The notes under the pieces are model-generated. The model saw nothing but the letters and a program-made list of their open reading frames with translations, had not been told where the DNA came from and ran no database searches. 64,000 nucleotides of DNA from Octopus vulgaris (Eukaryota). The translations under genes were made by a program, and so were the position numbers. The stretch lies in assembly GCA_951406725.2 (NCBI GenBank), contig OX597830.1:73842001-73906000 (forward strand). Direction: 5' to 3'. Each line of letters starts with the position of its first letter. Within the stretch, counting starts at the first letter, position 1. This document shows positions 1-64,000 of this stretch, piece by piece.

Positions 1-47
<47 letters not shown>

Positions 48-261
48 ATATCTATCTATCTGGCTGGCTGGCAGGTTGGCTAGCTGTCTGGTTTGCTGTA
101 AGGCTGGTTGACTGAATGGCCCTTATAGTATCTGTCTGTCTCTCGCTTTTATCTTACCTATATTTTTGTCCATCAATATATTTTTTTTTACCTTCCTGTA
201 TATCTTATCTGTCTGTAAATCTGTCTGTTTTCTCTCTGACTCTCTGTCCCCCTCTCTCTTC

Positions 262-345
<84 letters not shown>

Positions 346-358
346 GCGTGTGTGTGTG

Positions 359-389
<31 letters not shown>

Positions 390-431
390 GCATATTTACA
401 TATCACATTTTTTTAACACGCAATATCTCTA

Positions 432-598
432 TACCTATATCTTTACTACCTACAAGGGGCTAAACACAGACGGGACAAACAAGGACAGACAAACGGATTA
501 AGTCGATTATATCGACCCCAGTGCGTAACTGGTACTTAATTTATCGACCCCGAAAGGATGAAAAGCAAAGTCGACCTCGGCGGAATTTGAACTCAGAG
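432..598 (-). mobile_element. SINE family A fragment (tRNA-like head, GCCGAGGTCGACTTTGCCTTTCATCC core)
   Basis: Reverse complement matches the copies at 22706, 34515 and 62968; head truncated. Confidence 0.85.
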
Positions 599-804
599 GT
601 ACCAACGTACCTATCTACTTCCCTACAAATTTGGCTATCAATTTTCCTCTATTTGTTTTAACTTTTACAATATTTTATCAGTTTCCTTTATTGCTTTAAA
701 ATATCATCTCTTTTTACGCTCCACGCACTATTTCACATCTGCCTCTCTCTCCCTCCCTCTCTTTCTGTCTCATGCTCCCTTCTCTTGTCTTATATATCTG
801 ATGA

Positions 805-1194
805 GTGGAGGCGCAATGGCCCAGTGGTTAGGGCAGCGGACTCGCGGTCATAGGATCGCGGCTTCGATTCCCAGACCGGGCGTTGTGAGTGTTTATTGAG
901 CGAAAACACCTAAAAAGCTCCACGAGGCTCCGACAGGGGATGGTGGTGATCCCTGCTGTATTCTTTCACCACAACTTTCTCTCACTTTTACTTCCTGTTT
1001 CTGTTGTACCTGTATTTCAAGGGGCCGGCCTTGTCACTCTCTGTGTCACGCTGAATATCCCCAAGAACTACGTTAAGGGTGCACGTGTCTGTGGAGTGCT
1101 CAGCCACTTACACGTTAATTTCACGAGCAGGCTGTTCCGTTGATTCGGATCAACCGGAACCCTCGTCGTCGTAACCGACGGAGTGCTTCCATCC
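805..1194 (+). mobile_element. Full-length tRNA-derived SINE, family B
   Basis: A box TGGCCCAGTGG and B-box-like GCTTCGATTCC; 11-bp TSD ATATCTGATGA at 794-804 and 1195-1205; near-identical copy at 32082. Confidence 0.9.
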
Positions 1195-1770
1195 ATATCT
1201 GATGAAAGCCTAATATCCGAAAAGTTAAGATACTCCATTTCTTATTCTGAAGCGTCAAACTAATAACATATTCATCGCTATGTCTCCTTTGGTTATTGTT
1301 TTTGGTTCTTTCTCATGTTGAATCCTTCCTCCACCTAATTACTAAAGATAAATATCGCTTAAAATTATATTTTAATCACCATATTTAAAACTAATATTGG
1401 TATTTCTGATATTGTTATAGGAAATTATGTACAACCTCAATGTATTGCATAAATATATTATTCAAATTTATAATTAAATTATAAATTCAATAATCCAGAA
1501 CCATTTTCTTAATTCTTTCGTGTCATTTCATCCCTCATTTTTTTCTGTTTGACTTTTATTTATATTTCCTATTGATTATTGATTATTGTATCACTTTAAT
1601 TACAATTTCTTTTCTTCATAATTTTTCTTACATTTCACTTCTTTACCGTTTTCTTCCTATACATATATGCGTGTATGTACAAGCACACACGCACACACAC
1701 ACACACACACACATCTATGCATGTTTGTGTGTATGCATGATGTATATGCATACATCTAAAGCTCTCGCTT

Positions 1771-1839
<69 letters not shown>

Positions 1840-1871
1840 GTATACATACATATATATATATATATATATAC

Positions 1872-2008
1872 TCTTTTACTCTTTTACTTGTTTCAGTCAT
1901 TTGACTGTGGCCATGCTGCGGCACCGCCTTTAGTCGTGCAAATCGTCTTCAGGACTTATTCTTTGTAAGCCTAGTACTTATTCTATCGATCTCATTTGCC
2001 GAACCGTT
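1872..2008 (-). mobile_element. SINE family C, 3' fragment
   Basis: Matches the tail GGCGGTGCTCCAGCATGGCCGCAGTCAAATGACTGAAACAAGTAAAAGAG of the full copy at 43793. Confidence 0.85.
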
Positions 2009-2025
2009 AATATATATATATATAT

Positions 2026-2333
2026 ACTGCAACAGCTTGGGTTTCAGAGGACCACAGCTCTTTAACATCCTCCCTAAATGCCTGAGAGACTTACATGGTG
2101 TGGATGTGGGTTTCTTTAAAACTAAACTGGATCTCTTCTTGTTGGGAGTCCCAGATGAACCTACCTCACGACAGGAGACGCGGATGCGGGCAGCAGCATC
2201 GAACTCCCTTGTTGATCAAGTGCCACGTATCAGAGGTGGATTCACAAATTAGTGTAGCTCATTCAGCGGTGGTGCCCCAGCATGGCCGCGGCCTTGGGGC
2301 TAAAACATTTTTAAGGATTTAAGGATTTAAGGA
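2026..2333 (+). mobile_element. 3' end of a CR1/L2-group LINE
   Basis: Translates CNSLGFRGPQLFNILP...FKTKLDLFL..VPDEP..RAAASNSLVDQ, typical of an ORF2 C-terminus; followed by a short UTR and (TTTAAGGA)n tail. Confidence 0.75.
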
Positions 2334-2369
2334 TATATATATATATATAAGTAATGAGAAGATGGATTT

Positions 2370-2578
2370 AGTATTAAACTTTATTATCTACATACCTACA
2401 TCTATATGTATATATACATGCATATATGGGTACAGGACATCAAAAAAACGTTGAACACAATGAGAAACGGAAACACAAAAACAAAACCATGGAAACGAAA
2501 TTTTATTCAAACAACGAAAAAACAGAGTACAGTACATACAACGCAAGGATTATTCGCCTTCTTCAGTTGTCCCTGTTT
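2370..2578 (-). mobile_element. Penelope pLTR-like repeat split by a LINE (resumes at 4895-4911)
   Basis: Homologous to 49120-49340 and 33280-33430; the expected continuation CGTCTACTCCGCGTT appears directly after the LINE; Penelope assignment is inferred. Confidence 0.55.
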
Positions 2579-4894
2579 AGTAGATAGTTAATTTGGCTCA
2601 AAAGCAAATAGCAAGGCCATGTAGGGGGACATGGAGTTAAGTACAGGGTGGTGTTCATGTAAAGAGTTCAGGCCACTTGAGGTCAAGGGAGACTTTGAAC
2701 AAAGCGGTCGTCGGCATCTTTACCATCTCGTCTGGCAGCTTGTTCCACGGATCCGCAACCCGGACGGAGAAAGCTCCTCTCCTTCGATTGAGAGGAAATC
2801 GTCGCAGGTAGAGCTTTTCGGAATGACCCCGCAGCTGACGCTCTGGAGCAGGAGTGAAGAACAGCTCTTTCGAGAGGTTACACTTTCCGCTTATGATGTT
2901 GTGGGCGAGAATGAGATCACCACGGCGGCGGCGTTTTTCAAGAGAATAAAGGTCGAGCGTCCTCAGCCTTTCTTCGTAGGACAAATTTTTGAGACCATGA
3001 ACCATGCGGGTAGCCAGCTTCTGGACTCTTTCGAGATGCTGTATGTCTTTGAGGAGATAAGGAGAAGAGGCTTGAATCCCATACTCCAATATGGGTCTCA
3101 CCAGCGTGACATAGAGTGGTAGGAATATGGCTGCTGTGAGCATTCCGAATGACCGTCGAATCAAGAACAGAATTCCGCGTGCTTTGTTGGCAGCATGGAC
3201 GCACTGGGCCGAAGGCGAAAAGGAGGAATCCACCAAGATACCTAGGTCCTTTACCTGATCGGTCCTCTCCAGCAGCAGACGACCCGGCTCGAAATCAAGT
3301 TGAGTTGCAGGAGTAGAGCCGACAGGCAAATGACAGCACGTTGACACGTTCAGACACAGGTCCCAATCGTTAGACCACTTCCAAATTTGGTGGAGACATC
3401 GACGAAGATCCTCTAAATTACCGCGAGGAGCGACCAGTTTGATATCGTCGGCAAATAGAAGGGTATGTTGCGTGAGGTCGTCGGGCAAGTCATTTATGAA
3501 GACTAAGAACAACAAGGGCCCAAGCACTGAACCTTGAGGCACGCCACTGCTCGCACTGGAGACGTCGGACCGCGAACCATTAACTTGGACTTGGAAGGAG
3601 CGATCTGAGAGGAAGGCACCAACCCATCGTACAATATCCGGATGGAAACTATATGCCTGAAGCTTGACAAGTAATAGGCGGTGGTTTACCGAGTCAAAAG
3701 CTTTGGCAAAGTCCAGTAAAACAATGTCAACAGCATCACTATCATCGAGGATGCGCGTCACCAATTCTTCCATTACTAGTAAGTTGGTCAAGCATGATCT
3801 CTTCGGCACGAAGCCGTGTTGGGAATCAGAGATAGAGGCTGTGTTTAGGAGGTGGATAATCATACTTTTCTTAAGGATGGTTTCGAACATCTTGCTGATT
3901 ATTGATGTAAGGGAAACCGGTCGGTAGTTAAGCGGGTCTTCGCGGCTCCCTTTCTTGAAAATTGGGCAGATTATCGCTGTTCTCCAGTCTGCAGGTATAA
4001 CACCCGTCGCCAATGACATATTGAATAGTCGCGTTAAGGGCTCGCAGATGACCGGAGCCAACGCTTTGATAACCCGTGGGTGTATGCCGTCAGGGCCGTG
4101 ACCCTTGTTGACATCGAGGCCTTGAATAACACGTTTGACTTCGTCCCGCGTGATGACCAATCGAAGCATTGGAGGTACCGATCTATCAAATGGAGGGGGT
4201 TCACGACCATCATCTTGTTTGAAAATAGTTGAAAAAGCCTCGGCAAATAATTGACTCTGTTGATAAGGGTCCTCAATCAATACGCCTGTTGAGTCTACCA
4301 ACGTTGAAATCTGGTTGTTCAAGCGGGAATTCCGCTGGACATGGGCAAAGAAGGTTTTTGGATTGCTACTGGAATTTGCTGCGATTTTGTATTCATAACT
4401 GAAGCGTTCTTTCTTTTCGATTTTCACGGCTCGGTCTCGTTGTGTTTTGTACACCTCAAAAGCTGCAGTCGAATCCAGATTTTTGAATTCAGCCCAAGCA
4501 ATATCTCTGAGTCGACGTTCTCGTTTAACCCTCTTCGTCACCCAGGGCTTGTGTTTCTTCCTCTTGGGAAGCCCAACGGGAACTGCCTGGTCAGTCAGAC
4601 AGATTACATATGCTTTGAGGGATGACCATAGTTCGTCAACTGAGGACAACGTCATCAGGGATCGCCAGTCCAGAAGCGCGGAAGCCTCGGTTAGAATTTC
4701 AAGATTAATTGCAGAGAAGACTCTACGTGGCAGCGAAGTAGTCGTGGGCGCAGAAAAAGTTGTGTGCATGACGAACTTCAGGACCGCATGATCACTCTTG
4801 GCAAGAGGGGCGCACACAGATACGTCTGACACTGATCTTGGATAGCGGGAGAATACCAGATCTAGCATAGATGGCTGCTGCCCAGACCGATGCC
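2579..4894 (-). mobile_element. 5'-truncated CR1-clade non-LTR retrotransposon
   Basis: Uninterrupted ORF2 portion plus ~75-bp 3' UTR; sharp compositional boundaries against AT-rich flanks. Confidence 0.92.
2655..4868 (-). CDS. LINE ORF2, partial: C-terminal APE endonuclease plus reverse transcriptase
   Basis: 737 aa: LDLVF..SDH (APE end), GPDGI, NYRPVSLTS, QHGF, DFAKAFDSV, GVPQGSVLGPLLF, LFADD, KDLG; frame stays open upstream (HRSGQQPS) to the truncation point. Confidence 0.93.
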   Translation of the reverse strand: MLDLVFSRYPRSVSDVSVCAPLAKSDHAVLKFVMHTTFSAPTTTSLPRRVFSAINLEILTEASALLDWRSLMTLSSVDELWSSLKAYVICLTDQAVPVGLPKRKKHKPWVTKRVKRERRLRDIAWAEFKNLDSTAAFEVYKTQRDRAVKIEKKERFSYEYKIAANSSSNPKTFFAHVQRNSRLNNQISTLVDSTGVLIEDPYQQSQLFAEAFSTIFKQDDGREPPPFDRSVPPMLRLVITRDEVKRVIQGLDVNKGHGPDGIHPRVIKALAPVICEPLTRLFNMSLATGVIPADWRTAIICPIFKKGSREDPLNYRPVSLTSIISKMFETILKKSMIIHLLNTASISDSQHGFVPKRSCLTNLLVMEELVTRILDDSDAVDIVLLDFAKAFDSVNHRLLLVKLQAYSFHPDIVRWVGAFLSDRSFQVQVNGSRSDVSSASSGVPQGSVLGPLLFLVFINDLPDDLTQHTLLFADDIKLVAPRGNLEDLRRCLHQIWKWSNDWDLCLNVSTCCHLPVGSTPATQLDFEPGRLLLERTDQVKDLGILVDSSFSPSAQCVHAANKARGILFLIRRSFGMLTAAIFLPLYVTLVRPILEYGIQASSPYLLKDIQHLERVQKLATRMVHGLKNLSYEERLRTLDLYSLEKRRRRGDLILAHNIISGKCNLSKELFFTPAPERQLRGHSEKLYLRRFPLNRRRGAFSVRVADPWNKLPDEMVKMPTTALFKVSLDLKWPELFT

Positions 4895-4913
4895 TTCGTC
4901 TACTCCGCGTTAA

Positions 4914-4945
<32 letters not shown>

Positions 4946-5442
4946 TTATAGAAGGAGCTTCTGAGTACCTTATTTACTGTGGTTAACCCCGACTCAACCC
5001 GGGACCTACATATATATATGTATATGTGTGTGTATATATATGTATGTATGTATGTATGTATGCATGCATGTATGTAGCTATGCATATCAGAAAATATACC
5101 CACTAGTAGATGTAAAACTGCTACTGTTACCTTCAGGGTCTCACCACATAGATTTTCATAACGTAGTCTGTTTCAATTATTGGTGTTAATTAATTGCTAT
5201 ACTTAGTAGCGCTACCAATTACGAATTACATAGCAAATGTATGGAAAATGCGGTGAAACGTTGATTTATATCAAAGTTCCTGCGCGCGGTTCACTGTTAT
5301 AATTCTGTGAAGCTTTGCGATGGATGTTTCAACTGCATCCAGATGCTCAAACACAACGAATCCTCAGGGAACACTTTATTGGATTAACCTACCACAAGGG
5401 AGAAACACGCATAGGAATTGTATATGTGTGTGAGTGTGTGTG

Positions 5443-5500
<58 letters not shown>

Positions 5501-5749
5501 CAGACCATTCTTATATGTATTGTGTTGACATTTTTATAAATAAGTGCTCTACGAATACAAAACATAAGACCATACGGAGTGTAGATGAGTATATTTCTCA
5601 GGGGTCGGTTTATTAGAGACATCATGTCATAACACTGAATGTTGTTGCATGGTAGTTTTATAAGTGGTATAAATAATCATGACATATTGCCTACAGAAAT
5701 CAAAGGAGGACACACACACACAAGAACAGGATCATTGTATGTATGTACG

Positions 5750-5812
<63 letters not shown>

Positions 5813-6154
5813 CCATGAACACATAATTTCCCCGTGACTTGAAAGAATTCTTAAATGTTAATAGATTTGTCAAATTCTATAGACATTTGTCAATGCCTCA
5901 CTATAACTCTTTTTAATTCCTCTCTCCCTCTCTCCTTATATATATGTGTATATATATATATATATATAATGTTCGTAGGTAATGGTTTTATATATGATTA
6001 TTGATATATTACTATATGTAATATGTGTGCCTTTGAACATCTATACATATCTTTTTATCTGCCAATCTACCTATATGCCTATCGATATATGTGTGGTTGT
6101 GTGTATCTGTGTGTGTGTATGTATCTGTGTGTGTGTTTATATAGACATACTCAT

Positions 6155-6219
<65 letters not shown>

Positions 6220-6457
6220 TATACATACCTTCTATGCGCATATATACAGTCACCTGCACATGGAATCTCCCTCAGTATATAGGCCACCCACTAACTCACA
6301 TATGCGCACACACACGTACACAAACACAAAAATATAACAATATTTATCAAAAAACATGCCACCAACGCTAGTATCTCAAATCAAATATATTAGTTTGCCA
6401 CCCACAATAGTAAACCATTCTCCCCAGAACTTACTCATAGCCCTCTGTCCATCTATC

Positions 6458-6517
<60 letters not shown>

Positions 6518-6521
6518 AGTG

Positions 6522-6571
<50 letters not shown>

Positions 6572-6964
6572 CGTTTATATATCGACATAGCATGTTTGTA
6601 GTAAACGTTTCTTTTATATAAACCAATTAAGTTTTAGAGTCAAAACTTTGGGGCCACAGTTTCTTGTTTTAATAATATATCTTTAGTAAAATTACTAGTC
6701 ACAGACTTGTGATTATTAAACGAAGCCAAAACATCATTTGTTTAGCTTGGTTATATTTCATAGCATATGTTTGTGTTTATCCATTGAAATTGTGTGTGAT
6801 GTTGCAGATAGTAATGGTGGTAGTAAGGTCGTTTCTGTTGATAAAGATAATAACCAAGTAACTGTACATACACACATATATGTTAGTATATGTTAGAGAA
6901 TATATGTATGTATAACTGCAGATTTGCTTGTGTATGTAAATACATACACGCATTGACATATATG

Positions 6965-7219
6965 TGGAGGCACATGGCCTAGTGGTTAGAGCAGCGGACT
7001 CGCGGTCGAGGGATCGCAGGTTCGAATCTCAGATCGGCTCCGGCAGAAGGTAATGGCGGAACTTCTGCTTACTCTTTCGCCACAACTTTCTCTCACTCTT
7101 TCCTCTTGCAGCTCACCTGCGATGGACCGGCGTCCCATCCAGGTGGGGAACCTATACTCCAAGAAACCGGGAATCCGGCCCTATGAGCCAGGCATTGCTC
7201 GAGAAGGAACAAGCAACAA
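6965..7219 (+). mobile_element. tRNA-derived SINE, family B' (B-type head, different tail)
   Basis: A/B boxes TGGCCTAGTGG and GTTCGAATC; 14-bp TSD CATTGACATATATG at 6951-6964 and 7220-7233; second copy at 63523. Confidence 0.88.
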
Positions 7220-7704
7220 CATTGACATATATGCGTCCGCATATATGCGTATCTCAGAGGAGAGAGAGAGAAGGAGAGAGAGGCGGAGAGAGGGGGAGAG
7301 ACAGACAGAGAGAGACAAGAGAGAAAGACTGACGGACAAAGACAGATATATCGATAGATAGGTAGTTAGATAAATAGATTGATTGAATGACTAACTGATT
7401 GATTTATGATACATATACAAATAGATATGAAGATATATATGTCATTGTACTACAAAATCTGTGAAGGGTTTAAATGTTTGTAGACAATCATCCAAGCAAT
7501 GCAGGTGAGATAGCGCGTGTGTAAAAGAAGGCAAGATATTACACATCTTGTTTGGCGTGTGTCCGCTTCATATAGAAGAACAGCCTACTGGTCACAACAT
7601 TTTTCTCTAAACTCTGATTATTTTAATCTGCTATTTAAAAAGGGACATCTTTTCTGAAATTCTATAGGGTCGTTAAGCATGTTACATAAGGTAGTACAAT
7701 ATCT

Positions 7705-8191
7705 TTTCGTCTGCCTTTACGTTCTGAGTTCAAATTCGACAGAGGTCGACGTTACCTTTCATCTTATCTGGAGTCGTTAAATTAAGTACCAGTTGCGTGC
7801 TGGGGACGATATAATTGACTTCCCCCTCCCACCAAAATTTCGGGCCTTGTGCCTAGAGTAGAAAAGATTATCTTTCTTCTCTATTTTCATTTATTGGCGT
7901 CACCTTGCGTATTACATGCATAAATGTGTGTGTGAGTGTGTCAATGTGTGTGTGTATGGTCGCGCTTGTGTATGTATTTCACTACTGCCCACAAGGGGCT
8001 AAACACAGAGGGGACAAACGGATTATGTCGATTACATCGACCCGAGGGCGTAACTGGTACTTAATTTATCGACCCCAAGAGGATGAAAGGCAAAGTCGAC
8101 CTCGGCGGAATTTGAACTCAGAACGTAACGGCAGACGAAATACGGCTACGCAATTCGCCCGGCGTGCTAACGTTTCTGCCAGCTCGCCGCC
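7705..8191. mobile_element. Two family A SINE copies (7705-7870 + diverged; 7975-8191 -)
   Basis: GTTCAAATT..GAGGTCGAC core present in both orientations. Confidence 0.8.
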
Positions 8192-9037
8192 TTGCTTGTG
8201 TATGTGTATGCTTGTACATATACCTTTTACTTGTTTCAGTTAATAGCCTGCGGTCATACTGGGGCACAGTCTTCAAGAATTTTTAGTCGAATAAAGAGTA
8301 AAAGAGCATATAGAAACGAAGGGATGATTGAGAGAGAGACAGAAAAAGAAAAAAATTTCTTACATAGTTCTTAATCTTCTCAATGTTATTTCTCTCCTTA
8401 AATATTTCTCCTCCTATCTTTCCTACGAAGGCTTCAACGTTTTTGCCCTGCGTTTTGGTCATCTGTGTAGTCACATTTCCATGTTCTCGCTACAGATCGC
8501 CGCAGTCCCTCTCTCCCTGCATACACAAGCAGTATTTCACACTTAGACACTTTAAAGAAGAACCACCACCTGCGCCGCTAACCCCACTAGGTTTATTTCA
8601 CCGAAAGTGAAAAACTAAGTATATACAACGCACGAACCCCACACATAGAAGAAACATAGCCCCATGACGAACTACATGATCACACGAGCATACGAACATC
8701 ATATACACCCAGATATTAATATAATATATTGCAAGGAAGTTTGACTATTTTCCCAAACTTGGAAAGCAAGGGAGATAAACACCCAAAAGGTGTCATTCCA
8801 AGAGTAGCACACCTTGTTTTATTGTCTTCTTTACGAGACTTTCTGAAAATTTACGAGACTTTGTGTTTTCATCCAATATGGAGACGAACACCATTCCTCC
8901 ATGTGATTGGCTTGAAAAATTGTTAAGTTATTAAAATGTTTTTCTTAACATGGCACCAATGGTAACCTTAATGCACAGATAAAGAAATTCTATCCACCAA
9001 TGCGGTTGTGAGCCCTCATGCTCGACGTTCGACATTT

Positions 9038-9080
<43 letters not shown>

Positions 9081-10269
9081 TGTGTGTGCGTGTGTGTGAG
9101 TGTGAGTGTGTGCTCGCAAATATCATGTTAGAAGCGTAGGTAGGGCTTAAACGCATCGCAATATTTGTACTTTGTTCTGAATCCTTCTCTCGTCATATCT
9201 ATTTGTAGATTTGAGTTTTTATGTGCAGTTGTGTGTGGGTGGGTTTGTGCTTGTGTGTGTTTATATGTCTGTATTTATCTGTGTGTATGAGTGAAGTGTG
9301 TGTGTATGTGTGTGTTTGTTTTAAGTCGTCAGTGAAGTGTATAATGTTCATAGAATATGAATGCACCATGAATTCAGAATCAATGATATAACTAAAAGTG
9401 AAATATGAAACAGCTGTAAACAAACGGAATTACATCTTATTTACCTCTAACTTTTTAATTAAATGCTATATGTGTATGCATGTGTGTGTGCTCGCAAATA
9501 TGTTAGAAGCGTAGATAGGGTTTAAACGCAAGGCAATATTTGTTCTTTGTTCTGAATCCTTAAGCAAAGGGAACCTTCTGTTTAACATTCCCATCTGGCC
9601 CTTAGGTGCGTTATGCGGCATTTCCATTGTTGCAGACACGTAGACCAGGTGTCTGCTTTGAAGTCATCGTCTTCTCTTTCTCTCACCACTCACGAAGGCC
9701 CTGAAAGAAGTACAGGATCATAGGTACTGCCCTTCCTTCTCTAACTAAGGGGTAAATATACGTGTTCCTTTTCTATATATGCATACACATACATACATAG
9801 CTGTGTGTGTGTGCATGTATGCATGTATGTATGTAAGAGAGATGCGTAAATGTACATGACATCAACAAAAACTGACAACAGCAACAAACACGACAAACTT
9901 CGGCACACGCCTCATGCGCATGAGATGACACCGTAACGGGGTGTTTGCGTGTTGGTAGTCACTATTGAATGTACCCCGGGTGGGTGTCCCATTATTGACG
10001 CATCGCTTGCTATACTCAATGACACAAGCAATTTCATTTTTTTTTCTATTTTTATTTTCAAGTCAGGTACACGAAATATAGCATAGATATATATCGTTCA
10101 CTTCTTTGAAACACGGTGTATGTGTATGTACATATACATATTCATACACACACCTATATATACTTACCGGTACACACGCACACACACACGCCCGCGCGCA
10201 CACATGTGTTTAGGCACGCATACACATAAACACACACGGCTCTGTGATTCAGATGTTTCCTTCCCTATC

Positions 10270-10389
10270 TCATGTTTCGGGATTCAGTTCAACTGCGTGG
10301 TACCTTGAGCAAGTTCATTTTAATATAGTCTCAGGGCGACCAAAGTCCTGCAAGTGTATTTGGTAAGCAGAAACTGAAAGAAGCTGCCG

Positions 10390-10431
<42 letters not shown>

Positions 10432-10870
10432 ATAAGAAGGCTTCCCTATCCCACACAGATAGGAAAGCCCTCTATTTTCTCTGTCGAGGGCTTATATGCC
10501 CCTTTATTAGACTATTTTCCTTAGTCATTGCATGGTGATCACCAGAAGCTTTAAGCTTATATAAAAATACCATTATTGTTACTTACAGGATTGTAAAAAC
10601 GGCACCGCATAAAAGCATTCGCACCGAAAGCATATACGTGTGTGTATGCGTGTATTCACATATATATTCATATACACATGTGTATGTGTTTGTGTCTTTG
10701 TATCTGCCCCACCATAATCTCTTGATAACCGGCATTGGTTTGTTTAATTTCCTGTGAACAAACACCGTACTACAAGAGTATATATATTTTCTATGGTCGA
10801 TTTGTTTGAGCTTTCCTTTCATGATGTTGCCCCAGTTTGGCCACAGTCTAATAACTGAAAAAGGTAAAAG
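10270..10870 (+). mobile_element. Degenerate family C SINE pieces (5' part ~10270-10395, 3' part ~10690-10870)
   Basis: CCTTGAGCAAG..GACCAAAG..GAAACTGAAAGAAGC, and later TTGATAACCG..ACTGAAA tail. Confidence 0.55.
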
Positions 10871-11100
10871 GAAATAAATACTTATATAAAGAGATAAAAA
10901 GAAAAACACAAGAATAGAAAGGTATGTTTGCAAATATCTATAATCAATACACGCAAAGATGAAAGCAGACATTATTTAGCTGCCCTCAGACAGAAGCATG
11001 CATACACGTGAGCGAAGGTGGAAAACTCTACGGATCGTTCGACCTACTAAAATTCTCATTAATTCTCCCGCATACCAATCCATAGGGTAAAAGTTTAAAG

Positions 11101-11410
11101 AGCCCCTTCTGTCAAGGATGGCCAATGGAATTGCGCCTAGAAAGTTATCCTCCCAGGCACAAGTCAGGGCACAAGGATGTCTATGGAAGAGCAGTAATCA
11201 CCCATGCTTACCAGCTTCCCCTCTCATCGGCACTGATGTTATCCAATGGAAAAGCGAAGACCGATACAGCTTGGCACCAGTGACGTCGAGACCCATTTCT
11301 ACAGCTGAGTGAACTAGAGCAACGTGAGATAAAGTATCCTGCTCTAGAATACAACTCACTACCTCATGAATGTGAGCCGAAAGCCCTAACCACTGAGCCA
11401 TGCGCCTTCA
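11101..11410 (-). mobile_element. tRNA-derived SINE, family D
   Basis: Head AAGGCGCATGGCTCAGTGGTTAG; colinear with 40298-40617. Confidence 0.85.
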
Positions 11411-11481
11411 TCATAACAATCCTTACCGTATTGTTTTAAATGTAGGGATGAACACATTGCAACAATGTGTGTAATGGTATA

Positions 11482-12025
11482 CAGTCATCCCTCGTTTATC
11501 GCGGTAGATTGGTTCCGAGACCGGCCGCGATAAATGAATTTCCGCGAAGTAGGGACACCATATTTACAGTATTTATTTAACGTGTATTTGGACTTTTAAA
11601 ACCCTCCCTGTACTCTTAACAACCCACCCATTACAGTAGTCTATTAATAACAAAGACAACTGTTAAGCAATAACACTTTAGATTAAAAAAATATAAAGAT
11701 TGTTATTGTACTCAACACGAAGGAAGTTGAAGTAAAATTTGAATGATGATGGTGATGAATTTGCTGTGCAGTAGAAACGACGATGATGAAGCTGGCGTCG
11801 GTGCCCTTTCCTATGACACCTCTTCCACTTCTTCCGAAGGTGCAGTCGTATTAGTAGCAGCAGGAACCATATCGTCGTCCCATTCCTGTGACCCCTCTTT
11901 CAATTCTTTAGCCAGGTTGCAGAGCCTGGCCAGCCGTTCCAAAGTCAAGCCAGTTTGGTCGACAACTTCTTCTGTTTCTTGCTGCGTTTCTTCTTCTTCT
12001 TCTTCTTCTTTGGATTTGATAACGT
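11482..12025 (-). mobile_element. Tigger/pogo-like DNA transposon, one-ended fragment
   Basis: TA-CAGTCATCCCTCG..TATCGCGG..GATTGGTTCC terminus; minus-strand acidic peptide EEEEEE..GLTLERLARL..AKELKE..EWD resembling pogo transposase C-termini; second TIR not seen. Confidence 0.7.
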
Positions 12026-12181
12026 TGGTTTTTAGTGTGTACTGTAACTGCATGTCAGAGAATGCCTTGTATGATATGCCTTATTTTGTTGGATATATTT
12101 ATGACAGAGCTTATGTTGGGGACAGCAACGTTGCTTTACTTAGAGTGATGAGTTATGTGTGTGTGTGTGTATGTGTGTGTT

Positions 12182-12214
<33 letters not shown>

Positions 12215-12465
12215 CTATGTGTGTGTGTGTCTGTGGTAGTGCAGATTCTTTACGATGTAAAGGAAGTTTTGTTGTAATGCTGATGAAGTCCCACTTTTGT
12301 TATCTGTATTATTTGAAAGCAAGAAGGTGTTGAGTGCATGGAATGCCTCCTACAATGAAGGTGCTTGTATGAGTGTTAACATGCTGCAGTTGCTGTGTGT
12401 AACGTGTTGTTAGGACCGTTGATGTGGTTGGTGCTGAAATATACATCCATACATCTCTGCCTGCA

Positions 12466-12519
<54 letters not shown>

Positions 12520-12559
12520 CATAATCTTGTACTTTGTATGATTGGGTCATATTTTGAAA

Positions 12560-13130
12560 GCCGGCATTGTGATGTCGTATCGTCACCGTTTGTGTTATCT
12601 ATGTATTAGATGCAGGTTTTTAAAAATTTTTTTAATATATTATTATATGTCATGAGACCTCCCATGCGGTGAAAGGATTTGTCTAATTTGATCTCTGTTA
12701 TGATTTGAAATAGTGGTGTTCTTTGTTGCAATATTATGAATGAAATTGGTGTTCTGTGCTGAAGTAACAAGAATGCTTCTTGAATTGTTGCTACGTGAAT
12801 GTCACGATCGATTATCATAGTTTTTAGTTCCATATTAATGTTTTTTATGCCATTTATGTATCGTAGAATTTCAAAATGTCGGTGTCAAGTATATTCTAAG
12901 CAAATTCTGTGCAAACTTGTAGTTTTTGTAAAAGCTACTGCAGCAGTATTCCGTGCCTTTATTGTTACAGTTTTTGCTGTCATCGTTATATTTTTTTCTC
13001 TCTCTTGTGTGTCTTTGTTCTGAATTTTAAATTTTTGGTGCATGTCAGCGATTGGAGGAGTATTTTGAGGACTTATAAGTCATTTACCATTATAGATGTT
13101 TTATGAACACATTTCGAGTTGAAGTATCAT
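12560..13130 (-). pseudogene. Decayed LINE APE-endonuclease N-terminus
   Basis: YINGIKN..ELK...IHVATIQE..L...TP....D...GGLMTY follows the order of the first APE motifs. Confidence 0.6.
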
Positions 13131-13315
13131 CAGAGAACGATATTCACACGTGTGGTAGAAAATATTTCAATGTGTTTTAAAAGCATCGAGGAACTAGCAA
13201 TCAAGACGTGTTACTCACCATCTTTTCCGGAAAATTATCGTATTTGATGGAAGAAAAGACACACTGGCATAATAAACGCACCCTGAGTTCAGCAGTGCAT
13301 AATCAGTGATATAGT

Positions 13316-13790
13316 TTATCTTAGCCATAATCTGTAATCTCGGATATCCCTTTCAAGAGTCCATGAGCTCTGCTTTCTTCCTACTACTACGCCATTAAAA
13401 CCAACAGAGCCTCTCTTGAAAGAACACACGAATAAAAGAATACAACAGAGTACTGGTGAGAAGGTACGAACCAGTGATCTGTTGATCAGCTTAGACTTTA
13501 TACCCAAACGAGCAGAACTATAACCAAAGGCATGCAAGCCACAATTATCCTGCCTTTTCTATTATCTAGACAACATTGTTGAACGTCGCTGTTTTTAAGA
13601 CAAGGTGTGATAACAGGAAAATTCTTTAGAGACATTCCTATTACATGGAACAACCACGTAGAAGCATCCTTCATTGGATTTATAAGTACCTTTAATATAG
13701 TGAGGACCATTCATTTGATTCAACACTTCCATCACAATAGATGCACACGCTTCCTGAATATTGCTCACAGAGAAAGTTTGCACTTACTTT
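13316..13790 (-). pseudogene. Possible decayed L1/Tx1-type post-RT segment
   Basis: Weak motifs KGRIIVAC..LVW and KLINRSL..F spread across frameshifts. Confidence 0.25.
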
Positions 13791-14327
13791 ACAAGTCAAC
13801 GGTTTAAGTTCTAAACGATTGATTTGCTAGAAATATCAGCGAAATCTGCCTCAAATCATACACTACTGTCATGAATATAAAAAGGACAAAACAAGGGCAG
13901 TGCTCTACACCCTATATCATCGCACGGCCTTTTAGAAACAGAAGCTAAACGTCGTTGAAATCACGCTTTATTAATGTCTAAAAAGCGGGATGGAGCATGA
14001 AACAATGTAGTCCTAGACACTCTGGATAAACAAGAGAGATGGCCATGGCAAGAACAACCTTTTTAACCATAAATATCCTAGATGAAGACTGATCCGAACC
14101 AAACAACAACAACAACGCTTACATTCCCACGGCTCTTGTAATAGTCAGAGATTTATTGCTTTTCTCGTTTTATTCTAGTTTCCTAAATATTATTTTCTGA
14201 AATTAATTACGTTAAGGATAACATTTCGTTTCGTTCGCACTTTAGAATCTCCTTAAACATAATAATGCTCGATCAGGGCGAACCTGATTCCAATATCCCA
14301 AACAAGGGCACTCTAAATTTAAGGATT

Positions 14328-14380
<53 letters not shown>

Positions 14381-14381
14381 C

Positions 14382-14525
14382 GAGGTCGACTTTGCCTTTC
14401 ATCCTTTTGGGGTCGATTAAATAAAGTACTAGTTTCGCGCTGGAGTCGATGTAATCGACTTAATCCGTGTGTCTGTTCTTGTTTGTCCCCTCTGTGTGTA
14501 GCCCCTTGTGGGCAGTAAAGAAATA
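14382..14525 (+). mobile_element. SINE family A, 3' half
   Basis: GAGGTCGACTTTGCC through CCTTGTGGGCAGTAAAGAAAT, flanked by microsatellites. Confidence 0.85.
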
Positions 14526-14536
14526 TATATATATAT

Positions 14537-14659
<123 letters not shown>

Positions 14660-14786
14660 CGAATATATAATGGTGACTAAATGTGACTAAGAGAGCCGAA
14701 GCACCTACATTGCTAGAAATAAGACTTAACTCTTAATGCTCTAAGAAGACAGTAGTATATATACAATGACAGGGAAGGTAACCGTC

Positions 14787-14873
14787 CCATGACCGTGTCT
14801 AGAATCACTAGACTAGAATAGTTTCGCCTATTTTGTAAGCATCATCAGTAGTGACTATTCAAACGGTCAATGG
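14787..14873 (-). ncRNA. Type I hammerhead ribozyme
   Basis: UCACUA-CUGAUGA-U-GCUUA(CAAAA)UAGGC-GAAA-CUA(UUC)UAG-UC/UAGUGA; stems I, II and III all pair and stem I extends through bulges. Confidence 0.85.
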
Positions 14874-15130
14874 TTTGGTTAGTTCATCTGCCAGTATATA
14901 TATTTTTATCATAAAAATTTATGGCTGATTTAGCGAAATGTTAATGCGTATGGTAAGAATTAATATAAAAGGCTAGGCGGCGCGATATAATACCTAAAGG
15001 GAAAATTTCATCGCCACTAAATTTGATGCAGAATCTCGAAACACTTACATAGCTAGAAATAAGATTTTAAAATTCTCAATACTGTAAGAAGTGCGCAATA
15101 TATATGTGTGAGTGTGGGCGTGTGTGTGTT

Positions 15131-15177
<47 letters not shown>

Positions 15178-15229
15178 GTGTATGTGTGTATATATATGTG
15201 TATATACATGTAAATATATATATATATAC

Positions 15230-15448
15230 TCTTTTTACTCTCTTTTACTCTTTTACTTGTTTCAGTCATTTAACTGCGGCCACGCTGGAGCACCGCCTTT
15301 AGTCGAGCAAATCGACCCCGGGACTTATTCTTTGTAAGCCTAGTACTTATTCTATCGGTCTCTTTTGCCGAACCGCTAGGTGATGGGGACGTAAACACAC
15401 CAGCATCGGTTGTCAAGCAATGCTAGGGGGACAAACACACACACACAA

Positions 15449-15517
<69 letters not shown>

Positions 15518-15683
15518 TACGACAGGCTTCTTTCAGTTTCCGTCTACCAAATCCACTCACAAGGCATTGGTCGACCCGGGGCTATAGCAGAAGACAGTTG
15601 CCCAAGATGCCACGTAGTGGAACTGGACCCGGAACATGTGGTTGGTTAGCAAGCTACTTACCACACAGCCACTCCTGCGCCTA
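15230..15683 (-). mobile_element. Full-length SINE family C with internal (TA)/(TG) microsatellite
   Basis: Head AGGCGCAGGAGTGGCTGTGTGG, CORE-like CTTGGGCAA segment, (TAAAAGAG)n tail. Confidence 0.9.
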
Positions 15684-15736
15684 TGTATGTGTGTATGTAT
15701 GTATGTATGTATGTATGTATGTATGTATGTATGTAT

Positions 15737-16128
15737 AGGCGCAGGTGTGACTGTGTGGTAAAAAGCTTACTTCCCAACCACATGGTTCCAGGCTCACTCC
15801 CACTGCGTGGAACTTTGGGCAAGTATCGTCTACTATAGCAACGGGCCGACCAAAGCCTTGTGAGTGTATCTGTTAGACAGAAACTGGAAGGACCCTTTGT
15901 TTGTTTGTTTGTTTGTTTGCGTGTGTGTGCGTGCGTTTTTGCTTTCCCTCTTCACCACTTGTGGAGAGGCGAGAGTGCATTTACCTCCCTGTGACTTAGC
16001 GGGGCAAAACTGATTCATAGAATAAATACCAGACTTTAAGAAATTAGTGGGGGTCGATTCGTGCGGCTCAAAAGGATTTAAGGCCGTGCCACCGCATAGC
16101 CGTCATTTAACACTGAGATAAGTCAAAA
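15737..16128 (+). mobile_element. Diverged SINE family C, head-to-head with the previous copy
   Basis: AGGCGCAGGTGTGACTGTGTGG head and degenerate tail. Confidence 0.8.
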
Positions 16129-16669
16129 TTACACACACACACACACACACACATATATTACAACTCCCTGTCTGTAATGAGTTACGTTACAGACAAAATA
16201 GACTTGGTTTTGGTTTCGCTTTACTTGTGTCCACTTCAGAATCTCCTTTAAAATAATTCTGTAACCTAAGTAGGAAATAATGGAATTTTGATTGTCTTCA
16301 AGGGTAGAGTTTAACACGTTCTTCTAAACTGAAAACAGACGACGGAAGGAGTCAAGCAGACAAGCAGAAAGCGAAAAATGAAAGCAAGCACTTGTAAATT
16401 CTTGGAATAATATTCTTGAGTTTCACACGTAATGTAGATTTGAGGGTTAAGAGACAAACTCATAGAGACAAACAATTGAGAGAAGAGGTTGGATTGCGAT
16501 AGGTGGGGAGAAGTGTGTATATAAAGAATCAATAAAAATAAGTAGAAAAAGAGCAGATATAGCAAAGAAATAGATTAATGAGAACGTCAATTATAATCAA
16601 AGGCAGCCGTGTTGGGAATTCCAATATGGCTGTATCTCCGTCAGCCGCTTTACCTCTATATTTATGTGT

Positions 16670-16882
16670 ATGTATACATGTATATATGTGTATGTATGTA
16701 TGTATGCATGTATGTATGTATGTATGTATATATGTATGTATGTGTATATATACTTTCCACCACTCTTTCATTCTTTCATCTTAATTTCTCTACCGTGCTC
16801 TCTCGCTTCTACTCTCTGTCTCCTACTCTCTCTCACTCTCTCCCCCTCCATCACTTCCTCCCTCCACCTCCACCTCCCTCCG

Positions 16883-16924
<42 letters not shown>

Positions 16925-17286
16925 ATTTAATCTCCTTCCTTTCTACTACTTCTTTCTTCAAGTTTTCTCAATCACTTTCTCACCATTTCTCTACATCCCT
17001 CTCTCTCTCTCTCTCTCTCTCCCCTTCTTTCTCCCTCTCACACTTTTTCTCCTTCTCTCTCTCTCCCTCGCACTCTTTCTCTCCCTCTTCCTCCTTCTTT
17101 CTCTGTCTCTCTCTGTCTCTGTCTCTCTCTCTCTGTCTCTCTCTCTCTCCTTGTCTTTCTCTCTTACCTACTTTTCTATTACTGCTTCTCTTTTCGATAT
17201 CTCGCTCTCCGTTTGGCACCTTCGCAGTACCTTTGCCTGTCCTTCAATTTAAAAGCCTATCTATCTCTCCCCCCTCTCTCTCTATC

Positions 17287-17317
<31 letters not shown>

Positions 17318-17526
17318 CTTTTTCTCTTTTTTTCTTTTCTTTTTTTTTGTTCTTTTTTCCCTTTTACGATCCCCTTTGATCGAAAACCTACACCACATTT
17401 CTTTTTTTTTGTTTCTTTTGTTTTTTTTCATCCCCCAAAAGAAAAGCTCTAGCTTGTAACTTGTCCCATCTGTGTGCAGCCCTGTGTGGCCAATAAAGAA
17501 ACTTATCTATCTATCTACCTACCTAC

Positions 17527-17560
<34 letters not shown>
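16670..17560. repeat. Compound (TATG)/(CT)/(TATC) simple repeats and polypyrimidine tract
   Basis: Directly visible. Confidence 0.9.
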
Positions 17561-17564
<4 letters not shown>

Positions 17565-17984
17565 CCCTTCTCACTGATCATTCCTGAATTCATACTGTGT
17601 ATGTGTAAACCTCAAAAAATCTCACTCGATCCCAACGAATCCTTCGATTTCTTTCCTTTCTTTCTTTACCCAATTTCTTTCCTTCTAACAAAAAATACGT
17701 CCATCATTTTTCATTCTTTCTTTGTGAAACAACTTCTTAACATCTTACACTCTCTCTCTCTCTTTTCTCTCTCTTTCATACTCCACTCTCTTCATAGCCC
17801 TCTCTCTCTCTCTCTCTCTCAACCATTTAAAGAAATTATTTACTTTTAGAGATATCATTTTACTTTTATTTATTTATTTGTTTGTCTGCTTGTATGTTTG
17901 TTTATGCGAAATTTTCTTCTTGACCACCCTCACCGTCTACACTAACAAACTCACCAATCCCAACGTAATTCCCACCAGGGCCAT

Positions 17985-18640
17985 CACTACTACCAATACC
18001 TCCACCACTATCTCCTCTACCATTCTTCTTACTTCCATCACTACTACCACCGCCACCCGCAACCACAACATCGACCACTACAACTACCACCACTAAAACC
18101 ACTACCACCACCACCACCGACAGCAACACGACAACAACCAGCAGTAGCCCCACCGTGAAAACCACCACTACCACAACTACATGAACCACCACCACCACCA
18201 CAACCCTTACCACTACTACAACCGCCACCATTACCGTAACTACTGCCACCACCACCATAACCACCGCGACAACCATTACCACTACTACAACTGTCACCAC
18301 CACCACCACCATAACTACCACCACCACCATCACCCACCACACCACCACCACCACCACCACCACAACCACCACCACCACCACAACCCTTACCACTACTACA
18401 ACCGCCACCATTACCGTAACTACTGCCACCACCACCATAACCACCGCGACAACCATTACCACTACTACAACTGTCACCACCACCACCACCATAACTACCA
18501 CCACCACCATCACCCACCACAACCACCACCACCACAACCACCACTACCACCACCATAACCAACAACAACACCAACGCCACTACCGCCACCACCACCACTA
18601 TACAACTAACCCCATACTACCACCACCATACCACCACCTC
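17985..18640. repeat. (CAC/TAC/AAC)n cryptic trinucleotide repeat containing a 180-bp tandem duplication
   Basis: 18184-18340 recurs at 18364-18520. Confidence 0.9.
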
Positions 18641-18903
18641 TGCGAACCTTTCTACCGTGTATCTCCTAACGCTCTCCATTTCCCAGCGCCACTAGAGCCC
18701 GCCACCTATCATGTTTTCAGGTTGTTTATGAGAGAAAAATAAAGATCTTACTTGGTACAGTGTAAAAACAAACCGTAACCACTTGAATTCTCCCTAACGC
18801 CCGGATACTCCATCTGACTTAACAATGTTAAGAGGCCTCTAATTTATGGCCAGTGTCTTGTGTTGGAAGTAGAGGGGGGTATCTTTGGAAAGTCAGAGCG
18901 AGT

Positions 18904-18959
<56 letters not shown>

Positions 18960-19127
18960 AGGAGGGAGAGAGATGGAGAAGAGAGTGGGTGAAAGTCGAT
19001 AGCAAAGGAATGAGAAGTATGAAGAATGTTGAACACGCATGCGCTCGCGCACAGTTTATGCGAGTAAGTGTATGAATATGTATGGAAAAGTGTATGCCTG
19101 TGTCTATCTATCTATATATCTGTATAT

Positions 19128-19176
<49 letters not shown>

Positions 19177-19331
19177 GTCTGTCTATCTATTTATCAATCT
19201 ATATATCTATCTATCAATTTATATATGTGTGTGTGTGTATGTACGTTTATATGCATCTATGTATTTATGTAAACACACACATACAGACACAGATATATAT
19301 GTATCCATATATATATATATATATATATATA

Positions 19332-19563
19332 TAGGCGTGGGCATGGCTGTGTAGGAAGAAGCTTGCTTCAAAACCACATGGACCCGGGATCAATCCTACT
19401 GCGTGGCACCTTGGTCATGTGTCCGCTGCTAAAGCCTTGAGCCGACCAAAGCTTTGTCAGTGAATTTGGTAAACGGAAACTCCTTCTTTCCTGAGCGTCC
19501 AATAATACTATACTTGTTCCACGTCCTCGTGTTGTTGTGTTTTCTTTTTGTGTTTTCATGTTT

Positions 19564-19613
<50 letters not shown>

Positions 19614-19740
19614 ATGTCCGTGTGTGTGTGTTTATGTTGTCTTCCACCACTGTTCGACAACCAGTCTTGGTGTGCTCACGTCTCCGCAACATAGCAGTTC
19701 GGCAAAAGAGACCAGTGGAATGACTACCAGTCGTTAAAAT
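19332..19740 (+). mobile_element. SINE family C interrupted by a pLTR-like fragment (~19480-19570)
   Basis: Head at 19332; CTTTCCTGAGCGTCCAATAATACT segment matches 50770-50795 (-). Confidence 0.65.
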
Positions 19741-19745
19741 TTAAG

Positions 19746-19773
19746 ATAGATAGATAGATAGATAGATAGATAT

Positions 19774-19804
<31 letters not shown>

Positions 19805-19841
19805 CATACATAGATAGATAGATAGATAGATATATATATAT

Positions 19842-19935
<94 letters not shown>
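19746..19935. repeat. (GATA)n microsatellite
   Basis: Directly visible. Confidence 0.95.
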
Positions 19936-19936
<1 letters not shown>

Positions 19937-20044
19937 TGGGAGATGAGTTCAGCAAAAATTTAGATTCAGATGAATATGGTACTTAAGTTGAGGCACCAGA
20001 ATTTAGTATGTTATTATTCATACAAATTCAAAGTAAGGTGTTTA

Positions 20045-21707
20045 AATCAAAATAGGCAACAAGAATATCCAGAGATAATGCAGTACGATTGTTTCATGCA
20101 ACTCCATTTAATTGAACAATGCAATCATTTCATCAATCTAAAATGCAGAGAAGTCTTCAGCTGCACAAAGACACAGACTTTAATCAAATTAGAACAGATG
20201 AACACATTCTTTGTCTATCTCCTTAAATTATTGGAGATTTTAGGTACGAGGGGCGTTCAATAAGTAATGCCCCTGACCCACTTCCCATAGCAGTAGAGCA
20301 ACGAAACTTGGCACAGTTATTAGTCTTTTTCTACATAGGAACCACCCAGAGTTACGCATTTCTCCCATTGTTTGATGCAGCTCTGGAGACCGTTTTTGTA
20401 GAAGACCCCAGCTTGGTCCTCCAACCACGACGTGACTTCAGAAATCAAGGCTGCATCATCTGGGAAACGCTTTCCTTTCAAAAACAACTTCATGACTGGG
20501 AAGAGGTGAAAATCAGAGGGTGCAAGGTCAGGAAAGTAGGGGGATGGGGAGGAGTTCATAGCCATACGCCTGTGCTTCTGATCTGGCGACAAGCGAGTTG
20601 TGGACCGGAGCGTTGTCCTGCAGGAGGAGGATGCCTTTGCTGATCATTGCCCCGCCTCTTGATTTTGATAACTTCTCTTAATTTCCTCAAAAGTGAAACA
20701 TGATAAGCTCCTGCAATTGTGGTACCCTTTGCCAGGAAATCTGTCATCCCTACTCCGTCCTGGTCCCAGAAGACTGTGAGCATGACCTTGCCAGCGGAGG
20801 GCTGCACCCTTGCCTTCTTTGGAGGGGTGAGTCACGGTGCTTCCACTGCATTGACTGGGCTTTGGTCTCTGGATCATCGTGATTGACCCAGGTTTCATCC
20901 TGTGTAATCAGTCTTTTGAAAAATTTTGACTCATCTTCTTGGCACATCTCCAAATTCACCCTCGAGCACTCGACGCGTTCTTGCTTCTGGAAAGGCGTGA
21001 GCAACCTGGGAATCCATCTGGCAGACACCTTTTGCATATGCAAATGGTCATGAATGATAGTTTCCACAGATCCGGTACTAATCTTGACCTCATGGGCTAT
21101 TTGGCGAATAATTATGCGTCGATCTTCCAAAATGGCAGCCTCAACTTGACGAACAGATGCCTCATCAATGGCAGAAGGGGCGACCAGATCTGGTAGCTGT
21201 TTCCACAGAGTTCCGACCATGTTTGAATTCACGATGCCAGCGTTTTACAAGGTCATATGATGGGGCATCATCACCATAAGTTACTTTCATTTCATCAAAA
21301 GTCTCCCGTGGTGTGCGTCCTTTCAAATACAAAAACCGGATCACTGCTCGACACTCAACAGGGTCCATTTCACACTTGACTCGGTTCAAACACCTGTAAA
21401 TCAGAAACCACAATTAGTTCAGAGCTGTAATTCGCCACTTAATCTATAGAGGTATAAATAATTGCACATACAAAATTTCTAGATCAAACAACTGCAAGTG
21501 GGTCAGAGGCATTACTTATTGAACGTCCCTCGTATAATTATACTAATGCGTCCATCTTTTCTAAGTTAATTAGATTCTATGTCTTTGTGCAGCTGAAGAT
21601 TGCTCTGCATTTTAAATTGATGTAATGATTCAATTGTTCAATTAAATGGAGTTGCACGAAACGATCGTACAGCAATACCTCTGGATATCCTTGTTGCTTA
21701 TTTTGAT

Positions 21708-21708
<1 letters not shown>
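20045..21708. repeat. 164-bp inverted repeat arms (20045-20208 and 21545-21708), each with a hammerhead-like motif, enclosing a mariner
   Basis: Arms align as reverse complements; CUGAAGA...GAAACGAUCGUA in the right arm. Confidence 0.8.
20247..21532 (-). mobile_element. Full-length mariner transposon with frameshifted transposase
   Basis: TIRs CGAGGG(G/A)CGTTCAATAAGTAATGCC, TA TSD, 1286 bp; ORF pieces carry the HTH, WIPRLL, TQDETWV, GKVMLTVFWD and PDLAPSDFHLF motifs. Confidence 0.95.
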
Positions 21709-21741
<33 letters not shown>

Positions 21742-22269
21742 TAGGCGTGTGGAGTGCATGGTGGAGCGTTATGATGTAATACTGCCACCAGTTTTGTATC
21801 CACAAACTTCAAGTCTTACTTATCTCCACGCTTTTTCTTTTTTGAGAACTATTTTTCTATACAATTTAAAGAGAATCAGAGCCTAAAGACTGTGAGTGCG
21901 GAAACGGTGGTAACGTATATTATAAGTTCAGACGTGCTGCTTTTCGTATTTATCTTATTTTAAATATATTGTTTTATATATTTTTTTGCCATATACTTTC
22001 GATGTCTTAATTAAGAGGCACTCTTGTAGAAAGAATGAGAAAGATATGTTGCTAATGAGAGAGAGACGATGGGTATTATGGAGATTAAGGGAGAGAGGTA
22101 GAGATACAGAGGTTGAGTGGAAGCATGTTTAAGTAATTGAGCGTGAAAGAGAAACTGTGAAGATTAGAATATGCATGATTATGAAGCTATCTTGAAAATT
22201 TGAACGCATCACTTAGTGTACGTGTATGTGTGTATGTATATACACAAGTGTATACACACACACAAACAA

Positions 22270-22325
<56 letters not shown>

Positions 22326-22621
22326 GAACATATGAATATATATTATCTTATATACGTACACAAATATCTACGTGTATGTATCATGCGTTGGTGTATGTGT
22401 GCCTGTATGTACACGTACACGCACGCACACATGCATACACAAACGCGAGCGCACACGCACACGCACATACACACATGTACATACAGTACACACACATGTA
22501 TATAAGCTTAATACATATATATATATACATACACACTCATATATACATATAAATACATATTCAAACATGCAAATATACATACACATGCATACACACAGTC
22601 AAGAAAATGAGAATGGGAGTG

Positions 22622-22656
<35 letters not shown>

Positions 22657-22705
22657 AGAAAGACAGATAGGCTGAGAGAAAGAAAGATAGAAACTAAGAA
22701 AGAAA

Positions 22706-22990
22706 GGCGGCGAGCTGGTAGAAACGTTAGCACGCCGGGTGAAATGCTTAGCGGTATTTCGCCTGCCGTTACGTTGTGAGTTCAAATTCCGCCGAGGTCG
22801 ACTTTGCCTTTCATCCTTTCGGGGTCGATAAATTAAGTACCAGTTAAGCACTGGGGTCGACTTAATCCGTTTGTCTGTCCTTGTTTGCCCCGTCTGTGTT
22901 TAGCCCCTTGTAGGTAGAAAAGAAATAGGTATTTCCTCTGCCGCTACGTTCTGAGCTTAGCCTCTATGTTTAGCCCCTTGTGGGCAATAA
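22706..22990 (+). mobile_element. SINE family A, full copy plus partial tandem unit
   Basis: GGCGGCGAGCTGG head; junction AGAAATAG|GTATTTC at ~22928; flanking AGAAACTAAGAAAGAAAG present on both sides. Confidence 0.9.
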
Positions 22991-23004
22991 AGATAAAAGA
23001 AACT

Positions 23005-23068
<64 letters not shown>

Positions 23069-23220
23069 GAGAAAAACCAACAAACAAACAAACAAATTAA
23101 GGGACGAAGAACGTTTTTGTCTGTGTTAAGGTGATGGTTGAATACAATGAGAGCGAAATAAGGTGTTTTGGGAGTTAAAAGGAAGAAGTATCTTCAGAAA
23201 GAGCTCGAGCGAGCGAGCGG

Positions 23221-23276
<56 letters not shown>

Positions 23277-23559
23277 TAGACAGACAAGCAGAGAGTGAGA
23301 CTGAGAGAGAGAGAGAGAGAGAGATAGAGGGAGAGGTAGAGTGAAATGAAGCAAACAGACAAGAAATAGTCAAACTTGAGCAACAAATGTTGGCAAGAAA
23401 GCAAAGCTGGGGAAAAAAAAAGAGGTGGGAAATAAGGAAGGCAGGAAGGGCAATAAACACGGCGTTATATGATAGGCTTAAAACACTTAGTGGCTTTATT
23501 TACAAGTAATTAAGATGTGTTTGACTGTTTACAATTTTAAGATATTTTCAAGACATGGC

Positions 23560-24340
23560 TTGTTAAGCTCGCAGAAATCATTCGGATTCCATTCCCAAGT
23601 TCTTTTCATCTATATTTCTTTCCTTCTACTAATCATTGCTTTATTCGTTTTTGTACATCTTTGCTTTCGTATTTATTCTTTTCTTTCTTTCTTTTATTTA
23701 TTACTATTTTTGGGGGGTGGGGGTGTGTTCGTTTATATTACTTTCTCATTCGCGTTCTTCTTGTAACGATTCGTTATTTTTTCTTCATTTATTTTATTGA
23801 GTTATTCCTTTCTTTTAATCTCCTTCCTCGCAATTATTCTTTCTTTCCTTCTTTTCTTCATTTTTCATTTTCTTCCTTCTTCGTTTCATTCATTCAGACA
23901 TTCTCTTCTTTTGCTTCAGATTTCTTTTCTTTCTCGCTCAAGTCCTTCCTTCCATACTTTCTTTTTTTGCTCTCTTTTTCCTTCCATCTTCCTTTTCCTT
24001 TTGTTCCTTCTTTCTTGTCGTCCTCATTTCATTCCTTCCTTATATTCTTTCTATCTTTCTTTCCGTCGTTCTTCCTTTCCTTCAGTATTCTTCCTTGCAT
24101 TCGTTCTATCTTACTTTCTGCTTTGGTTTTCCTTCATTCGTTGTTCTTTCTTTCATTTCTTTCTAATGTCATACTTCCCTTCATTCTCTCTCAAATTCTT
24201 TATTCTCATTCTTCTTTCTTTCCTACCTTTTTCTTGCTTTCTGATTCTTATTCGTGTCTTTTTATTAATTTTCTTTCTTTCCTGTTTCAATTAATTGTCT
24301 GTATTCTATTTTTTGATTTTGTGTTATTGTAATTATCATT

Positions 24341-24396
<56 letters not shown>

Positions 24397-24403
24397 TATT
24401 ATT

Positions 24404-24430
<27 letters not shown>
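23560..24430. repeat. T/C-rich low-complexity tract ending in (CAT)n(TAT)n
   Basis: Directly visible. Confidence 0.8.
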
Positions 24431-24431
<1 letters not shown>

Positions 24432-24434
<3 letters not shown>

Positions 24435-25010
24435 GCTTACATACTATATTAGTAAGCAGGGATATTGCCTTGAGGTTTGGTGACAACAAGTCTTCTCGAA
24501 TCTCAAGTATCTTTCTTAGGACTTTTGCAGAAAAGAGAAATGCATTTTTCAACAATCCGGGTCTCAATTCCAATACCCTTATGCCGCTTAGAGGCAGTTT
24601 GATTGGACCAATTACCACAAGAATGATTGTCAAATTAGTCCCCTACAATCTTTTCGTTTCTTCGGTTAGGTGCTAATATTACTTAACTTCCTCAATTTCC
24701 ACGCCATTCATTTATTATCATGTGGCGTTGCACAGACTAAGATCTTTACCCTGGTGTTCTTTTGTCCTCTATAATCATATCTGGTCTCTTTGCTTCTATA
24801 GTACACTTTTTGTGCAGAACCTCCATAAAATTATGTAATTCTTATTCCTCTGGTCTATGTTCACAACCTTATTATCTGCTACTTTGAATCTACACACTCC
24901 GTTAACATCTCAATGCACTCATTTATCTACAGTCAAGCCTAATTTACTGCATTCACTCAAGAGATGGCTAATACTTTCGTCTCCTTTACCACAGATTCTG
25001 CCTTCGCTCC
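24432..25010 (-). mobile_element. Decayed 3' end of an R4/Dong-like retrotransposon (restriction-like endonuclease)
   Basis: RPDMIIEDK..ATPHD..EETKRL..IILVVIG..LLKNAFLFSAKVLRKIL, ending at an (ATA)n tract. Confidence 0.65.
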
Positions 25011-25034
25011 CTGTCAGAGTTTTATCAATCTTTA

Positions 25035-25246
25035 CCTTTACTCTTTACTCTTTTACTTGTTTCAGTCATTTGACTGTGACCATGCTGGAGCACCGCCTTT
25101 AGTCGAGTAAATCGACGCCAGGACTTATTCTTTATGAGCCTAGTACTTATTCTATCGGTCTTTTGCCGAACCGCTAAGTTACGGGGACGTAAACACACCA
25201 TCATCGGTTGTCAAGCGATGTTGGCGGGACAAACACAGACCTACAA

Positions 25247-25303
<57 letters not shown>

Positions 25304-25440
25304 AACATATCTATATATATTCATAAAAACGACGGGTTTCCTTCAGTTTTCCGTCTCCCAAATCTACTCACACGACTTTGGTCGGCCCGAGGCTATAGTA
25401 GAAGACACTTGCCCAAGGTGCCACGCTGTGGGACTGAACA
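25035..25440 (-). mobile_element. SINE family C, head truncated
   Basis: Colinear with the 15230 copy. Confidence 0.85.
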
Positions 25441-25595
25441 TAGAAAAATACCTTAGGAATGAGAACCCAGGTTCGAAATTTCCCCCAAGACACCTAAAGA
25501 AAGCTGGAGGGTATATCAGCCGATACGTTGTGTTAACAACAAACAAGATGAGGACAAATATCCGACGAATGTAAATAATGTAAATAATGTACGTT
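25440..25595 (+). mobile_element. Penelope pLTR-like fragment with degenerate hammerhead (25490-25533)
   Basis: ACAC-CUAAAGA-AAGCUG..CAGCC-GAUA-CG-UU-GUGU; homologous to 63890-64000 (-), which keeps CUGAAGA and GAAA. Confidence 0.6.
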
Positions 25596-26310
25596 TATAA
25601 TCTCTAGAGAAGTAATCAACGACGGTGTTACAGCTGCGACTATCAGTCTTTATTTATTTGTTTGTGGATAGCAGAGGTAGACAAAGACTTTTCTCATTAG
25701 CGAGGACAGCCTGTGATTTAAAGGATATGAGGTTGCTTATTTCTAGCACCTCCGACATCCACATAAAAGGCTGCCCCGTTGACTTGTTTATGCCGTCGTT
25801 TCTGTTGTGGTTAGTGATCTTTTACCGCCTTTAGAAGAGGGCAATTAAAGGTTATAAAGATGCCGCCGTTCGTAGCATCAAAAATACGAAAAGAAAACAA
25901 AAATCCATTTCCAGCGCAAAACGTCGCACATCGTAAAAATGCAGCCAGCACCAACACCGTCACCACCATGTGGTTGTGCATGTAGTAGTAGTAGTAGTAG
26001 TAGTAGTAGTGTTTTAATGTTGGTGGTGATGTTAACGATGGTGATGGTGGCGGTGGTGTTGGCATGAGCGAGATTCATGGAGGTAGTGATGTTGGTGTTG
26101 GTAGTGGAGGCTATGATTGCGCTAGTGGTGGTAGTTGTGGTGGTAGTTGTGGTAGTAGTTGTGGTGGTGTTGGCGGTGGTGGTGGTGGTGGTGGTGGCTG
26201 CGGTGGCGGTGGTGATGGTGAGGTGGTGGCGGTGGTGGTGGCTTCCGTGGTGGTAGCAGTGGTAGTAGTCAGTAAATTAGTCTTGGAAATTGTAGGGGTC
26301 GGGTAGAATA

Positions 26311-26405
<95 letters not shown>

Positions 26406-26824
26406 GTGAGTGTGTCAGTGTGTGTGCGTGTGTGTGTGTGTGTATGTAAAAATAAAAGAAAAAACAAATAAAAAGCAATAAAGAAACACTGGAGCGAAAT
26501 CCTTACAAATCGTTATTTATTGCTAGTTTTTTGCTTGTTCGCCCTAAGATAATCTCAGGCGACAAATAGTCGGCCATTTAAACTAAACCGCTCAACGACA
26601 AAAATGGCTTCCTGTAAAAGGTTTAAACGCCAAAACCCACCTCGTAAAATATATAACAATGACAGCAACAACAGTAGCAACAACAACAACAACAATACTT
26701 ACGATAACAACAATGCGAAGTCAACGGCTGATCCCTTGCGTTGTCGTTCGACTTGATGAAGACAGCAGCTAAACCTGTATCCATTCACATACCATGGCGT
26801 CTAAAGAAAGTGATATTTGAATAC

Positions 26825-27043
26825 TCTTTACTCTTTTGCTCTTTTACTTGTTTCAGCCTGTTGACTGTGGCCATGCTGGAGCACCGCCTTTAGTCGAGCA
26901 AATCGACCCCAGGACTTATTCTTTGTAAGCTTAGTACTTATTCTATCGGTCTCTTTTGCCGAACCGCTAGGTTACGGGTACGTAAACACACCAGCATCGG
27001 TTGTCAAGCGATGTTGGGGGGACAAACACAGACACACAAGTAC

Positions 27044-27106
<63 letters not shown>

Positions 27107-27615
27107 TATACATATATACGACGGTCTTCTTTCAGTTCCCGTCTACCAAATCCACTCACAAGGCTTTCGTCAGCCCGAGACTATAGTAGAAGACACTTTC
27201 CTAAGGTGCCACGCAGTGGGACTGAACCCGGAACCATGTGGTTGGTAAGCAAGCTACTTACCACACAGCCTGCGCTGATAACGTCGATGTTTTATCGCTT
27301 ACTTGCTGTAGTCACTGACCAGCGGTCATATTGGGGCATCGCTTTGAAGAGTGAAGTGGAGTAAACCGATAGCCGTAGTTATTTTAAAGTCTAGTACTAA
27401 TTCTATCGGTTATTTTTGCCGAACCGCTAAGTTGCGGGGGTGGGGGCAACACAAACACTCACATATATATGTTTGTGCGACTGGCTTTCACCAGTTTCCG
27501 TCTACCAAATTCTCTCACAAAGCATTGGTCATCTCTGGATTGTAATAGAAAATACTCTCCCAAAGTAGCGGTCAGTGAGATTAAACACAAAACCGTGTAG
27601 CTGCAAAACGAGCTT
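26825..27615 (-). mobile_element. Two tandem SINE family C copies (26825-27275 and older 27300-27615)
   Basis: Family C body and tail motifs. Confidence 0.8.
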
Positions 27616-28189
27616 CTCGTCCCCACATCATGGTATGGTCAAGGTTAGATGGTCTTCGAGCATAAGTCCGCTCTACTCAATGCGATTTGGCCAACAGGTA
27701 AACAATACCAATAATGATGTAGTAAAAACAAGGTTGTTTGACCTGTTAGAAATAGCAGTATGTTCTCTCATGGCCTAACGTCTTAAAAGAATAACACCTT
27801 AGATAATGTATTTTCTAGAGTTGCCGTTTTAAAAGAATAGGAAGTAAGGCGTTAAAAGCGAGAACAACGTTGCAGTCGGAGAAGGGCTTTCGTTAGAAAT
27901 CACACGCGCGTACACACAAAGAATAAACAGGTAAAAAGAAGTTAAAATTGGAATAAAAATGATTGGTCGAGCTAATTAACAGCACCCGTCCCAAATCAAT
28001 AATTCTGAAGAGACAACACTCAATTCTAGCGATTTTAGTACTTCACCGGAAATATGATAGGAAAAATGTGAATTCGACAAATTTTGATACAGTAATAAAA
28101 CTAATTAATAACGTTGATATTCTTATTAACAGCAACAAATCACTACCAAAGAGTCATATCCAGTTCGAATAAGGTCCCACTCACCAATT

Positions 28190-28720
28190 ATAGACTAAGG
28201 GTCATGTACTGCAATAGCTTAGGGTCCGAGGTTCTACAGCTGTTTAATATCTTGCCAGGAAATTTAGGGTTCCTACAAGGAGTAATGGCAAATGATCTCA
28301 AGAAGCGCCTTGAGCTTTTGCTGCCCAAAATTTCACCAGAGATCTTGTTCAGCAGAAAGTCAAGAAACTTAAATAAGGACAACAATATCAAGCTCTATCA
28401 TTCGCAAAAGCCAACCTATATGGGAATGGGCATTAAGCCAGGGCTAGACCATGGGTCAAGTACTGCAATCGCTTACGGTCCGAGGATCCACAGCTCTTTA
28501 ATATCTAGCTAAGAAATCTAAGGTTACAACAAGGAGTGATGGCAAATGATTTCAAGAAGCGCCTTGGTTTTTGCTGCCCAGAGATCTTGAACAGAAGGTC
28601 ATAAATCTCTACCATTCTCCAAAGCCAACCTTCATGAGAAGGGCTATTATACAGGTGATGATAATGGCGGTGGACTAGCAGGGGTACAACCTTGGGTTAG
28701 GACGCATTAAAATATTAAGG
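28190..28720 (+). mobile_element. Tandemly duplicated, decayed CR1/L2-type LINE 3' end
   Basis: YCNSLG..QLFNILP..DLKKRLE homologous to 2026-2250; unit repeated ~255 bp apart; ends GGCGGTGG..AGCAGGG..CCTTGGG. Confidence 0.65.
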
Positions 28721-28939
28721 AATAGAATAATAATATATATGCACACATATCTCACCTCCCCTCCCCCTCATCTCTCCTCTCTCTCTACACTACACCATAT
28801 GACATTACACATCACATCATACATACATAGACACGTCCAGACCTCTCATACGCACTACATACTCTCTCATACACACACACACCCTTATGTTGGGGCGTTG
28901 GTCATTTGACCCTGTTATCTCCCCTATTTTCGGTCTTGC

Positions 28940-29190
28940 GTCTCACGTTTGATCTTTGACTTCTGGCCGGAATCAGATCACCATGTTGATTCGGTAGCTT
29001 CTGCACACATTTTTATTTCTCTCCTTGTTTCTTTCCGTGTTTCTTTTCTGTGTATCTTTCTGTTGAAGAGCGTAGGCTCGAAACGTAAAAGACTTGTTTT
29101 ATTTATATTCCTGAGCGCCATACTAATACAATTGTTTGTTTGTACTCCACCTGCCTTCGTCTTTTGTTTATTTCCATAAAGCTTCCCGTT
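28940..29190 (+). mobile_element. Penelope pLTR-like element with minimal hammerhead variant (29055-29092)
   Basis: UCUUU-CUGUUGA-A-GAGC(GUAG)GCUC-GAAA-CG-UA-AAAGA; related copies at ~47057 (-), ~50600 (+) and ~50815 (-). Confidence 0.7.
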
Positions 29191-29245
29191 ATACATATAT
29201 ACGTATGTATATATATATATACATATATACCTATGTATATATATC

Positions 29246-29304
<59 letters not shown>

Positions 29305-29360
29305 GAAATATTAAAATTACTAAGTCTCTCTCTATATATATGTATATATGTATATATGTA

Positions 29361-29394
<34 letters not shown>

Positions 29395-29396
<2 letters not shown>

Positions 29397-29603
29397 TGTG
29401 TCTGTGTCCCCCTAGCATCGCTTGACAACCGATGCTGGTGTGTTTACGTCCCCGTTACTTAGCGGTTCGGCAAAAGAGACCGATAGAATAAGTACTAGGC
29501 TTACAAAAGAATAAGTCCCGGGGTCGAGTTGCTCGATTAAAGGCGGTGCTCCAGCATGGCCGCAGTCAAATGACTGAAACAAGTAAAAGAGAGAGTAAAA
29601 GAG

Positions 29604-29605
<2 letters not shown>
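29395..29605 (+). mobile_element. SINE family C, 3' half
   Basis: Close match to the family tail. Confidence 0.88.
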
Positions 29606-29634
<29 letters not shown>

Positions 29635-29909
29635 GTATATATGCGTATATATTTATATATATTATGCGTGTGTGTGTATGTGTGTGTGTGTATGTGTATG
29701 CACACACAAACAAGGAGGTGAGAGAAGTAAAAGATAGTCAATCAGAGAGGTCCGTTACGCGAAGCGACAAAGAGACGTGTTGCCATTTTGAAAAGCAAAG
29801 AGACTAATAAACAAAATGACGGCCAACAAATAACGACCTCTTTAACATTAATAGCAATTGACACAGCCACCTAGCGTATGTTTCAGGTTATTTACTCTTG
29901 CTCCTAAAT

Positions 29910-30074
29910 GCTGTGTGCGTGTGTGTACGTGTGTGTCTGTGTGTGTGTGTGTGTGTGTCTGTGTGTGTGTGTGTGTCTGTGTGTTTGTGTTTGTATTAAA
30001 TATGTGACATATTACGCGCAGTCACTTCGGTATTTTATTGTGGGTGTAAATATATATGGATATGGGTGTTATGA

Positions 30075-30132
<58 letters not shown>

Positions 30133-30145
30133 TTGTATATATATA

Positions 30146-30236
<91 letters not shown>

Positions 30237-30331
30237 ATGCGTGTGTGTATGTGTGTGTGTATGCATGTGTGTGTATTCACGTTTTAACGTTTTGATTTGT
30301 GCTAAGGATTGTCTTTCGGATTTTTTATGCA

Positions 30332-30410
<79 letters not shown>
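29910..30410. repeat. (TG)/(TA)/(TTA) compound microsatellite
   Basis: Directly visible. Confidence 0.95.
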
Positions 30411-31129
30411 TATCTTTTACTGTCATACTGACACACTAAGCCCCACCACCACCACCACCACCACTGTTTATGCGTTTCGCCCTGCGGTGCTCGTCATTCG
30501 CTGCCCCTTGTGGCAATAAAGAAATTTTCCTCATCATTATCATTATCGCCCTTATTATTATCATTATTATTATTATTATTATTATTATTGTTTTGTTGTA
30601 GTGGCAATTGTTAATGATGTTCCACGTTTTTATATGTTTTATGTTCGGCTTTATTTTAATCCTGTCGACCGGCAAACGAGCCAGCAATATGCTGTCTTGT
30701 TTATTACTGTTTTATGATTGCCGTAAGCGAGTTTTGAGCTCGTACAATATTTATTTATTTATTTATTTACATACTTATTTATGATGCTAACATGTCGGGG
30801 GCCCTTTTGCTACAATGTCGGCTGTAAATACGTGTGTGTGTGTGTGTGTGTTTGTGTTTGTGTATGTGTGTTTGTGGTTAGAAAAGAAAGGAGGGGATAC
30901 AGATTACACGTCGTAAACATTGGAGTGCCGAGAGAACCCTTTTCACGCTTTGGCTCTCGCTCTCGCTCTTGATCTCGCTCTCGCTGTCTAATCTCTTTCA
31001 TTCATTGCTTGTGGCAGTTTTATAATGTCGTGTTTGTTCTGAGGATGTTTTAGGAGAGAAAAGGGCGTGAACGTCCTATTCTCGTAAATAAAGATAAAAA
31101 CCAGACACGAAACCACTGAGTCAATAAAA

Positions 31130-31350
<221 letters not shown>

Positions 31351-31394
31351 AATACTAATACTTTCTGTCTGCTATAGATAGGCTTGAAATTTGG

Positions 31395-31938
31395 AGAGCG
31401 GTTAAGTCGATTACATCGACCCTAGTGCAAATCTGATACTTATTTCATCGATTCCGAAAGTATGACAGGCAAAGTCGACCTCGGTGGAATTTGGACTCAG
31501 AACGTAACGGCATACGAAAAACCTGTTTCTTTATTACCTACAAGGGGCTAAACACAGAGGAGACAAACAAGGACAGACAAACAGATTAAGTCGATTACGT
31601 TGACCTCTGTGTATAAGTTGTTCTTAATTTATCGACTTCAAAAGTATGAAAGGCGAAGTCGACCTCGGCGGAATTTGAACTCAGAACGTAACGGCAGACG
31701 AAAAACCTGTTTCATTATTACCTACAAGGGGCTAAACACAGAGGAGACAAACAAGGACAGATAACCAAATTAAGTCGATTACATTGACCTCAGTGTGTAA
31801 GTGGTACTTAATTTATCGACCTCAAAATTATGAAAGGCGAAGTCGACCTCCGTTGAATTTGAACTCAGAACGTAACGGCAGACGAAATACCGCTAAGAAT
31901 TTCGCCCGGCGTGCTAAAGTTTCTGCCAGCTCACCACC
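31395..31938 (-). mobile_element. SINE family A trimer (one head plus two headless units, ~183-bp period)
   Basis: GTCGACCTC..GAATTTG..CTCAGAACGTAACGGCA occurs three times. Confidence 0.88.
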
Positions 31939-32081
31939 TTACATAAGACACAAATAACAATAACAATAATTAAGAAAATAGTAACAACAAAATTTTCTAA
32001 TATAGGGCAAATGCCAAATAGGGGGCCAGTAACTCCACAGATTCCAAATCACCCTACTCGCTAAGACTACCACGGTTATTG

Positions 32082-32463
32082 GCGGCGCAATGGCCCAGTG
32101 GTTAGGGCAGCGGACTCGCGGTCATAGGATCGCGGTTTCGATTACCAGACCGGGCGTTGTGAGTGTTTATAGAGCGAAAACACCTAAAGCTCCACGAGGC
32201 TCCGGCAGGGGATGTTGGTGATCCCTGCTGTACTCTTTCACCACAACTTTCTCTCACTCTTACTTCCTGTTTCTGTTGTACCTGTATTTCAAAGGGCCGG
32301 CCTTGTCACTCTCTGTGTCACGCTGAATATCCCCGAGAACTACGTTAAGGGTACACGTGTCTGTGGAGTGCTCAGCCACTTACACGTTAATTTCACGAGC
32401 AGGCTGTTCCGTTGATTCGGATCAACCGGAACCCTCGTCGTCGTAACTGACGGAGTGCTTCAA
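32082..32463 (+). mobile_element. Full-length SINE family B
   Basis: TSD TACCAC(G/T)GTTATTG at 32068-32081 and 32464-32477; near-identical to 805-1194. Confidence 0.9.
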
Positions 32464-33117
32464 TACCACTGTTATTGCCTCTGTGCCTGTTACAAATATA
32501 TCAGCCTACAGGTTCGTATTAGAGTAGGATCAATCACTCAAGCTATTTTCGCTAAATTCACCTAACATTTTACAAATTTATTACGATCAAAGACCTTAAA
32601 TGATGGCTCTATAAGCGACGAAATAGAGGATATTTTTGATGATGTTGATGATGACAAGGACGATACGAGCTGAGTTAGAATGGCGTTGACTGACCATACG
32701 CGAATCAATAAATAAATAAATGAAGAGGGTGATAGTGATGAGCTGGTTGCTAGGGGTGAAATTGAGACGTCGCTCTTAAAACGTTAAAACAATGAAACCG
32801 TGAAAGAAATAGTGGCAGTTATGAGAAACAGAACGGAAACGAGGGTTGGGTTGGAAGATAATCGAAGAGCGGGAGAGGGGGTAAGAGGGAGAGAGAGGGA
32901 GAGAGAGAGAACAAGAGAGAAAGAAACAGAGAGAGACTGATAGATAGAAGAGGATGGGGAGATTCGGAAATAGATGGAGATTAATAAGAGGATAGACGAA
33001 AGTTCTGGAAAAAATGAGTCGAAGAGTATGAGAAGATAGTAAGGAGGAACAAAACAGTAAAGGAAGCAGTAAGATTTGAAGGTTTAGCTATAATACATAC
33101 ATACATACATACATACA

Positions 33118-33193
<76 letters not shown>

Positions 33194-33279
33194 TATATAT
33201 ATACATGTATATTTATATATATATATATATATGTACATGTATATATGCATATATATACATGTATATTTATATATACACA

Positions 33280-33430
33280 CATATGCATATATGGGTACAG
33301 GACGTCACAGTAAACAACATGAAATACGAAAACGAGTTAAGTACGCAAACAACGAAGAGAAATAAAATGGAAAACAGGACAAGTAACACAAAGAACGACC
33401 CTTCATCAGTGTCGGCTGTCTATCTACTCT
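33280..33430 (-). mobile_element. pLTR-like fragment with CTGATGAAGGGTC
   Basis: Shares ATGCATATATGGGTACAGGAC with ~2418 and ~49290. Confidence 0.55.
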
Positions 33431-33797
33431 TCATTATATATATATATATATCCATACACGTAACTCCGAATAAATTGGTTGAGTGCTCGTCTTTCGTTTG
33501 TCCATTCACTCGTATATATACATATACATATACATCTACATCTATACATACATATATATATACATATACATCTCTCTCTATATATATATGTATATATATA
33601 TATATACCTTTCACTTGTTTCAGACATTAGACTACAGCTATGCTTGGGCACAGGTTTGAAGAGTTTTAGTCGGGCGAATTGACTTATTCCATCAGACACT
33701 TGAAACGAACCTTTAATTTACGTGGACCTCAACGCATCAACGGCAGTTGTCAAGCGGTTGGGGGAGGAACACACAGACACACACACACGCGCGCGCG

Positions 33798-33840
<43 letters not shown>

Positions 33841-34326
33841 CTTTCAAATTTTGGCGCAAGGCCTACAATTCTAGTCAGAGGTTAATCGATTAAATTTTAG
33901 ATTCCTTGTAATTATCAGCCGTATATTTTCGCGTGTGTATGTGTGTGTGTGTTTCTGTGTGTGCGTGTCTGTTTCTGTGTCTGTGTGTCTGTATTAATGT
34001 GTGTGTCGGTGTATGTGTGTGCGTGTGTGCGTGCGTGCGTGTGTAATTTCATTTAGGTCTTAACCCTTTAGTTTGTCCTATAAAGCTCATTCACGGTCAA
34101 GGTTATCAGATAGATAGTAATCCGGAGATTTTTGATTATATCAAACTCATGTCTGAAAATCCCTAATAATCCGCAGAAATTCTGCAATTATAACCCAGAA
34201 GAACGGAATATGCAAGTCCTGTTATATTTTCGATTTATAATTGTTTCCTTGAAAATCAATCTCGTGAGCATTATGTATTTGTCAGTGCGTGAGTGCATGA
34301 GGTTATGCGTGTGTGTACACACATGA

Positions 34327-34412
<86 letters not shown>

Positions 34413-34514
34413 TCACTCACTCACACACTCTCTCACTCACTCACTCACTCACATGTACGTCTATATTTATGAGTGTAACTGAAAACATTCCTGTAATAGT
34501 ATTATGTTTCTTAG

Positions 34515-34743
34515 GGCCGCAAGCTGACAGAAACGTTAGCACGCCGGGCGAAATGCTTAGCGGTATTTCGCCTGCCGCTACGTTCTGAGTTCAAATTCCG
34601 CCGAGGTCGACTTTGCCTTTCATTCTTTCGGGGTCGATAAATAAATTACCAGTTTCGCGATGGGGTCGGTGTAATCGACTTAAGCCATTGTCTGTCCTTG
34701 TTTGTCCCCTCTATGTTTAGCCCCTTGTGGGTAGTAAAGAAAT
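34515..34743 (+). mobile_element. SINE family A, full copy
   Basis: Head through GGGTAGTAAAGAAAT; flanks TAGTATTATGTTTCT repeated as a TSD. Confidence 0.88.
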
Positions 34744-34818
34744 ATATGATAGTATTATGTTTCTCGAACCAAAAGTTATTGCTTGTTTTTTTATCTCATT
34801 ATTTAAGAGAATTTATAA

Positions 34819-35133
34819 AGGCGCGTGGCTCAGTGGTTAAGGATATACGGCTTACAATAAAAACATTGTGAGTTCAATTCCCTGCGGCACTTTGTGTCCT
34901 TGAGCATTACACTTTTTTTCACGTTGCTCAACTTCAATGAACAGACAAAAATGTGTATTGCCTGTATTTCAAAGGGCCTGCCTCATCACATTCTCTGTCA
35001 GGCTGAATTCCCTGAGAACTAAGTTAAGCTTATGCATATCTGTGGAGTACTCAGCCACTTGTATGTTCCTTTCACGAACTCGCTCTTCGGTTAATCGAAT
35101 CAAATGACACCTTCGTCGCCGTAACCAACGAAG
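34819..35133 (+). mobile_element. SINE with D-type head and B-type tail
   Basis: AGGCGCGTGGCTCAGTGG head; CCTGTATTTCAAAGGGCC..CGTCGCCGTAACC tail. Confidence 0.75.
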
Positions 35134-35135
35134 TA

Positions 35136-35693
35136 TTGGGTTGTCCGGAAAGTTCGTGCCGATTTTTAAAGGAAAGAAAAAGGTCAATAAATACTTGCCA
35201 TTACATTTTTAACCAACCAAATATGAACCATTTGGTTGCACAATGCGTCTCCATCTTTCCTTTAACTTGAAAATACCCTCTTCCCAGAATTGGGGTGGTT
35301 TCATGGCAAAGAATTCATCAAGGTATCTTTTTACGTCTTCCAAGGAATTGAAATTTTTACCATTAAGACAATTCTGCAGAGACTTGAATAAGTGGAAATC
35401 CGAAGGAGCAATATCTGATAAATATGGAGGGTGGGGTAACACGTCCCAGCCGAGCTGCAGCAATTTTTTTCTGGTTCCCAAAGCATCAAATGTCGAAAAT
35501 GAACTTTCTTATCTTCCATTTTAAAGAATTAAAACAGGTTATAGGAACATAAACCTTCTTCCACGAAAAGATAGCGTAAACTGTGCTCTAAATGGAAGTG
35601 TAGTCAAATCCTATTTTATGGACTCAACCATGTTCTAAAATAAGCCGAAAGGTAAGCTACAATAAATTGGCAAGAACTTTTCAGACAACCCAA
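35136..35693 (-). mobile_element. Internally deleted mariner
   Basis: TIRs TTGGGTTGTC(CG/TG)..AAAGTTC.TGCC.ATTT with TA TSD; MEDKKVHFRHLML joined to LGWDVLPHPPY..DIAPSDFHLF. Confidence 0.92.
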
Positions 35694-37289
35694 TACATGT
35701 ACGAAGATATATAATGTAATTTGAAATCTATTAGAATATATTTACATGCGTTTAAGAAACAGATACAAATTGACTTATCAAAAGCTTATACCTATATTCA
35801 AATATTTTTCATGTTTTATTAATCTATGAAAATATAAAGTGATTCCATTTTTGTAATATTTTTCATAGGATTGTACCCGATCAAAAACAGAAATTGAGAA
35901 AGATTTGAAGATCTGAGGTTGAGGTTAGTCAAATTTAATATATTATTTACATCACTCATTTGCATGTCCTTTTTTTCATTTTCAAAATTTATATTTGAAA
36001 GTATTTCATTATTTTCAGTCAGCAGAAGTTACAAAGTTACTCAAGTGCCGAAAGTTTCGGGTATGGCAAATAATATCTAATTTTGCTAAGTACTAAGCAG
36101 GAATCGTTTCGGTTTTTGCATTACGAATTCTCCTAATTAAAACTGACATCATTATAACTATTTTAATTTATAAAGTTCTTTTTCTCTTGAGTGTTCTAGC
36201 AAATATATTTGAGCGTATAAATGCTTGAGTATCAAAGTTTCAGTCAAGCACTGGATTTGACGGAATCAGCTAACCCTTTCCCCTCGAAAATCGCTGGCCA
36301 CGTGCCTGCGCGTTAGCAGAATCCTTAGCATGCCGGACGAAATATTCGCAGCATTTCTTCCGAATTAACGTTCCGAGTACAAATTTTGTCTTCCATCCTG
36401 TCAGGGTCGATTAAATAACTACCAGTTGAGCACTAGGGGTCAATGAAGTCGACTAGACCCCCTCCAAAAAGTTTCTGGCCTTGTGCTTATTGTAGAAAGG
36501 ATGAATATTATTGTTTAACATCATATTTTCAACAGGCTTTTATGAGTGTCTAATGCACCAAAAAGGGTCCCCTCCATGTTTCTGAGGTGTGTGCATTATT
36601 ATATTTAGGCGATGCAGCCTTCTGTTTATATGCATCAACAGTTTTGCTTTGTTTTGGGCTTTGATTGTAGTTAATTGTTGTTATTTTCCATTTTGCTAGT
36701 TGATGAATGTATTTATACACCCTGTATGGCTGATATTGCGTGTTTAAGTGTGGAACAGTGATTGCGTAGATTATGCAGTGTATGGCCGGTATTGTATTCA
36801 TAAACAGAGTAACAGCTGTCTATATTTAAGATTTTGTGATTCATTGGTATTATGATATCGTGTATCGAGGACAAAAGAGAATAGGTGTGCATATATTGTT
36901 GCTTGAATTGTGTTAATGAATTTAGAGGACGTTGACTGTATTTAACAGGGATATATTTCGATCTGTATGTCTGTGATTATAAATGCAGCTGTTCCACAGA
37001 GCTGGCTGATTTCACTCCCCTATCCTTCAAACAACACCTCCTCAATCGTCTTAACCCCTTTCGTCACCCTTCTTGAGTTCAAGTCCTGCATTAACCAATA
37101 TGTGCAGTCCATTCTCCTAGGAACAAGGGTCGTTTGTATTCACCTCAATGATCATATCTTACTCGGAGATATTAACTGGCATCAGTTGAGTGGAACATTA
37201 GCGAAAAGATTGCAAGATTCATGGGCAGCGCCCCCCCCCAAAAAAAAAAATCATTGTGTTCCAATATAAAGATTCCATGCGCTAATTCT

Positions 37290-37544
37290 TATACTCTTTT
37301 ACTTGTTTCAGTCAGTTGCCTGAGGCTTTGTAAGGCTTTTAGTCGAATGAATCGACCCCAGGACTTATTTTTAAAGCCTAGTACGTATTCTATCGGTTTC
37401 TTTTGCCGAACAGCTAATATACAGGGTCGCAAACACACCGAGCCGCTAAGTTACGTAAACTCACCAGCAGCAGTTGTCAAGTAGTGTGTTCGTGGGGGAA
37501 GGGCACAAAACAGTCACAAAGACACACACACATATAGATATATG

Positions 37545-37582
<38 letters not shown>

Positions 37583-37990
37583 ATATATATATATATATAC
37601 GACGGGCTTCTCCCAGTTTCCTATTTCTTTATTGGGGACAAACAAGGACAGACAAAGGGATTAAGTAGATGACATCGACCCCAGTGCGCAACTGGTGCTT
37701 AATTTATCGGCCCCGAAAAGGTGACAAGCAAAGTCGACCTCGGCGGAATTTGAACTCAGAACGTAACGGCAGACGAAATAAAACTAAGCATTTCGCCCGG
37801 CGTGCTAACATTTCTGCCAGCTTGTCGCCTTAACTTCCTTGAGTTTCCGTCTACCAAATCCTCTCACAAGGCTTTGGTCGGCCCGTTCCTATAGTAAAAG
37901 ACATTTACCCAAGGTGCCACGCAGTAAGATTGAACCTGGAATCATGTGGTTGGGAAGCAAGCTACTTACCACATAGCAACACCTGCGCTT
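37290..37990 (-). mobile_element. SINE family C with a nested family A SINE (~37620-37830)
   Basis: Family C sequence resumes at AGTTTCCGTCTACCAAATCC after the insert. Confidence 0.8.
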
Positions 37991-38404
37991 TTGAACGTTT
38001 TCTCATATGTTTACCATACATAGTGCTCTGATCCACCTTAGTACTATTTCAAATTTCGCTACCGACAAATTCCTTATTCCTTTTTTAAAATCCTTGTATT
38101 GTAACATTCCTCTACTTCCTTCCTGGTGATGTATTGAGCTGTAAAGATCGAGAAGAATCTCAGTGTTCAGACATCTTTTCTTATCAGTCTTTGTTCTTTG
38201 TAGCGAGACGGGTTTAATCTCAATCCCCGTATCAGACAGAACAGGCATGTCTCAGATGATTGCGGCGAAGGAGTTGTCACACAGGGTTTGTGGTACATAT
38301 AACATTTCTTAACTGTTTTCAGGTTGAAAAAAAAAAGAAGAATATAGGGTTCGTTGGAGAGAGCAGAGTCGGATTTGGCAAAAATTAGATGGCAGAAATT
38401 GATG

Positions 38405-38454
<50 letters not shown>

Positions 38455-38459
38455 CTAGC

Positions 38460-38720
38460 TCTTCGTAGGTTGGGACGACAAGCGTTCCAGTTGATTTGAT
38501 CTACAAACAACCTGTTCGTGATATTAGCGAGCATGTGGCTGAGTACCCCAAAGATACGCGTACCCATTAAGTAGTTCTCAGAATGTAACACGACTGACCC
38601 TTTGAATTGCAAGTACAACATTTTTTTTACCAGCTGAGTGGACGCAACGCGCCGCCGCGTATTGAACTCATGACTTTATGATCGTAAGCTGGATGCCCTT
38701 ACCGCTGAGATACGTGCCCT
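38460..38720 (-). mobile_element. Old SINE with D-like head and B-like tail
   Basis: Degenerate match to 34819-35133. Confidence 0.55.
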
Positions 38721-38744
38721 CACATACATACATACATACATACA

Positions 38745-38777
<33 letters not shown>

Positions 38778-38914
38778 GTGTGAGTGTGTGCGCGTTTGCG
38801 TGTATGAATGTGTACATGTATGTGTGTATGTATATATGAACATATACATATATTTACACACATAATTATGGAATTACTATTTACACACATAAGTATAAAT
38901 ATATATATTCTTTT

Positions 38915-39750
38915 ATTCTTTTATTTTTGTCAGTTATTTGACATCGGCCTTGCTGGAATACAGCCTTTAGTCGAACAAATCGATCGCGTGACTTGTTCTT
39001 TGTAAGCCTAGTACTTATTCTATGGCACACTTATGCCGAACCGCTAAGTTACAGGAACGTAAACACAGCAATATCGGTTGTAAAGCGATGGTTGGTGGAG
39101 GACAAACACAGACACAAAAACATATATACACGCACACACACACGCATATGTATATACGACGGGTTTCCGTCTACCAAATCCACTCACAAGGCTTTGGTCG
39201 CTCCGGTGCTATAGTAGAAGACACTTGCCCAAGGTCCCACACAGCGATACTGAACCCAGAACCATGTGGTTAGTAAGCAAGCTACTTAACATACAACAAC
39301 GCCTGCGCCTATATACATACATACATACATATATATATATATGTGTGTGTGTCTGTGTGTGTGTGTGTACATGGCGTGGTAAGAAGCTTGGTTCTCAACC
39401 ACATGGTCCCGGTTTCAGTCCCACTGCGTGGCATCTTGGGCAACTGTCTTCTATTGTAGCCATGAGACTTCCAGATACTGGTGACGGAAACTGAAAGCCC
39501 GTCGTTTATACAAGTGTGTGTGTGTGTATGCTTCTGTGTGTGTTCATGTTTGTCTGTCCATCACCACTTGACAACCGGTATTGGTGTGTTTACGTCCCCG
39601 TAAACTAGCAGTTCGGCAATAGATACCGATCGAATAAGTAATAGGTTTAAGAAATAGGCCCTGGGATCGGTTTGTTCGACTAAAACCTTTCAAGTCGGCG
39701 CTCCAGCCTGGTCGTAGTCAAATGACTGAAACAACGAAAATAATAAAAGG
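38915..39750. mobile_element. Head-to-head pair of family C SINEs (38915-39310 -, 39372-39750 +)
   Basis: Family C motifs on opposite strands separated by a microsatellite. Confidence 0.82.
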
Positions 39751-39953
39751 ATAAATAAAGAAATATACATATATATACATATACATATACACACACGTGT
39801 TTTTATGTACATTTATACGAGATGTATAGTTATACAGTTAAGCGTTTGTGCGGGTGAGTGTTTGCGTATGCGTTTACTATAACCCATCCCTGCGTTAGTT
39901 CGTGTGTCTCTGCATCACTTGTCATGCTTTTGTTTTAGCAAAACCATACATAT

Positions 39954-40003
<50 letters not shown>

Positions 40004-40297
40004 CTCATGTAAATACTGAAGTTGGTTTATAAATTTTTTTTATCTAAAATTTCTCTTAGTCTTAAAATATCATATAACCACAGTTTAATAAATAATTTCT
40101 AATACACGTAGAAGGTTCCAATGACACGTGGAAAGGATCATGGATTTTGGCGAAAAGTAAAATTACATGAAATCTTTGATGCCAATGTTTGCCCAACCGA
40201 TGAATTAGTTTTGGGAATTGTCTTTTCTTCTCTGCAAACATTATGTCTGTATTTGTCTTCGAATGTTTGTTGTTTATTATATGTTATCTATCTATCT

Positions 40298-40617
40298 GTG
40301 AAGGCGCATGGCTCAGTGGTTAGAGCGTCAAGATTACGATCGTGAGGTTGTGAGTTCGAATCCCGGACCGGGCTGCTTCTTGTGTTCTTATTTCACGTTG
40401 CTCCAGTTCACTCAGCTGTAGAAATGTGTTGCGACGCCACATGTGCCAAGCTGTATCGGCTTTTGCCTTTGCCTTGGGTAACACTGGTGGCGTACAGAGG
40501 GGAGGCCGGTATGCATGGGCGACTGCTGGTCTTCTATAAACAACCTTGCCCGGACTTGTGCCTGGGAGGGTAACTTTCTAGGTGCAATCCCACGGTGAGA
40601 CATGGCCGAAGGGGGTC
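40298..40617 (+). mobile_element. SINE family D
   Basis: A box TGGCTCAGTGG, B box GTTCGAATCC. Confidence 0.87.
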
Positions 40618-40666
40618 ATTAAAAATCTATCTATCTATCTATCTATCTAACTTCTATCTATCTATA

Positions 40667-40717
<51 letters not shown>

Positions 40718-41001
40718 TTGTCTGTCTATGTATATTTCTATTTACCTTGGTGTCTCAGTTTGGTAAATGTTACGAACAAGACCAAAAGTAAAAATATAGT
40801 ACAAGAGGGACAAGTTAACAAACATTGTCATAAGTTCAATGCTTAAAAATCAGAAGGGAAAGAATTTCGACCTTTTGGACGTTAGTCCTTCATCAAAAAT
40901 TGAAATTCTTCGAAAGAATGAGAGCGCGGAAAATCTGTCTCTCTGTCAGTCGGCCTGTTGGACTGTCTATCTGTTACTCTCTCTCCAACCCAATACCCCC
41001 C

Positions 41002-41033
<32 letters not shown>

Positions 41034-41403
41034 ATTTATCTATCTATCCATATCTTACTCGCTATCTATCTATCTATCCATCCATCTATCCATCCATCCA
41101 GCTATCTATCTATTTACATACGTATAATTATCAGTTTGACTGCATGACTATGATTATCTGCTTGTCTGCTTCGTTAGCTTGCAACAGATCAGTGAATTTA
41201 TAATATCATATATTATGATGTCCGTTGTTTTGCTTTAATTATCTATATACGTTATTCTATGGCATTTTCGATATACACACACGCGCAGGCTATACTTGTG
41301 TTTATACTCACATATGTATTTATTATATGTGTGTAAGCATATGGATGCGTGTACATGTAAGTGTATAAATTATACATGCATACATACACACATATATACA
41401 TAC

Positions 41404-41435
<32 letters not shown>

Positions 41436-41458
41436 GTATATATATGTATATATATATG

Positions 41459-41494
<36 letters not shown>

Positions 41495-41626
41495 TACATA
41501 CGAGAAACCTGAAACACACACGCACCAAGGGTAGTTACGAAGAAAAACACAAAGAATGAGGAGTGACAGAGATAAGGGGGCAGATCGATTGATAGGCAGT
41601 TATCGTGACATACACAGACATACTTC

Positions 41627-41670
<44 letters not shown>

Positions 41671-42125
41671 AACATATAAATATATATATGTATATATATA
41701 TATATATGTACAAACATATATATATATATATGGTTGTATGCGTACGTACACACAAGCACATACATAGACTGACGCACGTACACACGCACGCAAGCGCACA
41801 CATGTCTGTCTAAGTATCAGTCATTTTGGCGCCAGTAGAGATTGCTCCTGAATCGAAGCGCTTTATTTTGTGACTATTTCGTGATTGTGGAAATTAAGTA
41901 AACTTATGAAACAAAAGTAATCGGTAACAAAAATAGTTGTTAGCTGGTTAGGAATAAAATAAATTGTTAGAGTTAACTAGTTAACTAGTGACGGTAACGA
42001 ACTTATGAGAGAAGACAAACGGAAGAAGTATGCCCAGGAAAATGGCGGTAGAAGATGGTTAGGAACAAATATTGTAAACAAATAGAATTATCGTTTTTAT
42101 ACACACACTTATATATGTATGTATA

Positions 42126-42224
<99 letters not shown>

Positions 42225-42311
42225 CTATCTATCTAACTATCTATCTATCTATATGTATATATATATATGTACATATCTCTCTCTCTCTCCTCTCTCTCTC
42301 TATATATGTAC

Positions 42312-42350
<39 letters not shown>

Positions 42351-42411
42351 TAAGATATATACATACACACACATCTCTCTCTCTCTGTCTCTCTGTATAT
42401 ATATGTGTGTG

Positions 42412-42468
<57 letters not shown>

Positions 42469-42716
42469 CTATATATATATATACACACAGACACATGTAT
42501 ATAGACACGTACACACACACATGTGCGCGCACGCGTATAGACACACACGCTCAGGCGCACACATATCCACAAACTGAATGAGATAAGTAGTCACCGCAGT
42601 GTGGAAGTAAAGACGTATTTCAAGATCAGGTTACAGAAGAAGGGCATATAAATTATGTACAGCTTAATGTAAGGTTGAAGGTAAATGAAAACACTCCCAG
42701 ATACACGCACACATGT

Positions 42717-42747
<31 letters not shown>

Positions 42748-43042
42748 CACACACACACACGTAGGCGCACACATACTCGCAAAAATAATAACAGTAAGAG
42801 CAAAAATAGAGAAAACAACATGAAACCTATAACGAAAGACGGTAAGGAGGAAACAAGATCAATAATAGCAACAACCGAAAGGAATATGATGATGGCGACA
42901 ATGACGATGGTGGTGATGATGATGATGATAATAATAATAATGACAACAACAACAACAACAACAACATCTATGGAAAACAAATAGCAGTAAGTATAATACA
43001 TTCAAAGTGGGAAGAATGCTGGGGAGTATGTTTGGGAAAATT

Positions 43043-43044
<2 letters not shown>

Positions 43045-43106
<62 letters not shown>

Positions 43107-43141
43107 TGATGATGATAATAATAATAATAATAATAATAATG

Positions 43142-43172
<31 letters not shown>

Positions 43173-43216
43173 TAATAATAATAATAATAATAATAACAAT
43201 AATTATAATAATAATG

Positions 43217-43247
<31 letters not shown>

Positions 43248-43327
43248 TATTAATAATAATAATAATAATAATAATAACAATAATAATAATAATAACAACA
43301 ACAACAATAATAATAATGATGATGATG

Positions 43328-43389
<62 letters not shown>

Positions 43390-43390
43390 T
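43045..43390. repeat. (AAT/GAT)n microsatellite
   Basis: Directly visible. Confidence 0.95.
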
Positions 43391-43511
43391 TGATATGATA
43401 TGAAGCTGAAGAAGAAGGAGGGAGAAAAAGCGAGTGGAAAAAAAAAAGAACACGGTTTTAAAAAATATATCAAAAACACAAATGATTTAATGTCGGAAAA
43501 CCAGAATGACA

Positions 43512-43528
43512 GTAGCGCCATCTACCCT
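43512..43528 (-). promoter_or_regulatory. Possible CTCF-like motif
   Basis: GGTAGATGGCGCTA matches the 3' part of the CTCF consensus; motif match only. Confidence 0.2.
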
Positions 43529-43792
43529 CTTGTGTTGTGTGGAGAGCTTGTATTAAGGAACACGTACGTAAGTTTGAAAGACGAATGAAGTGTGAGTGTG
43601 GGGGTGTGCATGCATGTGTGTGTGTATGTGTGTTGTGTGTGTGCGTACGTGCGTCTGTATATGTGTGTGTGTGTGTGCCTCTGTGTGTGTGCACGCGCAA
43701 ACGCGTGTATATTCTGAATATATAGAAGAGTGGCTTGAAGATTTTAGTGGCGGACCAGGCGATAAGAAATATCACTGGTAACAACAACAGTA

Positions 43793-43973
43793 TAGGTGTA
43801 GGAGTGGCTGTGTGGTAAGTAGCTTGCTTACCAACCACATGGTTCTAGGTTCAGTCCCACTGCGTGGCACCTTGGGCAAGTATCTTCAACTATAGTCTCG
43901 GGCCGACCAAAGCCTTGTGAGTGGATTTGGTAGACGGAAACTGAAAGAAGCCCGTCGTATATATGTATATATA

Positions 43974-44006
<33 letters not shown>

Positions 44007-44228
44007 GTGTCTGTGTTTGTCTACCCAACATTGCTTGACAACCGATGCTGGTGTGTTTACGTGACCGTAACATAACGGTTCGGCAAAAGAGAACGATAGA
44101 ATAAGTACTGGGCTTACAAAGAATAAGTCCTCGAGGCGATTTGCTCGAGTAAAGGCGGTGCCCCAGCATGGCCGCAGACAAATGATTGGAACAAGTAAAA
44201 GAGTGAAAGAGAGTGAAAGAGAGTAAAA
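43793..44228 (+). mobile_element. Full-length SINE family C
   Basis: Head, CCTTGGGCAAGT segment, internal (TG)n, repeated GAGTRAAA tail. Confidence 0.9.
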
Positions 44229-44433
44229 GCAGCACCGACAGCAGCAACTACGTTAATAATAATAATACTAATAATAAGAAGAATAAGAATAATGAAGTTT
44301 TCTAATTTGGGCCCCGGTCCAGCAATTTTAAAGGTGGGGCGGTGTAGGGTGGGGCGGGGTGGGGAATTGTCGATAGGATCAGCTCCAGTTCTTCAACGCT
44401 TCATTTTATTGGCCCCAGTGAGATGAAAAGCGA

Positions 44434-44480
<47 letters not shown>

Positions 44481-44849
44481 GGTAGTGGGGTGGAGAGAGA
44501 GTAGCAGATAGACAGTCCGACAGGCCGACTGACAGAGAGACAGATTTCCCGCGCTCTCGTTCTTTCGAAGAATTTCAATTTTTGATGAAGGACTAACGTC
44601 CAAAAGGTCGAAATTCTTTCCCTTCTGATTTTTAAGCATTGAACTTATGACAATGTTTGTTAACTTGTCCCTCTTGTACTATATTTTTACTTTTGGTCTT
44701 GTTCGTAACATTTACCAAACTGATCTCTGCAGTGTTCAAAGCCAAAACACAAAGTCTAAGCGGGCACCATAAGGTATTTTGACCTGCTTCCTAGCTATTC
44801 TGTCAATTAACCACCTTTAAAACAACAACAACAACAACAACAATGTTTT

Positions 44850-45068
44850 CTAATTTTGTCACAAGAACAGCGATTTGGTGGGGGGGGGGTGATGAGTCGG
44901 TTACATCGATCCCGGTGTTTCACTGGTACTTATTTCTTTATCGACTCCGAAAGGATAAAGGGGTGAAGTCGACCTCGGCGGAATTTGAACTCAGAAAAAT
45001 TAGCTAAGCAGTGAAATACTGCTAAGCATTTCGTTCAGCGCGCTAACGATTCCGCCAGCTCGCTGCCT
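44850..45068 (-). mobile_element. SINE family A variant
   Basis: GTCGACCTCGGCGGAATTTGAACTCAG and head. Confidence 0.8.
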
Positions 45069-45071
45069 TTA

Positions 45072-45430
45072 ATGATGATGATGATGGTGGTGGTGGTGGT
45101 GGTGGTGGTGGTGGTGATGGTGGTGGTGGTGGTGGTGGAGGTGGTGGTGATAGTGGTGGTGGTGGAGGTGGTGGTGATTATGATGATGATGATGATGATG
45201 ATTAGAAAGAGGAGGATGAAGAGAAGAAGAAGAAGGAGGAGGAGGGGGAGGGAAAGATGAAGAAGGTGGAGGTGGAGGAGGATGAGAAGAAGGAGAAGAA
45301 GAAGAAGCGGAAGAAGAAGAAGATGAAGCGGAAGAAGAAGAAGATGAAGCGGAAGAAGAAGAAGAAGAAGAAGAAGAAGAAGAAGAAGAAGAAGAAGAAG
45401 AAGAAGAAGAAGAAGAAGAAGAAGAAGAAA
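45072..45430. repeat. (GAT)(GGT)(GAA)n compound trinucleotide repeat
   Basis: Directly visible. Confidence 0.95.
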
Positions 45431-45649
45431 AGTGTAGTTAACAGGCATAGATATTGAAAAGAGAAAACAATGATAATTGCACCAGCAGATATCGTACCTA
45501 ACGAGGACAGAGGAATGAATGGTGACAGTGAAGATGTAAGGTGTAACTGCATTGTCAGTAATGGAAGCAGAAGTAATGAGACGAGCAAAAAGAGTACGGT
45601 GATGATCAACAAGGAATGATGTGCCGACGTACCAGAGAAGACCACGATC

Positions 45650-46670
45650 AAACCCCCACCTCCTCTAGTCTCAGGTATACCGACAGGTGCAAGCTAAAAG
45701 AGGAAGCTGAAGAGATTTTCTGTTCTTGGATTCTTTCACACGGGAAATATAAATGAACTTAACAATATTGTCAGGGCCACAGCTAAGGTTGTCGAGGAAA
45801 GTGTTGGACACAAAAGAAGAGTACAAATAGTTCGTAAAGAACCATAATTGGCGGAGACGAATTTGTGAGGAACAAAGTTAAAAAGACATTTGGGGAAGTT
45901 GATGGCCTGAAAAGGGGGAGTTGCCAAACGAAAGCCTAAGAATAAGGCTGGGAAGAACATACAGAATAAGAGATAAAAGGTATGGTGTAATACTGGAAGA
46001 ACTGAAACAAAGGGAGTATAAGTGAGGTAGAACTGGAAAGATGTGATAATGAAACAAGGCAATTCAGGCAAAACAGATTGTTTGAAGTCAATCAGAAAAA
46101 TAAAAAATTAAAAAAATTTTTGAGCAACTAGATGGGCAAGTGTGCCTAACATTGGTACCTGAGGGAGGCGAAAGCAGAACATTCCAGTGGAGCGGGGAGA
46201 AATTTTGCATCAGCCTGAAAAGCATAATGGAAAAATGGAGATGTATAAAATCCAAAGCAGAAAGATACAAATTCAAGACAACATAAAACTAACTACAGAA
46301 ACGATAAAAGGTCAGTTATGAAAATTCCAAATTGGAAGCACCCAGGGCCAGTTGGTATCCAAGGATGTGAAGAAGCTGAAAGGGCTCAAGGAAAAGATAA
46401 CAGAACAGCTGAATAAGTGCTTGCAGAATGACTCAATACTCAGCTGGATGACAAAAGGAAAGACACTGTTGTGTGTCAAAGATCTTGAGAAGGGTGGCAT
46501 AGTATCCAACTTTCGACCAATAATGTGTCCTGCGCTAACCTAGCAACTCTTGCCAGGTGTTCTGACTAGTAAACTGCATGGATACTTGGAAAAGGTGAGC
46601 TGCTACCTATTGAATAGAAAGGTTACCAAAAAGAGAACCGGTGAACAGAAGATCAACTGTTAATGAAGCG
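45650..46670 (+). pseudogene. Decayed R4/Dong-like retrotransposon ORF (pre-RT region and RT N-terminus)
   Basis: NINELNNIVRATAKVV..EP; KIPNWKHPGP.GIQG; WMTKGKTLL..KD..KG...NFRPI.C; LLP.E.KG; EDQLL, with stops and frameshifts. Confidence 0.75.
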
Positions 46671-46964
46671 CTATCTGCCACTGAGGAGTGAAAAACGATG
46701 CCGAAACATCATCTCTGTTAGTCTGCTGAAATCTGTTGCAGTTGGGCTCGATATATTTTTACTCACAATATAATATACGCAAAATCTTTTCTCCAAAACA
46801 AATGCAATCCGGTCGAAAAAACCTTTCACTAACAAGTGTATTAGAAATAAGTTTTTCTATCTATATAATATACGTATATATTATATATATTATATATATA
46901 TATGTGTGTGTGTGGGTATGTGTGTATAAATATATATATATTTATATATTTGTATATGTGCATG

Positions 46965-47165
46965 TATAGCTGAAATTTACTGAAAGACAAATGAGGGAGA
47001 CAGGTGTATTAACAACAAGCAGGTGTATTAGTTTGGTGCTTGAAAAGGTGAGGAAGTCTTTTACATTTCGAGGCTACGCTCTTCAACAGAAAGGAATACG
47101 TAGGAATAATCAGAGAGAAAATAAATATTAAAAAAAAACTTGTCGATTTAGCGGTCAATCATGAC
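46965..47165 (-). mobile_element. pLTR-like element with hammerhead variant (47057-47094)
   Basis: CUGUUGA-A-GAGCGUAGCCUC-GAAA-UG-UA-AAAGA; homologous to 29055. Confidence 0.65.
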
Positions 47166-47294
47166 AACTGGTTGCGAAAAGGTAGTTGGACAGGAGAGTT
47201 AGGAAATATATGAGTGACTTTATTTATCTCTATTAATCCCTTCTCCTTTCTCTCTCTTCCTCTTAACATCCTTGCTTCCATCAGTCTCTCTTTC

Positions 47295-47357
<63 letters not shown>

Positions 47358-47393
47358 ATATATATGTATGTATATATATATATGTATGCACAC

Positions 47394-47438
<45 letters not shown>

Positions 47439-47474
47439 TATATATATACATATATGTATAAACAGAGATGGGGA

Positions 47475-47514
47475 TAGATAGATAGTTAGATGTAGATAGA
47501 TAGATAGATAGACT

Positions 47515-47568
<54 letters not shown>

Positions 47569-47620
47569 CTGATAGATAGATAGATAGATAGATAGACAGA
47601 CAGATAGATAGATAGACAGG

Positions 47621-47712
<92 letters not shown>

Positions 47713-47730
47713 TAGATATATAGATAGATA
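47475..47730. repeat. (GATA)n microsatellite
   Basis: Directly visible. Confidence 0.95.
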
Positions 47731-48297
47731 GATTTATGTGTGTATGGGAGAATATAAATACTGAACGTACGCTTTTCACTTATACATATCTCACTCTCCC
47801 CATCCCCCCTCTCTCTCTCTCTCCCTCCGTATATGTGTGCATGTGTGTGTTTATAAGTTTATTTGGAGTTGATATATTTTGATATATAAAAGAATATATA
47901 TGTAATATATAGTTAAATCATAGACATATCTGCATATGACCTCACACACATAAATAGAACTTACGTGCTCCGTGCAAATAGTCTTGCCTGGATGTGTGAT
48001 GTCTGTGTTTGTGTGTGTGTGTCTGTGTACATATTGAGAAGAATTTAGTAACCATGGTAACGCACATGAAAGGACTAACGTGTAACTATAGATCTTCTAA
48101 GACCTGTAAAAGGGACTTCTCTATACGCTTTCTCAGTTTGCCGAAGTTGAGTGTTATTTATGCGTATTTGTGTGTCTTGGCAGGTCCATTGAATATGTGA
48201 TATGTCTAAATGAATCAAAACAGGACGTACGTATATGTGTGTTTATGTATACACACGCACACATATACATACATACATACACACATACACATATATG

Positions 48298-48352
<55 letters not shown>

Positions 48353-48363
48353 ATGTATGTATG

Positions 48364-48429
<66 letters not shown>

Positions 48430-48804
48430 TAACACATACCGATAGTTAAACACGCAGGCAGGCACGAAAATATTTTCAATGATGTTTTCTCAATGCTCTC
48501 AGAAAATATTCCAACAATATTTAGATGTTTTAATAATGCTCTTTTCGTGAAAAAGTCCAATGTCAATATTGATATTTATTATATCAATGTCGTCTGCGGA
48601 AGTGAAATCATATCATATCTGGCACAAGGCACACATAAACGATTATGGGTCGTTTATATATTCCAGGACCTCACAAACTGTTTTACGGAAGTGTCAGTGT
48701 AACAATCCCATCTTCTTCAGTTATAAATTATATCGTATCGGTTCATTAACTAAAATAATGGATTTCTGGAAAATTAAACAGTAAAAATTGTTTAATATTC
48801 TTTT

Positions 48805-48942
48805 CTGTTCTAGACATAAGGCCCGAGAATTTTGAGAAGGGGCCAGTCAATTATATCGACCCCAGGACGCAACTGGTAATTAATTTATCGACCCCGAAAG
48901 GATGAAAGGCAAAGTCGATCACGGCGGAATTTCAACTCAGAG
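48805..48942 (-). mobile_element. SINE family A fragment
   Basis: Core domain match. Confidence 0.8.
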
Positions 48943-49119
48943 TTATGAATAAAATCCATTTTCAATTTTATACATAGTTCTGACGAGTCGAGGTTCGATT
49001 GTATCAATAGAAAACTAAATTTACAAATCTATAATTACATGTATTATATAATATTACAGTATTCACGAGATTGAATCCGATGAAACACATTGTAAATTTA
49101 CATAATAAAACGACTTGCT

Positions 49120-49340
49120 CACTTTCGAAACGCAGAGTAGATGAAACCATGGTGACTGAAGAAGGGGGATTTTCCTTGTGTTATTTGTCCTGTACTCTAT
49201 TTTTTCGTTGTTTAAGAAAAATGTCCAGTTCCTTGGTTTTGTGTTTATGTTTTCGTTTCGCATTGTATTCAACGTTTTTTTGATGTCCTGTACCCATATA
49301 TGCATGTAGATATACATGTAGAGGTATGTACATACATATA
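49120..49340 (+). mobile_element. pLTR-like repeat
   Basis: CGAAACGC..CTGAAGAAGG; homologous to 2370-2578. Confidence 0.6.
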
Positions 49341-49513
49341 GTATGTATGTATGCATATTTTTTATTTATTAATTTATCATATATATATATATATATATCA
49401 ACGTAAAATATATAGGGTAGCGAGTTTCTCTTAGAAATTTCGCTACCAGTGGCCTACCATGTATAAAAAGTCAATAGATAACATATTATCAATATAAAAT
49501 AGTTTACATTTAA

Positions 49514-49910
49514 ACACAAGAGAAGCTGCCTTCAACAGGCAGCTTTACTAGCTTTACGTATATGTTTTTAGCAATTTTAGAAGATTAGTTCGATATTTAT
49601 TCATTTACTGCCGACTAAAACTGCGCTTGCGCGGTGAATTTGAAAATTTATTATGTATAACGATGAGACACGTGGTTTTTGTCTCTTAATTATATGTTAG
49701 TGTTATGGCGCGGTCACTGATGAGAATTTCGCCTAGCAAATCATTTTATTTGCTAAAAAAATTGAAACCTAGGTATGACTGTATAAAAACAACAAGGTAA
49801 AACTTTTTATTTTTCATTCCATTCGAAGTTGCTCTTAAATGTGGTATTGGTCGTTTTGACTGCTTCTTCTAGCATGTAAAGCTGCCTGTTAAAGGCAGCT
49901 TCTCTTGCGT
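49514..49910. mobile_element. MITE with 35-bp internally palindromic TIRs
   Basis: AC(A/G)CAAGAGAAGCTGCCTT(C/T)AACAGGCAGCTTTAC at both ends (33/35 match), flanked by TTAA and TTGA. Confidence 0.8.
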
Positions 49911-50073
49911 TTGAACATATATATATTATAATATAATAGGTAAACAGTAAAAATAATTACAGACATGGACAAGAACATGAAACGCCACAGAGACGACACA
50001 AGAACCACAGGACGGGACATTCGAAGCCCTCAGTCATCAGTCAAGAACCAGATCATCTTAGCAATTTCGGCTG

Positions 50074-50130
<57 letters not shown>

Positions 50131-50307
50131 GGGTGGTGCATATATATATGTTTGTATTTATATTCTTAGACAAGAATGTTATCGACTGTGACTTCGAAGT
50201 TTCGGCAAATTACTCATCACGAGACAGTCCGACGATGGCTTAGCTGGCTAGTACTTCGAGGTCACTTATCAGCAACATTTTTGTTAAAGAACAATAAAAA
50301 TTTAGTT

Positions 50308-50492
50308 CAGTACTCCGCAACCGATATGCCACGGCGCACTGGTGTGTCACGACACGATACTAGGTGTGCTGCAGTGTAACCTGAATATAATTTTTTCCCT
50401 ATAATTTTAGTTATATTTTTAGCTCAGGTGTGCCGCCGAACTTTGAAAAGAACATAAGTGTACCGCAAGCGAAAAAATGTTGCGGAGCACTG
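50308..50492. mobile_element. hAT/Charlie-like MITE
   Basis: TIR CAGT(A/G)CTCCGCAAC (13/14); flanks of nTnTAGnn type, TSD decayed. Confidence 0.75.
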
Positions 50493-50589
50493 GTGTAGAG
50501 TAACCCATCAGGTGTAAGATCGTGTTTATTATAACTGAACATAAGAGCAAACATTAGCTTGGCCGCTAAATCTGCAAGTTTTTTTTTTA

Positions 50590-50910
50590 AATTCTCTCCT
50601 TGTTGAAGAGTGTAAGCTGGAAACATTTTCATTTTCTCGAGCGTCAAACTAATACATCTGCCTGTTGTACATACACCTGTCTTCGTTTTATTTTATATAT
50701 ATATTTCAACTATATATGTAAGAGAACAAGAAAAAGACAATAAAAACAACAACGAGAGGACGTAGCACATGTAAAGTATTAATAAGATGCTCGGAGAAAG
50801 AAAGGAGTGATGGTTACACGTTTCGAGCATAGCTCTTCTTCGGAAACAAGAAACATAGGAAAGTCAAAAGGAAAAGGAAGAATGAAGAAAAAGTCGCTAA
50901 CAGTGTACGT
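50590..50910. mobile_element. Two tail-to-tail pLTR-like fragments with degenerate hammerheads
   Basis: TGTTGAAGAGTGTAAGCTGGAAAC (+) and CCGAAGAAGAGCTATGCTCGAAACGT (-). Confidence 0.55.
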
Positions 50911-51020
50911 GTTTGGAAGTGACTGGAAGTAGAAGGACAAAGAGAAAGTATTTTCTGTGACAAGAGATTGTGAAGAATGTTTGGTATCTGTGTGTATGTA
51001 TGTGCGTGCGTGTATGTATG

Positions 51021-51053
<33 letters not shown>

Positions 51054-51188
51054 ATGTTTGTGTGTGTGTGTGTGTGCGTATACACACACACACATATATC
51101 GCTTAGGCATTGCGAGATTTATAGCCTGGTGTAGAATTCATTATACATATGTCTCAGAACAAAGTGTTGCAGGAGTATAGAACGGTGA

Positions 51189-51563
51189 TAAAGAAAAAGA
51201 TATGACACAGCAAAAACAATGGTTACGCCGTGAACTTCAGTAGCTTACAGCTGTTTCTGGTATAACATACAGTGGACTCATACCACAGTGCCGGAATAAC
51301 CTTCAATAGCTTCATCGGAGCCTCGAATAAGAAGTCTGATTTATTTCGGAGAAATGATTACATTTTTGCAATATACAAGGATGGCATTATCAGTGAGAAA
51401 TCTATTATTGGAGCGTATAAAAAGTCTATATTCGAGGCTCCGACGAAGCCAGAGAATGTTATTCAGGCATTCAACTACGAGTCCACTGCATCTATCGCAG
51501 AAACAACTGTAGGCTAATGAAGTTCATAACATAACCATTGTTTTTCCTGCGTCATATGTTTTC

Positions 51564-51567
<4 letters not shown>
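51189..51567. repeat. Foldback element with ~140-bp inverted arms, each carrying a hammerhead-like motif
   Basis: 51189-51329 aligns with the reverse complement of 51429-51567. Confidence 0.8.
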
Positions 51568-51654
<87 letters not shown>

Positions 51655-51703
51655 CATGCAAGTGGGGTAGTTTTGTGTAGATATATATGCGAAGTATATA
51701 TTT

Positions 51704-51746
<43 letters not shown>

Positions 51747-52175
51747 GGCTATATATGCATGCATATATATAAAGAACCATACACATCTTACAAACAACGG
51801 TTCACTACTCTTCTGTGCCTCACATGTTATATGATTTCTTTTTTCTCCTTGTAATTGGTCTGTGTATTCATGGAGACGTTGTCAAACACTTTGAAAGAAT
51901 TAGAATGAAGTATGGAAGGGAGACCACCACCATCTTTACTTCACCTGTCATTATATAACCACACTTAGCATTTCAACCGCAAAAAAGAAAAAAAGATGTT
52001 TTCTATTTTACTTGCTTCGCAAATTGTTCACTGTATTCATAAAACCTTAGTGCCGCTATTAAGTGTTTTATCTGTGTGTAGTCATCCGTATTGCGTTCTT
52101 TGAAGTTTGAGCTTATATATGTATATATATGTATATGTATATATATGTATATGTATATATATATGTTTATGTATG

Positions 52176-52270
<95 letters not shown>

Positions 52271-52344
52271 ATATGTATGTATATATGTATATATATATGT
52301 ATATATATATGTACGTAAAAGTGCCAAACACTTTTGTGAAGTAA

Positions 52345-52369
52345 AATAATAATAATAAAAATGATAATG

Positions 52370-52430
<61 letters not shown>

Positions 52431-52566
52431 TAATAATAATAATAATAAAATCAGTGGAATAAAGCATTGCTAAAAGAAAAACAGAACATTAACAATTACA
52501 AGTATAACAATAATGGTAGCAATAATACAAATAACATAATAATAATAATGATGATGATGATGATGA

Positions 52567-52617
<51 letters not shown>

Positions 52618-52626
52618 AATTATTAA

Positions 52627-52683
<57 letters not shown>

Positions 52684-52730
52684 TATTATTATTATTATTG
52701 TTATTATTCTTTTTATTTTTATTATTATTA
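52345..52730. repeat. (AAT)n followed by (TTA)n microsatellites
   Basis: Directly visible. Confidence 0.95.
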
Positions 52731-52945
52731 TGAATTCTATTTTTGGCGCATGTCCATTAACAATATGATATTGTGGTCTCGTATCGCTGGTTTGTTTGGT
52801 TTATCACCTTACAATATTTCGGTTTTATGTGGACAGAATCATTTCAATTCTCCTGGCATGGGTTTCTATACGCATACATACCTACATACATACATACGTA
52901 AATTCATGCACACATACATGCATACATACATATGTGTACATATTA

Positions 52946-53062
<117 letters not shown>

Positions 53063-53291
53063 CATACACAATGCAGCAACCGTTTTTCTAAAGCTAGCAC
53101 TTTTTTATTTTCTAGCTAATGTTTTATTATTCTGTAACTAACACTAGTTCTTTTTACCAAGCATTTGTTAGCTCTCGAGCTAAAATTCCCTTTACTCCAG
53201 CTAATACATTTTGCTCTCTAGCTAACAATAATTCTCTTGTTCATTAACGGACATTCTTGAAGCTCTAGCTAAAAGATATCGTTCTCAAGCT

Positions 53292-53530
53292 CAGTGACTC
53301 TCAAATGGACCAAAAATACCTAGTCCCTTGTCCACCCCCAGAAACATATAAGGGAAAATGTTTGCCTTCCATCCTTCTTTATTAATGAGCAAGCCAATTA
53401 GATTTTACATCTGTTTAATTCTTCCATCTTTTCTATAATGTTGGACAAATTTTAAAATGCTTAAGCGAATCACTTTTTATTAAAGATAGCATTTTATCCA
53501 TCACCACTCCCTAAGCTTTGCAGCCACCAG
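53292..53530. mobile_element. Possible old hAT MITE interrupting the array
   Basis: Ends CAGTGACTCTCAAA and TTTGCAGCCACCAG; periodicity lost inside; no clear TSD. Confidence 0.35.
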
Positions 53531-54737
53531 TATTGTTTGTTCTCTCTCTAGCAAATGTCGATTGTTTTAATAACATTAATTGTTCTGTTTTTGTCTTGTA
53601 GCTAATATTGTTATTTGTTGCATGCTGGCTAACATTTTTGATCTCTAACAGTCGTTGATCCCTAACTAAAATTTATTGATCTGTAACCAATATTCCCTGT
53701 TTTCAAGCTAGCATTCTTTTTTCTGAAGCTAACATTATTTTTTAAATATTTTCTTGCTAATTTTTGTTCTCTTGCAACAATTTATTGGTTTTTGTTTAAC
53801 ATTTCAACAACTGTATTTTTTAAGTGACGCTTGTTTTTTACTATCTAATATCTCTTGGTCTCTAGCTAATATTCTTTGCTCCCTAGCAAATATAACTTGC
53901 TCTCGAGTTAAAATTTCCAGTACTGCAGCTAACATCATTACACGCTTCTTGCTGTCATTCTTGGTCTCAAGCTAATAGTTGTTGTCTTACAACAGACAAT
54001 AACTCTTCCCTGTTTCACAAATATTACCTTCTAGCTAATATTTCTTATTCTCTTCTTCGAATTCGTATTTCTTAAACTCTAGTTGTTCTTTAGCTGATAT
54101 TTTTTGCATTCTAACATTTTTTTTCGGCATCTGAATAACATTTCTTTCGGCCTTCTGTCTAACATTCATGCACCTCCAGCAAAAGTTGCTGTATTTTACT
54201 TTAATATTTTTGTTCCAACTTATTGCTCTTTATTTGCTAATTATTTTCCATTATTTTTTTTCTTTCACTGGCGCTTGTTTGTCTTTCAGTAATATCTCTT
54301 GGTCTCCAGCTAATACTTGTTGTTCCCAAGCTAATATTACTTGCTCTTTAGTTAAATTTTCCTACCCTGTAGGTATCACTATTACACACGTCTTGCTGTT
54401 GTCCTTGGAATCCAGCTAACATTTGATACCCTTCAACAGTTTTTATTCTTCCACAAACATTCATCCTTTTCTAGCTGATATTATTTGTACCCTAACATTT
54501 TTCTTTCTAAAACTAATCATTTTTTGACCTCTAACTAAAATTCATTGACCTGTAGCTAAAATTTGTCATTCTCAGGGCAACTTCTTCACAAACTAGCTTT
54601 TTTCTTCTTTCAATAATATCTGCTGTACTCTACCCAACGTTTTTGTTTGCCACGCTAAAATCTATTGTTTATCCCTAATACCTATTATTCTTTATTATTT
54701 CCTACTTTAATTGACGCTCCTTGTTGTTCTAATATCT

Positions 54738-54968
54738 ATTTCTTTACTACCCACAAGGGGCTAAACACAGAGAGGACAAACAAGGACAGACAAACGGATT
54801 AAGTCGATTAAATAGACCCCAGTGCGTAACTGGCACTTAATTTATCGACCCCTAAAGGATGAAAGGCAAAGTCGACCTCGGCGGAATTTGAACTCAGAAC
54901 GTAACGGCAGACGAAGTACCGCTAAGCATTTCGCCCAGCGTGCTAACGATTCTGCCAGCTCGCCGCCT
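54738..54968 (-). mobile_element. SINE family A, full copy
   Basis: 17-bp TSD TTGTTGTTCTAAT(A/G)TCT at 54721-54737 and 54969-54985. Confidence 0.92.
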
Positions 54969-55591
54969 TTGTTGTTCTAATGTCTCTTGGTCTCTCGCTA
55001 ATATTTGCTACTACTTAGCTAATATTATTTGCTCTCTAGCTACAAATTCCTGTACACTGACTAACATTGTTACGTTCCCTTTTGTCATTTCTTGGTGTCA
55101 AGCTAACACTTGTTGTCCTTCAAATTGCATTGATCCTTCTGTTGCTAATATTTCTTATCCTTCAGCTGACATTGATCATACTTTGCCTAATATTCCTTAT
55201 TCCCTCTCTCATATTTTTGCTTGCTAGATTCTAGTTGCTCTCTAGCAAACATTTTTGTATTCTAAATTTTTATTAAAAATTCAATAGCTAATATTTTCTT
55301 TTTTGTCGCCAATTAACGTTCGTTGACTTCAAGCTAAATTGTGTTGTTTTCTGGATAATTTTCATCACTAGCTAACGTTTTTCGTCTTTTCTCGTTAACA
55401 TTTGCTATAGTCCAATTATTTTTTTTTTCCTGTCAAGCTAATCTTAATTGTCTTTCCACTGTTATTCACTAGTTTTTCTTTTGTTTTCCTCTCTTTAATA
55501 GCTGTACTTCACTGGCTAACATTTGTTGTTCTTTAACAAATACACTTCTTTTTCTAGATAACATATTTTGTCCTCAAATTAACATTCATTC

Positions 55592-55675
<84 letters not shown>

Positions 55676-55795
55676 CATTTGTAAGTTTTAAATAATATTT
55701 GTTCTTCTTTTGCGCTAACATTCATTAGTCTCTCCTCGAATTCTTTGCCTCCAGATATATTTTGGTCTTTACTATTCGTTGATCATATACTAAAA

Positions 55796-56042
55796 CAGGG
55801 GTGGGCAACTTTTCGTCAACTGGGGGACGCATCGTGCCATTTCCAAGTGGGAGAGGGCCGCATGATAAAACACATATGCATGAAATATTACATTCCCAAC
55901 TGAATTATTTGCAGATCTTCTTAATCTTATTTGTCTTAGTATGAAAGTTTATTTGTCTCAATATCAAATTAGCAACCCAAAAACTCACCGAAGGCAGCAC
56001 AAAGTGTAGGGCCGCAGGCGGCCCGCAAGTTACCCATGCATG
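55796..56042. mobile_element. hAT MITE
   Basis: Ends CAGGGGTGGGCAAC and GTTACCCATGCATG; 8-bp TSD TACTAAAA/TGCTAAAA; GGGCCGC subterminal motifs. Confidence 0.75.
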
Positions 56043-56216
56043 TGCTAAAATATACTTTTATTCAGCTAACGTCCCTCACTTTCTAGCTGCCATTTGTTTT
56101 CTAGCGAGCATTTTATGAGTGCCCCATGGAAATGTTTTGTTCTTTTACGACCATTGTCAAGCATTTTTTTCTTTTGTTACGTCAGACTAGAAATTTAAAA
56201 ATCTTCTTAAATAGAC

Positions 56217-56289
<73 letters not shown>

Positions 56290-56293
<4 letters not shown>

Positions 56294-56600
56294 CGACTCC
56301 AGTGCGTAACTGGTACTTATTTAATCGACCCCGAAAGGATGAAAGGCAAACTCAGAACATAAAGACAGACGAAATACCTATTTCTTTACTACCCACAAAG
56401 CGCCCGCCAAACACAGAGGAGACCAGGGACAGACAAACGAAATAAGTCGATTATATCGACCCCAGTGCGTAATTGGTACGTATTTAATCGACCCCGAAAG
56501 GATGAAAGGCAAAGTCGACCTCGGCGGAATTTGAATTCAGAACGGTAGACGAAATACGACAACGCATTTCGCCCGGCGTGCTAAGTATTCTGCCAGCTCG
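56290..56600 (-). mobile_element. SINE family A dimer
   Basis: Junction GACGAAATAC|CTATTTCTTT at ~56377. Confidence 0.85.
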
Positions 56601-56876
56601 AAGTTTCTAAATAATGTTTGCCGTTTCCTAGCAAACATAATTTCGTCTCTCACATTCGTAAATTTCTTATTTGTTGTTCTATAGCTAACAACATTCTCTA
56701 TTTTCTGGCTAACATATATTCATCTCCAGCTAATTTTCTTCGATTTTAAAAGCTAACATTTGTTTATACAACATCTAACATGTACATGTTATTCCCTAGC
56801 TAACATTTACTCTTTCCCTGTTATTTGTTATTCTCTAACTACCATTTTGTGTTCTTTGGTTAGCATTAGTTGTTCT

Positions 56877-56934
56877 AATGGCGTAACATAGTAAATTCCA
56901 TTGTCTCGACCACGGTCGAACAATGATGATGATG
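56877..56934 (+). mobile_element. 58-bp retroposon 3' stub
   Basis: Hairpin TCGACC-AC-GGTCGA, (TGA)n tail, 9-bp TSD AGTTGTTCT at 56868-56876 and 56935-56943. Confidence 0.6.
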
Positions 56935-57224
56935 AGTTGTTCTCTCTAATATCCCTTCTTCACTATTGCTGTGTTGATCTTTAATATTTGTTGCTATCAG
57001 GCATCGTATTTTCTCGCTAATCTCTTTTGTTGTTTAATTAATATTCATTATTTTCTTGCTAATATGGTTTTGTTCTCTATTTTATATTCATTGTTCTCCA
57101 ACAAAATCCACAGTACCCCAGCTAATACGTTGCGTTCTTTAACAAGCATTCTCAAAAATAGATTAGTTTTAGTAGGTCCCAGATGCCATTCTGACCATAC
57201 CTTCACAGACCAGCCATCTCGCTA

Positions 57225-57980
<756 letters not shown>

Positions 57981-58300
57981 GCCATCAACCTGAGCTACAC
58001 CTACAGGTGCAATAGTTGATGATGCAAGATGACAAAAAAATTAGTTCATTTACCGCTGCATGCGATAGGTACGGAGTTCCTAAGAATCTTTATTACGTAA
58101 ATATATTTACAGTTAGGTGAACTGGAATATTTTATAATTAAATGTCTTTTCGCACCACAAGCCTGTTAGCTAGTCTTTGTAGAGTGGATAAGCTTTGATA
58201 CACATGCTCATATATATTCGATTCAAAACTGCCATAGTTTCTTCATGTTTTTTTCCATATAGTAACACACACACACACGCACACGCATGTATGTATGTGA

Positions 58301-58346
<46 letters not shown>

Positions 58347-58429
58347 TGTATACATGTGTGCGTATATATGTGTTTGTATGTTTGTGAGTGTGTGTTTGTG
58401 TGTGTCTGTTTGTGTCTGTATTTATGTAC

Positions 58430-59162
58430 AGGCGGGGCTGTGTGGTGAGAAGCTTGCCTCCCAACCACATGGTACGGCTCCAGTCTCACAGCGTGAAACC
58501 TTGGGCAAGTGTCTCCAACCATAGCCACGGGCCGACCAAAATCTTCTGAGCGGATTTCGTAGACGGTAACTGAAAGCCCGTCATCTGCACACACACGTCA
58601 CACGTCACACGTACGTACGTACGTTTGTATGTAGTATGTATGTAAGTATGTATGTATGTAAGTAGGTATGTAGGTATGTATGTATGTACGTATGTATGTA
58701 TGTATGTAGCTATGCGTGTGTGTCTTTGTCTCACCACCACCTCTTGACAACCGGTGTTGTGTTTAGGTTCCCGAAACTTAGCGACAGGATAACCATCATG
58801 CTGAAATGTGCAATTACTGGGTTCGATTCGTTCGACTAAAATTTCTTCAAGGCGGTGCCCCAGCATGGCCGCAATGTAATGACTGAAACGATTAAAAGGT
58901 AGAGGATATATATGCTCACATACACAAACACACACCTATATATTCTTTCCTACTCTAGGCTCAAGGCCCGAAAATTTTTAGAGAGTGGTGGGGGGATCGA
59001 TTAGATCGACTCCAGTACGCAACTGGTACTTAATTCATCGAACCCCGAATGATGAAAAGAAAGTCGACTTTAAACTCAGAATTTGAACTCAGAACCTAAA
59101 GACACACGAAATACTGCTAAACATTTCGCCCGGCGTGCTAACGTTTCTGCCAGATCGCCGCC
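58430..59162. mobile_element. SINE family C (58430-58900 +) and family A (58945-59162 -)
   Basis: Family motifs. Confidence 0.8.
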
Positions 59163-59195
59163 TTACGCACGCACACACACGCACGCACACACACG

Positions 59196-59260
<65 letters not shown>

Positions 59261-59614
59261 ATACATATATATATTGCTTTCTTTAAAAGTTCGGTCACTC
59301 AACAGTCTAGAATAGATAATCTAGCAGTTTTTCCACTGTAAATTGTATCTTTGTTTCCTTCGTCGCAATGAATGGAAAGCTAAACTCCATTGGTTAGAAC
59401 CCGTGTATAGTTGAGGAAGCATTTCATTAGGTCTTAATTTTTGTTTTGTTGTTTTGTTGCTGTGTCTTATTGATAACACCTCCTTCATCATTTTATGGGC
59501 TTTGATATAATAATCGACACCAATAAATTCCCCAATTTTCTGTTTGTAAACAGACCATTTATTTAGAAATCGTTGTCAGTGTCACATGCCACTAATATTC
59601 CCTGGCCTCATTTT

Positions 59615-59652
<38 letters not shown>

Positions 59653-60726
59653 GTTTAGTTAAATGACGAAGGTCGGCGTCCCTCATCCTTTCAGAAGACT
59701 TAAGACGATAAAGGATAAAGGTGTTGGAGGTTAAAATACAATGCTTCTTAGCATTGTACAAAGCTTTGCAAGGTCTATTACCGTTTTACAATGTTTCGAG
59801 AATAAAGAACGATGTCCATGGCCTTTCACGAGGCCTTTCACGGGGGAAAAAGAATCGTTACCCATTTAAAAAGTCTTCGAGAAAGCGAGGACGAAAATCA
59901 TAAAATATTTAACCCGCAACTCTGGTCCTGAGTGGACCATACTAAAGACACCAAGAGCTTGGTAGTGATATGAAATCGCACGACGGATTAAATCTAACAG
60001 CTACGAACAGGAATAGACACTCTCACAGTTTCCGTCTACATAGGTGAAACGCACTACCTAAGTTCCTGTATAATATTATCCAGCCGGAAAATACTTGACT
60101 GTGAAGGGGAATTTCTTAACGACGTGGTATGCATCAATAATGAGCCCATGTATCAATGATGTAAAACTAATTTTTTCACTTGAATGATCAGAAAAACCAC
60201 TCTAAAAATACTCTAATCTCATATTAAATAGATTAATGCAGAGAGTAATAGAGACAGAAAACAAAGGGAATGAAGAATAATATTAAATGCATTTCTGTAC
60301 TTTTAAGCAACAGGTAAGCAATCATGAATGTACTATCTTTTTTTTTCTTTTACCCTTGAAACAGCTAGCTGGATGTCGTGGTTGGAAGGAAGGCAACTAT
60401 ATGACTATTTAATAAGACAGGGTGCATAATAAAAAGATTAAGACGGGATAGGAAATATCGTATAACTATTTAGCTTAAGAAGATAGCTAATTTATGGCAG
60501 ACATAAATATAACGCAGGAATTAAGATGAAATACAGTGTCAAAATTTAGGAAAAAACAATCCACTACCTTTAGCTCATTAGCAATTAAGAAAGTGGTGTG
60601 TCTCGATTAGGTTAATAACGGACTGTACATGTAATGACCAGAAGTAAAAATTACAGAGAAATATGATGTGTGTGGGTATGTGTGCTTAACTATATACGCA
60701 GCATATATATATATATATATATATAT

Positions 60727-61105
60727 TCTTTTACTTATTTCAGTCATTTGACTGCGGCCATGCTGGACCACCGCCTTCAGTCGAGCAAATTGACACCAGG
60801 ATTTATTCTTTGTAAGCCTAGTACTTATTCCATCGGTCTCTTTTGCCAAACATCTATGGTACGGAGACGTAAACATAACAACATCGGTTGTGAAGCGATG
60901 GTGGGGGCACACACAAGCACATGCATACATATATATATATATATATATATACGACGGGATTCTCTCAGTTTCCGTGTACCAATTCCATTCACAAAACTTT
61001 GGTCGGCCCGAGGCTATAGTTGAAGACACCTGCCCAAGGTGCAATGCAGTGAAAAGGGCTGAGCCCGGAACCACGTGTTGGGAAGCAAGCTTCTTACCAC
61101 ACACC
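60727..61105 (-). mobile_element. SINE family C
   Basis: Family motifs with internal (TA)n. Confidence 0.85.
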
Positions 61106-61113
61106 CACTTCTG

Positions 61114-61156
<43 letters not shown>

Positions 61157-61525
61157 GTATATATTCACTTACACAGTGTGTGTGTGTGTGTGTGCGTGTA
61201 TGTGTATATAGTTTTTGCAGGAATAATTATTGATCAAATGAGGAAATTGGATGACATATTTTGAAGTATTATTTATTAACTGTTACACGTGTTTCATTTG
61301 GTAATAAGGTTGCAATCTTTGTAACATGATAGGAAATCAAATTAGTTTTTGATTCCCTATCTGAAAAAATGTTAATACGTGATATCTTATATGGTTTTCC
61401 TACATGTACAGTTTTGTAACTCCTCTTAGCAAATGACACACGAGTAACGGCGAATAAATAGAAACTACTAAGTTTCTTTCCAACTCTTCCAATCTTCTGT
61501 TTATATATACATGTGTGTATATGCA

Positions 61526-61561
<36 letters not shown>

Positions 61562-62142
61562 TGTGTGTAGTGTCCTACAGAGATGAACGTGTGTATCCAG
61601 CATAACATATCAAGTTTCACAAAGCACGCATGAACTCTGAGTATCAAAGGAGTGAATTATTATCGATTCTACACCAATTATACACTCCACATCATATACT
61701 GAATATTCTCCTCCTCCTCCTTCCCCTCCTCCTCCTCCTCCTCGGATGTAAGCTGTTTATAAAAACTTGTTAATGTATTCTGCAAGCCTTGTATTTTAAA
61801 ACAAGCATTCAGACACACAGACTTCTATTACAATCATTATTTAATAGAAAAAAAAAAACCAGAAAAGAAAGGAACACAAAACAAGAAAACCTGTTACGGA
61901 ACATAAAGTCTAAATGAGCTATTTAACAAGGTAAATGGCGAAATGGCTCCAAAGAGGATGGAACATTAAAGAACACAGGAGGTCTTCGTTTCTTTTTCTT
62001 CTAATTTTCTTGTCTCTTTGTAATATTTTTGTCGCAATCCGACAAGCAGGTGTTTCTTTCGGAAGCGACATGTTATTCTGTTGAGAGAAGACAGCAAACT
62101 ACGAAAATGCACGAATGATATACACAGGACTAAGGGACATAG

Positions 62143-62174
<32 letters not shown>

Positions 62175-62193
62175 CATACATACATACATGCAT

Positions 62194-62258
<65 letters not shown>

Positions 62259-62291
62259 CATATATATACATATACATATATATATATATAC

Positions 62292-62350
<59 letters not shown>

Positions 62351-62539
62351 AACACACACATATATATATATATATTATTTATATGCCTAAATACGTACAT
62401 ACATATATACCTACATACATACACAAATACACACACACACGAGACTAAAAAGCCGCAGATATATGGATACACACACACAATATATATATATATATATATA
62501 TGTATTTGCGTTTATATATTTTTCTGTATATTTCATATG

Positions 62540-62670
<131 letters not shown>

Positions 62671-62967
62671 TTAGGGAGAGAATGAGAGAAAAAAAGAGAG
62701 GGAAAGAGAGAGGGAGGTGATTAAGTGTTCATTTGTGTGAGTGTAGTGTGTGCACGTGTATTTGAATGTGTATTAATAAACATATGATACATTGTTTTTT
62801 TTTCCCTCCTTAAGAGAATCACAGTGTCCCATTTATTCGGTGCTTATCTCTCGCTTCCGTTGGACAATGAATTTGAACGAGGGATAAATATTGATGAAGC
62901 AAGTCTTGCGTCGACACGAAACTCGCTTCGCAATAACATAGTCTTGGTTTCAGCGAGCTCGTAGGAA

Positions 62968-63372
62968 AGGCGGCGAGGTGGCAGAAACGTTAGCACGCCA
63001 GGCGAAATGCTTAGCGGCATTTCGTCTGCCGCTACGTTCTGAGTTCAAATTCCACCGAGGTCGAATTTGCCTTTCAGCTTTTCGGGGTCGATTAAATAAG
63101 TACCAGTTACGTACTGGAGTCGATATAATCGACTGAATCCGTTTGTCTGTCTTTGTTTGTCCTCTCTGTGTTTAGCACCCTTGTGGGTAGTAAAGAAATA
63201 GGTATTTCGTCTGCCACTACGCTCTGAGTTCAAATTCCGCCGAGGTCGACTTTGCTTTTCAGCCTTTCAGGGTCGACTAAATAAGTACCAGTTAAGCACT
63301 GGGGGGCGATGTAATCGACTCAATCTCTTGTTTGTTCCCTCCGTGTTTAGCCTCCTCTGGGCAATAAAGAAA
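62968..63372 (+). mobile_element. SINE family A dimer
   Basis: Full head; junction AAAGAAATAG|GTATTTCGTCTGCC at ~63201. Confidence 0.9.
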
Positions 63373-63522
63373 TGATCATCCTGTCTTAATTATTCAGGTA
63401 TTATATATATAGGACTACATTTCTATGTTTAAGAGATGAGGAATTATGTACATTATTTACAATTGACGGATATTTGTCGTCTTCTTGTTTGTTGTTAGCA
63501 CAATGTTTGTTGTTAGCACAAT

Positions 63523-63775
63523 GACTCGCGGATTCGAATCTTAGACCGGGAGATGTGTGTGTTTATGAGCGAAACACCCAAGCTCCACGCGGCTACGGCA
63601 GAAGGTAATGTCAAACTTCTGCTGACTCTTTCGCCACAACTTTCTCTTACTCTTTCCTCCTGCATCTTGCAGCTCACCTGCGACGTCCCGTCCAGGTGGG
63701 GAACCTATACGCCAAGGAAACCGGGAAACCGGCCCTTATGAGCCAGGCATGGTTTGAGAAGGAACAAACAAACAA
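63523..63775 (+). mobile_element. SINE family B'
   Basis: Colinear with 6965-7219. Confidence 0.8.
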
Positions 63776-63889
63776 ACTTTGGCATAAGCTCACATAAATT
63801 TGCTATTAAAGAAGACACTTGCTCAAGGTGTCACACTGTTGGATTGAACCCGAAACTATTTGGTTGCAATGCGTGCTTCTTTTTTAAAG

Positions 63890-64000
63890 AAACACAGATC
63901 TATATTTAAGAGATGAGGAATTATGTACATTATTTACATTCGACAGATATTTGTCCTCATCGTTTCGGCTGATATACCCTCCAGCTTTCTTCAGGTGCCT
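63890..64000 (-). mobile_element. pLTR-like fragment with hammerhead core (partial second copy at 63410-63522)
   Basis: CUGAAGA-AAGCUG(GAGGGUAUAU)CAGCC-GAAA-CG; homologous to 25440-25595. Confidence 0.6.

Follow-up and report, generated by a model that had tools for sequence, protein, structure and literature searches.

An old, dispersed hammerhead repeat of Octopus vulgaris, probably an extinct family of animal non-LTR retrozymes

The window analysed here, a stretch of 64,000 nt from contig OX597830.1 of Octopus vulgaris, contains on the minus strand at 14873-14787 a motif in which all conserved positions of the hammerhead core can be read, and this raises the question whether a single ribozyme has been adopted by the host or a mobile element has left one of its copies. 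A first-pass annotation made from the letters of the window described the motif as solitary, intact and fully paired, with an extra base after A9 of a kind known from viroids, and proposed either an undescribed retrozyme/Penelope family or a domesticated intronic ribozyme; an Rfam search and a covariation analysis of further copies were suggested as checks.

A type I hammerhead is defined by the core CUGANGA, GAAA, an NUH triplet and three stems with stem I open, and each of these parts was found at the positions below.

14805..14854, minus strand: type I hammerhead with stems I-III and complete catalytic core (sequence; Rfam HH9 alignment of 22.6 bits, below gathering; column check)
14854-14849 (5' strand) with 14810-14805 (3' strand), minus strand: stem I, 6 bp (sequence)
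14848-14842, minus strand: core CUGAUGA (sequence)
14841, minus strand: extra U after A9 (sequence)
14840-14836 with 14830-14826, minus strand: stem II, 5 bp including one U-G pair, with a CAAAA loop (sequence)
14825-14822, minus strand: GAAA (sequence)
14813-14811, minus strand: GUC triplet, with the predicted cut at 14811/14810 (sequence)
14855..14860, minus strand: 3-nt UAG bulge and GAA strand beside stem I (aligned to the HH9 internal loop)
14757..14903, minus strand: long predicted hairpin of ~147 nt, formed by the extended stem I and capped by the hammerhead (z -5.79, 0 of 200 shuffles)

Stem III (CUA/UAG, 3 bp, with a UUC loop of 3 nt) is closed by A15.1-U16.1, and the GC content across the hammerhead is 0.39. 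The full core, the GUC triplet and the predicted cut of the first-pass annotation are borne out by the sequence and by the HH9 alignment, and the extended pairing of stem I runs farther than had been described, to the hairpin 14903-14757, whose arms start and finish in TATATA; the 87-mer taken alone folds with z -3.74. The best match in an Rfam search of 431 nt was Hammerhead_HH9 (22.6 bits, E 0.003), aligned in register across the core, the stems and loop II, so that CAAAA falls on loop II of HH9. The suggested Rfam check thus pointed to a specific model but at a score below the gathering value of 52, and at this value no match was obtained anywhere in the 64-kb window. The UAG bulge and the GAA strand probably make up the loop I side of a predicted tertiary contact with loop II. 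Full pairing holds on paper, but for the window copy the minimum-energy prediction is another structure, 3.3 kcal/mol below the hammerhead fold, and the probability of stem I in the predicted ensemble is 0.08, in energies that ignore tertiary contacts. A loose scan for CUGANGA...GAAA hit 16 places in the window, and the core-like motifs at 29060, 1199, 46681 and 63994 are unrelated to the repeat family described below.

The surroundings of the hammerhead give a clearer picture of what it belongs to. Two direct repeats of ~100 nt bracket the hairpin (14661-14762 and 15001-15105, 340-343 nt apart, 73-74% identical), and mapping to monomers from other loci resolves the whole into the following insertion.

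14661..15105, minus strand: whole insertion, ~1.3 head-to-tail units of a ~340-nt non-coding repeat (direct repeats; mapping to monomers from other loci)
14958..15105, minus strand: 5' partial unit, the last ~150 nt of the monomer, without ribozyme (77% match with the reference monomer over its 3' half, L001 u173-319)
14661..14957, minus strand: near-full unit with the ribozyme (78% to the reference monomer, L001 u2-277 of 320)
14539-14639 and 15136-15228: flanking microsatellites

The near-full unit stops short of the family's usual 3' end by ~25-45 nt. The sole open reading frame overlapping the element is of low complexity and lies at its 3' edge, and no ORF with reverse transcriptase and GIY-YIG domains is joined to the hammerhead unit, either at this locus or at the mapped loci. 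We also considered the flanking direct repeats as decayed minimal hammerheads of the opposite strand and rejected this, as other copies inspected by eye have no CUGANGA core and form only small hairpins.

The motif is not solitary either. In addition to the flanking direct repeat, a search of the 2.8-Gb genome (227 contigs) with a 131-nt query gave at least 41 matches on many contigs, with self excluded, at 76-88% identity (40 of 163 candidates scored). Four DNA searches and one pattern search together gave 93 non-redundant loci, i.e. 92 mapped loci and the reference, and 47 non-redundant loci were mapped with tandem and inverted anatomy; many additional loci keep just the 3' ~140 nt of the unit. 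An exact 19-mer occurs 37 times genome-wide, against 3 times for its reversed control, and is carried by 7/49 and 3/29 sampled copies, which suggests ~260-360 ribozyme-bearing copies in the genome; this is probably an underestimate because the samples consist of the best-scoring copies. Contigs from three DNA runs, one of which carries the label of another organism, also matched the element at ≥85%, with 419, 414 and 440 such contigs. Of 12 contigs from one presumed RNA run, none covered the ribozyme, which says nothing for or against its expression. No long arrays were seen among the mapped loci, the maximum being two ribozymes in the same orientation per locus (L025, L074), and viral contigs gave 0 matches to one exact pattern. 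When Rfam was run by E-value on 20 loci, microsatellite and miRNA matches dominated among the matches listed (150 of 349).

The copies share a unit of ~340 nt that is non-coding and closes on itself head to tail, and the way in which insertions begin and end is markedly polarised. Among 53 loci found with ribozyme-region queries (the duplicated pair L006 and L009, 98% identical, being counted twice), 20 cross the unit junction, and the insertions are 1.0 to ~1.7 units long. The 3' end is fixed in 24 of them, which stop within u332-344, some 190 nt 3' of the cleavage site; the remaining 29 stop elsewhere; 5' ends are scattered, with at most 10 in any 15-nt interval, five of those at the reference edge. 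In 12 loci the 5' side carries an inverted piece, and no locus has one on the 3' side. Microsatellites flank the 3' side in 33 and the 5' side in 15 of the 53, against a background of 15% at random positions. Read-on past the 3' end into the next unit was seen in 0 of 45 cases, a denominator that loose alignment inflates but that includes true ones, and just 2 of the 21 copies reaching into the previous unit pass the cleavage site of that unit. Judged from these sequence ends, the anatomy is a Penelope-like insertion pattern. Together with the dispersed tandem units it supports the retrozyme/Penelope option of the first-pass annotation. As a separate observation, about 10 of the 23 loci from a 3'-end query (L123-L151) start at the foot of the long hairpin (~u192-197), right after an internal TA run; such starts may come from stalling of reverse transcription at the hairpin, from 5' joining via TA microhomology, or from later growth of the microsatellite.

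To see how the ribozyme has fared in the family, we used an alignment of 49 of the 54 core-spanning hairpins, from which the five lowest-scoring were left out, so that conservation is somewhat flattered. The extra base after A9 is U in 43 of the 49 and absent in 5, and two subfamilies can be told apart: one with the extra U and a 5-nt loop II, and the other with no extra base and a 7-nt loop (5 copies). The base noted in the first-pass annotation is a trait of the family, and because PMC4209133 describes a base between positions 9 and 10.1 as conserved in Penelope hammerheads, it speaks for a relation to Penelope elements no less than to viroids. Stem III most often takes a near-palindromic form (13/49, with a predicted self-duplex of -10.9 kcal/mol) that would suit a double hammerhead, and a few copies have a 12-nt palindromic stem III; metazoan and PLE hammerheads with a short palindromic helix III are described as working as dimers (PMC4209133). 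In the window copy the palindrome has been lost, and the change responsible weakens the self-duplex to -2.8 and also weakens the hammerhead fold. Circular folds of five natural monomers, on the ribozyme strand, were mixed (z -6.6 to +0.8). Single hammerheads of coral and mussel retrozymes do cleave (PMC7229834), so that the window copy may still act as a monomer; in Xenopus retrozymes one of nine genomic dimers tested cleaved (10.64898/2026.07.22.740005).

The copies are old: they diverge from the column majority by a median of 13.8%, transitions at CpG are enriched (0.228 vs 0.104), and the best pair of independent loci is 91% identical. No young copies were seen, and the family is probably extinct. 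The whole core is retained in 19 of the 49 copies, where independent decay predicts 16.5, and the whole core plus all pairs of stems I-III in 5, including the window copy. Variation is lower in core columns than in the columns next to them (8.5% vs 13.8%, p 0.015, in the same 49 copies), possibly owing to bias of the searches or to constraint on the source elements. The divergence of the ribozyme relative to the rest of the unit depends on how segments were found: 0.142 vs 0.158 in ribozyme-seeded segments (p 0.053), 0.172 vs 0.140 in unit-seeded segments and 0.260 vs 0.194 in five 3'-seeded segments, and in the 3'-seeded sample 0 of 7 cores are intact. The ribozyme decays at the same pace as the remainder of the unit, that is, neutrally. 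Pairing across the 49 copies is high, in 84% of cells against 28-38% in slid controls, but the suggested test for covariation was unconvincing, since 22-33 of 500 shuffles scored as high on four of five measures and 236 of 500 on the fifth; RNAalifold recovered just 3 pairs, in stem II. Weak covariation is expected because the decay is star-like, from few sources, and pairing with marginal covariation fits a small number of structured sources whose descendants have decayed free of selection.

Comparison with known systems places the family near two kinds of element. Animal retrozymes are described as type I repeats of 150-450 bp, 350-390 bp in mussel, with circular RNA (PMC7229834), and the ~340-nt unit falls inside this range. 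Like the animal non-LTR retrozymes in PMC7229834 and 10.64898/2026.07.22.740005, the octopus family has one canonical type I hammerhead per unit, a GC content below 50%, head-to-tail order and PLEs in the same genome. It differs in showing only dispersed insertions of 1.0-1.7 units, with no long arrays and no young copies, and the window locus would fail the test for an active element, two consecutive complete hammerheads, given in 10.64898/2026.07.22.740005. As far as sequence can tell, then, the features by which an animal non-LTR retrozyme is recognised are present: a non-coding unit of 150-450 bp, one type I hammerhead, tandem multi-copy occurrence and co-occurring autonomous PLEs; cleavage and circular RNA are predictions. 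With PLEs and their pseudo-LTRs (pLTRs), as described in PMC4209133, PMC8557442 and PMC11167929, the family shares several traits. Truncation at the 5' end, units in partial tandem, an inverted copy on the 5' side and a preference for microsatellites are all present here and are described for PLE insertions in PMC8557442; a fixed internal 3' start, the extra base after A9 and the palindromic stem III are likewise shared. The family departs from PLEs in lacking an ORF, in showing no DNA similarity to those sampled from this genome, and in having a full-length ribozyme with extended stem I. It appears to be neither an autonomous PLE nor a domesticated ribozyme of the HH9 type, and we regard it as a new family of animal non-LTR retrozymes, probably extinct. 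We put a rough probability of 80% on the view that the window element belongs to a set of old and decaying copies, estimated at several hundred, of a ~340-nt non-coding repeat in which each unit carries a single type I hammerhead, and that this repeat is likely an animal non-LTR retrozyme formerly mobilised by Penelope-like enzymes.

The closure of the unit, its dispersal, the polarised ends and the neutral decay are direct observations, and the steps that could account for them are drawn from the retrozyme and Penelope literature. A tandem source would have been transcribed, its hammerheads would have cut the transcript to unit length, probably aided by pairing of two palindromic stems III, and the monomer would have been circularised. 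A Penelope protein with reverse transcriptase and GIY-YIG domains would have nicked AT-rich or microsatellite DNA, and reverse transcription would have begun at a fixed position inside the unit, passed the cleavage junction and continued around the unit, leaving insertions of 1.0-1.7 units. A model with a circular RNA template and a proposed PLE partner is found in PMC7229834, while the anole PLE is described as initiating reverse transcription internally and using unprocessed RNA (PMC11167929). For insertions that run from the fixed end back over both the cleavage site and the unit junction, a self-cleaved linear monomer is excluded as the template and a circle or an uncleaved multimer is needed; both are compatible with the insertion data. 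A bolder claim, to which we give somewhat under an even chance, is that the repeat represents the first retrozyme family of a cephalopod, and that its fossil insertions record the still hypothetical retrozyme life cycle, with Penelope reverse transcription starting at a fixed internal site of a ~340-nt circular RNA, passing the ligated junction and going round the circle.

The insertion anatomy is the same as that of PLEs, and one may ask whether the unit is instead a detached pLTR of an extinct autonomous Penelope element, its copies being 5'-truncated insertions. The extra base after A9 and the palindromic stem III are traits of PLE hammerheads, and Xenopus retrozymes are described as related to pLTRs (10.64898/2026.07.22.740005). 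What lies upstream of the unit start in 20 of the 53 loci, however, is the unit's own 3' end and not an ORF; tblastn with a PLE ORF against 124 repeat loci, some of which are the same place, matched just three places (L050, L150 and L014/L046), and the one inspected, L050, is a separate insertion on the opposite strand; and the ribozyme is of the full canonical form, unlike the minimal form typical of PLEs. We consider this origin unlikely. Less likely still is that copies arose from uncleaved linear multimers, or by DNA-level spread of a MITE- or Helitron-like kind via the hairpin arms, with the ribozyme uninvolved in insertion. The anole Penelope in vitro needs no hammerhead cleavage and uses unprocessed RNA (PMC11167929), the 2 of 21 copies passing the previous cleavage site also fit a linear template, and the arms do begin and end in TATATA. 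Against movement as DNA, the insertion ends fall elsewhere than the arms, and a MITE with the arms as terminal repeats was rejected on that ground; moreover, one constant end combined with 5' ends that scatter and are inverted in some loci agrees with reverse transcription and not with cut-and-paste. The uncleaved-multimer version is compatible with the retrozyme label.

The domesticated intronic ribozyme is the least probable of these readings, and in our view it is unsupported. It holds that the window copy has been kept by selection as a host cis-acting ribozyme, for example in an intron, like HH9 of amniotes, and domestication has been proposed for amniote intronic hammerheads (PMC6155905). 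The best Rfam match is HH9 (RF02275), with which the window copy shares the topology, a 6-bp stem I with bulge, a CAAAA-type loop II and GUC, and its core and stems are among the few entirely intact. It departs from HH9 in its score far below gathering, its 5-bp stem II and the extra U, and, while HH9 is single-copy and conserved, the family is multi-copy and decaying. Neither single-copy status nor purifying selection on the core, by which HH9 and HH10 are recognised, emerged from the genome searches and divergence counts; many decaying, dispersed copies were found, which the first-pass annotation had named as telling against domestication if they also lack syntenic conservation. Measured against the column majority, the window copy has changes at 4 of 50 positions within the ribozyme and at 31 of 248 outside it in the same unit (a rougher alignment reaching into unrelated flanks gave 3/50, Fisher p 0.17), intact cores occur near the chance rate, and the private changes of this copy are predicted to favour misfolding. 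No host exon was identified near it: the nearest candidate, 11814-12080 on the minus strand, is an unidentified repeat with 67 genome matches, and its acidic open stretch of 89 aa gave no significant Pfam family. We return to the retrozyme reading, under which the window copy is likely a dead insertion that owes its surviving core to chance. Having one hammerhead, it could not release a monomer, and it is most likely an inert relic.

The partner of the family can be assigned by kind only, presumably as Penelope-type. GIY-YIG matches in the genome number at least 148 (150 of 6136 candidates scored), many of them identical, and an intact ORF of 765 aa with RVT_1 and GIY-YIG is found at L115:993-3290 (G000:C16) with a TA run after it, its RVT_1 match of 28.9 bits being just below the cut-off of 29.6. 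This ORF has a CxxCxxC linker, which we take to be Neptune-like, and the many genome matches that have an equal score and a 781-codon open frame in common suggest that it belongs to a young family. DNA comparison of the unit with 27 GIY-YIG loci, a small sample skewed to young families, found no similarity except one unrelated neighbouring insertion, and the PLE beside L050 was rejected as the partner for the reason given above. Near the plus end of L106, on the minus strand, a type I hammerhead-like motif with stems drawn by eye lies beside a young Penelope-type ORF, in unrelated sequence.

In the literature searched, which covered few subscription papers and no repeat databases, no cephalopod or octopus family of hammerhead retrozymes was described, and the supplement of PMC7229834 may show further invertebrate retrozymes; hammerhead retrozymes would thus be extended to a lineage for which that search found no description. 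Mobilisation by Penelope enzymes is called a hypothesis in both retrozyme papers (PMC7229834; 10.64898/2026.07.22.740005), and the polarised insertion ends give it independent genomic support and name a start site for reverse transcription. If the start at a fixed site on a circle is true, the mapped 3' end can serve as a ready substrate and start site for a Penelope protein in vitro.

Other repeats were observed in the window. A fragment at 20750-21244 (minus) gave no Pfam match and presumably resembles a mariner transposase. At 2655-4940 (minus) there is an open frame of 761 codons with an RVT_1 match (E 1.4e-29), probably a LINE. Finally, 15524-15635 and 15785-15896 form an inverted repeat of 112 nt, 79% complementary and 149 nt apart, which is probably two opposed copies of a common repeat.
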